From positions 30,014 through 94,013 of the forward strand of contig JAGYKD010000004.1 in the NCBI GenBank assembly GCA_018401695.1: a stretch of DNA of 64,000 nt, read 5' to 3'. Made by a program: the position numbers and the translations under genes. Below, piece after piece: positions 1 through 64,000 of the stretch (position 1 is its first letter; each line of letters starts with the position of its first letter). The DNA is from Flavobacteriales bacterium (GTDB lineage: Bacteria > Bacteroidota > Bacteroidia > CAIKAF01). The notes under the pieces were generated by a model. That model was given only the letters and a program-made list of their open reading frames with translations. It had not been told where the DNA came from and did not search any database.

Positions 1-15
1 TTGTATCGAGCCGGA

Positions 16-358
16 TTAGCTTAAGTTTTTAATCATGGCATAAAGAATTCGAGATAACACGTCTGCTTGGTTTGCCAAAGCCTCAAAATCCTCAACAGAA
101 AGGAAGTTTTCGTCCCTCAATACATCCAATATAGCAACACATTCAAACACCGAACTGCGAGCAATTACAAAAAACACGTCTATCTTTTTTAGTAAACCGA
201 CCGGAGCCCTCGGCAATATTAAGGACAATACTAAAGGAGGCTCGGGTTAGTTGATCTCTTGTTGTGGCATCCAAAGGAGCACTTCGGATGAAGTCACGAA
301 CCAGTAAATTGAAGGTTTTGGCCTTTTGGTAAATTTCCAGTTTTTCAAAGTCAAACAT
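16..358 (-). pseudogene. Four-helix-bundle protein (IVS/TIGR02436, Avd-like), copy 1; chimeric and frameshifted
   Basis: Starts MFDFEKLEIYQKA...SIVLNIAEGSGRF like copies 2-4. The frame breaks at the A6 tract 169-174 and continues in ORF 16..228 as FFVIARSSVFECVAILDVL...AMIKNLS. Could be a homopolymer sequencing error. Confidence 0.75.
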
Positions 359-555
359 ACGTGCGTTTTTGTAGGGCAGGAGCAAAATGCAGTTTGAGTT
401 TGGGTGTGAGCGTGAAGGCCTGTCGTCGCTCTCGTTACCACACTCCCACAGTTTGAGTTTGGGTGTGAGCGTGAAGAAAAATCAGAGTGCTTGTCGTCGC
501 TCTCGCTTTTTGGAAATAACCTTTTTATAGGCATTTTGAACGATGAATGCAGATT

Positions 556-903
556 TCATCCCTTCAGGTTTTTAATCATAGCAAACAGCATTTTTGAAAT
601 TTCTTCGGCCTTTTGGTAAAAATGGAGGAATTGCCTTTTATTCAATACCTTCTCTTCCATCAATAGCTCAAGAATTGCTACGCATTCGAATAAGGAGCTT
701 CTTGAAATGATGAGAAAATTACGCCTGTCGGGTTTAGAAAACCTACCTGACCCCTCGGCAATATTAAGGACAATACTAAAGGAGGCTCGGGTTAGTTGAT
801 CTCTTGTTGTGGCATCCAAAGGAGCACTTCGGATGAAGTCACGAACCAGTAAATTGAAGGTTTTGGCCTTTTGGTAAATTTCCAGTTTTTCAAAGTCAAA
901 CAT
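556..903 (-). CDS. Four-helix-bundle protein (23S rRNA IVS-protein family), copy 2
   Basis: Family motifs FEKLEIYQKA, DQLTRASFSIVLNIAEG, RRNFLIISRSSLFEC; ATG at 903; 115 aa. Confidence 0.9.
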   Translation of the reverse strand: MFDFEKLEIYQKAKTFNLLVRDFIRSAPLDATTRDQLTRASFSIVLNIAEGSGRFSKPDRRNFLIISRSSLFECVAILELLMEEKVLNKRQFLHFYQKAEEISKMLFAMIKNLKG

Positions 904-1100
904 ACGTGCGTTTTTGTAGGGCAGGAGCAAAATGCAGTTTGAGTTTGGGTGTGAGCGTGAAGGCCTGTCGTCGCTCTCGTTACCACACTCCCACAGTTTG
1001 AGTTTGGGTGTGAGAGTGAAGAAAAATCAGAGTGCTTGTCGTCGCTCTCGCTTTTTGGAAATAACCTTTTTACAGGCATTTTGAACGATGAATGCAGATT

Positions 1101-1448
1101 TCATCCCTTCAGGTTTTTAATCATAGCAAAAAGCATTTTTGAAATTTCTTCGGCCTTTTGGTAAAAATGGAGGAATTGCATTTTATTCAATAGCTTTTCT
1201 TCTGTCAGTAGCTCAAGAATTGCTACACATTCGAATAAGGAGCTTCTTGAAATGATGAGAAAATTACGCCTGTCGGGTTTAGAAAACCTACCTGACCCCT
1301 CGGCAATATTAAGGACAATACTAAAGGAGGCTCGGGTTAGTTGATTTCTTGTTGTGGCATCCAAAGGTGCACTTCGGATGAAGTCACGAACCAGTAAATG
1401 GAAGGTTTTGGCCTTTTGGTAAATTTCCAGTTTTTCAAAGTCAAACAT
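1101..1448 (-). CDS. Four-helix-bundle protein, copy 3
   Basis: Same motifs, offset 545 bp from copy 2, about a dozen SNPs. Confidence 0.9.
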   Translation of the reverse strand: MFDFEKLEIYQKAKTFHLLVRDFIRSAPLDATTRNQLTRASFSIVLNIAEGSGRFSKPDRRNFLIISRSSLFECVAILELLTEEKLLNKMQFLHFYQKAEEISKMLFAMIKNLKG

Positions 1449-1603
1449 ACGTGCGTTTTTGTAGGGCGGGAGCACAATACAGTTGGAGTTTGGGAGTGGG
1501 AGTGAAGAAAAATCAGAGCGTATGTCGTCGCTCTCGCTCCCACTCTCCCACAGTTTGAGTTTGGGAGTAATAACAAACAGGTATATGCTCTAAAAAAGGT
1601 TGC

Positions 1604-1652
1604 TTATAGTTCGCCAAAACTTCTTTTTTTTCGTAGTTTTGGCGAATTATAA
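1604..1652. promoter_or_regulatory. Palindrome TCGCCAAAA-N17-TTTTGGCGA overlapping the TAGTTTTG -7 element of the ATPase gene
   Basis: TTATAGTTCGCCAAAACT...AGTTTTGGCGAATTATAA seen directly; TAnnTTTG is the Bacteroidota -7 consensus. Confidence 0.7.
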
Positions 1653-1661
1653 TTAGGTAGT

Positions 1662-3077
1662 ATGTCAAATATTGTTGGTAGAGTTGAAGAACAAAGCATA
1701 TTGAAGCAGGCCTTTGAGAGTGAAAAGTCCGAATTAATTGCTCTGTATGGAAGAAGAAGAATCGGGAAGACTTTTTTGATTAGAGAATTTTTTAAGAAGA
1801 GAATAGTTTTCGAAGTCACCGGGCTGTACAACGGCAATATGAGTGACCAGCTTCAAAACTTTACTAAGGAGGTAAAAAAGAGAACTAAGAGTTCTGTCGC
1901 AGAGTTGCCAAATTCTTGGCTCAATGCATTTACAATGCTTGAGCAATATTTGGACACACAGAAGGGGAGCAGAAAAAAGGTAGTTTTTATAGATGAGTTC
2001 CCATGGATGGCAACTGTCAGGTCTAGATTTCTGATGGCCTTTGAAAACTTCTGGAATACTTACTGCATAAAGAGGAAAGATATTTTAGTAGTAATATGTG
2101 GATCCGCTGCTTCTTACATGGTTCAAAAAATAATTCGGAACAAGGGAGGACTCCACAATAGAATTTCAAGAAAAATTCGACTGCTGCCATTTAACCTACA
2201 TGAAACGGAGTTGTTTTTAAAAAGAAACGGTATTAAATACACCAGGTACGATATAATTCAAGTGTATATGGCTCTTGGAGGGGTTCCTCACCACTTAGAG
2301 AAATTAAGCAAAGGGCTAAGTGTTCCGCAAAACATTGATGCACTTTGTTTTAGTAATTATGGCACCCTAAATGATGAGTTCAATCAGCTGTATGTTTCCC
2401 TATTTGATGAATCTGAGCGTCACATGAAGATTATTAGAACCTTAGCAAGAACGAATAAAGGGCTTACAAGAAATGAATTGATAGCAAAGAGTGGATTGCC
2501 ATCTGGAGGAGATTTTTCCCTCAAGCTTACCGAGTTAATCGAGTCTGGATTTGTAACTGAATATCCATATTTTCAAAATAAGAAACAACTTACTCTGTAT
2601 CGCTTAACTGACGAATACTCAAAGTTCTATCTAAAGTTCATTGAAAATAATAAGAATGGCGGAGAAGGGACTTGGCAAAGACTTAGCACCACCCAGTCAT
2701 ATAATTCATGGTCTGGCTTCATGTTTGAAACCTTATGCCTCAAACACATTTATCAAATTAAGAGGTCATTACGGATAGATGCCATTTACTCCGCAAATAG
2801 GAGTTGGTTCAATAATAATGCCCAAGTGGATTTGTTGATTGACAGAGATGACAATGTGATGAATTTATGTGAGATGAAGTATTATAACGCTCCATACACC
2901 ATGGACAAGAAACACTATTTGAATCTAAAGAATAAGGTTGCCGAGTTACGAAAAGATACAAATACCAGAAAGAACATTTTCATCACCATGGTTACAACCT
3001 TTGGAGTTAATGAGAATAAATACAGCAAGGAGTTGATCCAGAATAGTCTGGACATGGACGCATTATTTATGATTTAG
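1662..3077 (+). CDS. AAA/archaeal-type ATPase with wHTH and C-terminal PD-(D/E)XK-like domain
   Basis: IVGR..E, Walker A GRRRIGKT, Walker B VFIDEF, ICGS, C-terminal QVDLLID...LCEMK. Confidence 0.9.
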   Translation: MSNIVGRVEEQSILKQAFESEKSELIALYGRRRIGKTFLIREFFKKRIVFEVTGLYNGNMSDQLQNFTKEVKKRTKSSVAELPNSWLNAFTMLEQYLDTQKGSRKKVVFIDEFPWMATVRSRFLMAFENFWNTYCIKRKDILVVICGSAASYMVQKIIRNKGGLHNRISRKIRLLPFNLHETELFLKRNGIKYTRYDIIQVYMALGGVPHHLEKLSKGLSVPQNIDALCFSNYGTLNDEFNQLYVSLFDESERHMKIIRTLARTNKGLTRNELIAKSGLPSGGDFSLKLTELIESGFVTEYPYFQNKKQLTLYRLTDEYSKFYLKFIENNKNGGEGTWQRLSTTQSYNSWSGFMFETLCLKHIYQIKRSLRIDAIYSANRSWFNNNAQVDLLIDRDDNVMNLCEMKYYNAPYTMDKKHYLNLKNKVAELRKDTNTRKNIFITMVTTFGVNENKYSKELIQNSLDMDALFMI

Positions 3078-3080
3078 GCA

Positions 3081-3125
3081 TAACTCGCCAAAAAGTAGGA
3101 AACGAAATAGTTTTGGCGAAGTTTA
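3081..3125. promoter_or_regulatory. Second TCGCCAAAA-N17-TTTTGGCGA palindrome just downstream of the ATPase stop
   Basis: Arms at 3085-3093 and 3111-3119, same 17-bp spacing as the upstream copy. Confidence 0.7.
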
Positions 3126-3244
3126 CAGCCCATTTGTTTGATCTTACGCAGCTTTATGTGTTCGTAGCACTGGCAATAGAAACCCAATATCCACTATATA
3201 CGAGGAGGATGTTGATGCGATGCTATCCTTGGGCGATCCTGTTC

Positions 3245-3316
3245 CTGACGCTTCGGTCAGGATCAAAAACCTGACGCTACGGACTGATGCTTCGAGTCAG
3301 CATCTTCGAGTCAGGG
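3245..3316. repeat. Cluster of short CCTGAC-GCTTCG-GTCAGG-type hairpins
   Basis: cctgacgcttcggtcagg, cctgacgctacgg, ctgatgcttcgagtcag, cttcgagtcagg. Confidence 0.45.
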
Positions 3317-3376
3317 ACTTCGTCTTGAAAACACAAGGCGTCAATGGGTTCGTACGTTTTTTTATGAAGGATACAC

Positions 3377-3529
3377 TGCGCCCCTGACCGACCGGCTACC
3401 CTGCAGTTGGGAGAGCCGCAGGGCTTAGCGGGTGGAGGCCCCGGCTTTTGAGGAGGGGCCCACGCACCACATAGCCCTGCGTGCTTAACCAACGAAGCGT
3501 AGTAGGGAAGGCAGGAAAAGGCGCCCAAA
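3377..3529 (-). repeat. GC-rich long-hairpin intergenic element (E1; homologous to 26903-27051)
   Basis: Reverse complement begins TTTGGGCGCCTTTTCCTGCCTTCCC and ends CCGGTCGGTCAGGGGCGCA, matching E6. Confidence 0.8.
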
Positions 3530-3606
3530 TACAGGGTGGGTTTGGGGAGAGGAGCAAGAGAAAAGGGGGACTTGTATTTTGAAACTTGCCTTTTGCTCGA
3601 GATGGG

Positions 3607-3951
3607 CTAGGAAAGGTTTTTAATCATAGCAAACAGCATTTTTGAAATTTCTTCGGCCTTTTGGTAAAAATGGAGGAATTGCATTTTATTCAATAGCTTT
3701 TCTTCTGTCAGTAGCTCAAGAATTGCTACACATTCGAATAAGGAGCTTCTTGAAATGATGAGAAAATTACGCCTGTCGGGTTTAGAAAACCTACCTGAAC
3801 CTTCAGCAATATTAAGGACAATACTAAAGGAGGCTCGGGTTAGTTGATCTCTTGTTGTGGCATCCAAGGGTGCACTTCGGATGAAGTCACGAACCAGTAA
3901 ATTGAAGGTTTTGGCCTTTTGGTAAATTTCCAGTTTTTCAAAGTCAAACAT
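3607..3951 (-). CDS. Four-helix-bundle protein, copy 4 (tRNA-proximal)
   Basis: Same protein, 114 aa, ends MIKNLS; its leader abuts the tRNA-Leu 3' end. Confidence 0.9.
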   Translation of the reverse strand: MFDFEKLEIYQKAKTFNLLVRDFIRSAPLDATTRDQLTRASFSIVLNIAEGSGRFSKPDRRNFLIISRSSLFECVAILELLTEEKLLNKMQFLHFYQKAEEISKMLFAMIKNLS

Positions 3952-4070
3952 ACGTGCGTTTTTGTAGGGCAGGAGCAAAATGCAGTTTGAGTTTGGGTGT
4001 GAGCGTGAAGGCCTGTCGTCGCTCTCGTTACCACACTCCCACAGTTTGAGTTTGGGTGTGGGAGTGAAGA

Positions 4071-4120
4071 AAAATCAGAGTGCTTGTCGTCGCTCTCGCT
4101 CCCACACTCACTCTGATTTT
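4071..4120 (-). terminator. Hairpin directly after tRNA-Leu (12-bp stem AAAATCAGAGTG/CACTCTGATTTT)
   Basis: Perfect 12-bp inverted repeat with a T-rich end on the minus strand; loop is long, so terminator function is inferred. Confidence 0.45.
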
Positions 4121-4121
4121 G

Positions 4122-4207
4122 TACCCGGGGCGGGACTTGAACCCGCACGGACATTACTGCCCACAGGATTTTAAGTCCTGCGTGTCTACCAATTCCACCA
4201 CCCGGGC
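4122..4207 (-). tRNA. tRNA-Leu (TAA)
   Basis: GCCCGGGTGGTGGAATTGGTAGACACGCAGGAC-TTAAAA-TCCTG...GGGTTCAAGTCCC...; long variable arm. Confidence 0.97.
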
Positions 4208-4602
4208 AGCTTGGGGCGGCTAAAGTACAAAATTCCTTTTATCCTAGCGCCTGTTCTCAAAAGTTGTTTGAAGGGTTCTCTGAGCATATCCCTAGGTGCT
4301 TGGCCACTCCGGATAAAACAAAGCGAGGAAAATGCTATCCACTTATTGACCAATGCATTACTAAATTTTGGATAGGCTATACCTTTTTTGGCCCCCCATA
4401 TACCCTTGGCCCCCCCCCTGCATTCCGTGGCGGGTAATTCAGTTCGGCCGGACCTGCCGCAGAAATTGTCCGGTGAAACATCCGCTTAGTCCAACCGAGA
4501 GCCTTCCCGGCGCTTCTTTCTTAAGTATGTAAAAGACGGTGGAATAGTTAGCTAGGGTGCATATTTCGGGGAATAACCGGGGCGATTAGGGCAGTATTTT
4601 TA

Positions 4603-4770
4603 TTTGGGCGCCTAATCCGTCTCCGGCCATTAGCTGCCTTGTGGGGAAGCTACGCCGCAAAGCGTAGGCAAGGAGCTTCCTGTGGTCGCTCTTGCCTACG
4701 CAGCGGCTGTGCACCCCACATCGGCAGGCTAATTGGCCTGCGCCGGGGCGCGTTAAGCTCCGTGTGGGGA
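4603..4770 (+). repeat. GC-rich long-hairpin element (E2; near-identical inverted copy at 19817-19983)
   Basis: TTTGGGCGCC..TCCGTCTCCGGCC...GCGTAGGCAAG/CTTGCCTACGC...GCCGGGGCGC. Confidence 0.85.
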
Positions 4771-4774
4771 TTAT

Positions 4775-4804
4775 CCCATAGCCCAGGGTTTCAACCGTGG
4801 GCTA
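4775..4804. repeat. REP-like palindrome; direct-repeat partner at 7934-7963
   Basis: CCCATAGCCCAGGGTTTCAACCGTGGGCTA versus CCCATAGCCCACGGTTTCAACTGTAGGCCA. Confidence 0.7.
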
Positions 4805-5111
4805 AACAGCAGTCAACAAGAAAACTACGCTTCATTTGTTGAGGGAAAGCCATGCGACGCAATTGCTTGAGGCGGGAACTCATTTACGGTACATTCAAGA
4901 ATTATTGGGGTAAAAGAGTCCACGCACGACAAAGACCTACACCCATGAAAGTAAGCATGCCTTGGAACAAATTCGGAGTCCGTAGGATGACCTTTGAGGT
5001 ATTTTCCATATTTTTCCATAGCGGAAAGGCGCAACGGTATCACCCCAATACAACAGCATGTGCTTAGGTAGGTTGAAGATATGTCGCCTATAAGTAAGTT
5101 GGGGGCAATGT

Positions 5112-5201
5112 AAAAAGAAAAGAGCCCCCGAAAACGAGCGCTCTTTGAAATCTTAGACTTGATTACGTTCTCAAGAAAGAAGAGGCTTGATCAAGCATTA
5201 C
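5112..5201 (-). ncRNA. Candidate small RNA transcribed divergently from the Abi-like gene
   Basis: Minus-strand TTTG(5237-5234)-N20-TACATTTG(5213-5206) promoter, internal hairpins, terminal AAAGAGC/GCTCTTT stem followed by a T-run; no ORF. Confidence 0.45.
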
Positions 5202-5240
5202 ACTACAAATGTAACTCTTATTTTTGATAAAAACAAAGAA

Positions 5241-5921
5241 TTGGAATACTCAAAGCTTGAATACTATCTATCACAACCCAGACTTCAAAGATTTCTTAAT
5301 GCAACAGGAAATTCAAGGGCAAAAGCCCAAAAGCTATACAGAGTAAACCTTAGGGTATCACAAGCTTTTTACCCTGTATTCAATCTCTTTGAAATCTTCT
5401 TGAGAAATACTGTTAATTATCACGTTTCAAGTCACTTTTCTAATCCAAATTGGATAGTGTCAGAAAAGACAGGCTTCATGAGTAATCCGACTTTAGCTCC
5501 TTCTCGTTTCTTTCTAAAGAAAAGCATTCAGAAGGCGGAAAGAACAATCAGAAGAAAGGGTAGTACTGTTACTTCAGGTAAGGTAATTGCGGAACAATCA
5601 TTTGGTTTTTGGACCAGTCTTTTTGACACCCACCACTATAGACTAATTGGTGGCTCACCAATACAAGCCTTCCCTCTTAAACCAGCACATGCTAACAGAA
5701 GTTTGATTAACCAAAAGCTAAATAAGATTCGAGAGTTTCGTAACCGAATTTATCATAATGAACCCATTTGCTTCAATGGTCCGAACATTGACTTTTCAGA
5801 GGCTCATGACATTAAAGACGAAGTATATGAGTTGCTTAATTTGATTGATACAGACTTAACTGATTATGTCGAATATTTTAATGGAATTCAATCAAAAATA
5901 GATTCAGCAACGAGCATATGA
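5241..5921 (+). CDS. Abi-like (AbiD/AbiF-related) HEPN-domain protein
   Basis: LSQPRL, LYRVN...FEIFLRN, SFGFW, HEPN motif RNRIYH(NEPI). TTG start at 5241 preferred because TATTTTTG lies at 5219-5226. Confidence 0.8.
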   Translation: MEYSKLEYYLSQPRLQRFLNATGNSRAKAQKLYRVNLRVSQAFYPVFNLFEIFLRNTVNYHVSSHFSNPNWIVSEKTGFMSNPTLAPSRFFLKKSIQKAERTIRRKGSTVTSGKVIAEQSFGFWTSLFDTHHYRLIGGSPIQAFPLKPAHANRSLINQKLNKIREFRNRIYHNEPICFNGPNIDFSEAHDIKDEVYELLNLIDTDLTDYVEYFNGIQSKIDSATSI

Positions 5922-6162
5922 AAGAAACACTGCCCCCAACATTTAGCCGAGTAACAGAGTAGCCTTGCCAAAAAGCCCTGAAAGACGCTGTATCTTTTAG
6001 GGCTTTTCTGTTTAACTTTTCATACACCGACCCGAAGACGGGAATATTGTAAGCATCCGGCCAACTCCATATTCCCCAGCCCAAAATCCCCCACAACTTT
6101 GGACAAATCATAAAATGATGTCCAAACGCCATCAAAAAAGAGAAGCCTTGCCCGCTCCGATA

Positions 6163-6351
6163 GAAGCATGGCGGCAATGTGGAGAAGCACACGCTCCTTT
6201 TGCTGCAAAACACCAAATTTTCTTCACCAAATTTCAGTATTGAGTGCGGAAAAGCAAGGCGGCTCATGCCCCGGAGTGCTTTTGGAACTTCCCAAGCCAA
6301 GGAACGGTAAAAACACCAAACTTTGCGTTTTAAGTTGCCCATCAAAGCCGA
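6163..6351 (+). repeat. ~190-bp direct repeat, left of the Fic gene
   Basis: TTTTGCTGCAAAACACCAAATTT...CATGCCCCGGAG.GCTTTTGG...GCCAAGGAAC shared with 7701-7888. Confidence 0.85.
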
Positions 6352-6363
6352 TTGCCTCCATAG

Positions 6364-6446
6364 TGCAACGAATAAAGACAATAATTAACGCAAAAAAAGC
6401 AACGAATATTTTTGTTTTGCGACGAATATAGGATACATTCGTTGCA
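6364..6446 (+). promoter_or_regulatory. Repeated operator-like boxes GC(A/G)ACGAATA upstream of Fic
   Basis: Direct copies at 6365, 6399 and 6419; inverted ATTCGTTGC at 6437 overlaps the -7-like TACATTCG. Confidence 0.55.
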
Positions 6447-6459
6447 AGAAATGCATTGA

Positions 6460-7578
6460 ATGAGGACTTTTATACATCAAATGGACAATTGGCCCGAATT
6501 TACTTGGAATAGCAGTGATTTCTTGGATTTATTGAGTGAGGCAAGGAATTTACAAGGCAGGCTTTTTGGGAAAATGGAAAGACTAGGCTTCGATTTGAGA
6601 AAAGAGGCTCTGCTTCACACCTTAACTCTTGATGTATTAAAATCATCAGAGATTGAAGGAGAATTTCTTAATCCAGACCAAGTTCGCTCATCCATCGCTC
6701 GCAGATTAGGAATGGAAATATCAGGAGCCGTTGAGTCCGACAGGAATGTAGAAGGGGTGGTAGAAATGATGCTTGATGCAACTCAAAAATGTTTTGACCC
6801 ATTGACCGCAGACAGACTGTTTGATTGGCATGCTGCTTTATTTCCAACAGGCAGAGTCGGGATGTATAAAATAACTGTTGCCGATTGGAGAAAAGATACT
6901 ACCGGACCTATGCAGGTAGTATCCGGAGCAATGGGAAAAGAAAAAGTACATTTTGAGGCCCCTGATTCAAATTTGGTGGAAAAAGAAATGACCCGATTTT
7001 TAGAGTGGTTCAATACTAGGAAAATGGACTTGGTAATTAAGGCTGCCTTGGCACATGTATGGTTTGTAACCATCCACCCTTTTGAAGATGGAAACGGAAG
7101 GATAGCAAGGGCATTGACAGATATGCTTCTTGCACAGTCCGACAAAAGTAACCAACGCTTCTATAGCATGTCTGCACAGATTCGATTAGAAAGGAAGCAA
7201 TACTATGAGATATTAGAAAAAACCCAAAAGGGTAATTTAGACCTTACCGAATGGATCGTATGGTTCCTAAACTGTTTGATTAATGCCTTGAAAGCTACAG
7301 ATTCAATACTAACAAGCGTATTATTCAAAGCGGATTTCTGGCAAAGACATATAGATACGGCAATAAATGAGCGTCAAAGAAAATTATTGAACAAATTGAT
7401 GGATGGCTTTGATGGGAAATTGACGTCTTCGAAATGGGCAAAAATTGCAAAATGTTCCAAAGATTCAGCGGTTAGAGATATTAATGACTTGATTGATAAA
7501 GGAATATTGCAAAAAGAAGCAGCAGGAGGAAGAAGTACAAGTTATGGACTGATAGGAATGCCGGCAGGTAACAATTAA
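6460..7578 (+). CDS. Fic family protein (DUF4172 N-terminus, C-terminal HTH)
   Basis: Fic motif HPFEDGNGRIAR, SSEIEGE, C-terminal AVRDINDL...GGRSTSY. Confidence 0.95.
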   Translation: MRTFIHQMDNWPEFTWNSSDFLDLLSEARNLQGRLFGKMERLGFDLRKEALLHTLTLDVLKSSEIEGEFLNPDQVRSSIARRLGMEISGAVESDRNVEGVVEMMLDATQKCFDPLTADRLFDWHAALFPTGRVGMYKITVADWRKDTTGPMQVVSGAMGKEKVHFEAPDSNLVEKEMTRFLEWFNTRKMDLVIKAALAHVWFVTIHPFEDGNGRIARALTDMLLAQSDKSNQRFYSMSAQIRLERKQYYEILEKTQKGNLDLTEWIVWFLNCLINALKATDSILTSVLFKADFWQRHIDTAINERQRKLLNKLMDGFDGKLTSSKWAKIAKCSKDSAVRDINDLIDKGILQKEAAGGRSTSYGLIGMPAGNN

Positions 7579-7700
7579 GGTTTCGTTCGCCCTGCCATGC
7601 CTTGAATGAAACCGCTGTTGATGCCCTCACCTGCGCGCAGGGCAGGCTCCACCGGGGGGCGAGCATTAATTAGCGCTAAGGAACCATGCTCGTTTTGAAA

Positions 7701-7888
7701 GAAGAATGCCGGCAAAGCAGAGAAACAATCTCATTTTGCTGCAAAACACCAAATTTCCTTCGTCAAATTTCAAAATAGGCTGCGGAATAGCAGGGCGGTC
7801 CATGCCCCGGAGGGCTTTTGGGAACTTGATTTGCCAAGGAACAGAAAAAACAACTAAATTTGATTTTACAGTTGTCTAATAAGGCCGA
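7701..7888 (+). repeat. ~190-bp direct repeat, right of the Fic gene
   Basis: Diverged copy of 6163-6351. Confidence 0.85.
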
Positions 7889-7933
7889 CCACCTCACATG
7901 TCCCGTGGAGCCAGATGTAAACACTGCGAAACA

Positions 7934-7963
7934 CCCATAGCCCACGGTTTCAACTGTAGGCCA
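7934..7963. repeat. REP-like palindrome, partner of 4775-4804
   Basis: CCCATAGCCCACGGTTTCAACTGTAGG. Confidence 0.7.
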
Positions 7964-8009
7964 GGATTTCAACCCCTACCCAAAACTCCATAGCTTCGCG
8001 ATCTCCGCC

Positions 8010-8154
8010 AGGGACCGGCACGGATGCCCCACAGCTTCGGGGTTTAGGCCTAGGTGGGCGGGCGGGGTGTAGCTTTGCGGAACCTCCGCGCGGCCCCTAG
8101 GCCTTGGCCCCGAAGCGAGGAGCAGCAGGGAGGGCCCGGCCGGCGGCACAAAAC
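8010..8154 (-). repeat. GC-rich long-hairpin element (E3; related to 61415-61619)
   Basis: CTTCGGGG..AGGCCTAGG/CCTAGGCCT..CCCCGAAG stem; GGCCGGGCCCT and CGGTCCCT ends shared with E11. Confidence 0.7.
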
Positions 8155-8179
8155 AATAATCTCTCCATTTCCTCCATTC

Positions 8180-9124
8180 CTAAAACCGATAGGCCAAGGT
8201 GGTTTGAAAACGGCCTAAGGCCCGGGGCTGGGCTTCCGGAACGTTTTGCCATAGCGCCTGCTGCCAATGTCCGCTAATAAACCAACGGTTTAAATAGACG
8301 TCTAGTCCAAGGCTTAGTTTGGCCATGGTGCCTCCGGTGGTGGCTTCCGGTATATCAAAGGAGCGGTCGCGGCCGTAATGCTCCAAAAGCAAACCTCCCA
8401 TGGGTATCCATTGCACTTTTTCGCCTTGTTTCCAATAAAACAGCTGCAACTGTTGGCTCGTGCGCCATCCGGGCAGATAACTTGACTCGTTTTGGGCAAA
8501 CACCCGAATGCGGCTGTCAACGTTTAGACCGAGTTTTTTGTACCGAAGGGTATAATTGATGTGCGCACCGGCGCCCCAACTTCCACTACCGGTCTGAAAA
8601 CCCAAAGGCAAAAGGGTGCCCTTGGGGTCTCTTTGCCGGTAATTTCCCAAGGGCAATTGCCCATCCACTCCGGCCATTAAGCCATGTTTCCAGTTGGACA
8701 GGGAGCTGTCGGGGCTCATAAAAGCGATGTAGGATGCCTGAATTTGGGCGTCGCCGGGGCCGGCTATGGAATAGCTTTGTTGGCTTTCCACACGCCGGTG
8801 GTAACTAAAGGGCAGGCTGCCCATGAGTTGAATTCTTGGGTGGGGAAACACCCGAAACCACAACTCGCTGCTGTGCATTTGGTCTTGGAGCACACGGTTG
8901 CTTCCATTGTAGTTTAGAGGGGTATTCGGATGATCAGAACTGCGGAACTGATACCTCACGCCCACCAAATTGGTGCGCACCACCGGTAAAAATCCACCGG
9001 CATTGAACGGGGCCATGCAGCCGCAAACATCGCAGGCCTTTGCCGCATGGGGGCTGAGCAAAAGTAGATTCAGCAGCACAAAGGCTTTACTCCATCCACC
9101 GCGTATCGGAAATAAGTGTTTCAT
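8180..9124 (-). CDS. Putative outer-membrane beta-barrel transporter of the MbnP/MbnH cluster
   Basis: Signal peptide then CDVCGC, GPGD motif, QTGSGSW, C-terminal YRF; operon context. Confidence 0.7.
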   Translation of the reverse strand: MKHLFPIRGGWSKAFVLLNLLLLSPHAAKACDVCGCMAPFNAGGFLPVVRTNLVGVRYQFRSSDHPNTPLNYNGSNRVLQDQMHSSELWFRVFPHPRIQLMGSLPFSYHRRVESQQSYSIAGPGDAQIQASYIAFMSPDSSLSNWKHGLMAGVDGQLPLGNYRQRDPKGTLLPLGFQTGSGSWGAGAHINYTLRYKKLGLNVDSRIRVFAQNESSYLPGWRTSQQLQLFYWKQGEKVQWIPMGGLLLEHYGRDRSFDIPEATTGGTMAKLSLGLDVYLNRWFISGHWQQALWQNVPEAQPRALGRFQTTLAYRF

Positions 9125-10100
9125 CGGTTGTACTTTTTATGAAGGCAACTAAGGCCTCGATATCTTGGTCGCTAAGCGGAATGCCAGCGCTTAAAGAGGG
9201 GTCAAGATTTGGTGTGGCTTGGGGAAAACGATAATGCCCAATGGCCTGCTCCAAAGTCATAAACCGGCCATCGTGCATGTAGGGATAAGTCAGCTCTGCG
9301 TTTCTTAGGCTGGGGACTTTAAATTTGCCATGGTCGGCCGGGTCCAGGGTAATGACTGCTCGTCCCGGGTCTTCGCTGAGGCTGTCCAGGCCATTGTTTC
9401 GGTAGCTGAAATCGCTCAACAAAGGCTCGCTGTGGCAGTGGCTGCAATGCTGCCTGAATAGGCTTAGTCCTTTCAGCTCTAAGGCATTTAGGCCTTTTCC
9501 GGTGGTCAGGTACATGTCGTATTTGGAACCGGAGGAGACTATAAGGGTCATAAATTGCGCCAGCGATTTCAGTAGGTGGTGGTCTTGCAATTGGGGGGTG
9601 CCAAATGCCTGTTGCGCCAAGAAACCATAGCTGCTGTCTTGGTTGACTTTTTGCAGCACCTGAGCCATGGTCAGGTTCATTTCTAAGGGATGCGTAAAAG
9701 GGGCTACGGGTACCATTTCTAAATGGTTGATGCCACCGTCCCACATAAAGGCCGGATGCCAGGCCATATTAAATACAGGAGGTGCATTTCGAATGCCCAA
9801 ACGCCCTTCCACCCCCATGCTTAGTTTGGTGTTGTGGTCGGCAAAGGCATGCACTTGCGCATGGCAGCTACCGCAAGATACCGAGCCGTCGGAGGAAAGT
9901 TGCCGGTCGTAAAACAGCTTTTTGCCCAGCTTAAAGCCATAAGCACTTGGGCTTTTCTCGCCTAAGCCATACACCGGGGTAGGAAAATGCTCCGGTGGAT
10001 TAAAGGCATAGGGGGTGCCAAGCTCTTCCGTATCCGCACTGCAAGAAGCAAGCATTACCCATCCAAGGATGGGTAATGCACGCAACATTCGAATCAACAT
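9087..10100 (-). CDS. MbnH-like di-heme cytochrome c peroxidase
   Basis: Two CxxCH motifs (CGSCH, CSHCH), RNAPP, FMWDGG, FKVPSLRN...PYMHDG; TGATG coupling to the upstream gene. Confidence 0.9.
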   Translation of the reverse strand: MLIRMLRALPILGWVMLASCSADTEELGTPYAFNPPEHFPTPVYGLGEKSPSAYGFKLGKKLFYDRQLSSDGSVSCGSCHAQVHAFADHNTKLSMGVEGRLGIRNAPPVFNMAWHPAFMWDGGINHLEMVPVAPFTHPLEMNLTMAQVLQKVNQDSSYGFLAQQAFGTPQLQDHHLLKSLAQFMTLIVSSGSKYDMYLTTGKGLNALELKGLSLFRQHCSHCHSEPLLSDFSYRNNGLDSLSEDPGRAVITLDPADHGKFKVPSLRNAELTYPYMHDGRFMTLEQAIGHYRFPQATPNLDPSLSAGIPLSDQDIEALVAFIKSTTDETLISDTRWME

Positions 10101-10852
10101 CAATTGTGGTTGTGGTCCCATGTGATGCCATTCTTAAGGGACATCATAAGGGCTTTGGCTTTGGCCCCGGGCATGTGCACCATGGGCGTAGAAGCGGTAG
10201 TTTCGCCTCCGTTCCACAAATGCGAGGGGTCCACCATTAAATGAACTTGAGGTGCACTGCCACCTTCTACCTCCAACAAAGCACCATTGAAACTGAGCTC
10301 AATGAGGGGATTAGCCGCATTTGGGCCGGAAAAGCCGCCCAAATGGTAGGTAAATTGTCCGGAGTTGCCGGTAGAGGAGGTGCCTTCGGCTTTTACAAAG
10401 ATGTAGCCGGTGTTCCAGCTCCAAAACATATTGTTGCTCACGGCCAATGCTCCTTCCTGTGCCCCTGAAACATTTCGTAGGGAATCTACGCCGAGCATCA
10501 AGCGGATGTCGGTATAGCTTCCCGCAGGAACATTTTTTACCGCCAACTGATTTTCTCCCTGGGCTGCGTCGGCCAAAAAGTATTGATTGGACGCTTGATG
10601 CCAGTTCCCATCGGTGGACTTAAGTTCCACGTTAGAAATATAGTATTTGAAGGTGGTGAAGCTTAGTTCCTCTGCGGTGGTGGGGTGGCTAAGGCTTTGG
10701 TTCAGTGCGAAAGGATTGCCGTCCCACCGGTGATCTAACTTCAGTACCACTTCACCGCTAGTGCCATGGTTGGTATTGGGTTCCTCCTCTGAACAGGAGG
10801 CCAAGAGGAGCGCTACCGCGCTCAGGAATAGAAATTTTGAAATAGAAGACAT
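10100..10852 (-). CDS. MbnP family copper-binding lipoprotein
   Basis: Lipobox LLASC, FKYYISN, GVDS..N.SG, MFWSWNTGYIF (WxW), His-rich C-terminus. Confidence 0.85.
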   Translation of the reverse strand: MSSISKFLFLSAVALLLASCSEEEPNTNHGTSGEVVLKLDHRWDGNPFALNQSLSHPTTAEELSFTTFKYYISNVELKSTDGNWHQASNQYFLADAAQGENQLAVKNVPAGSYTDIRLMLGVDSLRNVSGAQEGALAVSNNMFWSWNTGYIFVKAEGTSSTGNSGQFTYHLGGFSGPNAANPLIELSFNGALLEVEGGSAPQVHLMVDPSHLWNGGETTASTPMVHMPGAKAKALMMSLKNGITWDHNHN

Positions 10853-10999
10853 AAAAAGAGAATTTTGTTGGTTGTGGTCACGTATAGCGCTTAGCTGCCC
10901 CTGGGGCATGCTCCCAAATGAGCGGGCCAAGCGGTTCGGACCGTAAAATAAAAAAATGAGAAACCTAAGGTTTCTTGATTGGAAGGAAGGCTTAAGCCA

Positions 11000-11389
11000 T
11001 TAAACCAACAAAAACTCGGGTGGGGGAGATTCAGGAGGATGCGCGATTCCATAGAGGTCGGGACTATGGTGTTCCGAACTAAGGAATAACAGAGGGGGGG
11101 AGGAATTTTCCCATTTAGGGTTTAGAGCTAAAAAGGCAATAAAATCAAAGCGTAAAGGCCTTTCCGGCGTCCGGCTTTCCGTTCCTTGGCTGGATTCGGG
11201 CGACCATTGCACCAGGGATAATTCGTAATTGAGTTGGCAGGTACCTTTGCAGACAGGAATGGTTTTCTTTTGAACGCAGGCCTCCGCGTAGTTGCTTCGG
11301 TTGATTAAGAAATTAAGCTGCAGCCATTGGCTCAGAACCAAAGGAGTAGACAGGACTACCAACAACAACCATGCGAAGCCTAAGCGCAT
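11000..11389 (-). CDS. Small Cys-containing protein preceding the metal-uptake cluster
   Basis: N-terminal TM, C-x7-CKGTCQL, C-terminal HPPESPPP. Confidence 0.65.
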   Translation of the reverse strand: MRLGFAWLLLVVLSTPLVLSQWLQLNFLINRSNYAEACVQKKTIPVCKGTCQLNYELSLVQWSPESSQGTESRTPERPLRFDFIAFLALNPKWENSSPPLLFLSSEHHSPDLYGIAHPPESPPPEFLLV

Positions 11390-11477
11390 GGGGCAAAGGT
11401 AAGGCTAGAAAAGCAATCTTCAAGCAAAAAACATGCAACAATTGTCTTAGGCTGCCTGTTTCCATGGTAAACAAATT

Positions 11478-11651
11478 ATGCTTAAGCTATTTAAAACTCA
11501 AGATCCTGCCAAAAAGTTGCAAAAGGAATACGAAAAGCTCAAAAAGGAAGCTTACGAATTGTCGCATACCGACAGAAAAGCCTCAGATGCCTTAACGGCC
11601 AAGGCCGAGGAAATTTGGAAGAAAATAGAAGCTTTAAAAGAATCCAAATAA
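11478..11651 (+). CDS. Small protein (57 aa), Lacal_2735-like; below the ORF-track cutoff
   Basis: Manual translation MLKLFKTQDPAKKLQKEYEKLKKEAYELSHTDRKASDALTAKAEEIWKKIEALKESK, followed by a terminator. Confidence 0.75.
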   Translation: MLKLFKTQDPAKKLQKEYEKLKKEAYELSHTDRKASDALTAKAEEIWKKIEALKESK

Positions 11652-11753
<102 letters not shown>

Positions 11754-11803
11754 AAGTGGGATGCAAAAGTAAACTCCAATTTCTTTTTTGCCAACATTTG
11801 GGC

Positions 11804-14419
11804 TCACTTTTTTGATTTTGTTTCCTTAACTCCCACCAGCCGTTTGATTTCATGGAGCTTAACCAAAGCTTCTACGGGGGTTAAATGATCCACGTCTACA
11901 TTTTCAACCGCATCTCTCAAGGAAAGTAGGCCGGGGTCGTCCAATTGAATAAAGCTGAGCTGAACTCCCGCTTGTTTGCTTCCTTTCGTTTCCCGACTAG
12001 CTTCCAACTCTTTCAGCACTTGTTCGCTGCGTCTAACTACCTGCAAAGGCATACCGGCCATACGGGCTACTTGAATCCCAAAACTGTGGGCCGTTCCTCC
12101 GGGAGCCAATTTGCGCAAAAACACCATGTTCCCGTTTGATTCTTTTACAGAAACGTGGTAATTTTTTACGCGTTTTAAGTGCCGTTCCAAGTCGTTCAAC
12201 TCATGGTAGTGGGTGGCAAACAAGGTTTTGGCCTTGGCACTGGGGTGGTCGTGCAAAAATTCCACCAAACTCCAGGCAATGCTTATGCCGTCGTAGGTGC
12301 TGGTGCCCCGGCCAATTTCGTCCAACAAAACCAAGCTGCGGTCGCTTAGGTTGTTCATGATGGCCGCCGTTTCGCTCATTTCCACCATAAAAGTAGACTC
12401 TCCCTGGCTCAGGTTGTCGCTGGCACCAACGCGTGTAAAAATACGGTCGGTCCAGCCAATTCTGGCTTGTTCTGCGGGCACAAAACTACCGGCTTGAGCC
12501 ATTAGGACTATAAGGGCAGTTTGACGCAGCAAGGCACTTTTACCGGCCATGTTGGGGCCGGTAATAATGAGTATTTGTTGGTTGTCGCCATCCAACTGAA
12601 GGCTGTTGGGTATGTATTTTTCTCCGGCCGGCAGCTGATGTTCTATCACCGGATGCCTGCCCTCTAAAATAGTGATTTGATGGTTCTCCAATATTTCCGG
12701 CTTGCGGTAGCCGCGGCTGTGGGCAATACCTGCAAAATTGCAAAGGACATCTAGGGCCGCTAATTGTTGGGCGGTCTGTTTTACCTCGTTTAAATAAGGC
12801 AGCATTTCTTCTAAGAAATCCTGATACAAACGGGTTTCCAGACCAAGGATTTTTTCTTCGGCGCCCAGAATTTTTTCTTCCCAGGTTTTGAGTTCCGGGG
12901 TAATGTAGCGTTCGGCATTCACCAAGGTTTGTTTCCGGATCCACTCCTCCGGCACTTTGCTTTTATGGGCATTGGTCACCTCCAAATAATAGCCGAACAC
13001 TTGGTTAAAACCAAGTTTAAGTGAGCTTATGCCCGTTCGTTCGGCCTCATTTTCTTGGAGTTTAAGCAATACGTCTTTACCGGAATAAGCCAGTTTGCGG
13101 TATTCATCCAATTCCGCATCAAAGCCTTCCGCAAAAACAGGGCCTTTGCCCGGTTGAGCCGGGGGCTCCTCTACCATACTTTGCTCAATGCGTTCGGCCA
13201 GGTGCTCCAAATTCGGAAAGGCTTGAGCAAATATTTCCCAATCTTTTCCTCCCTCGGCTGCCATTTCTTGGCCTAAAGCTTGCGCCTCACGAATGGCGGC
13301 GGCCAATCGCGGGAGTTCTCGAGGCGATAAACGGCCGGTGGCCAACCTTCCGGTGAGCCGCTCCACGTCGCCGCACAGCGACAACCGGCTTTTCCAGGCC
13401 TCTATTTTTTCCGGTTGCCTCACCAACCACTGCACCCGGTTCAGACGTTCTTCTATGGCCTCAGGCGAACGTAGGGGCATAAGCAGCCAGTGCCTGAGCT
13501 TCCTTGCGCCCATAGGAGTTTGGGTTTCATTCAGCACATCAAATAAGCTCACCCCATTGCCTTGAAGACTCTCTACCAGTTCCAAATTGCGTATGGTGAA
13601 TGGATCCAACCATAAATGGTCGCCCCGTTCAAGACGCGTAATTACATTAAGGTGCGGAAGTTTTTCATGGCGGGTTTGGGCCAAATAGTGCAATATGGTG
13701 CCGGCAGCAACCACTGCTGCATCCATATGGTCAATGCCAAAGCCTTTCATGCTTTGGGTGCCGAAGTGTCGATTGAGCAGTGGCTCAGCAAAGTCCCGGT
13801 CAAATATCCAAGCTTCCAGTGGATACATATAATAGGATTTGCCCATTCGGTTTCTGAGCGCTTCCTCATGGGCCCGCGGCACCAATACTTCCCTGGGTTC
13901 AAAAGAGCCCAGCAAATGGTGCATAAAATCAAAACCGCCTTCACCGGCAAAAAAGGCACCGGTAGAAAGGTCCAACAAGGCCATGCCGTAGCGTTCACCC
14001 ATGGGCGCTAAGGCGGCTAAGTAGTGGCTGTTTTGACCGTCCAACACCTTTTCATTCAAGGCTACCCCCGGGGTTACTAATTCTGTTATACCTCGTTTTA
14101 CAATGGTTTTGGTGGTTTTGGGATCTTCCAGTTGTTCGCAAATGGCCACCCTTAAGCCTGCCCGCACCAGGCGAGGCAAATAGGCATCCAAACTGTGGTA
14201 AGGAAAACCGGCCAATTCCACCGAAGAGGCCGCCCCGTTTTTGCGTTTGGTAAGCGTTATTCCCAATACCTTAGAAGCCTGTATGGCATCTTCGCCAAAG
14301 GTTTCGTAAAAGTCCCCTACGCGAAACAGCAACAAAGCATCCGGATGCTTTGCCTTAATTTCATAAAATTGCTTCATCAAAGGGGTTTCCTTTACTGCCT
14401 GCTTCCCGGTTTTTGCCAC
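11804..14419 (-). CDS. mutS: DNA mismatch repair protein MutS
   Basis: TPLMKQF, GDFYETF, ITGPNMAGKS, STFMVEM, DEIGRGTST, FATHYHEL. Confidence 0.98.
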   Translation of the reverse strand: MAKTGKQAVKETPLMKQFYEIKAKHPDALLLFRVGDFYETFGEDAIQASKVLGITLTKRKNGAASSVELAGFPYHSLDAYLPRLVRAGLRVAICEQLEDPKTTKTIVKRGITELVTPGVALNEKVLDGQNSHYLAALAPMGERYGMALLDLSTGAFFAGEGGFDFMHHLLGSFEPREVLVPRAHEEALRNRMGKSYYMYPLEAWIFDRDFAEPLLNRHFGTQSMKGFGIDHMDAAVVAAGTILHYLAQTRHEKLPHLNVITRLERGDHLWLDPFTIRNLELVESLQGNGVSLFDVLNETQTPMGARKLRHWLLMPLRSPEAIEERLNRVQWLVRQPEKIEAWKSRLSLCGDVERLTGRLATGRLSPRELPRLAAAIREAQALGQEMAAEGGKDWEIFAQAFPNLEHLAERIEQSMVEEPPAQPGKGPVFAEGFDAELDEYRKLAYSGKDVLLKLQENEAERTGISSLKLGFNQVFGYYLEVTNAHKSKVPEEWIRKQTLVNAERYITPELKTWEEKILGAEEKILGLETRLYQDFLEEMLPYLNEVKQTAQQLAALDVLCNFAGIAHSRGYRKPEILENHQITILEGRHPVIEHQLPAGEKYIPNSLQLDGDNQQILIITGPNMAGKSALLRQTALIVLMAQAGSFVPAEQARIGWTDRIFTRVGASDNLSQGESTFMVEMSETAAIMNNLSDRSLVLLDEIGRGTSTYDGISIAWSLVEFLHDHPSAKAKTLFATHYHELNDLERHLKRVKNYHVSVKESNGNMVFLRKLAPGGTAHSFGIQVARMAGMPLQVVRRSEQVLKELEASRETKGSKQAGVQLSFIQLDDPGLLSLRDAVENVDVDHLTPVEALVKLHEIKRLVGVKETKSKK

Positions 14420-14506
14420 GTCTTGGATTTTTTTCGAAAGTAACCATTCCTTTGCATTGGTTCAAGGCCTTGGACTTACTTTCCTACGATACCCTACCTT
14501 TGCTCC

Positions 14507-15028
14507 ATGCAAAAAAAGCAGATGGACGAACTGGGAAGACTATTGCCGCACGAGGCTTCCCGGGCTCCCCGTTTTCCCATGCGCATTCTCCTCGATCAGG
14601 TGCGCAGCATGGCCAATGTGGGTAGCCTGTTTAGAACGGCCGATGCGTTTGGAATAGAAGGCCTGGATATTTGTGGCATTAGTCCTCAACCGCCCCGCCC
14701 CGAAATCCGAAAAGTGTCCTTGGGCGCAGAGCTTACCGTTCCTTGGAAGCATTGGCCCTCCGCCCTGGATGCGCTTCATTTTTACAAGGAATCCGGCTAC
14801 GAATTGTGGGCTTTGGAACAAGTGCATGGCAGTATTTCCTTGCCCTTATGGACCAAACGCCGTCCGGAACCGGTGGTGCTGGTGCTTGGACATGAAATTG
14901 ACGGTGTTTCCGATGAGGTGTTGGCCCTTTGCGATGCCGCCTTGGAAATCCCTCAGTTTGGAACCAAACATTCTTTGAATGTTGCTGTGGCGGCAGGTAT
15001 AGCTATGGCCAAATACGTGTTGGATTAG
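14507..15028 (+). CDS. TrmH/SpoU family RNA methyltransferase
   Basis: NVGSLFRTADAFG, LGHEIDGV, IPQFGTKHSLNVAVA. Confidence 0.92.
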   Translation: MQKKQMDELGRLLPHEASRAPRFPMRILLDQVRSMANVGSLFRTADAFGIEGLDICGISPQPPRPEIRKVSLGAELTVPWKHWPSALDALHFYKESGYELWALEQVHGSISLPLWTKRRPEPVVLVLGHEIDGVSDEVLALCDAALEIPQFGTKHSLNVAVAAGIAMAKYVLD

Positions 15029-15171
15029 GGCGCCATTTCCGTCTCCGGCGGCAAGTCCTCAGCTCCGCCTCAGGGCAGGCTAAGCGGTGCGTGGGCTTCT
15101 AAGGTCGCCTCCGCCCGCTAAGCCTGCCCAAGAGCCGGAGCTTCCGGGCTTTTTGCCTCCGCCGGGGCGCA
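15028..15171 (+). repeat. GC-rich long-hairpin element (E4)
   Basis: GGGCGCC..TCCGTCTCCGGC...GCCGGGGCGC ends as in E2/E5; core GCGGTGCGTGGGC..CCTCCGCCCGC as in E6. Confidence 0.8.
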
Positions 15172-15242
15172 AATCATCGTCCCAAATCAAGATTTTGAAC
15201 ACCCTTAAGCTAAGTTTGCCAAAGCTTCGTTAAATTCATGTT

Positions 15243-17081
15243 GTGAAATGTTTCTTTGCTCTTCTCCTTTGCTTTTATGCAGGTTTCCTTTACGCCTCGC
15301 CTCCCCTGGATTCTTTGGAGGCTAAAAAAGCGCGTATTGAGGCCAATTGGCGTATTGCCCCTGCCGAAACCTACGCACTGGCCAGGTCCTTGTTTTTTGA
15401 ATCTAAGGAGGTGCCCGAAATTCAAGCTTGGGCAGGCAACATTGCCGGCATCCTTTCCGCCGCTTTAGGCATGTTGGACTCCTCCGATTGGTATTACCAA
15501 AATGCTTTGGTGGTAGCCAAAGAGCATGGTGTCCGTGAAACGCTGCAAAAAATCAAGATGAATCAGGGCATTAACAGCAACTACCGAGGCGATTTTAAAG
15601 CAGCGGCCCTTTCCTTTTACGAGGCCATTCGAGAAGCACGGGTCGATACCAACCTCATGTTGGAAGCCTATGCCTCCAGCAATCTGGGTTTTGCTTTGCA
15701 ACGCATCGACTTGCCACTCCAGGCCCTAAATTACCACATCAAAGCCGCTCGACTTTTTTGGTCTTTGGACCAATGGATTCCATATGCCAACGAACTCAAC
15801 AATCTTTCGGTCTTGCTTTACGAAAAGGAAAGAGACAGTCTTTCTTTGCATGCCGTAAAGCAAAGCCTGCGCATAAAGTTGGCCATGGGGGTTCCCAATA
15901 TCGGCGCCAACTACCTAAACATAGGTAACGTCTATATGCGGTGGAACCAATTGGATTCTGCCGAAGTAAATTTTTCAAAAGCCCTGGAGAGCTCACGTGC
16001 CATAAACGATTTAGAAATGTTGGGCCAATCGGTCTATTCATTGGGATGGTTGCATGTGCAAAAGGAAGATTTTGTTCGGGCCAAACCCTTGCTGGAGGAG
16101 GCCTTAGCCTTGGCCGAACTTAACGATCAGGGATACAGCCAACAAAAAGCCGCCGATCTTTTGGCAACCACTTACGGAAACTTAGGCCTTTATAAGCAGG
16201 CCTATTTAAGTCGATTACGCGCCGATGCCCTTAACGATAGTTTATACGCCGAGGACGACCGAGTGGAAATAGAGGCCTTAAGGCACAGCTTGGAAGAAGA
16301 ACAACTGGCTTTCGAAAATGCCCTAAAAGACGTTCAAATTGCCGAAGACGCCCTTAAAAAAGAACAGCAACAGCTTCAGGTGATTGTCCTTGCTTCGGCC
16401 TTGTTGTTGTCCTTGTTGGTATTTCTTGCCTTTTTTCTGCGAAGCAGGGAACGCCAAAAGTGGACCCAAAGGCAAGCAAAATGGGAAGAAGAAAAGAGCT
16501 TGCTGCACCTAAGGCAAAAGCATCAAGAAGAAAAACAACGCATTTCCCAAGACCTGCACGACAATGTAGGCAGCCGACTTACCGTACTTATTCATCAGTT
16601 GGATGCTTCGGGCGACAGCCCTGAACTACACCTTGCGGCACGGGAAACCCTGCAAGACCTCCGCCAGGCAGTTTGGCTTATCCGAGAAGAGGCCTTGGAT
16701 CCTTCCCGTTTGGTGCAACGCCTTAAAAACCAATTTGGTCGAATTCAACATCCGGTGATGGATTGGCAGGTAGAGATGCGTCACGATGCCCCTCTTCCTC
16801 CGCACTTAGCCATCCAAATGCTGCGTGTGGTTCAAGAGTTGGTAAACAATGCAATAAAGCATGCTAAAGCCCGTAAAATTAAGGTGGTTCTTGAGTTCAC
16901 CAGCTGCCAAATGTCGGCCACTGTAAGCGATAATGGAATAGGAATGGAGCCCGAACAAATGCAGTCCGGTGGAGGGCTAGATGGCCTTAATGCGCGCATT
17001 TTAAATGCAGGCGGCAGGTTTTCTTGGGAGAGCCGGGTGGGCAAAGGAAGTTCTTTTGAGGTGTTTTTTCCTCTAGAATAG
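15243..17081 (+). CDS. TPR-containing sensor histidine kinase (HisKA_3 type)
   Basis: TPR-like repeats, TM segment, RISQDLHDNVG, QELVNNAIKHA, DNGIG, GxGL. Confidence 0.92.
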   Translation: MKCFFALLLCFYAGFLYASPPLDSLEAKKARIEANWRIAPAETYALARSLFFESKEVPEIQAWAGNIAGILSAALGMLDSSDWYYQNALVVAKEHGVRETLQKIKMNQGINSNYRGDFKAAALSFYEAIREARVDTNLMLEAYASSNLGFALQRIDLPLQALNYHIKAARLFWSLDQWIPYANELNNLSVLLYEKERDSLSLHAVKQSLRIKLAMGVPNIGANYLNIGNVYMRWNQLDSAEVNFSKALESSRAINDLEMLGQSVYSLGWLHVQKEDFVRAKPLLEEALALAELNDQGYSQQKAADLLATTYGNLGLYKQAYLSRLRADALNDSLYAEDDRVEIEALRHSLEEEQLAFENALKDVQIAEDALKKEQQQLQVIVLASALLLSLLVFLAFFLRSRERQKWTQRQAKWEEEKSLLHLRQKHQEEKQRISQDLHDNVGSRLTVLIHQLDASGDSPELHLAARETLQDLRQAVWLIREEALDPSRLVQRLKNQFGRIQHPVMDWQVEMRHDAPLPPHLAIQMLRVVQELVNNAIKHAKARKIKVVLEFTSCQMSATVSDNGIGMEPEQMQSGGGLDGLNARILNAGGRFSWESRVGKGSSFEVFFPLE

Positions 17082-17151
17082 ACAAAGGCTTCCTAATTTT
17101 TAGGATAAACTGCGTATTGGGTATGATTTTTGCCCTATTCATTTTTACCGT

Positions 17152-17814
17152 ATGGCAATTCAGAGTAAACTAAAACTGGCAATCGCCGAAGATCATCCGC
17201 AACTGCTCCAAAGCCTTAAGATGAAACTGGAGCAAAACAGCCGCTATGCAGTAAAACATGCCGCAAGAAATGGGCGGGAATTACTCGATATGCTTCAGGC
17301 CTACTGCGGTATAGATTTGGTATTGATGGACCTGCAAATGCCTCTTATGGACGGAGTAGAGGCTACCGCACAAATCAAAAGCAAGTATCCGCATATTCGG
17401 GTATTGGTCATTACTGTTTTTGACGACGACCACCACATTTTTGAGGCCATTAAAGCCGGCGCTTCGGGTTATGTGCTCAAAGATTTGCCTTCCACCGAGC
17501 TGCACGAAGCCATTGAAGCAGTTATGGAAGACCGCCATCCCATTCCCGATCATTTGTGCGGAAGGTTGTTTTCCATGCTTCGGGAGGGCAGACCGGCAAA
17601 GCTTAATCAAGAGCAAGCCCCCGACTTAACCGGCCGGGAACTGGAAGTTTTGAAGAGTTTAGATGCCGGCCTTACCTACGAGGGCATAGCCCAAAACCTA
17701 TTTATTAGTCAGGGTACCGTACGTAAGCATGTGGAGAATCTCTACCGAAAGTTGCAAGCCCACAACCGCACCGAGGCTTTAAAAAAGGCCCGTGGCATGG
17801 GCTTGTTTTCCTAA
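17152..17814 (+). CDS. NarL/LuxR family response regulator
   Basis: AED, LMDLQMP receiver domain; LTGRELEVL...TVRKHVENLYRKL HTH. Confidence 0.95.
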   Translation: MAIQSKLKLAIAEDHPQLLQSLKMKLEQNSRYAVKHAARNGRELLDMLQAYCGIDLVLMDLQMPLMDGVEATAQIKSKYPHIRVLVITVFDDDHHIFEAIKAGASGYVLKDLPSTELHEAIEAVMEDRHPIPDHLCGRLFSMLREGRPAKLNQEQAPDLTGRELEVLKSLDAGLTYEGIAQNLFISQGTVRKHVENLYRKLQAHNRTEALKKARGMGLFS

Positions 17815-18533
17815 GGTTGCAGTTTGAAGCTTATGGGTAAGGCATAAGAAACCCGCACGGGTCGTCCTTGCACTTTTCCCGGCTCTAAGGCGGGAAGCAA
17901 GGAGAATACCCTTACTACTTCTTCTTGAAAGTACTCCTTTTGCTTGCCTGCCATCTCTTGGAGCTGAATGCTGCCATCTTTCTCAATAATAAACTGTACA
18001 TAAATTTTGCTCTCGATTTTGTGCCTTTTGGCCTCTTCCGGATACCTGAGGTGTTGGGCCAAATGGTTCCGTAGACCATCATTTAAGCAGGTTTCCTGAT
18101 GTTCTTTCTTGCTTTGGCGTCCACAATTTTTAAAGTAGGGTAGATCGTGGACCGCCATGGGATTTGAAACGCTTGGCTCGTCATTAATGGATGGCCCTTC
18201 ATTCGTGAAACCTTGCTCAATTTCCGGACCTTCTTTAAAATCCGGATCTGGATTCGGCTCAGGGTTTGGTTCCGGCAAGGGTTCGGGGCTTAGTTTAAAT
18301 TCATCTATGATTTCTTTAGGATCTTGGGTGGGCTTGGCGGCAACCCGTTCCTGTACTTTGGGTTCAGGAAAGTATGATGCTATAATGAAGGGTTCCTCTT
18401 GGCTGTTTTCCTGGAAAAAGGCCATTTTTTCGCCTTTTGTGCTTCTCCATTCAAAAGCCATAAGCGCTAGGGTGCTTGAGATGCCTACGCCGATAGTAAA
18501 GCGCAGCAGTCGGTTGGATGAATTTCTTTTCAT
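17811..18533 (-). CDS. Energy transducer TonB
   Basis: TM then FEW, PEPNPEP spacer, LRYPEEAK...VQFIIEKDG...PGKVQGRPV..Y.LPISF. Confidence 0.88.
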   Translation of the reverse strand: MKRNSSNRLLRFTIGVGISSTLALMAFEWRSTKGEKMAFFQENSQEEPFIIASYFPEPKVQERVAAKPTQDPKEIIDEFKLSPEPLPEPNPEPNPDPDFKEGPEIEQGFTNEGPSINDEPSVSNPMAVHDLPYFKNCGRQSKKEHQETCLNDGLRNHLAQHLRYPEEAKRHKIESKIYVQFIIEKDGSIQLQEMAGKQKEYFQEEVVRVFSLLPALEPGKVQGRPVRVSYALPISFKLQP

Positions 18534-18681
18534 GGTTTTTATTTTATAAACGGTATAGCTCGGTACCTTGGTGTGTGCCGGTTCTAACAAAATCAGGACT
18601 TTATCGGGGAAGTCGGTAAAGATTTCTAGAGAGTTTTTGCCGCAGTATGCCGTGCTTTTTTTGGTAGTGTATCTTTGGGCT

Positions 18682-19140
18682 ATGGAAATGTTCAGCGACG
18701 AATGGTTTATGCGCGAGGCCTTACGGGAGGCTCAAAAGGCATACGATTTGGGTGAGGTACCTGTGGGTGCTGTGGTGGTTTCAGGGCACCGAATCATTGC
18801 GAGGGCCCATAACTTAACGGAGCAGTTGAATGACGTTACCGCCCATGCCGAAATGCAGGCCATCACTGCCGCTGCCAATTTTTTGGGAGCTAAATACCTA
18901 ACGGAATGCCGATTGTTTGTGACTTTGGAGCCTTGTCCCATGTGTGCCGGTGCCATTCGTTGGGCTCGACCCGTGGAACTGGTGTATGGCGCCGCTGATT
19001 TAAAATACGGGTTTGATTCTACGGAAGAAGGACGCCTACATCCCAAAACCAAGGTAAAAGGTGGCGTATATGGCGAGGCTTGCGGACTTTTACTCAGTCG
19101 TTTTTTTCAGGAGAGACGCAGGGCAAATGGTGAAGGATGA
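18682..19140 (+). CDS. tadA: tRNA adenosine(34) deaminase
   Basis: EVPVGAV, HAE, TLEPCPMC; TATCTTTG -7 box just upstream of the ATG at 18682. Confidence 0.9.
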   Translation: MEMFSDEWFMREALREAQKAYDLGEVPVGAVVVSGHRIIARAHNLTEQLNDVTAHAEMQAITAAANFLGAKYLTECRLFVTLEPCPMCAGAIRWARPVELVYGAADLKYGFDSTEEGRLHPKTKVKGGVYGEACGLLLSRFFQERRRANGEG

Positions 19141-19380
19141 GGTAAAGACGGGATGCCTCCAGTCTCTCGGTGTTGAGTGATGAGGTAAAGACGGGATGCC
19201 TCCCGTCTCACGATGGGGCGTGATGAGGTAAAGACGGGATGCCTCCCGTCTCCCGATGGGGCGTGTTGAGGTAAAGACGGGATGCCTCCCGTCTCACGTT
19301 GGGGCGTGTTGAGGTAAAGACGGGATGCCTCCGTCTCACGTTGGGGCGTGTTGAGGTAAAGACGGGATGCCCCCCTCTCT
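19136..19380 (+). repeat. REP-like tandem array, 6 x 43 bp
   Basis: GTAAAGACGGGA-TGCC-TCCCGTCTC at 19142, 19185, 19228, 19271, 19314, 19356 with near-identical linkers. Confidence 0.9.
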
Positions 19381-19540
19381 GCAAGGTCTTTGCGGTGCTA
19401 AAGGTTTCACGCAAAGCCGCGAAAACGCAAAGCGCATTTGGCGTCCCTAATTGTTTTGGGTTAATGCAAAACTGCACTCAGGATAGGGTTTTTTGTACCC
19501 AGGAAGGAATATCGGGCCAGCTCCATCGGGTCGAAATCTC

Positions 19541-19810
19541 CGTAACCCCAGCCCCCTCGGGGCGAAAGCTTTGTACACCCAGCCCCTTAGGGGCGAAACC
19601 TCGGTAACAAAAAGGAGCGTGGTAACCCCCCAGCCCTGTAGGGGCGAAACCTCGGTAACAAAAAGGAGCGTGGTACCCCCCCCCCAGCCCTGTAGGGGCG
19701 AAACCTCGGTAACAAAAAGGAGCGTGGTAACCCCCCCCAGCCCTGTAGGGGCGAAACCTCGGTAACAGAAAGGAGCGTGGTAACCCCCCAGCCCTGTAGG
19801 GGCGACACCT
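19541..19810 (+). repeat. Tandem array of 51-54 bp units containing GTAGGGGCG
   Basis: CCCAGCCCTGTAGGGGCGAAACCTCGGTAACAAAAAGGAGCGTGGTAAC, about 5 copies with a variable poly-C. Confidence 0.9.
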
Positions 19811-19816
19811 TTGTTT

Positions 19817-19983
19817 CCCCCCACGGAGCGTAAAGCGCCCCGGCATAGGCCAATTAGCCTGCCGATGTGGGGTGCCCAGCCGCTGCGTAGGCAAGAGCGA
19901 CCACAGGAAGCTCCTTGCCTACGCAATGCGGCGTAGCTAGCCCACAAGGCAGCTAATGGCCGGAGACGGAAAAGGCGCCCAAA
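19817..19983 (-). repeat. GC-rich long-hairpin element (E5; inverted copy of E2)
   Basis: Reverse complement matches 4603-4770 almost base for base. Confidence 0.85.
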
Positions 19984-20014
19984 TCCCCCAAAAAACAATC
20001 AGGAATAGCAAGGA

Positions 20015-21382
20015 TTAGAACAGGGGACCGGAAAAGTGCATAAAAAAGCCGGTTTGCTGTCGGTCGTTGGTGGCGATGTAAAATTGAAACACCCAATCGT
20101 AGTAGCTCACCAGGTCGATGCCGCCGCCCCAGCCGGTGAGCCAGCGGTTGCCCAGAGGGTTGCTTTGGCCTGTGTGCAGGTCGCGGGTGATGCCTGCATC
20201 GGCAAAAATGCGTGCGTGAAAGCGCAGCGGAACCGGGTTAAATTTGGGTGTTTTTACCCAAGGGAGTTTTAGATTCCACTGAGGGAATATCTGGAAATTC
20301 AAGTCAACTTTCCCAAGCGCACTGTGTTCTCCATCAATGACATACAATTCATAGCCACGAACCAAAAGTCCATAGCCCAGACCTTGGCGAAAGAGGTAAG
20401 GGGCTCGGTCGCCGGCGCTGGTGTTTGCTCCTAGCCGTCCTCGTAGGCTCCAACGTGGCCTAAAAGCCCAGGCCGCATCGGCGGAAATGCTCCAAACCCA
20501 ACGGTTTAGGCTTCCCCGGTCCAAGCTGCCTTGCCTTATGAGGCCCGTGCTAAGCATGTAGCCGTTCCAAGGGTAGGGTTGATAATCGCGTCTGTCGTGG
20601 CGGAGGCTTATGGCCGCGGTAAGGATGTTTGCGGTTTGTGCGCCGTTGCCCAGCAGTTCCGGAAAGAGTAGGGCAAGGCTGTCGTTCAGGGCAATGCCTT
20701 GCCACATAAAAGTGGTGCTTAGGTGCTGCCAAAACTTGGGTCGATAGACCATGCTGAGGGCCGCGCGGTAGCTTTGGTAGCCGTTGCCGGAGCTTTCGTA
20801 GAACACCCTTTGGTTGTTGAGGTTGGTGGCTACGGGCATTTCGCGCAAGGCATTGTATTTAAAAAAACCGCCCAGTCCAAAGGTCTTTTTTTTGTTCAAA
20901 AAGGGAGCGCCGTATTCAATGCCTAATTCGCGGTTAAAGCCCCAGCGGAGTTTCAGGTCGAGTTGCTCGCGTCTGCCTCTAAAATTGACCCAAACCAGGT
21001 GGATTCCATAATTGATTCGATCCCATTGCTTGGCGTCCAAAAAGGCATTGAGGTTGCGGTCGGCATGTTCTAGAATGGGTTGGGGCCAAATGTACCAGCG
21101 TTCCTGGAGCTTCACTACTATGCCATGGCGATTGTTTATGAGGCTGTCTTTGATTTCCACGCTGTTGAACAGCGCCGTGTTCATGAGGTTCTCTTGGGAC
21201 CGAAGGATGCGCTCGTCTTTAGGGCCGGTGAGGGTATCGCCTTGAGCAAAGGTAAGCTCCCGGTGCACCATATGGTCTTTGGTTATTTTATTGCCCTGCA
21301 ATTCTATAAACTCCACTACATGGGTTTGGGCCAAGCTGCAGGCAAAAGGGAAAAATAAAAAAAGCGGCAACCAAAGCCTCAT
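20015..21382 (-). CDS. POTRA-domain BamA/TamA-family outer membrane protein
   Basis: GNKITKD..VHREL POTRA, NFRGR, VRGYE, terminal F. Confidence 0.85.
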   Translation of the reverse strand: MRLWLPLFLFFPFACSLAQTHVVEFIELQGNKITKDHMVHRELTFAQGDTLTGPKDERILRSQENLMNTALFNSVEIKDSLINNRHGIVVKLQERWYIWPQPILEHADRNLNAFLDAKQWDRINYGIHLVWVNFRGRREQLDLKLRWGFNRELGIEYGAPFLNKKKTFGLGGFFKYNALREMPVATNLNNQRVFYESSGNGYQSYRAALSMVYRPKFWQHLSTTFMWQGIALNDSLALLFPELLGNGAQTANILTAAISLRHDRRDYQPYPWNGYMLSTGLIRQGSLDRGSLNRWVWSISADAAWAFRPRWSLRGRLGANTSAGDRAPYLFRQGLGYGLLVRGYELYVIDGEHSALGKVDLNFQIFPQWNLKLPWVKTPKFNPVPLRFHARIFADAGITRDLHTGQSNPLGNRWLTGWGGGIDLVSYYDWVFQFYIATNDRQQTGFFMHFSGPLF

Positions 21383-21402
21383 AGGGCAAAAGTACGCTCC
21401 CT

Positions 21403-22062
21403 TTACATATTTAAATAATTCATCAAAAGATCGTACCGGTCGTCCAAGTCGTCTCTTCCGGTACCAAAGTAGGAGCCTTTGATTTGATAGCTGTAACGTT
21501 CAAAAGTAGCCAGGATGCCGGTGATGTCGGAAACATTGAGTTTTATATGCACCTCCATTTGACCTTTTTCGTTGGTTTCAGACAAAAAGACAGAAGTGAT
21601 TTTGGCGTCGTTGCTTTCTACAATTTGCGCAATTTGACTAAGGCTGTAGTCTCTGTTGAGGACTTCCAGGACAATGATAGCTCCCGGCTCTTGCACACCT
21701 TTTATTTTTGCCAATCCTTCCACCAAATCCTTTAGGGTAATCATGCCCAGGTAGTGTTTTTGGTCGTTGAGCACCGGGACGGCAGATAGTTGCCATTGGT
21801 TGGCAAACTTTAGCACTTCCAGAATATGGTCCTGAGCCAAAACATGCGGTTTGGGCAGACTTAATTCGTGTGCTCCCAGGGCTTCTTCGGGGGCGTTCAT
21901 TTTGTATAAATCTTCTTCGGAAAATAAGCCTAAATACTCCAAATGATTTACGATGGGCAGGTGCTCCAACTTAAATTCTTCCATCCAGGTAAGGGCTTTT
22001 AAGCCATTGTCGCTGGTGCGGAGGGGAGGTATTTCGGCCGATAGTAAGTCTGCGGCTATCAT
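21403..22062 (-). CDS. CBS domain protein
   Basis: Paired CBS motifs (HLPIV..YLG, AVPVL...YLGMIT), DYSLSQIAQIVESN. Confidence 0.9.
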   Translation of the reverse strand: MIAADLLSAEIPPLRTSDNGLKALTWMEEFKLEHLPIVNHLEYLGLFSEEDLYKMNAPEEALGAHELSLPKPHVLAQDHILEVLKFANQWQLSAVPVLNDQKHYLGMITLKDLVEGLAKIKGVQEPGAIIVLEVLNRDYSLSQIAQIVESNDAKITSVFLSETNEKGQMEVHIKLNVSDITGILATFERYSYQIKGSYFGTGRDDLDDRYDLLMNYLNM

Positions 22063-22139
22063 GGTATGAATGGTAACGTAATTTTCATGCTTTTCGCATC
22101 AAACTTAAAACAATTAAGCTTTGTTATAGTTTTGCCCAC

Positions 22140-22871
22140 ATGGTTAGACTCAGTGTCAATATCAACAAAATTGCCACCCTGCGAAACGCTCGAGGAGGCA
22201 ATATGCCCAATGTGCTTCAGGTAGCCAAAGATTGCGAATCCTTTGGTGCTCAGGGTATAACTGTTCATCCGCGGCCGGATGAGCGGCACATTAAATACAA
22301 AGATGTGTTGGATTTAAAGCCATTGGTAAGCACCGAGTTTAATGTGGAAGGATATCCCAGTCCGGATTTTCTAGATTTGGTTTTTAAGGTCAAACCCCAC
22401 CAGGTTACCTTGGTTCCGGATCCACCGGAGGCATTGACCTCTAATGCCGGCTGGGATGTGGTGAAATATCGTGATTTTTTGAAGGAGACGGTGGCTCGTT
22501 TGCAGAATGAGGGCATACGTGTTAGTATTTTTATGGAGCCGGACGCCTCTTTAATGGAATCCGCTGCTGAAACCGGAACAGACAGGATAGAGTTGTATAC
22601 CGAAAGCTATGCCAAGCATTTTCCGGAAATAGGAGCAGAGGCAGCCAAAGCATTTGCGGATGCTTCCAAGGCTGCACATGCTTGTGGATTGGGAGTAAAC
22701 GCCGGCCACGACCTAAATTTGGATAACCTTAAAACCTTTGTGCAGGAGGTACCTCATGTTTTGGAAGTGTCCATAGGTCATGCGCTTATTTGCGACTCCT
22801 TATATTATGGGCTTCAAAACACCATTGGGATGTATTTGGCCCTTTGTAATCCCCCAACAGAATTACCATGA
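22140..22871 (+). CDS. pdxJ: Pyridoxine 5'-phosphate synthase
   Basis: [44 protein letters not shown]. Confidence 0.97.
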
Positions 22872-23632
22872 AGCTGCATGCACAAATATACGGTGAGGGA
22901 CCTGCGCTCATTATATTGCACGGACTTTTTGGGTCAGGCGACAACTGGGCAAGCCTTGCCAAAGGTTACGGAGAACATTTCCAGGTGCATTGTATAGATC
23001 AGCGCAACCATGGAAGGTCGCCCCACCATCCGGAGCATAGTTACCCGGCCATGTCGGAGGATTTGAGGGAGTATTTGGACGATCATGACCTTGGGAAGGT
23101 GTGTATTATTGGGCATTCCATGGGCGGAAAAACCGCCATGTTTTTTGCAGCAGACTATCCGGAAAGGGTAGACCACTTGTTGGTTGCAGATATTGGTCCT
23201 TGGAGTTATCCGGTGCACCATGGCAGCATTATTCAAGCCATGAAGGCGCTCACTCTTTGGGAGTACAAGCGTAGAAGCGAGGTAGAAGATGCATTTGCAC
23301 AATCCGGTTTGGATGCGGCTACCCGTATGTTTTTGTTAAAATCCATATACCGAAAAAATGGAGCTTTTGCTTGGCGGTTTAATTTAGATGGCTTGGCCGA
23401 AGAAATTGAAGAGGTTGGCCGAGCACTGCCCGAATCTGCCGGTTTTGATGGCCCAAGCTTGTTTTTGAAAGGAGGCCTAAGTGCTTATGTCCCTCAAGAT
23501 CGCTGGCCTGAAGTGCTTAACCACTTTCCAAATGCCGCATTAGATACCATAGCTCAAGCCGGTCATTGGTTGCATGCCGATGCTCCCGATGCATTTTTTG
23601 ATAGCACCATGCATTTTTTGGGCGTGATTTAA
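22868..23632 (+). CDS. Alpha/beta hydrolase (YbfF-like esterase)
   Basis: HGLFG..DNW, RNHG.S, GHSMGGK, AGHWLHA. Confidence 0.92.
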
Positions 23633-23719
23633 GGTAATTTTAAGGAGTCAAGCGCCTTAGAATTTCTTTATTGAAAACAAAGTCTTATTTTCGCACCTAT
23701 ATTTAAACAGCCATAAACT

Positions 23720-25405
23720 ATGAGCCCAAAATCGTTAGGCCTTGTCGCTTTAGTAGCATTATCCGCAGCCGGCTGTGGAAAGTTCAACCTCGATCTTGTA
23801 GAATACAACGTTAGCCCAAGCCCACTTGAATACCACAACGACTCAGTAGAAGTAACCATTACTGCGTCTTATCCGGAGAAAGTAGTGCCCAAAAAGGCAG
23901 AAGTGACGCTTACTCCTGTCATTAAATACAAAGGTGGTGAATTGGCGCTTAAGGCAACCAGTTACCGTGGCGAAAAATCTACCGGAAGCGGAGAAATCCT
24001 GAGCCACTCCGGAGGTTCCATCAACGGATACAACGATATTGTGGCCTTTGCTAAGGGTATGGAAGAAGCAGAGCTTCACATTCGTGCCGTGGGTAGCGTT
24101 AAAGGCAAAGAAAAATTCAATGAAACCACCACTCAGCCTATTGCTTTGGGAACCATCATGACCCCAACTTTAGTAATGGGTGATGAGCGTTTTGATTACA
24201 GCGAACACAATTACGGTCCTATTTACAAAAACAGCACCGTGCACGTATACTTCCCTTACAACAGTGCCAGAATTCGTCCCGGCGAACGTAGCTCCGATGA
24301 AATGGAAAGCTTCCAAAGCTTTGCCGAAGCTCAAAAAGCCGATGGCGGAACCTTCGAAAAGGTGGAAGTGAATGGCTGGGCATCTCCTGATGGGGAAGAA
24401 GCCAATAACCAAGGGCTCTCCTCAGATCGTGCAGCAGCAGTTAAAGACATGATGGAGTCGTACTTTACTCGTCAATTGGATATTGCTACGATTCAATTTA
24501 CCGTAAATGGTAAAGGCGAAGATAAAAGCGGATTCTCGCGCTTATTGAACGAATCTCAAGTGGAAGGAAAAGCAGAAGTAAGCAGCCAAATCAACTCCGG
24601 TGCCTTTAATTCCGAACTCAAAGGCCTTGGTCGTGAAACTTACGCTACCTTAGAAAAAGAAGTATTTACTCCCCTCCGTCGTGCAGAAGTAGTACTTACT
24701 GTAAAAGAACGTCAAAAAACCAACGAAGAGTTGGTAGCTTATGCTACTGCCGACTCAGCTTTGAGTTTAGAGGAGTTTTTGTACACCGTAGAGACTTTGA
24801 TTAAAGAAGATGCCACCAAACTTCAGGTCTTGGACTTTGCCGCTCGTCGTTATCCTGACGATTACCGGGCCTACAACAACCGCGGGGTAATCTTGGCTCG
24901 TCAAGGAAAAATCCAGGAAGCCAAAACCGAATTCGAAAAAGCCGAAAAAGTAAATGGAAGTGCATCTGATGTACAAACCAACCTTGGCGCTTGTTACATG
25001 AAGCTTGGTAACCGTGATAAGGCTATGGCTCACTATAAAAAAGCTCAAGGCGGAAGCCAGGAAAACAACCACAACTTAGGAAGCCTCTACATTCGCATGG
25101 CTAAGTATACTGAGGCGGTTTCTATGTTTGGCGATGAGTGCTCCTTCAACGCGGCTTTGGCTAAAGTATTGGCAGGTTCTCCTGAGAAAGCCGGTCCTAC
25201 CTTAGACTGCGGCGATCAAAAAGAATTGGCCCTAAGCTTTTACCTGAAAGCCGTTGCTGCTGCCCGTACCAATTCTCAGCAAGCGGTCTACGACAATCTT
25301 GGAAAAGCCATTGGAAAAGACGCCTCATTGAAAGAAAAAGCCAAGAAAGATTTGGAGTTCTTGAAAATGCGCTCAAACAGCGAGTTCCAATCGCTTACCA
25401 ACTAA
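23720..25405 (+). CDS. Lipoprotein with OmpA-like and TPR domains
   Basis: Lipobox AAGC, ASPDG...N..LSSDRA, TPR-like AYNNRG/TNLG/HNLG. Confidence 0.8.
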   Translation: MSPKSLGLVALVALSAAGCGKFNLDLVEYNVSPSPLEYHNDSVEVTITASYPEKVVPKKAEVTLTPVIKYKGGELALKATSYRGEKSTGSGEILSHSGGSINGYNDIVAFAKGMEEAELHIRAVGSVKGKEKFNETTTQPIALGTIMTPTLVMGDERFDYSEHNYGPIYKNSTVHVYFPYNSARIRPGERSSDEMESFQSFAEAQKADGGTFEKVEVNGWASPDGEEANNQGLSSDRAAAVKDMMESYFTRQLDIATIQFTVNGKGEDKSGFSRLLNESQVEGKAEVSSQINSGAFNSELKGLGRETYATLEKEVFTPLRRAEVVLTVKERQKTNEELVAYATADSALSLEEFLYTVETLIKEDATKLQVLDFAARRYPDDYRAYNNRGVILARQGKIQEAKTEFEKAEKVNGSASDVQTNLGACYMKLGNRDKAMAHYKKAQGGSQENNHNLGSLYIRMAKYTEAVSMFGDECSFNAALAKVLAGSPEKAGPTLDCGDQKELALSFYLKAVAAARTNSQQAVYDNLGKAIGKDASLKEKAKKDLEFLKMRSNSEFQSLTN

Positions 25406-25425
25406 ATTTTTTGAAGGAGAACAGG

Positions 25426-25455
25426 AAAGGGAGTTGTAATACAGCTCCCTTTTTT
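25426..25455 (+). terminator. Intrinsic terminator
   Basis: AAAGGGAGTTGTA-A-TACAGCTCCCTTTTTT. Confidence 0.8.
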
Positions 25456-25527
25456 GGTTTTACGCATGGCCTTTTGTTCATGGCTACTCCAATGTAATCC
25501 TTATCTTTGCACCAAATTTTATACAAT

Positions 25528-26844
25528 ATGTCGCAAACGACAACGGCCTACGTGCCTTACAAAGTAAAAGACATCAGCATGGCTGAATGGGGCCGCAACG
25601 AAATTCGTCTTGCCGAAGCCGAAATGCCCGGCCTAATGGCCCTTAGAGAAGAGTATGGCGAAAGCAAACCGCTCAAAGGAGCACGTATTGCCGGTTGCTT
25701 GCATATGACCATTCAAACCGCCGTTTTGATTGAAACTTTGGTTGAATTAGGTGCTGAAGTTACTTGGTCTTCCTGCAATATCTTCTCAACGCAAGACCAC
25801 GCCGCTGCCGCTATTGCCGCTCGTGGAATTTCTGTGTATGCCTGGAAAGGAATGAACGAAGAAGAGTTCGACTGGTGCATAGAGCAAACCCTTTTCTTTG
25901 GCGAGGACCGCAAGCCCTTGAATATGATTCTGGACGACGGTGGCGACCTTACCAATATGGTATTGGACCGCTATCCGGAACTTGTGGCCGCTATTCGCGG
26001 TCTTTCAGAAGAAACCACTACCGGCGTACACCGCCTTTACGAGCGCATGAAAAAGGGCACTTTGCCCATGCCCGCCATTAACGTTAACGACTCGGTAACC
26101 AAATCTAAGTTCGACAACAAATATGGTTGTAAAGAATCTTTGGTAGACGCCATTCGCCGTGCTACCGACGTTATGATTGCCGGAAAAGTAGCCGTGGTTT
26201 GTGGTTACGGGGACGTAGGTAAAGGTTCTGCCGCTTCTTTGAGCGGAGCCGGTGCTCGGGTAATTGTTACTGAAATCGACCCCATTTGTGCACTCCAGGC
26301 TGCCATGGACGGTTTTGAAGTGAAAAAATTAAACACCTGCATCGCTGAAGCCGATATCGTGGTAACCGCCACCGGCAACAAAGACATCGTCCGCGGGGAG
26401 CATTTCGAAGCCATGAAAGACAAAACCATTGTCTGCAACATCGGCCACTTCGATAACGAAATCGATGTAGCTTGGTTGAAAAATAACCATGGCAGCAGCC
26501 ATGTGAACATCAAGCCCCAGGTGGACTTGTATAATGTGAACGGTAACGACATCATTCTCTTAGCCGAAGGGCGTTTGGTGAACCTGGGTTGTGCCACCGG
26601 TCACCCCTCTTTTGTCATGTCCAACTCCTTTACCAACCAAACCTTGGCTCAACTTGAATTGTGGACCAACCACAGCAATTACGAGAACCAAGTATACATG
26701 CTGCCTAAGCATTTGGACGAAAAAGTGGCCAAATTGCACCTCGCAAAAATCGGGGTAGAATTGGAAGAACTTTCCAAAGACCAAGCCGATTACATTGGCG
26801 TGGAAGTCGAAGGACCTTTCAAGCCGGAATACTACCGTTATTGA
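25528..26844 (+). CDS. ahcY: Adenosylhomocysteinase
   Basis: [55 protein letters not shown]. Confidence 0.98.
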
Positions 26845-26862
26845 TATCCGTACGCAATACAG

Positions 26863-26891
26863 AAAAGCCTCCTTCGGGAGGCTTTTTTTTT
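26863..26891 (+). terminator. Intrinsic terminator
   Basis: AAAAGCCTCC-TTCG-GGAGGCTTTTTTTT. Confidence 0.88.
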
Positions 26892-26902
26892 GGATGAAAT
26901 GT

Positions 26903-27051
26903 TTTGGGCGGCTTTTCCTGCCTTCCCTTTTACACTTCGGCCTCCGCCCTCTTAGGGCTAGGCGGTGCGTGGGCCCCTTTAAATGGGGGCCTCCGCCCGC
27001 CAAGCCCTAAGGGGCGCAGCCCTGCAGGGTAACCGGTCGGTCAGGGCCGCA
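26903..27051 (+). repeat. GC-rich long-hairpin element (E6)
   Basis: Homologous to the reverse complement of 3377-3529. Confidence 0.8.
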
Positions 27052-27165
27052 TGGAATCTTTTAAGTTTTGCTTTGAATGGCTGCCTCTCTAACTTGTTTG
27101 GTACCCAAGGGGTAAAAAACCATGAACCTAAAGCCAACAAGCCTTTTTACTTAAAACCAAAAATA

Positions 27166-27960
27166 CTACCGACCTCCTGTACTTTTAAGGAACTTATTGT
27201 CCTTGCCCGGCGGGAAAAAGTACTTAATATCCATGCTGAAATAGGTGCCCGAAATTGGAATAACCTGGGTTTGAAACCCAATGGGTCCCGGCGGCTGATT
27301 GCGTTCAATAAAAATGTCGGTTAAATCAAAAAAGGGCTGATGAAAGCTCCCGCCAAAGTATAGGTATCCTGAATTTCGAGTACGGTATTCAAAACCTACG
27401 CTTGCCCGCGCCGATGGGATAAACCATGAGTTTCTGCCGTTGTATATTTTAAATTCTTTCTCAGGATCGAGGCGCTGAGAGCTGGAAGGAAAAAAATCCA
27501 GGCTTACACCTACTGCATTATTTAAAAAGCTTCGTTCTCCCAAGCGCACATACACCAAGGCCATAATAGGAATTTCATAGCCGATATAATTCACCCCGTT
27601 TTCAAAAATAAGACTGTCGATTTGTTGGTTGGTACCACTGGTGCGCCCAATTTGAATTTGGTGCCTTCGGCTGTGATAATAAAGCCCGGTTTGCAAGGAA
27701 AAGCGACTCGAAAAATCAATGCGCAAGTTGATTCCAAACCGAAATCGAAAGGCCGAATTTACGGTAAATAGTGTATCTGAGGCCAAACTGGTTTGGTCGC
27801 TACCAAAACTTGTGGGAATGGTAAGGTTTACCTCAGGGCCTACCGTTACAAAAACCTTTTGATCTTCTTTTACCGGTTCCGACCGGATAACCCCGGTTTG
27901 TTGAGCAAATAAGCCCAAGGAGCTTAATGCCGGCAAAAGACAAAACAAAATGCGCCGCAT
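27166..27960 (-). CDS. Outer-membrane beta-barrel domain protein (PorT-like)
   Basis: Signal peptide, alternating beta-strands, SLQTGL.Y, YEIP. Confidence 0.7.
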   Translation of the reverse strand: MRRILFCLLPALSSLGLFAQQTGVIRSEPVKEDQKVFVTVGPEVNLTIPTSFGSDQTSLASDTLFTVNSAFRFRFGINLRIDFSSRFSLQTGLYYHSRRHQIQIGRTSGTNQQIDSLIFENGVNYIGYEIPIMALVYVRLGERSFLNNAVGVSLDFFPSSSQRLDPEKEFKIYNGRNSWFIPSARASVGFEYRTRNSGYLYFGGSFHQPFFDLTDIFIERNQPPGPIGFQTQVIPISGTYFSMDIKYFFPPGKDNKFLKSTGGR

Positions 27961-28108
27961 GCATCAAAGGTACATTGCCGGTTTGACTCTTGGAGTGCAT
28001 TTGTTTCTATTCGGCATGATTTTTGGATTTTTTGACAGGATTACGGGCATTCCTTCGGGCTAAAAGATCTCGATTGCGTACATTTATGAACGACCAAATG
28101 CGGAAGAT

Positions 28109-28735
28109 ATGATGAACAGAAAAGGTTTTTTGAAGCGTAGCGGATGGATGGGCATTGGACTTTTGGCTGCACCCGGCTTAGCAAATGCAGGTGTTTGGAG
28201 CGCCAAAGACTCTTCTAAGGTGTTGCATGTGTTGCTTCCCGCAGGTTTGGCCCCCGTGCATCCCAAGCATTGGACAGCTTATAAAGAACTGAGCTTGCCC
28301 CCTTTAGGAACATTGCAACAAGTACAATACCGCTCGGCCTTGGCAGCGCCTCATACCCCACATAAAGAAGTTTGGCAAACTTTGCTCCACAAGGCATCTG
28401 TGCCAAAGGAGCAAGTTTGGGCTGACGAACACCTTGGATTAGGGAGTGACTTGGCCTTGTTGGATGCCTTAGCTAAATCTCCCAAATTACCTCAGGTGTT
28501 GGTGCTGGGCAGCAGCGACTTGGCGCATGGTACGCAACAAACTTATATCCAAAGTCAGGAACTCGTATTTTCGAAACTCCGCAAGGCTTGCGAAAATCGT
28601 GGGCTAAACCAAATACACCTGCACCAATTGCAAGGCCGCGATGACTTTGAAAATGGCCATGGAGGCTACGACCACAGTACCACCGCCGCTTACCAAAAGG
28701 TTTGGACCGCAACTTTTGAGCTGCAGCAGGCTTAA
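28109..28735 (+). CDS. Hypothetical protein with Tat-like signal; reduced DUF1501-like
   Basis: NRKGFLK signal; C-terminal GRD..ENG.GG.DH. Confidence 0.55.
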   Translation: MMNRKGFLKRSGWMGIGLLAAPGLANAGVWSAKDSSKVLHVLLPAGLAPVHPKHWTAYKELSLPPLGTLQQVQYRSALAAPHTPHKEVWQTLLHKASVPKEQVWADEHLGLGSDLALLDALAKSPKLPQVLVLGSSDLAHGTQQTYIQSQELVFSKLRKACENRGLNQIHLHQLQGRDDFENGHGGYDHSTTAAYQKVWTATFELQQA

Positions 28736-28738
28736 ATT

Positions 28739-29416
28739 ATGGAGCGCAAAGACATAAACGGTCACCCCTTTGTGCGCTACCATTCCGCAAACTCCACGCC
28801 AAACATCGAGGAAGCATCTTTACATATCGCAGAGGAATTGTCCAAGCGTCGCAGTTTAAGAGACTTTTCAGATCGGCCCATTCCTAAACAAGTAATCGAA
28901 AACTTAATTCAAACCGCCGGTACTGCCCCGTCGGGGGCTCATCAGCAACCCTGGACCTTTGTGGCCGTGCAAGACAAGCAATTAAAAGCTAAGATACGAG
29001 AGGCCGCAGAGCAAGAAGAAAAGCTTTCGTACAACCAGCGCATGTCGGAGCAATGGTTGGATGACCTAAAACCTCTGGGAACCGATTGGCAGAAACCCTT
29101 TTTAACCACAGCTCCGTGGTTGATTGTGGTCTTTCGTCAAGTGTGGCGGGAGGGAAATCAAGGCGAAAAAATCCCCAATTATTATGTGCAAGAATCGGTA
29201 GGATTGGCTTGTGGATTTTTGTTGGCTGCCATTCATCGGTTGGGTTTGGTTGCCTTAACCCATACCCCTTCGCCTATGGGTTTTTTGACCGAATTATTGG
29301 AACGACCGGCCAACGAAAAGCCATTTTTGTTGATTCCGGTAGGCTATGCGGCAGAGGAGGCTTGGGTTCCCGATTTAAAGCGAAAGGCGTTGGATGAGAT
29401 TATGGTGGTAAAATAA
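28739..29416 (+). CDS. Nitroreductase family, iodotyrosine deiodinase-like
   Basis: RRSLRDFS, TAPSGAHQQPWTF, AAEQEE...Y, KPFL, NYYVQES, LTHTP. Confidence 0.88.
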   Translation: MERKDINGHPFVRYHSANSTPNIEEASLHIAEELSKRRSLRDFSDRPIPKQVIENLIQTAGTAPSGAHQQPWTFVAVQDKQLKAKIREAAEQEEKLSYNQRMSEQWLDDLKPLGTDWQKPFLTTAPWLIVVFRQVWREGNQGEKIPNYYVQESVGLACGFLLAAIHRLGLVALTHTPSPMGFLTELLERPANEKPFLLIPVGYAAEEAWVPDLKRKALDEIMVVK

Positions 29417-29505
29417 CTTTCCTAAAACATTAATTTTTAAAGGTTTTGATCCTTTTTTAAAAATCTAAAAGCTAATTTAGACCCACTTACCAAAAATTAA
29501 TTTCT

Positions 29506-29820
29506 ATGGAAAACATCAATGAAATCAACCAAAATCCCGGAAAAGGTATGATGGTTGCCGCCTTGGTGCTTGGAATCTGGTCTATCGTAGGTCTTTGCAT
29601 TCCTTACCTTGGGGTTACTGCTCCAATTGGGGGTATAATCGCGATTATTTTAGGCGTTATTGGCAGGAAAAAAGCAAAGAATGCAAGTCAACCCACAGGA
29701 ATGGGAACAGCGGGCTTGATTCTGGGTATTGTAGGTCTAGCCATCTTTATTACTCTAGTGATAATTGTAGTTGCGATTGGTGCTGCGTTCCTTGCTAATT
29801 TGCCTATAAAAGCATTTTAA
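29506..29820 (+). CDS. DUF4190-like membrane protein
   Basis: ALVLGI.S...AIILG.IG...AGLILG. Confidence 0.75.
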   Translation: MENINEINQNPGKGMMVAALVLGIWSIVGLCIPYLGVTAPIGGIIAIILGVIGRKKAKNASQPTGMGTAGLILGIVGLAIFITLVIIVVAIGAAFLANLPIKAF

Positions 29821-29824
29821 AAGG

Positions 29825-30127
29825 ATGTCACTAATTCAGTGGCTTAAAGAAACGGCTCTGCCGTGTCAAGTAAAATCTACAACCGGGGTTTCGTGCCCCG
29901 GTTGTGGTTTTCAACGATCAGTTATTGCTTTACTTGAAGGAGACCTGTGGACTTCTATCCAACACTACCCGGCTTTAATTCCCTTAATTCTCACTTTCTT
30001 TTTGGCATTGCTTACCCTCGTCTACAATAAACCCCAAATGCATCAATGGCTTTTAAGACTTACCATTATAGATGCCGCCCTTTTGATTGGAGCTTGGTTG
30101 AGCAAAATTTTTGGTGAATTGAGCTAG
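29825..30127 (+). CDS. DUF2752 membrane protein
   Basis: LPC....TG..CPGCGFQRS...LL.GD. Confidence 0.88.
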   Translation: MSLIQWLKETALPCQVKSTTGVSCPGCGFQRSVIALLEGDLWTSIQHYPALIPLILTFFLALLTLVYNKPQMHQWLLRLTIIDAALLIGAWLSKIFGELS

Positions 30128-30465
30128 TTTGGAAACCCAGAAGAGGTAACCGCAGCAGTGAATAGCGACACAAAAAACAACAAATAAAGAATCCAAAAGA
30201 CCATTAACAAACCGCCCAAACAAACCCCAATAATGCCGCAAATCCTTCCCGCTTCAACATTTTTAATAGAGCTTTCGTCATAGCTTTCCCCAGATGCACG
30301 AATAAGTCGCTTGGATTGCGCCGTTAAGATTAAGCAAATAATGCCCAAGACCAAACCTACAATTCCCCCTCCAAGGCAGGAAAGCACTATAGATAATATG
30401 CCTAAAATGAGAATAGCAGTGGCATTCGGAGCTTGTGGCCTAAGCGTATTGCTTACATCAGGCAT
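30124..30465 (-). CDS. DUF4190/CCC-motif-type membrane protein
   Basis: PNATAILILGILSIV, AGRICGIIG. Confidence 0.8.
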   Translation of the reverse strand: MPDVSNTLRPQAPNATAILILGILSIVLSCLGGGIVGLVLGIICLILTAQSKRLIRASGESYDESSIKNVEAGRICGIIGVCLGGLLMVFWILYLLFFVSLFTAAVTSSGFPN

Positions 30466-30468
30466 ACG

Positions 30469-30876
30469 TTAAGGATTTACAATAAACTCCAACACCGAAA
30501 CCGAATGCACATTGGTGCCTGCCGCTAAAGTGGTTCCCGCAGGCAACCAAATGGGGGCCTCTCCAATGCTTTCCGTAACCGAAGTGATGCCCGTTTGGCC
30601 GTTGCCGTTTAAATTCCCTCTGGATTCCGCACTTAAATAGTAAACGGTTTGTCCGTTGATAGTAATAATAAAGTCGCGCGTAGAACCTCCCGAACTAAAG
30701 GTAGTTGTCGTCAATCGTGCCGAAGGCAATATATTCACCACTTTCCAAACCCTACCCGAGGGCACGGTTTCGGTTTGGCTGACCAATTTGGCTTGAGAAA
30801 AACTTAAGCTTTGGCTGTGTAACCCACTATGCAAAAGCAAGGCGCCAAGGAAAAGTAAGGCGGATAGTATTCGCAT
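30469..30876 (-). CDS. Hypothetical secreted protein
   Basis: Signal peptide, TVPSGRVWKV, PIWLPAGT..., SVLEF. Confidence 0.7.
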   Translation of the reverse strand: MRILSALLFLGALLLHSGLHSQSLSFSQAKLVSQTETVPSGRVWKVVNILPSARLTTTTFSSGGSTRDFIITINGQTVYYLSAESRGNLNGNGQTGITSVTESIGEAPIWLPAGTTLAAGTNVHSVSVLEFIVNP

Positions 30877-31026
30877 AGCCCAAATATAGGACTCTTTCCA
30901 TAGGTCTACGGAATGAAATAGGTACATTTTTGTCCACCTCTTTATGTAGAGGTTTTTGGTGACAACCATCACAACTGATTCCATAAGGACTTTGGATATT
31001 TGTACCAACAAATTAAATACATCATC

Positions 31027-31689
31027 ATGGATTCCAACGAAACCCATACCAACCCCATTTCAATGCCCCGCATTGGAGATATTGCGCCAAATTTTGAGGC
31101 ACTCACCACCAAAGGGAAGTTGAACCTGCATAATTATGCCAAAGGACAATGGCTGGTGCTGTTTTCGCACCCTGCCGATTTTACACCGGTATGTACGACA
31201 GAAATGAGCGCTTTTGCCTTGCGCAAACAAGAGTTTAGCGACCTCAACACCCAGCTCATTGGGCTGTCTATAGATAGCATCCATAGCCATATCGCCTGGG
31301 TTCAAAACGTACGCGAAAAAACCGGCGTTTATCTTGATTTCCCCATCATTGCAGATTTGGATATGAGCGTTTCTAAGCTCTATGGCATGCTTCAACCCAA
31401 CGAGAGCGAAACCGCCGCAGTACGCGCTGTTTTTTTTATCGACCCCGAGTTAAAAGTTCGGCTCATTATGTACTATCCCCTCAATGTGGGAAGAAATATG
31501 GACGAAATACTTAGAGCCTTAAAAGCGCTCCAAACTTCTGATGCCCATAAAGTAGCTATGCCGGTAGATTGGCAACCGGGTGACCCTGTAATTGTACCTC
31601 CACCAAAAACCTTGGAAGATTTAGACGCCCGTTTGGCAGATAAGGAGGTAGACATGGTTGATTTCTATCTTGCTAAGAAATCCTTGTAA
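31027..31689 (+). CDS. 1-Cys peroxiredoxin (Prx6 type)
   Basis: FSHPADFTPVCTTE, YYPLNVGRN.DEILR. Confidence 0.95.
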   Translation: MDSNETHTNPISMPRIGDIAPNFEALTTKGKLNLHNYAKGQWLVLFSHPADFTPVCTTEMSAFALRKQEFSDLNTQLIGLSIDSIHSHIAWVQNVREKTGVYLDFPIIADLDMSVSKLYGMLQPNESETAAVRAVFFIDPELKVRLIMYYPLNVGRNMDEILRALKALQTSDAHKVAMPVDWQPGDPVIVPPPKTLEDLDARLADKEVDMVDFYLAKKSL

Positions 31690-31718
31690 AAAAAGGGCCG
31701 CTCTTGCGGCCTTTTTTT
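31688..31718. terminator. Bidirectional terminator
   Basis: AAAAAAGGGCCGC-TCTT-GCGGCCTTTTTT between convergent genes. Confidence 0.8.
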
Positions 31719-32173
31719 TAGGTCTCATTCAGGCCTCTAAACTTATCCAACAAGTCATTCAATTGTTTGGATTCCCTCTCCTCCAACATTTCTACCGGAA
31801 ACTCCTTGTCCATCTCGGCATCAATCTCTTCCAATAGTTTCAAGCCTTTCTTGGTAATGTGCACCCATTGCGATCGACCGTCGTGCGGGCAATTTTCGCG
31901 AAAGGTAAGCCCTTTGGCGTCCAAACGATCTATGATGCGTGTGGTATTGCTGCTCCGGTGAATCATACGTATCGAAATTTCTTTCACCTGCAAAGGTTGG
32001 TCTTTACTTCCCCTCAATATCCTAAGGATGTTGTATTGTTGGTTCGTTAAACCCCACTTTCTAAAAAAGCGAGCAATGATTAACCCAATGGTCTCTGCCG
32101 TATACAGTACATTCAAATAGGCCTTGATTCCCTCGCTGGCAAAACTCGATTTTAGTGCCTCTTCCAATTTCAT
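31718..32173 (-). CDS. MarR family transcriptional regulator
   Basis: QQYNILRILRG, SNTTRIIDRL, DGR...ITKKG. Confidence 0.92.
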   Translation of the reverse strand: MKLEEALKSSFASEGIKAYLNVLYTAETIGLIIARFFRKWGLTNQQYNILRILRGSKDQPLQVKEISIRMIHRSSNTTRIIDRLDAKGLTFRENCPHDGRSQWVHITKKGLKLLEEIDAEMDKEFPVEMLEERESKQLNDLLDKFRGLNET

Positions 32174-32293
32174 GCATTCAATTTCAATGGCTGTAAAACG
32201 AAGATAGGCCATTTTGGTTTTCATTTTCTTTTTTTCAAATATTCATTCCTTTGGTTTAATTCCATGTTTCTTGACAAGACTGCTGAATTTTCC

Positions 32294-32387
32294 TGAGACC
32301 GCTGACGTGTTGTGGTTTTAAGTTTTAACCCTCACGCTGCGGTCAGAACAGGATCGTAGCCAGAACAGCAAGGCGTCAACGGTCTCA
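32294..32387 (+). ncRNA. Structured ncRNA, 6S-Flavo-like candidate
   Basis: Closing stem TGAGACCGCTGACG/CGTCAACGGTCTCA around an AAGTTTTAACC-containing bubble; family call is from recollection and was not searched. Confidence 0.5.
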
Positions 32388-32450
32388 AAAGATTGAGTCC
32401 TTGCTTTTTTCTTCGGAAACACTACTTTTGCAACGCAATGTGCGCATTGC

Positions 32451-32540
32451 GCCTCGGGGTGCCATTTAGGCTGAGATTATACCCGACGTCCTTTCTGGAC
32501 AGAACCTGATCCGGGTAATGCCGGCGTAGGTAAAGGTAAA
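32451..32540 (+). promoter_or_regulatory. TPP riboswitch
   Basis: GGGGTGC...GGCTGAGA..ATACCC...GAACCTGATCCGGGTAATGCCGGCGTAGG. Confidence 0.93.
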
Positions 32541-32599
32541 TGCATCTCCATTTACCGCTTTTTGTGGAACCGCACCCTTGGGTGCTTAAACGATTTGCT

Positions 32600-34996
32600 A
32601 TGCAACTGTTGCGCCAAACCGCATGCATGCTCTGCTTTGGTCTTGCTTTGACCAATGTTCATGCCCAATGGAACGGACAAGTGTTCGATGCCAAAACCGA
32701 AAAGCCATTGTCCGGAGTTACGCTCCAAGAACTTGGTGGTTTTCGCTTTGCCCTTACCAACGGGGAAGGAAAGTTTGCTCTTGCTTCCGGAAAAGATACC
32801 GCCAAGTTTATTCTCCGGTCCCTTGGATACCAAACCGACACCGTACGTTTTTTTCCCGGAGACCCCACTTTTCACCATTTGCGCCTTGCTCCGGCTACCA
32901 TTGTGGCTCCCTCCTTTGAATTGGTTAGCGTACGCGCCGAATCTTACCAACCTGTTGCGCAAACCAACTTAAGCGAAGGTCAAATCGAGGCCCTAAATTA
33001 TGGCAAGGACTTCCCCATGCTCCTAGACCAAACCCCTTCTGTGGTTACCCATTCCGATGCAGGAGCCGGCATTGGATATACCGGCCTGCGAATTCGTGGA
33101 ACCGACCAAACCCGAATCAACGTCACCATCAATGGAATTCCCATCAACGACCCGGAATCCATGGGCGTGTTTTGGGTCAATATGCCTGACTTAAGCAGCT
33201 CCATGAATTCGGTCCAAATCCAACGAGGTGTGGGCACTTCTGCCCAAGGGGCCGGTGCATTTGGAGCCTCCATCAACATCAACACCAACGAATTTAATCC
33301 CAAGGCTTTTGCCGCTTACCGATTCGATGGTGGAATGTTCAATACCTTGCGCCATTCCGCAGAATTTGGTACCGGTCAACTTCCCGGAGGATTTTTTGTG
33401 GAAGGAAGACTCTCTAAAACCAATTCCGATGGCTTTATCGATAGATCCTTTAGCGATTTAAAATCCTTTTTCCTTAAAGGAGGGTATCTTAAAGAAAAAA
33501 CGCGTGTGCGCTTTAATATTTTCTCCGGCGCTGAACAAACCTATCAAGCCTGGTATGGCGTGCCGGAAGCCATTTGGAAAGATCAGCCTCGATTCAATAG
33601 TGCCGGAACCGATTTTGGCCTGCGGGAGCAACCCTATGCCAACGAAACCGACAATTACCAGCAAGACCATTACCAATTGTTTTTAGATCAAAAACTTTCC
33701 TCGGAACTGCAACTTCATTTGGCCGCTTTTTATACCCGTGGAAGGGGCTACTACGAACAATATAAAGTCGATCAGGACATCACCGCCTATCAAATGCCTC
33801 CTTTGCTTGTAGGGCAAGATACGCTAAGCCAAAGCGACCTCATTAGGCAACTTTGGCTCGACAACCACTATTTCGGTGGACAAGCTTCCCTTCAATGGCA
33901 ACAAAAGGCCTGGGAGTTAACCGGCGGTACCGGCGTTTATTATTACCAAAACGACCATTACGGCGAGGTTATTTGGGCCGAAATTGCGCAAGATTCTCCT
34001 CCGGGATCACGTTATTACGACCAAAACGCCGACAAACTGGAATACAATGGCTTTTTTAGAGCCCAATACGGCGCCGGAAAAAAATGGCTTCTTTTTGCCG
34101 ATATGCAACTGCGTGGCCTTAGGTACCGAATTTTTGGATTCCCGGACAACCCCAACATTCAAGTCGATGAATCCTTCCTTTTCCCAAATCCAAAGCTCGG
34201 CCTTACCTTTAACCCCTCTCCCAAACACCGCATAAATGCCTATTATGGAATAGCGCACAAAGAGCCAAATCGGGTAGATTACGAAAACTCCGCCGCTAAT
34301 TTACCCCGGGCCGAAGTGCTCCGCGATTTGGAGCTCTCCTACCGGTTTCAGTCCTCAAAATTCCAACTGCAAGGAGGCTTCTTTTGGATGGATTATACCG
34401 ACCAGCTTGTCCTCACCGGCCGGGTGAACGATGTAGGCGCATACACGCGCACCAACGCAGACCGCAGCTACCGCTTGGGGCTGGAACTCGAAGCCGCATG
34501 GCAATTGCTGCCCTGGATGAGCCTGCAGGCCAACGGAACTTGGAGCCGAAACAGAATCCTCAACTTTACTGAATTTATCGATGATTATGACAATGGAGGA
34601 CAGCAGCAGCGCTTCCTAGGGGAAACTCCCATTGCCTTTTCTCCCGATTGGCTCGCAGCCGCAACACTGGAATTAAACCCAATCAATGGCTGGAGTATGC
34701 AATGGCGTCACAAATATGTCGGTCCCCAGTTTTTAGATAACACCGGACTCAATAATCGGCGATTGGATCCTTTTTACACCGCAGATTTTCTGACCAACTA
34801 CCAATTACCTCTGAAAGGCCCCTTGGTCTGCCGCTTAAATTTGGGTGTTTACAATATGTTTAATGCACTATTTGCGCCCAACGGTTACACCTTTAGCTAT
34901 TTTTTAAATCAAGAATTGGTTACCGAAAATTACCTCTACCCGCAAGCCGGAATCCATATTATGGGAGGCATTCAGCTCCGGTGGGAGGCTCAGTGA
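32600..34996 (+). CDS. TonB-dependent receptor, probably thiamine uptake
   Basis: SDAGAGIGYTGLRIRG.D.TRINVTINGIP.ND.ES plug; lies downstream of the TPP riboswitch. Confidence 0.92.
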   Translation: MQLLRQTACMLCFGLALTNVHAQWNGQVFDAKTEKPLSGVTLQELGGFRFALTNGEGKFALASGKDTAKFILRSLGYQTDTVRFFPGDPTFHHLRLAPATIVAPSFELVSVRAESYQPVAQTNLSEGQIEALNYGKDFPMLLDQTPSVVTHSDAGAGIGYTGLRIRGTDQTRINVTINGIPINDPESMGVFWVNMPDLSSSMNSVQIQRGVGTSAQGAGAFGASININTNEFNPKAFAAYRFDGGMFNTLRHSAEFGTGQLPGGFFVEGRLSKTNSDGFIDRSFSDLKSFFLKGGYLKEKTRVRFNIFSGAEQTYQAWYGVPEAIWKDQPRFNSAGTDFGLREQPYANETDNYQQDHYQLFLDQKLSSELQLHLAAFYTRGRGYYEQYKVDQDITAYQMPPLLVGQDTLSQSDLIRQLWLDNHYFGGQASLQWQQKAWELTGGTGVYYYQNDHYGEVIWAEIAQDSPPGSRYYDQNADKLEYNGFFRAQYGAGKKWLLFADMQLRGLRYRIFGFPDNPNIQVDESFLFPNPKLGLTFNPSPKHRINAYYGIAHKEPNRVDYENSAANLPRAEVLRDLELSYRFQSSKFQLQGGFFWMDYTDQLVLTGRVNDVGAYTRTNADRSYRLGLELEAAWQLLPWMSLQANGTWSRNRILNFTEFIDDYDNGGQQQRFLGETPIAFSPDWLAAATLELNPINGWSMQWRHKYVGPQFLDNTGLNNRRLDPFYTADFLTNYQLPLKGPLVCRLNLGVYNMFNALFAPNGYTFSYFLNQELVTENYLYPQAGIHIMGGIQLRWEAQ

Positions 34997-35595
34997 TTAG
35001 GTCCGCAATTGCAATCTGAGTCCCATAAAAACTCCGTAGCCGGAAGGGCCTTACCCAATGCCTTTAAAATCTCCGGATGAATGTCGGTGCTCCTTAAATC
35101 CAAAAACTCCAATTGACTCATATGTTCAAAATCCGGCGGAAGTCTAAATACAGGGTTGCTGGCTAGTATCAAGCGATGCAGCTTATACATTTTGCCCAAA
35201 CAATCCGGTATTTTAAAGAGCTCATTTTTGCGCAAATCCAAGTGCCGGAGTCTGGGCATCTCGCAAATAAAGGCCGGCAACTCTTCTATATCGTTACGCT
35301 CCAACAACAGTACCTCCAACTTTTTCAGCTGCTGAATTTCCGAAGGGATTTCACGGATTTTGTTCCGCGACAGGTCCAACTCAATCAAATTAGGAAAACG
35401 AAACACCTCTTTTGGAAAACGCTTAAATTTTTCCTTGGTTAATGCCAAACGCTTTACTTGCAAGGGGTTTTTTAAGGCAATTTCCAAATCGGTATAGAGC
35501 GGCTCTTCCCGAAACAATTGTGCCTGCGCTCCCGACGCTGCCATAAATTGCAATACAAGCAAATAAACTATTCTATGGAGGGTTTTTTGAGTCAT
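34990..35595 (-). CDS. Leucine-rich repeat protein
   Basis: Repeated L..LDLS.N.I.EIP motifs. Confidence 0.9.
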   Translation of the reverse strand: MTQKTLHRIVYLLVLQFMAASGAQAQLFREEPLYTDLEIALKNPLQVKRLALTKEKFKRFPKEVFRFPNLIELDLSRNKIREIPSEIQQLKKLEVLLLERNDIEELPAFICEMPRLRHLDLRKNELFKIPDCLGKMYKLHRLILASNPVFRLPPDFEHMSQLEFLDLRSTDIHPEILKALGKALPATEFLWDSDCNCGPNH

Positions 35596-36533
35596 AAATC
35601 AAAGAGGTTTCGGGTTTCTTGTGCGTCTTTTGCCAATTGCTGCTGCAATTCCTGTGCCGAACCAAAACGGATTTCGGACCTTAACCGGCGCACAAATTCC
35701 ACCTGCAAATGGGTTCCGTATAAATTGCCTGTATAGTCCAGTAAATGCACCTCTAAAGTCTCTGTATTGCCCTCGGATATGGTCGGTCGTACACCAATAT
35801 TCATCATGCCATAGGCGGAGCCAAACGCCGTTTTAGCCCGAACAGCGTATACACCGCGGGCGGGTATTAACTTATACGGATTACTCACATGAATGTTTGC
35901 CGTAGGATAACCCAATCCCTTCCCTTTTTTCTCGCCATGGCCAACCACTCCTTCCAGCGCATAGGGATACGTCAAAAAGCTTTCGGCAGTTTCTACATCG
36001 CCATCCAAAAGCGCACTTCTAATTTTTGTGCTCGAAACGTTTACATCGTCGATATCCTGTGCCGGAATTTCTTCAACACTAAACCCAAAGCTCTTACCAA
36101 AATCGCGCAATTGACCTATGTGCCCTTCCCGGTTTCTTCCAAAATGATGGTCGTAGCCAATCACCAATTGATGTACACCCAACTGGTCTACCAAAAAATC
36201 CTTGACGTATTGCATGGCCGTAAGCCGGCTAAAAGCACGATCAAATGGCACGACAACCACATGGTCTAAACCCATGGCCTCCAACAACCGCAGCTTCTCA
36301 TCCAAAGTACTCAATAGGCGTAAGTCGTTGTCGTCCGGAAACAAAACCAACCGTGGATGTGGATTAAAAGTAACCAACACAGACTCCCCTCCGCATCCCA
36401 GAGCCAACTCCTGAATACGTTGCAAAATTTTTCGGTGACCCACATGAACCCCATCAAAAGTACCGGTGGTGACTACCGCTTGTGCAAACGAGGGCAAGCC
36501 TTCCCGCCCATGGTGTACCTTCATACTACTCAA
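35592..36533 (-). CDS. ribF: Riboflavin kinase/FAD synthetase
   Basis: GTFDGVHVGH, GYDHHFG, SSTKIR, GYPTAN, GVRPT. Confidence 0.97.
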   Translation of the reverse strand: MSSMKVHHGREGLPSFAQAVVTTGTFDGVHVGHRKILQRIQELALGCGGESVLVTFNPHPRLVLFPDDNDLRLLSTLDEKLRLLEAMGLDHVVVVPFDRAFSRLTAMQYVKDFLVDQLGVHQLVIGYDHHFGRNREGHIGQLRDFGKSFGFSVEEIPAQDIDDVNVSSTKIRSALLDGDVETAESFLTYPYALEGVVGHGEKKGKGLGYPTANIHVSNPYKLIPARGVYAVRAKTAFGSAYGMMNIGVRPTISEGNTETLEVHLLDYTGNLYGTHLQVEFVRRLRSEIRFGSAQELQQQLAKDAQETRNLFDL

Positions 36534-36581
36534 TTATGAAGCAAAGGTACAAGTACATTACAAACCTGGGTCAAAAATTGG

Positions 36582-36735
36582 TTTGGGGGCCCTTTTCCGG
36601 CTTTCCGCTATAGCTTTTTGGCACCTTGGCTTTGTTCCTATGGCTTCTCCGGGGCTTGCTGCCGCTCCGCCCGGCTCAGCCGGAAACAAATGCCAAGCTG
36701 CTGCAAAAGGCTGCCGCTGCAATCCGGGGGCCGTG
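36582..36735 (+). repeat. GC-rich long-hairpin element (E7)
   Basis: TTTGGGGGCCC..TCCGGCTTTCCGCTATAGC...GCTGCAATCCGGGGGCC. Confidence 0.7.
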
Positions 36736-36827
36736 AACCTCTGTAGTTCTTTTTTGCTCTTTTCGTTTTTTCATAGGATTATCTTCCTTTTGTTCTTACT
36801 TTTGCGGCCGGAAACTTATTACCGTAA

Positions 36828-38363
<1,536 letters not shown>

Positions 38364-38365
38364 GT

Positions 38366-38614
38366 ATGGAACTAAGCATTATTACGCCCGATGAGACCCT
38401 GTTTCACGGCCAAGCTAAATTGGTGCAGCTTCCCGGTTCTGATGGCTCTTTTGAGTTGCTTGACCGACACGCGCCCATCATTTCTACCTTAAGCCTAGGA
38501 AATATTCGTGTGCTTACAGCAGGTGGAGAAACCATAGAGCTTCCCGTTAAAACAGGAGTAGTAGAAATGTCCGGAAACAAGGTGAGCATCTTAGCCGAAA
38601 AGCAAGATGCCTAA
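38366..38614 (+). CDS. atpC: ATP synthase F1 epsilon subunit (short form)
   Basis: IITPD, LPG..G.F..L..HAPIIS.L; follows atpD. Confidence 0.92.
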   Translation: MELSIITPDETLFHGQAKLVQLPGSDGSFELLDRHAPIISTLSLGNIRVLTAGGETIELPVKTGVVEMSGNKVSILAEKQDA

Positions 38615-38635
38615 GTGTTAATTGGAAATATGTAG

Positions 38636-38667
38636 AAAAGCCTCTTCAGAAGAAGAGGCTTTTTTTA
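38636..38667. terminator. Bidirectional terminator
   Basis: AAAAGCCTCTTC-AGAA-GAAGAGGCTTTTTT. Confidence 0.8.
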
Positions 38668-39620
38668 TGCTTGTTTTTACGCAACCAGAGTTTTTCTCCC
38701 GGTTCCAGCGGGCTTCCATGCCAAGCACCGTTCTTTTTCATAAGCTTTTCTGTTTTTATACCGTAGCTATGCGCTATGGAATACCAAGTCTCGCCTGCTT
38801 TAACGGTATGGTAGTCGTTACCGCGCGCTGCAGAAGCTCTTTTGGGCTCTAAAAAGATTACTTGCCCGGCTTCCAAACTGTCCAAAGGCCCCAGTTCGTT
38901 GTACTTAAGCAAGTGCTTTTCTTTTATTTCATAGGCCTCCATAAATGAAAGCCGGCTCCGGTTTTGACTTAGCACAATAGCTTTTAGCCCGTTCACGAAA
39001 ACCACCTTATCCAAACCGCCCGGTGTTTCGGGAACTTCGATTTTTGGCGGTCGGTTTTCTTCCACATCCGGTATTCGGTCTTTTTTGCCGGTTTTTAATT
39101 TGGCTAAGGCTCCGGGTTGGTCGTATTGGTGCAATTGGTAACGTTCAATAAGTGAAATAAGCAAGTCGGCATACTTGGGATTGGTGGCATAGCCTGCCGC
39201 TTTAAGTCCTTTAGCCCACGCCTTGTAATCGGTAATTTCCAGTTCAAATAGTGAGGCATACCGCGATCTTCCGGTTAAAAATTCGGCATGGTCTCGATAA
39301 CTTTCCAGCACATGGTCGTAGGCTCTAAAGCACTCGTTTGGAGCGTCGTCGTCCATGTGGTAGGTACGTCCGGTCCAGCCCTTGTGGCATTTAATGCCAA
39401 AGTGATTGTTGGCTTGTTTGGCCAAATCGGAATTCCCATTGCCGCTTTCTAAAATTCCTTGAGCTAAGGTAATGGAGGCAGGTACCCGGCTTTGCTCCAT
39501 GTTTTGAATAGCAGCAGCGGCATAGGCTTCGATGTACTCTTCGGTACTGAGCTTGTTGTTTTGCTGAGCCAATAAACCCAACATGGGCATGGTAAACAGG
39601 AGGAAAAGAAGCATGCGCAT
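38646..39620 (-). CDS. GH73 glucosaminidase with LysM domains
   Basis: PASITLAQGILESG.G, NNHFGIKCH, GYATNP.Y, LysM HTVKAGET. Confidence 0.93.
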   Translation of the reverse strand: MRMLLFLLFTMPMLGLLAQQNNKLSTEEYIEAYAAAAIQNMEQSRVPASITLAQGILESGNGNSDLAKQANNHFGIKCHKGWTGRTYHMDDDAPNECFRAYDHVLESYRDHAEFLTGRSRYASLFELEITDYKAWAKGLKAAGYATNPKYADLLISLIERYQLHQYDQPGALAKLKTGKKDRIPDVEENRPPKIEVPETPGGLDKVVFVNGLKAIVLSQNRSRLSFMEAYEIKEKHLLKYNELGPLDSLEAGQVIFLEPKRASAARGNDYHTVKAGETWYSIAHSYGIKTEKLMKKNGAWHGSPLEPGEKLWLRKNKHKKSLFF

Positions 39621-39743
39621 AACCTATAATGCTTTAAACGAAATGGAAGGAAGTGTATTTTCCCATTACAAATTTAGAGGCTGTAAGTGCGTAGGAATCG
39701 TTGTTGGCGTCAATTTGTCCACAGGCGCATGTTGGCCGGCGGG

Positions 39744-39902
39744 TAGGCTGCCGCCCGGATAGCAGCAAGTAGCCTGCCGTTTGGGGCGCCCCCCAAGCCG
39801 GAGGGGTGGCGGCTCCTACCCTAGGAGGAGACCCCGCAGCCTCCTGGCTTGGGGAGGTGCGCCAATCGGAAGCTACTGCGGATAGCCGGATAGCGGCCCA
39901 AA
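39744..39902 (-). repeat. GC-rich long-hairpin element (E8)
   Basis: Reverse complement TTTGGGCCGCTATCCGGCTATCCGCAGTAGC...GCTGCTATCCGGGCGGC, related to E7. Confidence 0.7.
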
Positions 39903-39933
39903 TCTTCCTTTTCCCTTTTTGTATCTTTGTTTT

Positions 39934-40152
39934 ATGGTGACTGATGATTACTACGGTTTTGCAGCGCAGTTGGAACCCGGCGATGCGTACACTTCGCCTG
40001 AGGGCTATTTGGTGTTCACCGAACAATACCTTTTAAAACGCGGTTATTGCTGTAAGAACGGCTGTCGTCACTGCCCTTACGGTTTTAAAAAGCCCGGCAT
40101 TTCTTTAAAAAATAGCAAGCATGGAACAGGTGAATCAAAAAGAAACGATTGA
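39934..40152 (+). CDS. DUF5522-like small Cys-rich protein
   Basis: [25 protein letters not shown]. Confidence 0.85.
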
Positions 40153-41809
40153 TTTAAAGCAATTTAAGACTCCGCATGGTACAACACTTAGGTGTAAAGG
40201 CTGGTTGCAAGAGGCTGCCTTGCGCATGCTGCTGAATAATTTAGATCCGGAGGTTGCCGAGCGACCCGAAGAGCTGATTGTTTATGGCGGTCGTGGAAAG
40301 GCAGCAAGAAATCCCGAGGCTTTTTATAGGATTATTAAGGCTTTGGAGCAACTGGAAGACGACGAAAGTTTGCTTATTCAGTCAGGAAAGCCCGTGGGTA
40401 TTATGAAAACCCATAAAGACGCTCCCCGCGTGCTGATTTCCAATTCCATGCTGGTGCCCAATTGGGCCAATTGGAAGCATTTTGATGCGCTCGACAAAAA
40501 GGGGCTTATGATGTATGGCCAAATGACGGCCGGGTCTTGGATTTATATTGGTAGCCAAGGAATTGTTCAGGGAACCTATGAAACCTATGCGGAATGTGCC
40601 CGGCAGCATTTTGGGGGAAGTTTAAAAGGAACCTTAAACGTTACAGCGGGTCTTGGAGGCATGGGCGGTGCTCAGCCACTGGCCATTACCATGAACGAAG
40701 GGGTTTGCTTGGCGGCTGAAATGGAAGAGTGGAGGATTGACAAGCGTTTGGAAACAAGGTATTTAGATGAGAAGCATTTGGACATAGACCAAGCTATAGA
40801 TCAGGCCTTGGCGTATCGAGCTGCCGGCGAGGCTAAAAGTATTGGAGTGCTTTGCAATGCGGTAGACCTGCTGGAGCGGCTTATAGCGCGGGGGGTAGTG
40901 CCGGAGACCCTTACCGACCAAACCTCGGCCCATGATCCATTGGTAGGCTATTTTCCGGAGCATATGGATGTGGAGGCGGCCAATCGCTTAAGGGAGTCTG
41001 ATCCGGATACTTATATGGAAAAGAGTTTGGATACCATGGCCCATCATGTGCAGTTGATGCTTACCCTTCAAAAGAAAGGATCTGTGGTATTCGATTATGG
41101 CAATAATTTGCGTGGGCAGGCGCACGACCGCCGGGGTGTGGAGCATGCTTTTGACTTTCCCGGTTTTGTGCCGGCCTTTATTCGCCCCTTGTTTTGTCAG
41201 GGCAAAGGTCCTTTTAGGTTTGCTGCTCTGAGTGGAGATCCTGAAGATATTTATGAATTGGACGAAGCCCTAAAACGCCTTTTTCCGGAAGACGAAGGCC
41301 TCATGCGTTGGTTGAGGATGGCTCGGGACCGTATTGCTTTTCAAGGTTTGCCTTCCCGTATTTGTTGGTTGGGCCAAGGAGATCGGCAAAAGGCCGGCTT
41401 GGAGTTCAACCGCTTGGTTAGGGAAGGGAAATTAAAAGCTCCAATTGTTATTGGAAGAGACCATTTGGACACCGGCTCGGTGGCCTCGCCCAATAGAGAA
41501 ACTGAGGCCATGATGGATGGTTCAGATGCGGTGGCCGATTGGCCCATCCTGAATGCTTTGGTTAATACTGCAGGAGGAGCTACTTGGGTAAGTGTGCACC
41601 ATGGCGGTGGCGTAGGGATGGGTTATTCGATTCATGCCGGCATGGTGGTGGTGGCCGACGGAAGCGCCGAGGCAGATGCTCGTTTAAAACGTGTTTTGCA
41701 TAATGACCCAGGCATGGGTGTAATACGTCATGCCGATGCTGGTTATACTTTGGCCAAAGAAACCGCAATGCAAAACGGCTTGGATTTGGAGGACCGGTTA
41801 AATGGCTGA
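40121..41809 (+). CDS. hutU: Urocanate hydratase
   Basis: [32 protein letters not shown]. Confidence 0.98.
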
Positions 41810-42494
41810 GGCAGCAAAAGTTGTTTTGGTGACCGGCGTAGGCAAGGGGATTGGCTATGCATTGGCCAAGAATTTGCTAAACAGAGGACATAAAGTGGTG
41901 GGCATTTCACGCAATTTAAGTGCTTGGGAGAGTGCGCCACCGGGATTTTATGGCTTGGCCCTTGATTTGCTTAAGGGTGCTGCTCCCAGGGCTATTGAAG
42001 AGTTCCTTAGCTCCAAAGAGCTTGTGCTGGACGGATTGGTGCACAATGCAGGAATGCTCACCATGGCTTCCCTGGAAGATTTGCAAACAGAGGATTTTGA
42101 GCGAATGATGCGCTTGCATGTAACCGTGCCTTTGCTGCTTACCCAATCCTTATTGCCCAGGTTAGGCAAGGGCAGTCATGTGGTATTGGTAGGGAGTATG
42201 TCGGGATATACAGGCGCCAAAAAGTACAGGGGTTTGTCGGCATACGGAGCAAGCAAGGCAGCTTTAATGTCGTTTGCGGAAACTTGGTCGGTGGACTTAT
42301 TGGATAGGAACATACAGGTGAATGCTCTGGCTCTTGGAGCGTGCGAAACCGATATGTTGCGGATTGCATTTCCGGATTCGGAAGTTGGAATGTCTGTAGA
42401 TGCCTTGGGAAAATGGATGGCTTCTTTTGTTTTGGAGGGCCATACCTGCATAAATGGCCGGCTTATACCGGTAGCTTTGTTGGATCCCCTGTGA
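41802..42494 (+). CDS. SDR family oxidoreductase
   Basis: [17 protein letters not shown]. Confidence 0.92.
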
Positions 42495-42587
42495 GCGTAA
42501 ACTATTTTTTCTGTCTGTTTTTCAGAGACTTGTGTGCTATGTTGGCAGAAAGTTGCTTATAACTTTTGGAGGCTTAAAGGAAGCTTG

Positions 42588-42675
42588 TATGTTTGCGCTC
42601 CCAATCGGGAACATGTTCTTAGAGGCGAAAAAAAATGCAGAATTATTGCTTTTTAAATTTAAGTGATTATCTTTG
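42588..42675 (+). promoter_or_regulatory. Tandem rRNA promoters (Bacteroidota -7 boxes)
   Basis: TATGTTTG at 42588 and TATCTTTG at 42668; boxA-like GATCTTTGAC near 42719. Confidence 0.65.
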
Positions 42676-42822
42676 CACCCGCCAAAAAGATGAACCAAGT
42701 GTTTTTTGATTGGCCTACGATCTTTGACTTAATTGACATAAACAAGCAAGCATCGAAAGATTAATTTTCGGAAGGGAATTAATAAACCGATAGCTCACTC
42801 TGAGTGAGATTCATTCATTTTG

Positions 42823-44342
<1,520 letters not shown>

Positions 44343-44474
44343 TAGAGAAAGGGTTTAGATTCTTGTAGGAGAATTAGTTGAATAGATGTTTGCTTGTGTC
44401 AATTATATATAAGCTTACCGCAGCAAGCCTTAGAAACGGGCAAGAGAAGCCGGTTGGAGCTGAGGCGGGCAACT

Positions 44475-44548
44475 AGTCCCGTAGCTCAGGTGGTTAGAGC
44501 GCTACACTGATAATGTAGAGGTCCGCAGTTCAAGTCTGCGCGGGACTA
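44475..44548 (+). tRNA. tRNA-Ile (GAT)
   Basis: AGTCCCGTAGCTCAG...CTACACT-GAT-AATGTAG...GTTCAAG...CGGGACTA. Confidence 0.96.
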
Positions 44549-44551
44549 CTT

Positions 44552-44628
44552 GGGGGGTTAGCTCAGCTGGCTAGAGCGCCTGCTTTGCAAGCAGGAGGTC
44601 ATCGGTTCGACTCCGATACTCTCCACCA
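44552..44628 (+). tRNA. tRNA-Ala (TGC)
   Basis: GGGGGGTTAGCTCAG...CCTGCTT-TGC-AAGCAGG...CTCTCCACCA. Confidence 0.96.
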
Positions 44629-44866
44629 AATAAAGAAGGAAGCGGTAAGCGCAACCAACAACAAACCGACCGTTGGGGTCTTAAGGAGGGTTCGACTCCC
44701 TTGGGTTTGTCGACAGGACATGTTTTTGTGAGAAAAGACAGGAAGAGGTTCTGAAGGTTCTTTGACATGCTGAAAGAGAAAAAGCAAAATTCCCTAATTA
44801 TAAATTAGAGAAGCGACTACAAAGTAACCGAATGCTCAATAACAATTGAACATTCACAAATTTAAT

Positions 44867-47735
<2,869 letters not shown>

Positions 47736-47806
47736 AGGTAGCAACTTTTCTAATCTATACCACGGAGTTTTGTGGATCTCTTTCAGCATATCTTATTTAG
47801 CAGTTT

Positions 47807-47916
47807 ATGGCGATTATAGCGGCGGTGTGCACCTCTTCCCTTTCCGAACAGAGAAGTTAAGCCCGCCAGCGCAGATGGTACTGGGGTAACACCCGGGAGA
47901 GTATGTCGTCGCCCCT
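47807..47916 (+). rRNA. rrf: 5S rRNA
   Basis: GGCGATTATAGC...CCGAACAGAGAAGTTAAGC...GATGGTACTG...GGGAGAGTA.GTCGTCGCC. Confidence 0.97.
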
Positions 47917-47920
47917 TTCT

Positions 47921-47955
47921 AAAAAGGCCACAGGTTCCCTGTGGCCTTTTTTTTT
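47921..47955 (+). terminator. rRNA operon terminator
   Basis: AAAAAGGCCACAGG-TTC-CCTGTGGCCTTTTTTTT. Confidence 0.88.
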
Positions 47956-47957
47956 GA

Positions 47958-48034
47958 CCCGTCTTTACCCCTTCCATCGCAGCCTACAAAGACGGGAAGC
48001 ATCCCATCAGAGACGGGAGGCATCCCGTCTTTAC
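47958..48034 (-). repeat. REP-like copies (GTAAAGACGGGA family)
   Basis: GAGACGGGAGGCATCCCGTCTTTAC plus partial copies. Confidence 0.8.
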
Positions 48035-48038
48035 GTTA

Positions 48039-49637
48039 TTATTCATCATTCCCTGCGTATCCATACACCAAAAACGGCCCATGAACCTTCCAAAGCACCC
48101 AACCCGGATACCAAATCTCCTTTAGCGGCCGATCCATTCTTGTTATAATCAAAACATCATGGCTGTAAGGCAATTTCCCTCGAAACCTATGCTTCGGAGT
48201 CCATGCGTTGAACCAAAAATGGGCATAGGTTTTGTACCCCACAGGTACTACCAATTTTTGATGGTTTGCTGCTTCTTTAAAAATGGTTTGGGCGGCTCCT
48301 TGACTGTGCGCCTGAATTTTTGGCAATACAATTCCATTTACCAACCATAAAACCAAGGGTATAAGCATCGATAGACCCCTCACCTTGCGCTTCAATTGTT
48401 GGCTTGGAATTCGATTCCACCAAAGCAATCCCAATGCAAAGACTACACCGGGTATAAAGATGTGCCAATTCCAATCAACCGAAAGTTGCAAGGATGCGCT
48501 TGCGTATTGATCTAAAGGGATATAAGGCATCCAATGGTACCTCAACATTCCTGCAAGGGGTATCAATAACAGTAAGCCGGCAAAAATCCATAGCCCCATA
48601 CCTTGCACTTTATTGGTTTTAAACCAAGGAGCAGCACTTAAGGTTAAGGTCTGCGAAGTATTTAACTTATACCAAGCCAATCCACTTAGTGGTACCCAAC
48701 ACATGCTGGAATAGTGCACAATTTTTGTGCTTACCAAACTAAACACGATAAGTACCATCCAAAAACAGCTTTGCAACCAAGCTTCAGGGCCCGGCTGCCG
48801 ACGCGTTTTCCACAACTCGGGAAATGCCCAAAGAGAAAAAGGAAAGCAGCCAAGAAACACCACCAAGGGGTGGTAATAGAAGGGTTGTTCATGCCCTGCA
48901 ACGGGCTCTTTCAATAACTCCCATTGGTAAGCAATAAAGGACCGAATAAACCAAGTACCATGATTTAGGGTTTCCGGAACATACCAAACCGAGCTTACCA
49001 ACAAAAAGGCAAGCAGCGCAAATGGCGCATATTGCAGCAGTTTAAGGCGCAACTCTTTATGCCTAAAAAACATCCATAAAGCCGTAAGCCCCGGAAGAAG
49101 TAAACCCACCGGGCCTTTGGTTAAAACAGCTAATCCGGCCCAAAGGCCTGCTTCCAATCCCGTTTTAATATGGTTGGAGGCAGGTTTGGCTAGCCTCAAT
49201 ATGCACAATAGCATAAAGAAATTAAACCAAGGGTCGATTATTCCTGACCTAAAGTACAAAAAAGGTAGCCAAGCGCAGCAAAGTACCATGGGCCATGGAA
49301 TGCTGTGGCTGTGGGGTAGCCATTGCCTTTGAAACCGGTTCAAATAGGCCAGGCAAAGAAAACCACAAAGGGCATTCGGAAGGCGTGCCGCCATCGGAGA
49401 AATGCCGAAAAGTTTCATGTGCAATGCCTGCAACCAAATAAATAAAGGAGGCTTTTCCCAAAAGGGTTCATAACCCACCTGTACCCGCTCCCAAGTGCCG
49501 CTAAGAATCATTTCGCGGGCGGATTCTCCAAAGTTAAGCTCATCCCAATCGAACAATTCCACCCAACCAAGTCCGGTAAAGAGCAGAATTCCCATAACCA
49601 ACCACCACTTCCAAGAAATTTGCCCGGATTGGTTCAT
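48039..49637 (-). CDS. ArnT/GT39-type membrane glycosyltransferase
   Basis: DWDE.NF.E.AREM, FWEKPPLF.W, ARLP, LTKGP. Confidence 0.9.
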   Translation of the reverse strand: MNQSGQISWKWWLVMGILLFTGLGWVELFDWDELNFGESAREMILSGTWERVQVGYEPFWEKPPLFIWLQALHMKLFGISPMAARLPNALCGFLCLAYLNRFQRQWLPHSHSIPWPMVLCCAWLPFLYFRSGIIDPWFNFFMLLCILRLAKPASNHIKTGLEAGLWAGLAVLTKGPVGLLLPGLTALWMFFRHKELRLKLLQYAPFALLAFLLVSSVWYVPETLNHGTWFIRSFIAYQWELLKEPVAGHEQPFYYHPLVVFLGCFPFSLWAFPELWKTRRQPGPEAWLQSCFWMVLIVFSLVSTKIVHYSSMCWVPLSGLAWYKLNTSQTLTLSAAPWFKTNKVQGMGLWIFAGLLLLIPLAGMLRYHWMPYIPLDQYASASLQLSVDWNWHIFIPGVVFALGLLWWNRIPSQQLKRKVRGLSMLIPLVLWLVNGIVLPKIQAHSQGAAQTIFKEAANHQKLVVPVGYKTYAHFWFNAWTPKHRFRGKLPYSHDVLIITRMDRPLKEIWYPGWVLWKVHGPFLVYGYAGNDE

Positions 49638-50377
49638 GTGGTCAAAATTTTCAATCGAATCCATTTCCATTTATGGAGTCGATAGGCCAAGGCAAACCAA
49701 CTTACCCCCAGGCCATAACGAAGGCTTCGTTTAAAATTAATGGAGGAAGCTTCTGCAAAATACCTGGTAGGACAGGTTATTTCTGCAATTTCATAACCTG
49801 CCCAGGCAATTTGTAAAATCATTTGGTTATCGAAAACAAAGTCGTTGGAGTTTTTTTCGAATGGAATCTTTTCCAACACCTCACGGCTGTAGGCCCGGTA
49901 TCCGGTATGGTATTCCGACAGTTTCAAACCCATCATAAGATTCTGGAAAAAACTCAAACCCCTATTGGCTACGTATTTATAAAAAGGCATGCCACCCTTA
50001 AGCGCTCCGGTGCCTAAAATTCGCGAACCAAACACAACGCCATACAATCCGGAATGCAACAAATGAACCATGGGCGAAATCAATTCCGGTGCATATTGGT
50101 AATCCGGATGAAGCATCACCACATAGTCGGCGCCACTTTCCAAGGCCGCCCGGTAGCAGGTTTTTTGATTCCCTCCATACCCAAGGTTTTGGTTGTGCAA
50201 AAGCACTTGGTGTATCCCCAATTCCCTAGCCAAATGAATGGTATTGTCTTGGCTGGCATCGTCGGTAAGTATTACTTCATCCACCAACGGTTTTGGAATC
50301 GCTTCCCAGGTCGCTTTAAGCGTTTTTTCGGCGTTGTAGGCCGGCATAACCACAACCACCTTTTTCCCTTCAATCAT
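49634..50377 (-). CDS. GT2 polyprenol-phosphate glycosyltransferase
   Basis: MPAYNA, DDAS.D, GYGGNQK, HPDYQY, GSR, EYHTGYRAY. Confidence 0.93.
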   Translation of the reverse strand: MIEGKKVVVVMPAYNAEKTLKATWEAIPKPLVDEVILTDDASQDNTIHLARELGIHQVLLHNQNLGYGGNQKTCYRAALESGADYVVMLHPDYQYAPELISPMVHLLHSGLYGVVFGSRILGTGALKGGMPFYKYVANRGLSFFQNLMMGLKLSEYHTGYRAYSREVLEKIPFEKNSNDFVFDNQMILQIAWAGYEIAEITCPTRYFAEASSINFKRSLRYGLGVSWFALAYRLHKWKWIRLKILTT

Positions 50378-51588
50378 TGTTTACGCAGATGTTTCCATGT
50401 CCACCACATTCCTATACTTAAAACGAATATTAGAAAGCCGCCGATTCTTCGCTTCCAGGTTAAACTTAGCGATGTGGAAACCCAAGAAAGCTTCGGAATT
50501 CCTTTTTCGTCGGTTTTTATTAATGGATTTAGCCAGTACCTATCTTCATTTTTCATCCCAACTTCCAACCTTAGGTATCCCTGTTGTGGTAGAACAAATG
50601 AAACCTCATCAATAGATGGGTCAAACCTTTCCAGCTGCAAAACGCTTCCACCTTGGCCATAGGCAATGATTTCGTGCCAGCCTGTGGGTGGTTTAAAATA
50701 GGCGGTATCTCCATTCAGCCGAATGCACCATTGGAAACCCTCTGCTTTCAACCCATCCCAGCCCCCATGATCGGTGGCCTCATGAGGTTTATAACCTACC
50801 GCATGCCCTGCTTCAAGATGTGCATATAACGTAGGAACTTCCCGACTAAATGGAACCAGGGTGGCCACAAATCCGGGTTCTTTAGGGTTCTGCAAATCGT
50901 GCGCATCGTCGTTGAACAGAAGAAAGGCAGGTCTACCGGCAGATAAGCAGCTGTCCCAATGCACCAAACTGTTGGTCATGGTACTGCGCAACTCCATGAG
51001 TCGAAACCCCGTGAGTAGAGTAAAATCTGAAGGTTCAAAACCTCCTCCTTTGGATGGATGGGCCAGGCATAAAACCTCGCATTGCCCCTGCAATCTTTGG
51101 GTCTTCCATTGACGGACATGAATGTCTTGCCAAAGGGGCCAGTCCACCCAATCTACTCCTTGTTTAGGCCCGAGCAGCACATGATGCACTTTATAGACAT
51201 TGTATCCGTGTTCGTAACAGGGAACTTGAACCAAACTTTTGCCCGATTGAATGGCTCGTATGGACATATAATCGGAAATTCCTAAGAATCCGTACCCTTT
51301 GCCCTCGTACCAGGTGCGAATGGCTTCCGGGTGGTTATTACGCCCATTGGTAAGCCCGCCCCAAGTGCGGCTTTGGATTTGAAAATTCGATTTTACCCAA
51401 GCTCCACCAAGGCTGTCAGGATACGGATTATACCACGATTTACCTGAAAATACTTTAGCGGGAGGAAAAGAATAGCCCGGAACCAAAATCCATTGCAAGG
51501 CCTGATACAGCAAGAGGATCTGAACCAAAACCATGGCAACGAAAAGGAGCTTCTTAATCCAAAACATGGCCAATGCTAACCAATTCAT
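50374..51588 (-). CDS. Membrane-anchored PHP-like domain protein
   Basis: W.K.NF, ISDY, YEHGY, LAHP, NDDAH. Confidence 0.65.
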   Translation of the reverse strand: MNWLALAMFWIKKLLFVAMVLVQILLLYQALQWILVPGYSFPPAKVFSGKSWYNPYPDSLGGAWVKSNFQIQSRTWGGLTNGRNNHPEAIRTWYEGKGYGFLGISDYMSIRAIQSGKSLVQVPCYEHGYNVYKVHHVLLGPKQGVDWVDWPLWQDIHVRQWKTQRLQGQCEVLCLAHPSKGGGFEPSDFTLLTGFRLMELRSTMTNSLVHWDSCLSAGRPAFLLFNDDAHDLQNPKEPGFVATLVPFSREVPTLYAHLEAGHAVGYKPHEATDHGGWDGLKAEGFQWCIRLNGDTAYFKPPTGWHEIIAYGQGGSVLQLERFDPSIDEVSFVLPQQGYLRLEVGMKNEDRYWLNPLIKTDEKGIPKLSWVSTSLSLTWKRRIGGFLIFVLSIGMWWTWKHLRKQ

Positions 51589-51626
51589 GTTTTCTCAACG
51601 AGACCGTAGGGTTAAGAAACTGCTTA

Positions 51627-51774
51627 TTGGGCGCCAATTCAGTCTCCGCCTCCAAATCCTCGTCCCGGCGGCGTGCCCGGCTAGCCTTAGGCTGTTTTCC
51701 GCAAAGCTCCAAAAGCCTAAACCAAGCCGGGCATGCCGCCGGGCCTCCGGGTTTTCCGGCTCCGCCTGGGCGCA
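51627..51774 (+). repeat. GC-rich long-hairpin element (E9)
   Basis: TTGGGCGCC..CAGTCTCCG...CCCGGCGGCGTGCCCGGC/GCCGGGCATGCCGCCGGG...CCGCCTGGGCGCA. Confidence 0.8.
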
Positions 51775-51871
51775 AGGTTACCTTAACCTAACAATTCCTA
51801 AGTAAGAAAATCATGGACTTTTGTTTCCCTGTGTAGCCCTTGGCCGCTACCTTCGTCTAAATTCTTTGCAC

Positions 51872-53029
51872 ATGCACAACCTTAAGGTATTTATTATATT
51901 GGCACTACTTGCAGCCAAAGCTTTTGGCCAAACCGGAGGGGTTGGAATTAATCCCAACGGAACGCCCCCCGATCCTTCGGCCGGTTTAGACGTGCAGTTT
52001 ACCGATAAAGGTTTCTTAGGGCCCAGGCTTTCTCAAACCCAAAGGAATGCCATTCAAAACCCTGCCAATGGCTTGGTTATCTATAATACAACCAGTGGCT
52101 GCATGGAGGTTTTTCTACCTCAAGGTGGTTGGCGTGCCTATGCTTGCGATTGCCCGCCCCCTCAAGGAAGTTTGATCCAAAATCCGGGAACCATTTATGC
52201 AGGTGGTACTGCAAGTTTTTCATCCTCCATTCAAGGAACCTTTTATTCCTGGAATTTTGCCTCGGCTAACCCCTCTTCCTCGAGTGGAGCCGGCGCCAAT
52301 GTAGTTTGGAGCACTGCGGGTAGCTACCAGGTTACGCTGCTTGTAGACTCCGCAGGTTGCCAATTTTCCGATACTTTACAGGTAACCGTAATTCCACCAT
52401 TACGCAACTGCTTGGATATTTTAACCAATAATCCAAATGCCCAAGACGGAACGTATTTTATTGACCCCGACCAAAGTGGGCCCATACAGCCTTTTAGTTG
52501 CTATTGCGATATGACCCGCGATGGAGGTGGTTGGACCCTGGTTTTACGCGACAATAGGGACGGAAGCATGGTATTTAACAATACCAACAACATTGGCAAT
52601 ACCCAAGATTTGGCGCAGCTAAGCGGTACTTCGGCAAAATACCCCGACAATATCATTAATGCCCTCCGAAGCTTTACCGACAACCGCATTACTTACCGCA
52701 GCAATAACGAGAATTTTGTGTTCAACTATTTTCATCCGGGCGTATGTGCTTATGCCCATGATTCCTCAAACCCAAGCCAGTGCATGCGTTACAGGTCTTC
52801 TTGGACCACTTCTACAAGTCCCTCTTACATCCAATGCTCCGGTTGGGGTGGAAACGGTGGCGGAATAAATTGTTGGTATGGCTGCAATGGTATAGGAAAT
52901 TATACCAATGTTACCATCAGCCATCGCGGTTACAGCGAGGTTACCGGAATTACCAGCAATACCAACGGCAACAGCCTCGGTGGCTCTAGCACTCAATACA
53001 ATCAAAAATTTTACCTCTGGGTGAGGTAA
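51872..53029 (+). CDS. Secreted protein with PKD-like and fibrinogen-like (YCDxxxxGGGW) domains, paralog 1
   Basis: GVGIN...PSAGLDV..TDKGFL.PRL, PKD-like WNF/Y.V.L, RNC..I...DG.Y.IDPD...YCDM...GGGWTLV. Confidence 0.85.
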   Translation: MHNLKVFIILALLAAKAFGQTGGVGINPNGTPPDPSAGLDVQFTDKGFLGPRLSQTQRNAIQNPANGLVIYNTTSGCMEVFLPQGGWRAYACDCPPPQGSLIQNPGTIYAGGTASFSSSIQGTFYSWNFASANPSSSSGAGANVVWSTAGSYQVTLLVDSAGCQFSDTLQVTVIPPLRNCLDILTNNPNAQDGTYFIDPDQSGPIQPFSCYCDMTRDGGGWTLVLRDNRDGSMVFNNTNNIGNTQDLAQLSGTSAKYPDNIINALRSFTDNRITYRSNNENFVFNYFHPGVCAYAHDSSNPSQCMRYRSSWTTSTSPSYIQCSGWGGNGGGINCWYGCNGIGNYTNVTISHRGYSEVTGITSNTNGNSLGGSSTQYNQKFYLWVR

Positions 53030-53044
53030 TAAAAGCTTTTTCTC

Positions 53045-54205
53045 ATGAAACTACGCCTCTTATTTATTGCGCTTAGCATTTGCGCCGGAAGTCTATCTGC
53101 TCAAGGTGTGGGCATCAATGCCAACGGAAACCCTCCCGACCCCTCAGCAGGATTGGATGTTCAATTTACCGATAAAGGGTTTTTGCCGCCACGTTTGACC
53201 ACAGTTCAGCGCAACGCCATTCAAAATCCGGCAACCGCACTTACTATTTATAATACCTCCACTGGTTGTTTGGAAACTTTTATGCCTCAAGCAGGATGGA
53301 GGCAAGTAAGTTGCGATTGTCCCCCGGCTCCTGCTAACCTGTTTTCTTTTCCTTCCCCTATTAATGCCGGTGCCGCCGCTTCTTTTAGCTCCCTTGTACA
53401 AGGAACTTTTTACTCTTGGTCTTTTGCCTCTGGAACCCCAAACAGCTCCAGCAGTGCATCGGCCTCGGTGGTTTGGTCCGGTGCCGGCAACCATCAGGTG
53501 ATTTTGGTGGTAGATTCTGCAGGCTGCACCTACACCGACACGGCTACCGTGACGGTTAGCCCAACCCCAAGAAACTGTTTGGAGATTTTAAATAACAACC
53601 CGGGGGCTCAAAGCGGAACCTATACCATTGATCCAGACCAAGGGGGCCCCATTCCTCCTTTTTCTTGCTATTGCGACATGAGCAACGATGGAGGAGGTTG
53701 GACCTTAGTAGCCCGCGACAACCGCGATGGTGTTTATCAAGACGAAGTTTCGGGATCTTTTGGAAACACAGCCGGTTTAGCTCAATTGACCGGAACTTCT
53801 GCCAAGTATGCCGACAATGTCATCAACGCCATCCGTAGCTTTACGGACGCAAGAATCGGTTACCGGACCAACAATGAGAACTTCCAATTCCGGTATTTCC
53901 ACCCGGCCCAATGCACCTACCAACACAATTCCAACAACAACAGCTTCAACGTCTCCGAATGCATGCGGTTTACCCCTTCCTGGACTACTTCAACCAGTCC
54001 AAGTTATGTGCAATGCACCAACTGGGGCGGTAACGGGGCCGGAATCAATTGTTGGTACGGGTGCAATGGAGGCGGCTATACCAACGTAACCATTAGCCAC
54101 CGGGGCTACTCTGAGATAACCGGCATTACCAACAATCCAAGCGGTAACTCCCAAGGTAGTCCAAGCACTACCTACAATCAAAAATTTTATTTGTGGGTGC
54201 GGTAA
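53045..54205 (+). CDS. Secreted protein with PKD-like and fibrinogen-like domains, paralog 2
   Basis: Collinear with paralog 1, identical C-terminus YNQKFYLWVR. Confidence 0.87.
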   Translation: MKLRLLFIALSICAGSLSAQGVGINANGNPPDPSAGLDVQFTDKGFLPPRLTTVQRNAIQNPATALTIYNTSTGCLETFMPQAGWRQVSCDCPPAPANLFSFPSPINAGAAASFSSLVQGTFYSWSFASGTPNSSSSASASVVWSGAGNHQVILVVDSAGCTYTDTATVTVSPTPRNCLEILNNNPGAQSGTYTIDPDQGGPIPPFSCYCDMSNDGGGWTLVARDNRDGVYQDEVSGSFGNTAGLAQLTGTSAKYADNVINAIRSFTDARIGYRTNNENFQFRYFHPAQCTYQHNSNNNSFNVSECMRFTPSWTTSTSPSYVQCTNWGGNGAGINCWYGCNGGGYTNVTISHRGYSEITGITNNPSGNSQGSPSTTYNQKFYLWVR

Positions 54206-54207
54206 AG

Positions 54208-54537
54208 CGAGGTGGAATGCCCCGTCTTTACGGGGCTTATACTATGGAGCTTAGGGAGACGGGAGGCATCCCGTCTTTACTACGTGGCTTATCCTGGGGA
54301 GGGTAGAGAGATGGGAGGCATCCGGTCTTTACTACGTGGCTTATCCTGGGGAGGGTAGAGAGACGGGAGGCATCCGGTCTTTACTACGTGGCTTATCCTG
54401 GGGAGGGTAGGGAGATGGGAAGCATCCCGTCTTTACTACGTGGCTTATCCTGGGGAGGGTAGAGAGACGAGAGGCATCCCGTCTTTACGTGTATTATCCT
54501 GGAGAGGGTGGGGAGACGGAAGGCATCCCGTCTTTAC
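54208..54537 (-). repeat. REP-like tandem array, ~52-bp period, 6 copies plus 1 degenerate
   Basis: GAGACGGGAGGCATCCCGTCTTTAC ending at 54280, 54332, 54384, 54436, 54488, 54537. Confidence 0.9.
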
Positions 54538-54570
54538 TTGCCGGATCTTATATAGACTGTATTACGGAAA

Positions 54571-54745
54571 GTGGCCCCCGGGCTTGAGTGGAAGACCCCG
54601 GCAGCTAAGGGCGGTGATTTGCCCCGTGAAGGCGTGTGGAGCTTTGCGGAACGCCGCCTGAACGGATGGCAAATCCGACCTTAGGGGCTGAGGCTGAAAC
54701 GGAAGCCCATACGGAGCTTAATCGCTTTTGGAACCGGGGCCCAAA
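54571..54745 (-). repeat. GC-rich long-hairpin element (E10)
   Basis: TTTGGGCCCC...CCGGGGGCCAC ends; AGCTTTGCGGAA core shared with E3/E9. Confidence 0.7.
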
Positions 54746-54758
54746 TGCCTTATTTTTC

Positions 54759-55652
54759 TTACTTTAGGCTATCGGGTAGGGGGCGTTGCTTAGGTATGTT
54801 GGGTCCCATTCTTCGGACTTCGCCCGGCTTTCCACTTTCTTCGTTGGGGCTTCTTACGTCCACATCGGACAGGAGAAGCCAACGGTCCTTTTTAAACACC
54901 AGCGCATCGTAGGAGCCGTCGGGACCGTAAAATTGAAACTGTGATTTTAGGTTCGGTTCGGCGGGCGACAGGTGGTCCATTACGATACGTTTATTTTCTT
55001 CCTCATACCTAATGGACATGGTGGCTTGGACGGAATAGTGGAATAGCAATCGACCTTTGAGTCTTTCCTCGTGTTCAATGATCCTTTTGCCGAACTTAGG
55101 GTTGCCGTTTCCGGTAAAGTACAGGGTTTCAATTCCTTTGTGTTGCACTATGCCATCTCCCGGATGAAACCCAAGCAACAAATAATAAGATTCTTTACCG
55201 TCTTTTGCTTCCAAAAGCTCGTAGTAAATCATACCGGGCCACTTGTCGTCGTTAAAGGATCGGTACGAAAAAGAGCGGTGGTCTAGCCCTTGATCTTCGA
55301 GAGCAACTACTTGAGGGGCTTTGTTTTCGGATTTTGGAGCATGCTGCACAAAGCCGGCGGCTTTAAAGCCGTTGTCGCTTAAGTAAAGCCAAGTATACAG
55401 CCTAAAAGACTTATCTGTTGGGGTAAGTACAGAAACTTTGGGCAAGGGTTTGGGTGGATTGGCGAAGCTACCATTTTCCTCCAAGGCCTTGCCCAACCAA
55501 GCATAGAATGCCTGAAATGCCTGCATACGTATTGAGGCGGGAATTCTTCCATCGATGAAGGTTTCTTGCCAAATACGCACGGAGTCTGTTTGCTGGGCAA
55601 AGGCCGCATTCAGCGAAAAAGCAAGAAAGCCAATAATCCACGCTTTTGTCAT
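54759..55652 (-). CDS. Conserved hypothetical secreted protein
   Basis: Signal peptide; W.G.IYY, IV.DHL.P, YGPDGSYD. Confidence 0.75.
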   Translation of the reverse strand: MTKAWIIGFLAFSLNAAFAQQTDSVRIWQETFIDGRIPASIRMQAFQAFYAWLGKALEENGSFANPPKPLPKVSVLTPTDKSFRLYTWLYLSDNGFKAAGFVQHAPKSENKAPQVVALEDQGLDHRSFSYRSFNDDKWPGMIYYELLEAKDGKESYYLLLGFHPGDGIVQHKGIETLYFTGNGNPKFGKRIIEHEERLKGRLLFHYSVQATMSIRYEEENKRIVMDHLSPAEPNLKSQFQFYGPDGSYDALVFKKDRWLLLSDVDVRSPNEESGKPGEVRRMGPNIPKQRPLPDSLK

Positions 55653-55698
55653 ATCATACGAACGTAAAAAGCGGGCTTTAGGTATGATAGTCTATAGT

Positions 55699-56046
55699 TT
55701 AAAGGTGCAGTTTGTCTTTTTTGGCGAACAAAACCTCTTTTGTTTCGGGGTGGTTTTCGTCGTCTACGCAGCAATCGACAGGGCATACGGCGGCACATTG
55801 GGGCTCATCGTGGAATCCGACGCATTCCGTACATTTGTCGGTGACAATATAATAGACATCCATGCTGTAAGGATCCTGTGAAGCATCGGCATCTACTCCG
55901 TTGCCGTCAAATAAGGTAAAATCACCTTTTACCGAGGTCCCGTCGGATACACGCCACTCAACACCACCTTCATAAATGGCGTTGTTGGGGCATTCGGGTT
56001 CGCAGGCACCACAGTTGATGCATTCGTCGGTAATTTTTATGGCCAT
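55699..56046 (-). CDS. 4Fe-4S dicluster ferredoxin (YfhL-like)
   Basis: [12 protein letters not shown] and CTECVG...[11 protein letters not shown]. Confidence 0.95.
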
Positions 56047-56085
56047 ATTTGTGGTCTTTCTCGTTTTAAAATCCATGCAAAGGTA

Positions 56086-57120
56086 ATGAAAAATATCCCC
56101 TTTTTAGGTGATAGGGTGCGGCAACTGGCTCAATTAGGTGCGGTCATAGACGCTTGGTTAGCGCCGGATCATGCCGGTTTTGACGACCTCTGCCGTAGGT
56201 CGGGAGCTCAAAATCCCTGGTTTACGAAGCAAGATATTGTACAAGCCTTGGAGGCATTGCGTCCTTGGTTAACCGAAGATCGGTTACATACTTGGGCCAA
56301 ACACTATGGCTTAGGCGATTTTCCGCCACTAACGCGCCGTGTATTGGTGGTTATGGCGGGTAATCTGCCCTTAGTGAATTTTCACGATGCCTTGGCGGTG
56401 TTGCTTTCCGGACATCAACTTCTGGCCCGAATGAGTCATCAAGATTCGGTGCTCTTGCCGCACTTGTTGTGCGAGGCCGGTATTTCTGAAGATTGGGCCT
56501 TGTGTACCCGCGAAACCGTTAAAGACTTTGATGCAGTTATTGCGACCGGGTCAGGAAATACCGGTCGCTATTTCGAACATTATTTTTCAAAGTATCCTAA
56601 GGTGCTGCGAAAAAACCGCCAAAGCTTTGCGGTATTGTCGGGAGAGGAGCAAGCCTCGGATTTAGAAGCCTTGGCGCACGATATGTTTCGTTATTATGGA
56701 TTGGGCTGTCGCAACGTTTCTTTGCTTTGGGTCCCCCAAGACGCGGATATTCATGGCTTGATTCAAGGCCTCCGGTCCTATGCTTGGCTTTCCGATTTTA
56801 GCAGGTTCCGAAACAATTACGACTACCAAAAGGCCGCATTTTTGGTCAATAAAGTGCCATTTTACGAAGGCGGCTTTTTTTTGCTTAGGCCTTCTGAGGC
56901 ATTAAGTAGTCCTCCCGCCGTGGTGCATTTGGCCCAATATCAAGACTATTCGGAAGTGGAAGCTTGGACAAATGAGCATCAGGAGCACATTCAGTGTAGC
57001 GTAGGGTACCGTCAAAACCTTGCCTTTGGCGAAAGTCAAATGCCGGGATTGATGGATTATCCGGACGGAATAGACACCATGGCATTTTTAAAAAGTTTGA
57101 GAAAAGCGGTGGTATCTTGA
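56086..57120 (+). CDS. Acyl-CoA reductase (LuxC-like)
   Basis: [34 protein letters not shown]. Confidence 0.9.
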
Positions 57121-57151
57121 TTTTTTGTAACTTAGTAGAAAGTATTTTTAC

Positions 57152-57610
57152 ATGAGACGTACCATATTTATTCTTTGTTTCGCTTTTGGGCAGGGTCTTT
57201 TTGCTCAATCCAACGCTTCTGCTGCACAAGATTTTGCACAGCGTTTTGGTACCAATCAAGCCTCTTGGGCTCAGGAAGGCAACACTCATGTGGCTACATT
57301 TAAAGCCGATCAAGGTCCGGCTTATGCTGAATACGATGACCAAGGGAATTATTTAGGCTTGGCTTCTCTTTCCGATTTGGCATCCATGCCGGCCGAAGCT
57401 CAGACTTTCCTGGAGCGCGGTTTCACCGGCGAAAACGGAAATGGTCCCTACGACCTTCAGTACGTGCGCTTGTTGGACGAGGGCAATGGAAGCCAAAGTT
57501 ATGTGGCAATTTTAGTGAACGCCTCCAACCCCAATCAGCATTTGAAACTCTATTTTGACAGTGCCACCGGAACTCTTGAGCGTCGAGCACTTTGGTCTAC
57601 CGCTCCCTAA
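57152..57610 (+). CDS. Hypothetical secreted protein (PepSY-like)
   Basis: Signal peptide; W...ATF...A.YD..G, LYFD..G. Confidence 0.6.
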   Translation: MRRTIFILCFAFGQGLFAQSNASAAQDFAQRFGTNQASWAQEGNTHVATFKADQGPAYAEYDDQGNYLGLASLSDLASMPAEAQTFLERGFTGENGNGPYDLQYVRLLDEGNGSQSYVAILVNASNPNQHLKLYFDSATGTLERRALWSTAP

Positions 57611-57617
57611 TTTGGAT

Positions 57618-58091
57618 TTAGCTGCGATGGTAAGGATGTCCGCGCCAAAGGGTTGCGGCTCGGTACAATTGTTCCATAAACACCAAATGCGCCAAGTCGT
57701 GAGGAAAGGTCATGGTCGAAAGCGATAATGCCTCCGGAACTTGGTTTTTAAAACCATGTGCAAATCCATCGGGGCCGCCCAAGAAGAACTGAACCCCCTT
57801 TCCTCCTCTTAGGTGCCACTGCTCCAATTGCTTAGTGAATTGCTCAGAGCTGTAACTCCTACCGGTTTCATCCAGCCTTACAGGCCACCAGCCTGCTTTC
57901 AACTGCTTGGCAAAGGCCTCTGCTTCTTTTTCCTTGCGGTGGTTCAATTCCAATTTCCCAAAAGACTTTGGAAAACTCAAGAAATGCTCTTTAAAACCAA
58001 GCAGTGGACTCAAGCGCTCCCGGTACATTGAAATACCCTTTACAGCAAAGGATAATTGAGGTTTCCCGGCTAAAATGAGTTCAACTTGCAT
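57618..58091 (-). CDS. rlmH: 23S rRNA pseudouridine-1915 N3-methyltransferase
   Basis: LDETG..YSS, GGPDGF, LSLSTMTFPH, EQLYRA...GHPYH. Confidence 0.95.
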   Translation of the reverse strand: MQVELILAGKPQLSFAVKGISMYRERLSPLLGFKEHFLSFPKSFGKLELNHRKEKEAEAFAKQLKAGWWPVRLDETGRSYSSEQFTKQLEQWHLRGGKGVQFFLGGPDGFAHGFKNQVPEALSLSTMTFPHDLAHLVFMEQLYRAATLWRGHPYHRS

Positions 58092-58143
58092 GAATTGGCG
58101 CAATTTTTGCACGAATGTATGTACATCGAAGGATATTTGCCTC

Positions 58144-58539
58144 ATGAAACTAAGCCAATGGACTGCGTTGCTCATGCTCATTTTGCTATTTAATACAAGC
58201 ATTCAAGCACAGCAAGGATTGCCTGAAGTAGTGGATGCTCTTTCCCAAGGAAATGCCCAGAGCTTATCGCCCTGGTTCCACCCTACGGTAAATCTTACAG
58301 TAATGCACAAGGAAGGAAGCTACAGCAAAGCGCAAGCCGAACAAATAGTACAGAACTTTTTTATGGATCATCCGAGTCGCGGATTTCAGGTGTTGCATCA
58401 AGGCAGCAGCGGCGACCAGGCGCGTTATGTTATTGGCGAGCTCAAATCGAGCGATGAGGTGTTTCGCGTATACTTGTTATACAAAACTCTAGGAGGGGAG
58501 GAGCGCATTCAAACCTTGCGGTTCGAAAGGAATGAGTAA
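58144..58539 (+). CDS. DUF4783 domain protein
   Basis: GNA..L...F, YSKAQAE.I...FF, F...HQG. Confidence 0.85.
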   Translation: MKLSQWTALLMLILLFNTSIQAQQGLPEVVDALSQGNAQSLSPWFHPTVNLTVMHKEGSYSKAQAEQIVQNFFMDHPSRGFQVLHQGSSGDQARYVIGELKSSDEVFRVYLLYKTLGGEERIQTLRFERNE

Positions 58540-58548
58540 TTTCCACCC

Positions 58549-59412
58549 ATGAACAGTTCCGGTGCCGAGTTTCAGGATTTCTTATCCCGCGTATTTTTTG
58601 AAGACCTCCAAGGAAATGTAGACCCCTCCAGTCATTGGGTGTTTTCAGAACATACTCAAGCAGAGGCCTTTATTCAAGCCAAAGCTTCGGGAATCGCTTC
58701 TGGTATGAATTACTTGAACGCCATATTTAATTTTTTACCCGGTCCGGAGGTGCAAGTAAGAACGGAAGTAGAAGACGGACAAATCATAGAAGCCGGACAA
58801 ACCATAGCCTTAATTCAAGGAACCGCCCGGCAACTGCTAACTGCTGAACGAACCGCACTTAATCTTTTGCAAAGAATGTGCGGCATTGCCAGCTTAACCC
58901 ATGCCATGGTTGCTTCCATTGCACATACGCATTGTGTATTGCTCGATACCCGCAAAACCACTCCATTGCTTCGCGCCTTTGAAAAAGAAGCTGTGCGCCA
59001 TGGCGGTGGAGCAAACCATCGATTCGGGCTATACGATATGGTTATGCTCAAAGACAACCATATCGATTTTGCCGGAGGAATAGCTCAAGCCATGCATTCG
59101 GTTAGAGAGGCCATGAAAGCCACAGGGCAAACCCTGCCTGTAGAAATCGAAACCCGAAACCTGGAGCAAGTAGAACAAGCTTTACAAGAGGATGGGCTTA
59201 CCCGCATTATGTTCGACAATTTTACCCCCGCTCAGGTTAGGGAAGCCGTGGCTATGGTTGGCGGTGCTTTGGAAACGGAAGCGTCGGGAGGCATTCATGC
59301 CGGCAATTTGGTGGCTTATGCCGAAACAGGGGTGCAATTCATATCCATGGGTATGCTCACTCATTCGGTACCTGCTTTAGACTTAAGCATGAAGTCCTCT
59401 ATACGCGTATGA
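58549..59412 (+). CDS. nadC: Nicotinate-nucleotide diphosphorylase
   Basis: ERTALN, DTRKTTP, HRFGLYD..MLKDNH, EASGG. Confidence 0.97.
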   Translation: MNSSGAEFQDFLSRVFFEDLQGNVDPSSHWVFSEHTQAEAFIQAKASGIASGMNYLNAIFNFLPGPEVQVRTEVEDGQIIEAGQTIALIQGTARQLLTAERTALNLLQRMCGIASLTHAMVASIAHTHCVLLDTRKTTPLLRAFEKEAVRHGGGANHRFGLYDMVMLKDNHIDFAGGIAQAMHSVREAMKATGQTLPVEIETRNLEQVEQALQEDGLTRIMFDNFTPAQVREAVAMVGGALETEASGGIHAGNLVAYAETGVQFISMGMLTHSVPALDLSMKSSIRV

Positions 59413-60317
59413 AGCTTTGCCCTTTGTACCGTTTTCTTTTGCGCTACCCGTTAACGGCGCGCTTGCTCCGGCGCATCCGAAAAACCAGTTTTCCCGGTTT
59501 GCATGGTTTACCCATATTCGATGTGTTGCGGATTTTTCTGCGCGGGGTAGGGGCCTCTCGGATCAATATGCGTGCCGGTTCGGTCGCTTTTCGGCTTATG
59601 TTGGCTTTTTTTCCAACTCTGTTTTTTTTGGTGCAAATGGTGGCTTTTGTTCCAGAACCCGGTTTGCCGCACCGATTGCTAGCAGGATTGGAAAAACTTA
59701 TGCCTTCTGCACTTTTCGAGGCTTTGGAACCCGGACTGGCCGGCCTTTTGTTCACCAAACAAAGCGGACTTTTGTCCTTAAGCCTTTTGTTGGGTTTGTG
59801 GTTTTCTTCCAATGGCATACTTGCCTTAATTCAAGCCTTTAATGCCTCGGCATTTTTAAAAGAAACACGTCCCGGCTGGCAGCAGCGCCTCTGGGCCCTA
59901 GGTATAACCCTTTTGTTTGTGCCCGGTAGTTTGTTTGTTTTGGTTTTGCTTACTTGGCTGGGTTTATGGAACAGGGCCTTGGAATGGTTTCATACAAGCC
60001 TAGGATGGATTGTAATGGCATTGGTGCTCATGCCCTCCATTGGTTTGTTGTTTCGTTTGGCGCCCAGCAAGCGATTGGGCCTGCCGTTACTTTCGCCGGG
60101 GGTGTTGGTGGCTTCTTTGTTTTTGCTCCTTTTTTTGTTTTTGCTGCGTTGGTATGCCATTCGCTTTTATAATTGGAACGAGGTCTTTGGACTTTTGGGC
60201 ATTGTGCCCCTTCTGATGTTGTTTTTTTACGCTTCTGCCATGGCCTTGCTGCTCGGCTTTGAAACCAATTTGAGTTGGTTGCGCTTTAAGCACTGGAGGG
60301 CCAAGTTTAGGGCATAA
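59409..60317 (+). CDS. YihY/virulence factor BrkB family membrane protein
   Basis: AGSVAF..MLAFFP, SNG..A...FN, LLGFE.N; multiple TM segments. Confidence 0.88.
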   Translation: MKLCPLYRFLLRYPLTARLLRRIRKTSFPGLHGLPIFDVLRIFLRGVGASRINMRAGSVAFRLMLAFFPTLFFLVQMVAFVPEPGLPHRLLAGLEKLMPSALFEALEPGLAGLLFTKQSGLLSLSLLLGLWFSSNGILALIQAFNASAFLKETRPGWQQRLWALGITLLFVPGSLFVLVLLTWLGLWNRALEWFHTSLGWIVMALVLMPSIGLLFRLAPSKRLGLPLLSPGVLVASLFLLLFLFLLRWYAIRFYNWNEVFGLLGIVPLLMLFFYASAMALLLGFETNLSWLRFKHWRAKFRA

Positions 60318-60360
60318 AAAAAGCCACCCTAAGGTGGCTCTTACATAAAAACATATGGGA

Positions 60361-61359
60361 TTATTGGCCTACCAGTACGCAAAGGTCTGCCAATCGATTG
60401 GAATATCCCGCTTCGTTATCGTACCACCCAAACACTTTCACCAAATTATCCTTTACAAAGGTCATTTGGCTATCGAAAATGCAAGAATGTGGATTACTCA
60501 CAATATCCGCACTCACAATGGGATCCTCGGTATATTCCAAAATACCCTTAAGCGCTCCCTCGGCAGCTTGTTTAAAGGCGGCGTTGATTTCTTCTGCCGA
60601 TGTTGGATTGCGAACAACCAACGACATATCGGTAAGGCTGCCTGTTGGAGTTGGTACCCGGATAGAAGTACCGTCCAATTTTCCCGCCAAATGAGGGAAA
60701 ATTTTGCCAATGGCGCGGGCAGCTCCGGTAGAAGTAGGAACCAAGGATAAGGCCGCCGCCCGGGCACGACGCAGGTCGCTGTGCGGGGCATCTTGTAAAT
60801 TTTGGTCGGCAGTGTAGGCATGAATTGTGTTCATAAAACCATTTTCAATGCCGCACAAATCGTCTACTACTTTTACCAAAGGCGAAACACAGTTGGTAGT
60901 GCAAGAAGCATTGGAAATAATTTGGTCCGAGGATTCAATAATAGATTCATTGGCACCCAATACCACCATTTTTATGTCAGAAGACTTGGCCGGCGCAGAC
61001 AAGAGCACGCGCTTTGCGCCGGCTTTGATGTGCCCGGAAGCGGAGTCGCTATCCAAAAATCGACCGGTACATTCCAATACCACATCTACTTGGTGACTTT
61101 TCCAGGGGCAAGCTGCCGGGTCACGCGCTGCGCTAATGGAAATTTTTTGTCCATTCACCATAAAATGGTCGGCTCCTGCTTGCACCTCTCCGGGAAATCG
61201 ACCGTGAATGGAGTCGTATTTAAGCAAATGCGCCAAAGTTTTGGCGTCGGTAAGGTCATTAATGGCCACTACCTGAACGTTTGGTTTTTGCATCAAGGCT
61301 CGGAAAGTAATCCTGCCAATGCGTCCGAAGCCATTAATGGCCACACGTATTTTTTCCAT
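60361..61359 (-). CDS. gap: Glyceraldehyde-3-phosphate dehydrogenase
   Basis: AINGFGRIGR, SNASCTTNC, WYDNE. Confidence 0.98.
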   Translation of the reverse strand: MEKIRVAINGFGRIGRITFRALMQKPNVQVVAINDLTDAKTLAHLLKYDSIHGRFPGEVQAGADHFMVNGQKISISAARDPAACPWKSHQVDVVLECTGRFLDSDSASGHIKAGAKRVLLSAPAKSSDIKMVVLGANESIIESSDQIISNASCTTNCVSPLVKVVDDLCGIENGFMNTIHAYTADQNLQDAPHSDLRRARAAALSLVPTSTGAARAIGKIFPHLAGKLDGTSIRVPTPTGSLTDMSLVVRNPTSAEEINAAFKQAAEGALKGILEYTEDPIVSADIVSNPHSCIFDSQMTFVKDNLVKVFGWYDNEAGYSNRLADLCVLVGQ

Positions 61360-61414
61360 GTGCAAGCGTTGAAATTTTGTGCAAAGGTAACAAGAGGGAT
61401 GGAATAAGCAGATT

Positions 61415-61619
61415 TTTGGGGCACCCTTAGGGCTTTTTTGTATCCTATGTTTGGAGCTGTATTCCAAAGCCCTAAGGCCGGGCCCTTTGGCCTAGTTGGT
61501 TCTTGCCAGCCTTTGGGCTGCCGCGGCTCCGGGGTCCCCTCTTGCCATCGGGGCCTCCTCGCTCGCCGCAGCCCATAAGGCTCCCAAAAACCAAGCTGTG
61601 GCCTGCGGTCCCTGCGCCG
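61415..61619 (+). repeat. GC-rich long-hairpin element (E11)
   Basis: TTTGGGGC start; GGCCGGGCCCT...AAGCTGTGG..CGGTCCCT shared with E3. Confidence 0.65.
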
Positions 61620-61832
61620 TCTATCTTTGTTGTTTGGTCTAGCATTTACTCATACTTTTGATTATGAGCGCTCTGCAATAAATGTCCTTCCTGTTTTTAC
61701 CTTAAGGTTAAGAGTAGTTAAGCTTCTCTTTTTTTTAATGTAGTTTTGTAATGAACAATTTCCCGATAAACCGGTGTTTTTGTTTTTACTTTAATCCGTT
61801 TTTTTAAAGATATTAGCACTAAATTTTATATC

Positions 61833-64000
61833 ATGGCGTTTAAGCGATACTCTTTACCTGCCTTCTTGTCTGCCGGCTTGCTCGCTTTCGGCACCTTCTC
61901 CACGGTGCAGGCTCAAGCTCCACATAGCTGCGGCAGTACTTTGGAACAGGCCGCTCAACAATATCCAGGCTTTTGGGAGGGTTACGAAAACTTTGTAGAA
62001 AGCTACAAGGCGTATCAAGAACTTTATCAAGGGCAGTTCGAAACCGCAGAAAACGGCAAGCGTATCATTCCTGTAGTGGTGCACGTTATCCACGAAGGTG
62101 GGGCAGAAAACATTTCTAAGAACCAAATCATCAGCCAAATCAATGCGGCGAATTTGGATTTCTCTTTCACCAACCCCAATAAAATTACCATTCCTCCTTA
62201 TTTCGATTCCATTGCCGCCGATGCCAACATCGAATTCCGCTTGGCTACGAAAGCCCCTAATGGAGCATGTACCGACGGCATCAACCGTATCTATTCTTAC
62301 AAAACGGAATTGGCGCGCGACTATACCGGCTTCAAACAGCTTAGCTATTGGGACCGCGCAAAATACCTTAACGTTTGGGTGGTAAACACCATCGACAACG
62401 ATGGTAATCCTTTTGGTAGTGTTTTAGGGTATGCACAGTTCCCTTATTCTTTCGGAGGTCAAAACCCCGTAACTTCCACCGACGGGATTACTTTAATCCA
62501 TAACCGTACCGGAACCATGGGCACAGCCAATGGCCTCCAAGGACGCACCTGGACACACGAAGTAGGACATTGGTTGGGTCTAATTCATATTTGGGGCGAT
62601 GCTACCTGTGGTGACGACCAAGTGGAAGATACACCCGTACACCGCGAACCTAATTTCGGGTGCTTTAATTACCCTAAAGAGGCTACCTGTGTAACCTTAG
62701 ATCCCAACAGCGATGCCGAAGATACCCTGCGACGGTTTCAAATAGGAGAGATGTTTGGCAATTACATGGACTATTCCGACGACGACTGCATGTCTATGTT
62801 TTCCAAAGGTCAAAAAGACCTAATGGACTTTGTTTTTTCCACCATTTCTTTCCGTACCAATGTAATTACTCCAGAGAACCAAGTAGCTACCGGAACAGAC
62901 GACGCCTCCCAAAACAACGCTTGTAGCCCCGCTCCTATTGCCGACTTCTGGTCCCGAAAAGGCTCCAATAACTTTGAAAGCCTTAAAATGATTTGCGCCG
63001 GAGAGTCTGTGGTGTTCCGCAACGGCACCCACAATGGAACTGCCGATAGCTACGCCTGGAATATGCCGGGTGCCAACAATACCGCGCCAACAGATGCAGA
63101 ACCCGTTGCCCAATACGACACCCCCGGTTTGTACGATGTAAGTCTTACCGCTACCAATAGCCAAGGTGCCGACCAAAAAGATCGTCCCGGTTATGTTATG
63201 GTAAGTTCTACCACCGCCGATAATACGAATTACATCTACTACGATGCCTTCGAGCCAGGTCCTTCAACCAGCTTATTTGAAGAAGGAAAATGGGTGTTTG
63301 TCAACGAAGGTAAACCAGGATTAGGCTGGGAAGGGGCAGAGAATTCCGGTTACAAAAGCCTACAATCGGTGCGTTGCCACAACGAAAGCGGCGTGCGCTA
63401 CGAGCGTTTCTTCTTAATCTCTCCTTCTTACGATTTGCGCGAGGTGGCTTCGCCTGAATTAAGCGTGCGTTGGGCTTATGCAGACCGTACCAACAATCCT
63501 TTTGTGGAGCAAGAAGATAAATTACAGGTGTTGGTATCTACCAACTGCGGGGAAACTTGGCAAGCACGTCCTATGCAAATTAGCGGTGCGGGAACTCCCT
63601 TTTCAACCCTTCAAACCCCGGACATGATTACCGCCGGTTTGTACCCTAACGGTTTTGTGCCTCAGTGCCGCCGACGAATGGGGCTTACTTACTGTTGATC
63701 TAAACACCTTTACCAACCGCGAAAATGTGCGTATTGCTTTCCGTTACGAAAGTGGTGGTCCATTCGGCAACGACTTGTATTTAGATGATTTCATGATCAA
63801 GGATGCCGATTCACCTACAAGCATCAATGAGCAAGACGAAGCATTTTCCTTAAAGCTCTATCCGAACCCTACTTCTGATTTGGCGAACCTAAGTTTTGAC
63901 TTAAGCGAGCAAGCTGTGGTAAAAGCTCAACTGATGGATTTGGCCGGTAGAGTAATTTATACTTTGGATGCCGGCACCATGTCTGCGGGCAATCACCAGC
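61833..64000 (+). CDS. M43 (pappalysin-type) zinc metalloprotease with PKD and T9SS C-terminal domain; frameshift near 63663; runs off the window
   Basis: IPVVVHVIH, HEVGHWLGLIH, NYMDYS, PKD. The shifted frame continues SAADEW...GNDLYLDDF...LYPNPTSD...LMDLAGR. Confidence 0.88.

Follow-up and report, generated by a model that had tools for sequence, protein, structure and literature searches.

The window, by which we mean the whole analysed stretch of 64,000 nucleotides, carries four genes for four-helix-bundle proteins of the PF05635/TIGR02436 family (c1 to c4). All of them lie on the minus strand, which is also the strand of tRNA-Leu(TAA) (4121-4207; ARAGORN; Rfam tRNA model, 60.1 bits), and the cassette described below abuts the 3' end of this tRNA. 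The open reading frames span 16-385 (c1, split over two frames), 556-930 (c2), 1101-1475 (c3) and 3607-3978 (c4), and each copy likely starts at an internal ATG (MFDFEKLEIY...), which gives a product of 114-115 amino acids. Counted from this start, the tRNA-proximal copy c4 extends over 3607-3951 (114 aa; 88.8 bits with PF05635, 83.4 bits with TIGR02436), c3 over 1101-1448 (115 aa; PF05635, 87.6 bits; 97-98% identity with c4) and c2 over 556-903 (115 aa; PF05635, 89.1 bits). With 87.6-89.1 bits for PF05635 and 83 bits for TIGR02436, c2 to c4 score far above the respective cut-offs of 33.8 and 24 bits.

An earlier note on this DNA had counted four copies of a gene of about 115 amino acids. This holds for c2 to c4, whereas c1 (16-358, minus strand) is broken and chimeric, which had gone unnoticed. 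It consists of two ORF pieces, each a partial PF05635 match, and its frame is interrupted by a -2 frameshift in a run of six T at 169-174 (read by eye), making c1 a pseudogene in this assembly; a single metagenome contig (X2) has two extra bases at 168 that would keep the frame. The 3' half of c1 (256-25) shares 86% identity with a different allele from the same-genus genome G002, to which c4 is 71% identical. By these similarities, c1 joins a 5' half resembling c2 to c4 to a 3' half resembling the G002 allele.

A repeat search of the window returned one family, with four 300-nt copies at 170, 715, 1260 and 3763 (spacings of 545, 545 and 2503); the other three are 96, 82 and 95% identical to the first, and the c2 and c4 units share 97.3% identity over 487 nt. 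The tandem array on the tRNA strand that the earlier note described is thus confirmed with regard to the four copies and the 545-bp period of three of them, but c4 stands apart. Between c3 and c4 lie a plus-strand gene for a 471-aa ATPase (1662-3077; ATPase_2 and DUF234 in Pfam; full-length match to PADLOC PDC-S27 with E 4.5e-191) and some 500 nt of dispersed repeats, so that the copies do not form one contiguous array and c1 to c3 sit 2.1 kb from the tRNA, beyond an opposite-strand gene. The ATPase is a candidate defence gene outside the cassette. According to blastn against G002 and the own genome, the first ~130 nt of the 3' flank of c4 (3205-3606, minus strand) are common to the 3' flank of the G002 allele and the remainder is a GC-rich dispersed repeat; positions 3200-3560 gave 53 blastn matches within the genome, counting the region itself, and contig depth is elevated at 3235-3528 in four metagenomes. 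To the left of the window, the contig continues with a 103-aa ORF without Pfam match, followed by secA and fatty-acid genes. The inspected upstream contig holds no further cassette copy, no reverse transcriptase and no integrase, so the array ends within the window and, contrary to what had been suspected, does not continue to the left. Flanking sequences are ordinary at the remaining 39 tRNA/tmRNA genes of this genome.

Copies of a leader module of about 90 nt precede the genes. The module combines a hairpin, which has a conserved loop as well as an A-run and a T-run, with a subsequent pyrimidine tract whose sequence is complementary to that of the hairpin's 5' arm. Because A-run, stem, loop and T-run are combined in it, the hairpin resembles a terminator. 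The leader of c4 (3952-4120; all leaders are on the minus strand) begins at the base directly after the tRNA, in agreement with the fusion reported earlier. It comprises a first hairpin (4070-4120) with A-run, 12-bp stem, 26-nt loop and T-run, whose loop contains a conserved purine motif at 4090-4101; a pyrimidine/CA-rich tract termed 3'b (4042-4069), defined from alignments, whose bases complement the purine 5' arm of that hairpin; and, as an internal repeat, a second, partial unit of 59 nt with a short untranslated stretch before the ATG (3952-4041). Our leader model R1 matches 4042-4121 with 65.2 bits and the second unit weakly (3979-4038, 19.7 bits), and the region 3940-4125 folds with -57.7 kcal/mol (z -3.4). 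The leader of c3 (1449-1568) is a single unit (R1 at 1478-1547, 50.1 bits) in which the outer 5' arm of the hairpin is absent. From the R1 matches and a comparison of units, the spacer and leader of c2 (904-1100) contain a truncated hairpin (994-1054, 47.7 bits) and a second 59-nt unit (931-990, 19.8 bits), and those of c1 (359-555) give matches at 449-509 (44.5 bits) and 386-445 (19.8 bits). Elsewhere in the genome, R1 gave three weak partial matches; the module is otherwise confined to this locus.

For comparison, we collected 80 loci, the best matches from other Bacteroidota to a query for which mainly tRNA-linked members had been used; figures for these loci therefore describe a subclade and not an unbiased sample. 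The leader module is present in 68 of them, in 54 of the 80 within 120 nt of the ATG, and R1 found no match in 30 control PF05635 loci and five others. The hairpin arms pair in a locus-specific manner, with averages of -19.2 kcal/mol for arms of the same locus, -10.5 kcal/mol across loci and -7.5 kcal/mol for shuffled arms, and for 14 of 23 loci the strongest pairing is the one with the locus's own arm. The downstream tract 3'b pairs equally well with the 5' arm (-19.1 versus -10.4 kcal/mol when shuffled). The stems covary among loci, while the loop motif is conserved. Upstream of the gene there are between one and nine tandem units per locus; 19 of 77 loci also carry a unit downstream of the gene, and in 16 loci the gene is flanked by units on both sides.

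The model of the c4 protein has four helices (pLDDT 97.1), and Foldseek aligns it to 2gsc (TM 0.92) and to Avd (4dwl, TM 0.81). The family assignment and the kinship to Avd proposed earlier are in line with the profile matches and with this model, by whose fold the cassette protein is predicted to be a relative of the RNA-binding Avd scaffold. Cassette proteins have a median pI of 8.8, and their sequences, with the N-terminus MFDF... and the core NIAEGSGRF, mark them as a distinct subclade of PF05635/TIGR02436.

A co-oriented tRNA or tmRNA gene lies upstream in 57 of the 80 loci (55 at first count plus two tmRNAs from Rfam), at 63-832 nt from the cassette gene and in many cases at 83-99 nt, and an opposite-strand tRNA lies upstream in none. 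About 0.6% would be expected by chance (arithmetic from 40 tRNA/tmRNA genes in 2.99 Mb), and among 30 loci of other PF05635 genes in 60 Bacteroidota genomes there was no co-oriented upstream tRNA. At least eight of the 23 loci without an intact upstream tRNA or tmRNA have less than 450 nt of upstream sequence, and some of the 23 show just tRNA-like fragments by eye. Closely related cassettes sit behind at least twelve tRNA species plus tmRNA. The subclade is therefore housed almost exclusively in the 3' trailers of Bacteroidota tRNA/tmRNA genes (57 of the 80 sampled loci), and the arrangement is a trait of the whole subclade and not a peculiarity of one tRNA-Leu hotspot; this wider association was not part of the earlier note. 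In five loci a GIY-YIG ORF occupies a comparable position; otherwise nearly all cassettes carry the same gene family.

The tRNA-Leu(TAA) is 93-97% identical among the same-genus genomes, and its surroundings vary. In G001, G003 and G006 the same tRNA is followed by a plain terminator and no cassette, and in G002 by an allele just 51% identical, with the 3' flank in common. Since same-genus genomes differ at this tRNA, the objection that relatives might share one fixed arrangement fails, which favours the earlier reading. The alleles of the present genome and of G002 fall into different starred clades of our tree, which requires at least 14 changes of tRNA amino-acid identity among its labelled rows; one starred clade with short branches mixes Lys, Met and three Arg tRNAs. 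G002 also has a solo leader at the exact site where the present genome has leader, gene and flank. Amplification of a gene together with its structured leader at a tRNA, as suggested earlier, is seen here and again as near-identical tandem copies in L095, L101 and L118. These data demonstrate presence/absence variation, allele replacement at the same tRNA and changes of tRNA partner among close proteins. Leader and gene behave as a small mobile cassette, the means of whose movement we infer below.

We consider it somewhat better than an even bet (probability about 0.55) that this is a selfish or accessory cassette in tRNA/tmRNA transcription units, an equivalent, at tRNA/tmRNA genes, of the intervening sequences (IVS) with ORFs known from rRNA. 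The unit would consist of the ~90-nt structured leader and a promoterless gene for a ~115-aa four-helix-bundle protein. The gene would be transcribed from the tRNA/tmRNA promoter by reading through the terminator-like hairpin, and the long alternative stem of 5' arm and 3'b might then act as a site of processing or translational control. Unequal crossing-over between direct leader repeats flanking the gene could have produced the 545-bp array here and the solo leaders elsewhere, and the cassette might reach new tRNAs when enzymes provided in trans recombine it at the tRNA 3' end or close to it.

A candidate promoter of the tRNA-cassette unit lies at 4220-4235 (minus strand), where we noted by eye two overlapping 7/8 near-matches to what we take to be the Bacteroidota -7 box; the same sequence is conserved in G002. 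The exact box, a single 8-mer and the sole basis of this promoter test, was present in 38 of 54 related loci in the region upstream of the tRNA/tmRNA, compared with only 5 of 55 leaders (one of 22 short and four of 33 long ones). Its scarcity in the leaders suggests co-transcription with the tRNA, and the cassette gene is probably expressed by read-through from the tRNA/tmRNA unit. The same figures speak against an independent gene with its own unrecognised promoter. In that case, the leader would serve as a control element in the 5' UTR or be the remnant of a terminator, and the tRNA site would reflect insertion preference or tolerance. Such a preference alone would also not account for 57 co-oriented versus no opposed loci, unless insertion itself is directional. 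Several loci nevertheless fit an own promoter, and we regard it as an unlikely explanation that deserves to be kept in mind. In L107, nine terminator-like units stand in series between tRNA and gene, making simple read-through unlikely there, and this gene may be nearly silent or driven by an unrecognised promoter; 16 further loci have two to four units. As a further point against the read-through reading, the alternative stem arises too late to compete with the terminator while transcription is under way. In the window, c1 to c3 cannot be read from the tRNA promoter, given their distance and the opposite-strand gene in between. Loci of the L073 type keep a normal tRNA terminator before the cassette and, 25-30 nt ahead of the ATG, show an AT-rich stretch with a loose resemblance, by eye, to a -7 box.

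Somewhat less probable still is a miniature cis-mobilisable integrative element, which the tyrosine integrase of a larger element would move in trans into the 3' part of tRNAs, with arrays resulting from serial integrations. This would agree with repeats of tRNA/tmRNA 3' ends at some loci: on either side of the L099 cassette, the tmRNA 3' end is repeated together with the start of the leader, the last 16 nt of tRNA-Arg precede each tandem copy in L118, and in L041 and L044 a degraded 3' fragment of a tRNA and the native terminator come after the gene. A T-loop core also occurs within 60 nt after the stop codon in 13 of 78 loci, compared to 21 of 670 background windows, and L066 stacks cassette genes of two different clades. 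However, only 5 of 56 loci have a significant tRNA 3'-end repeat after the gene (p<0.01), all four units of the window lack one, and 134 ORFs downstream of cassettes are mostly housekeeping genes without a match to an integrase, reverse transcriptase or transposase family. Integrases are usually specific for a single tRNA, unlike the range of partners found for close cassettes. The near-identity of c2 to c4 (97% over 487 nt) is better explained by local duplication than by separate captures.

A third possibility, which we rate as rather doubtful, is an RNA-protein pair in which leader-unit RNA, made in excess from the tRNA promoter, is bound by the protein, similar to a type III toxin-antitoxin system or an Avd-RNA complex. 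The order of promoter, one to nine direct RNA repeats with terminator-like hairpins and small protein gene would suit it, as would the conserved loop motif, the covarying stems, the mildly basic proteins and a predicted fold close to Avd, which is part of a solved ribonucleoprotein (8ub7 and related entries). To our knowledge, known type III toxins do not have the four-helix-bundle fold, and PADLOC and PHROGs searches gave no match for the cassette. In addition, one study describes an rRNA-IVS homologue as non-toxic in E. coli (PMC4990558). That the array is an artefact of assembly or strain mixing, or an ordinary gene near a tRNA that was duplicated by chance, is very improbable: the genome is a draft of 19 contigs, short metagenome contigs break at the repeats with none spanning the array, and one low-depth X3 contig has the tRNA-proximal leader immediately next to a c1-like body, but all four copies differ from each other in defined ways, private differences which show that the assembler did not simply multiply a single gene, exact-match X1 contigs cover the private parts of c1 and the junction from the c3 leader to the ATPase, and dozens of unrelated assemblies show this architecture as well.

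A cassette in a tRNA/tmRNA transcription unit, as we prefer to read it, has parallels in several known systems. Functionally, it would resemble the mRNAs and small RNAs of tRNA operons, such as E. coli tufB behind four tRNAs or the leuZ 3' trailer RNA, which are transcribed from the promoter of a tRNA and released when the tRNA is processed. Those are fixed single chromosomal loci, whereas the cassette is mobile, has its own conserved leader and sits behind many different tRNAs. With integron cassettes and cis-mobilisable elements it would share a promoterless ORF with a structured, recombination-prone repeat and the stacking in one orientation behind a fixed promoter-bearing site; however, no attI and no integron integrase were seen, the repeat precedes the ORF, and nearly all cassettes here carry the same gene family.

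On the protein level, XCC0516 (2gsc) and BT_0352 (2rld, TM 0.84-0.85) are the best structural matches and the sole sequence-profile matches among solved structures, but sequence identity is only 22-25% and both belong to the bulk of the family, for which tRNA linkage was 0 of 30 control loci. Avd, the DGR accessory protein, has the same four-helix bundle (TM 0.78-0.80 to DGR ribonucleoprotein entries), and a review treats the Avd and IVS-protein families as kin (PMC10053308). In contrast to DGRs, the locus has neither a reverse transcriptase nor a template/variable repeat pair, the sole RT match of the genome lies on another contig, and sequence identity to Avd is 12-13%.

A further comparison is with the ORF-bearing IVS of 23S rRNA (Leptospira; S23p of Coxiella), which encode the same protein family, PF05635. 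The 23S gene in the window itself gives no sign of an IVS, because the full-length Rfam model (1-2925) matched over 2869 nt. Like the cassette, these IVS reside within a stable-RNA transcription unit and have long complementary stems. According to PMC4990558, the long stem is cut by RNase III, a variable number of short purine-rich repeats precedes the ORF, and the distribution is patchy and selfish-element-like; variable repeats before the ORF and a patchy distribution are likewise features of the cassette. The differences are that the host is a tRNA/tmRNA 3' trailer instead of an rRNA helix, that the ORF is not enclosed by the complementary arms, both of which precede it, and that the hairpin has a T-run like a terminator. 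While the IVS ORF of Coxiella is decaying, the cassette ORFs are well conserved, with 23 invariant columns in an alignment of 40 sequences.

The association of a small four-helix-bundle gene with a tRNA is not a peculiarity of one locus. The earlier note had proposed that a unit of gene and structured leader is being amplified at a tRNA hotspot. This idea was largely right, but its scope is wider than the locus described: we find an oriented association with tRNA or tmRNA genes throughout a subclade of the family, and the anatomy and distribution of this association are well supported. A scan of one genome per species, with an alignment of seven subclade sequences as query, yielded at least 576 confirmed relatives (at least 602 pattern matches), and the linkage was counted in the best 80 of these at least 576 relatives, with 2-kb flanks where the contig allowed it. 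ARAGORN places a co-oriented tRNA or tmRNA upstream of the gene in 55 of these 80 loci and Rfam adds an upstream tmRNA in two further ones. An upstream tRNA on the opposite strand occurs in 0 of the 80, and one locus has a tRNA downstream, on the other strand. The nearest upstream tRNA or tmRNA ends 63-832 nt, often 83-99 nt, before the ATG, and the partners are tRNAs for Leu (five anticodons), Arg (four), Met, Lys, Glu and Val as well as tmRNA. At least eight of the 23 loci where no partner was detected have less than 450 nt of upstream sequence, and several of the 23 show, by eye only, what looks like the 3' end of a tRNA or tmRNA immediately ahead of the leader.

As a control we used other PF05635 genes, taking the 30 best loci in 60 Bacteroidota genomes. 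A co-oriented upstream tRNA is found in none of them (0/30), and in one of them two tRNAs lie on the opposite strand at a distance of over 1 kb; therefore, the linkage rule belongs to the subclade and not to the whole family. Among 50,697 phage records there was no match to the subclade, plasmids gave two distant cyanobacterial matches, and IMG/VR gave four weak ones (best 41% identity), two of which (L153 and L154) were scanned and contain no tRNA. A full-text literature search, with subscription journals outside its scope, returned nothing on a tRNA or tmRNA linkage of this family, which may be in print all the same. To our knowledge, the only known contexts of PF05635/TIGR02436 proteins are rRNA intervening sequences (IVS) and, for the distant relative Avd, retroelements. 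With at least 576 loci at one genome per species, one large subclade is now tied to a second kind of stable-RNA gene. Few uncharacterised small proteins of bacteria are as common as those of this family, of which 60 Bacteroidota genomes carry up to 15 gene copies each. Their role becomes testable in cultured strains: Crocinitomix catalasitica ATCC 23190 (L074) and Putridiphycobacter roseus SM1701 (L089) are isolates that have tmRNA-linked cassettes of leader and gene.

Two further observations concern other small genes behind tRNAs. In locus L022 (genome G030), a four-helix-bundle gene from a different clade, 31% identical to the tRNA-proximal copy of the window, lies 72 nt behind a co-oriented tRNA-Cys and has a purine-rich leader; judging from this locus, the tRNA-linked habit of such genes may have more than one origin. 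Moreover, a second small cassette type takes the same position: a GIY-YIG ORF of 85-110 aa, on the strand of the tRNA, separates the upstream tRNA from the four-helix-bundle cassette at L044:1517-1849, L064:1557-1853, L090:1479-1748, L093:1571-1828 and L057:1532-1813. A partial copy of the tRNA 3' end recurs between tRNA and ATG in L044, L064, L090 and L093; in L044 and L064 this copy starts in the D-arm, and a different stem-loop replaces the anticodon arm.

In the window itself, the four gene copies reported at tRNA-Leu(taa) (4121-4207, minus strand; ARAGORN and Rfam) are real, with three of them at 545-bp spacing and the leader of the fourth starting at the 3' end of the tRNA. Directly after the tRNA comes a leader of 169 nt (3952-4120, minus), then the tRNA-proximal copy c4, a 114-aa ORF at 3607-3951 (minus) as counted from an internal ATG. 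The others, all on the minus strand, are c3 (1101-1448), c2 (556-903) and c1 (16-358), the last with a broken frame. A repeat search puts c1, c2 and c3 in a 545-bp register and c4 another 2503 bp away. Between c3 and c4 lie an ATPase gene (1662-3077, plus strand), which over its full length matches the PADLOC candidate PDC-S27 (E 4.5e-191), and, beside it, about 500 nt of GC-rich sequence. The protein is a member of PF05635/TIGR02436, as had been claimed: c2 to c4 are far above the curated cut-offs, with 87.6-89.1 bits for PF05635 (cut-off 33.8) and 83.2-83.4 bits for TIGR02436 (cut-off 24), and the pieces of c1 reach 47.2 and 29.1 bits. The suspected continuation of the array to the left has to be given up: beyond c1 follow a 103-aa ORF with no Pfam match, secA and fatty-acid genes, so that the array ends within the window.

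The units of c2 and c4 are 97.3% identical across 487 nt, and c3 is without one 59-nt leader sub-unit. Going by sequence identity, c1 is evidently a chimera. Its first 300 nt or so are of the c type; its 3' half (256-25) shares 86% identity with the allele of the same-genus genome G002, and c4 shares 71% with that allele. A stretch of 30 nt left of c1 matches the start of the G002-type leader. The frame of c1 is broken because, read by eye, two bases are missing relative to G002 in the T-run at 169-174. Metagenome contigs over the array are short and broken at the repeats. They contain weak hints at strain variation: a single contig of depth 6 in metagenome X3 joins the tRNA-proximal leader and a c1-like body, in X5 the ATPase is covered but no sequence of at least 90% falls on 1-1470, and one contig in X2 has two extra bases at 168, at the frame break of c1. 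A decayed tRNA T-arm seen by eye in the spacers after c2 and c3 was dropped after an alignment test (p about 0.57).

A comparison of tRNA-Leu(TAA) loci, as the earlier note had suggested, showed that the cassette is absent from three genomes of the same genus (G001, G003 and G006), where an ordinary terminator with a small loop comes after the tRNA, and that G002 carries a different allele. There, a four-helix-bundle gene that is 51% identical to c4 lies 87 nt after the tRNA, and it has the first 130 nt or so 3' of the stop codon in common with c4. A gene-less leader hairpin of the c type occurs 2.5 kb further on in G002 (L151:9624-9695) and directly abuts the repeat that the window has behind c4; from this junction it looks as if the remainder of the leader, the gene and the tail (approximately 510 nt) were missing. 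A HipA-like toxin-antitoxin pair precedes this solo leader. The tmRNA of G002 is followed by the second cassette of that genome, which contains an in-frame stop, and the tmRNA of the window's genome has a plain flank.

On the 5' side of the window tRNA there is a 3.9-kb insert (4272-8169) that is absent from G002; one of its genes is Abi_2-like (PD-T4-5) and another codes for a Fic protein (SoFic). Genes of defence type thus flank the tRNA-Leu at 1662-3077 (PDC-S27), 5187-5921 (Abi_2-like PD-T4-5) and 6460-7578 (SoFic-type Fic), and direct repeats of about 170 nt bracket the Fic gene (6189-6358 and 7725-7895, 84% and 71% identical). Dispersed repeats at 3205-3560 and 4560-5000 have 53 and 48 blastn matches in the genome, respectively, the query regions included. 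The latter includes part of a tyrosine integrase, a C-terminal piece of 48 aa (4812-4955), and similar fragments are found at six other places in the genome. A related GC-rich piece follows tRNA-Leu(gag) on contig C12. Elsewhere in the window, a match to Flavo-1 RNA at 36590-36736 scores 42.3 bits, right at the gathering score of 42.

The aligned leaders share one order of elements: an A-run precedes the purine-rich 5' arm of a hairpin, the loop holds a conserved purine motif (about 12 nt), and the 3' arm is followed by a T-run, after which a short CTTC-like stretch and a pyrimidine/CA-rich tract lead to the ATG a few to some tens of bases on. Predicted duplex energies indicate that the hairpin arms match in a locus-specific way: the mean is -19.2 kcal/mol for arms of the same locus, -10.5 for partners from other loci and -7.5 for shuffled arms, and the own pair ranks best in 14 of 23 loci. 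The pyrimidine tract can alternatively pair with the 5' arm (-19.1 kcal/mol, shuffled -10.4, cross mean -16.0); as tract and arm are both conserved, this match depends less on the locus. Minimum-energy folds choose the two pairings about equally often, and the fold of the c4 leader has a z of -3.4. With a 12-bp stem and T5 the c4 hairpin looks like a terminator, and a run of at least four T follows the hairpin in 23 of 24 aligned leaders, so by sequence the leader fits the description of an intrinsic (rho-independent) terminator, a stable hairpin and then a T-run. A simple terminator scan of the minus-strand leaders flags only the inner hairpin of the c3 leader, the other loops exceeding the limit of the scan. 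Since an RNAalifold consensus of the MAFFT alignment gave only 5 pairs (-1.1 kcal/mol), the two leader subtypes being out of register, own and cross duplex energies were used instead.

Rfam 15 has no match at 3952-4120 or at the other leaders of the window, and over 20 related loci it matched tmRNA alone and no leader family. The leader is a candidate for a structured RNA or DNA motif absent from Rfam. We scanned the loci by nhmmer with a sequence-only profile of the leader. In the window it finds only the four units and, in the whole genome, this locus only, besides three weak partial matches. A separate sequence match of 21-22 nt between leader and C1:615812 is a short pyrimidine tract within a repeat-rich spacer. 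The profile had no match in the 30 control loci and five others. In the subclade, the leader is on the strand of the gene in 68 of 80 loci and within 120 nt of the ATG in 54 of 80. Upstream of the gene there is one unit in 49 loci, two in 11, three in 3, four in 2 and nine in one; 19 of 77 loci have a unit 3' of the gene and 16 have units on both sides. The nine tandem units of about 92 nt (L107:1170-1997) span all 832 nt between tRNA-Arg(ccg) and the gene. L045 carries a fusion at about 1760-2000: the 5' half of a tRNA-Leu(caa) runs as far as the anticodon loop and there passes into the final codons of a four-helix-bundle ORF. Behind this fusion come a leader and a complete gene.

How the gene is expressed and what the two pairings do can be put forward as hypotheses. 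An 8-mer which we take to be the -7 box of Bacteroidota occurs within 80 nt before the tRNA or tmRNA in 38 of 54 loci, compared to 1 of 22 short and 4 of 33 long leaders, and two 7-of-8 matches just upstream of the window tRNA are kept in G002. A sigma-70 promoter scan was no better than shuffles, and the sigma-70 consensus does not apply to Bacteroidota. Taken together with the strict co-orientation, the placement of the box suggests that transcription starts at the stable-RNA promoter and passes a leaky hairpin. The gene would then be expressed by read-through, and the long alternative stem might be a site for processing or for translation control. Against read-through it must be said that the leader hairpin looks like a good terminator and that L107 has nine of them in series. 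Copies c1 to c3 cannot be reached from the tRNA promoter.

The leader repeats offer a simple explanation for changes in copy number. Unequal crossing-over between direct leader repeats on either side of the gene could add or remove copies, which would explain the 545-bp array, the variable numbers of units, the solo leaders and the near-identical tandem genes in L095, L101 and L118. A tree of the protein with 88 rows, obtained by a quick search and weak at many forks, requires at least 14 changes of tRNA amino-acid identity and at least 28 of anticodon among the labelled rows. Short branches within one well-supported clade bring together Lys, Met and three Arg tRNAs, the window copies and the G002 allele fall into separate well-supported clades, and in L066 two tandem genes come from different clades. 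Some loci display what an insertion into the 3' part of a tRNA would leave: in L099 the cassette lies between repeats of tmRNA end plus leader start, in L118 the last 16 nt of tRNA-Arg precede each copy, and the genes of L041 and L044 have a decayed piece of tRNA as well as the native terminator on their 3' side. By an alignment test, a repeat of the tRNA 3' end after the gene is significant in 5 of 56 loci; none of the four window units has such a repeat of at least 10 nt or a significant local alignment.

No integrase, RT or transposase family was matched among 134 ORFs downstream of cassettes, and the loci may exemplify very small cassettes that are directed at the 3' ends of tRNAs and have no recombinase gene. 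On how the cassette spreads and what its protein does, hypotheses can be offered. According to one that we consider rather improbable, the leader units are the RNA partner of the protein: tRNA and tmRNA promoters would yield purine-loop hairpins that are bound by an Avd-like ring, and this RNP would carry the cassette to other tRNA, tmRNA and perhaps rRNA 3' ends in an RNA-guided or RNA-templated manner, with no recombinase gene in the element. If true, this would define a minimal class of mobile element and provide a function for the long-unexplained proteins of rRNA IVS.

The predicted structure of c4 (pLDDT 97.1; helices at 8-26, 31-51, 57-83 and 89-112) is a confident four-helix bundle like the solved members of the family, with TM scores of 0.92 to XCC0516 (2gsc), 0.84-0.85 to BT_0352 (2rld) and 0.81 to Avd. 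Both PDB entries contain five chains, and XCC0516 is reported to be a pentamer (PMC4990558). PADLOC and PHROGs gave no match for the protein. The window's genome has one other clear family member (L009:3374-3751 on contig C1, PF05635 120 bits); it is of the bulk-family type, has no tRNA within 3 kb and adjoins a 134-aa fragment of a HpaII-type restriction nuclease.

Among known systems, the IVS has the most in common with the cassette, namely the protein family, the location in stable RNA and a long stem. The 23S IVS is regarded as a selfish element whose protein was not toxic in E. coli, its stem is cut by RNase III and a variable number of purine-rich repeats precedes the ORF (PMC4990558); the family is also reported from 16S and 23S insertions of CPR bacteria (bioRxiv 10.1101/2024.02.27.582315) and is treated as kin of Avd (PMC10053308). 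However, the IVS sits in a helix of 23S or 16S rRNA, whereas the window copies sit after a tRNA or in an intergenic array, and the 23S of the window matches the full-length Rfam model (positions 1-2925) over 2869 nt. The terminal inverted repeats of the IVS enclose the ORF, whereas both arms of the cassette hairpin are 5' of the ATG and the leader units that flank cassette genes are direct repeats; the own-locus arm duplexes, predicted at -19 kcal/mol, may be compared with the RNase III excision stem of the IVS. A DGR, in turn, has an adjacent RT and a pair of template and variable repeats. This reading was rejected, as no RT family is present among the neighbours of the cassette and the single RT match of the genome lies at C1:879291. 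Because the cassette lacks the rRNA location and the ORF-enclosing stem of the IVS as well as the RT of the DGR, we file it as a variant of the IVS kind.
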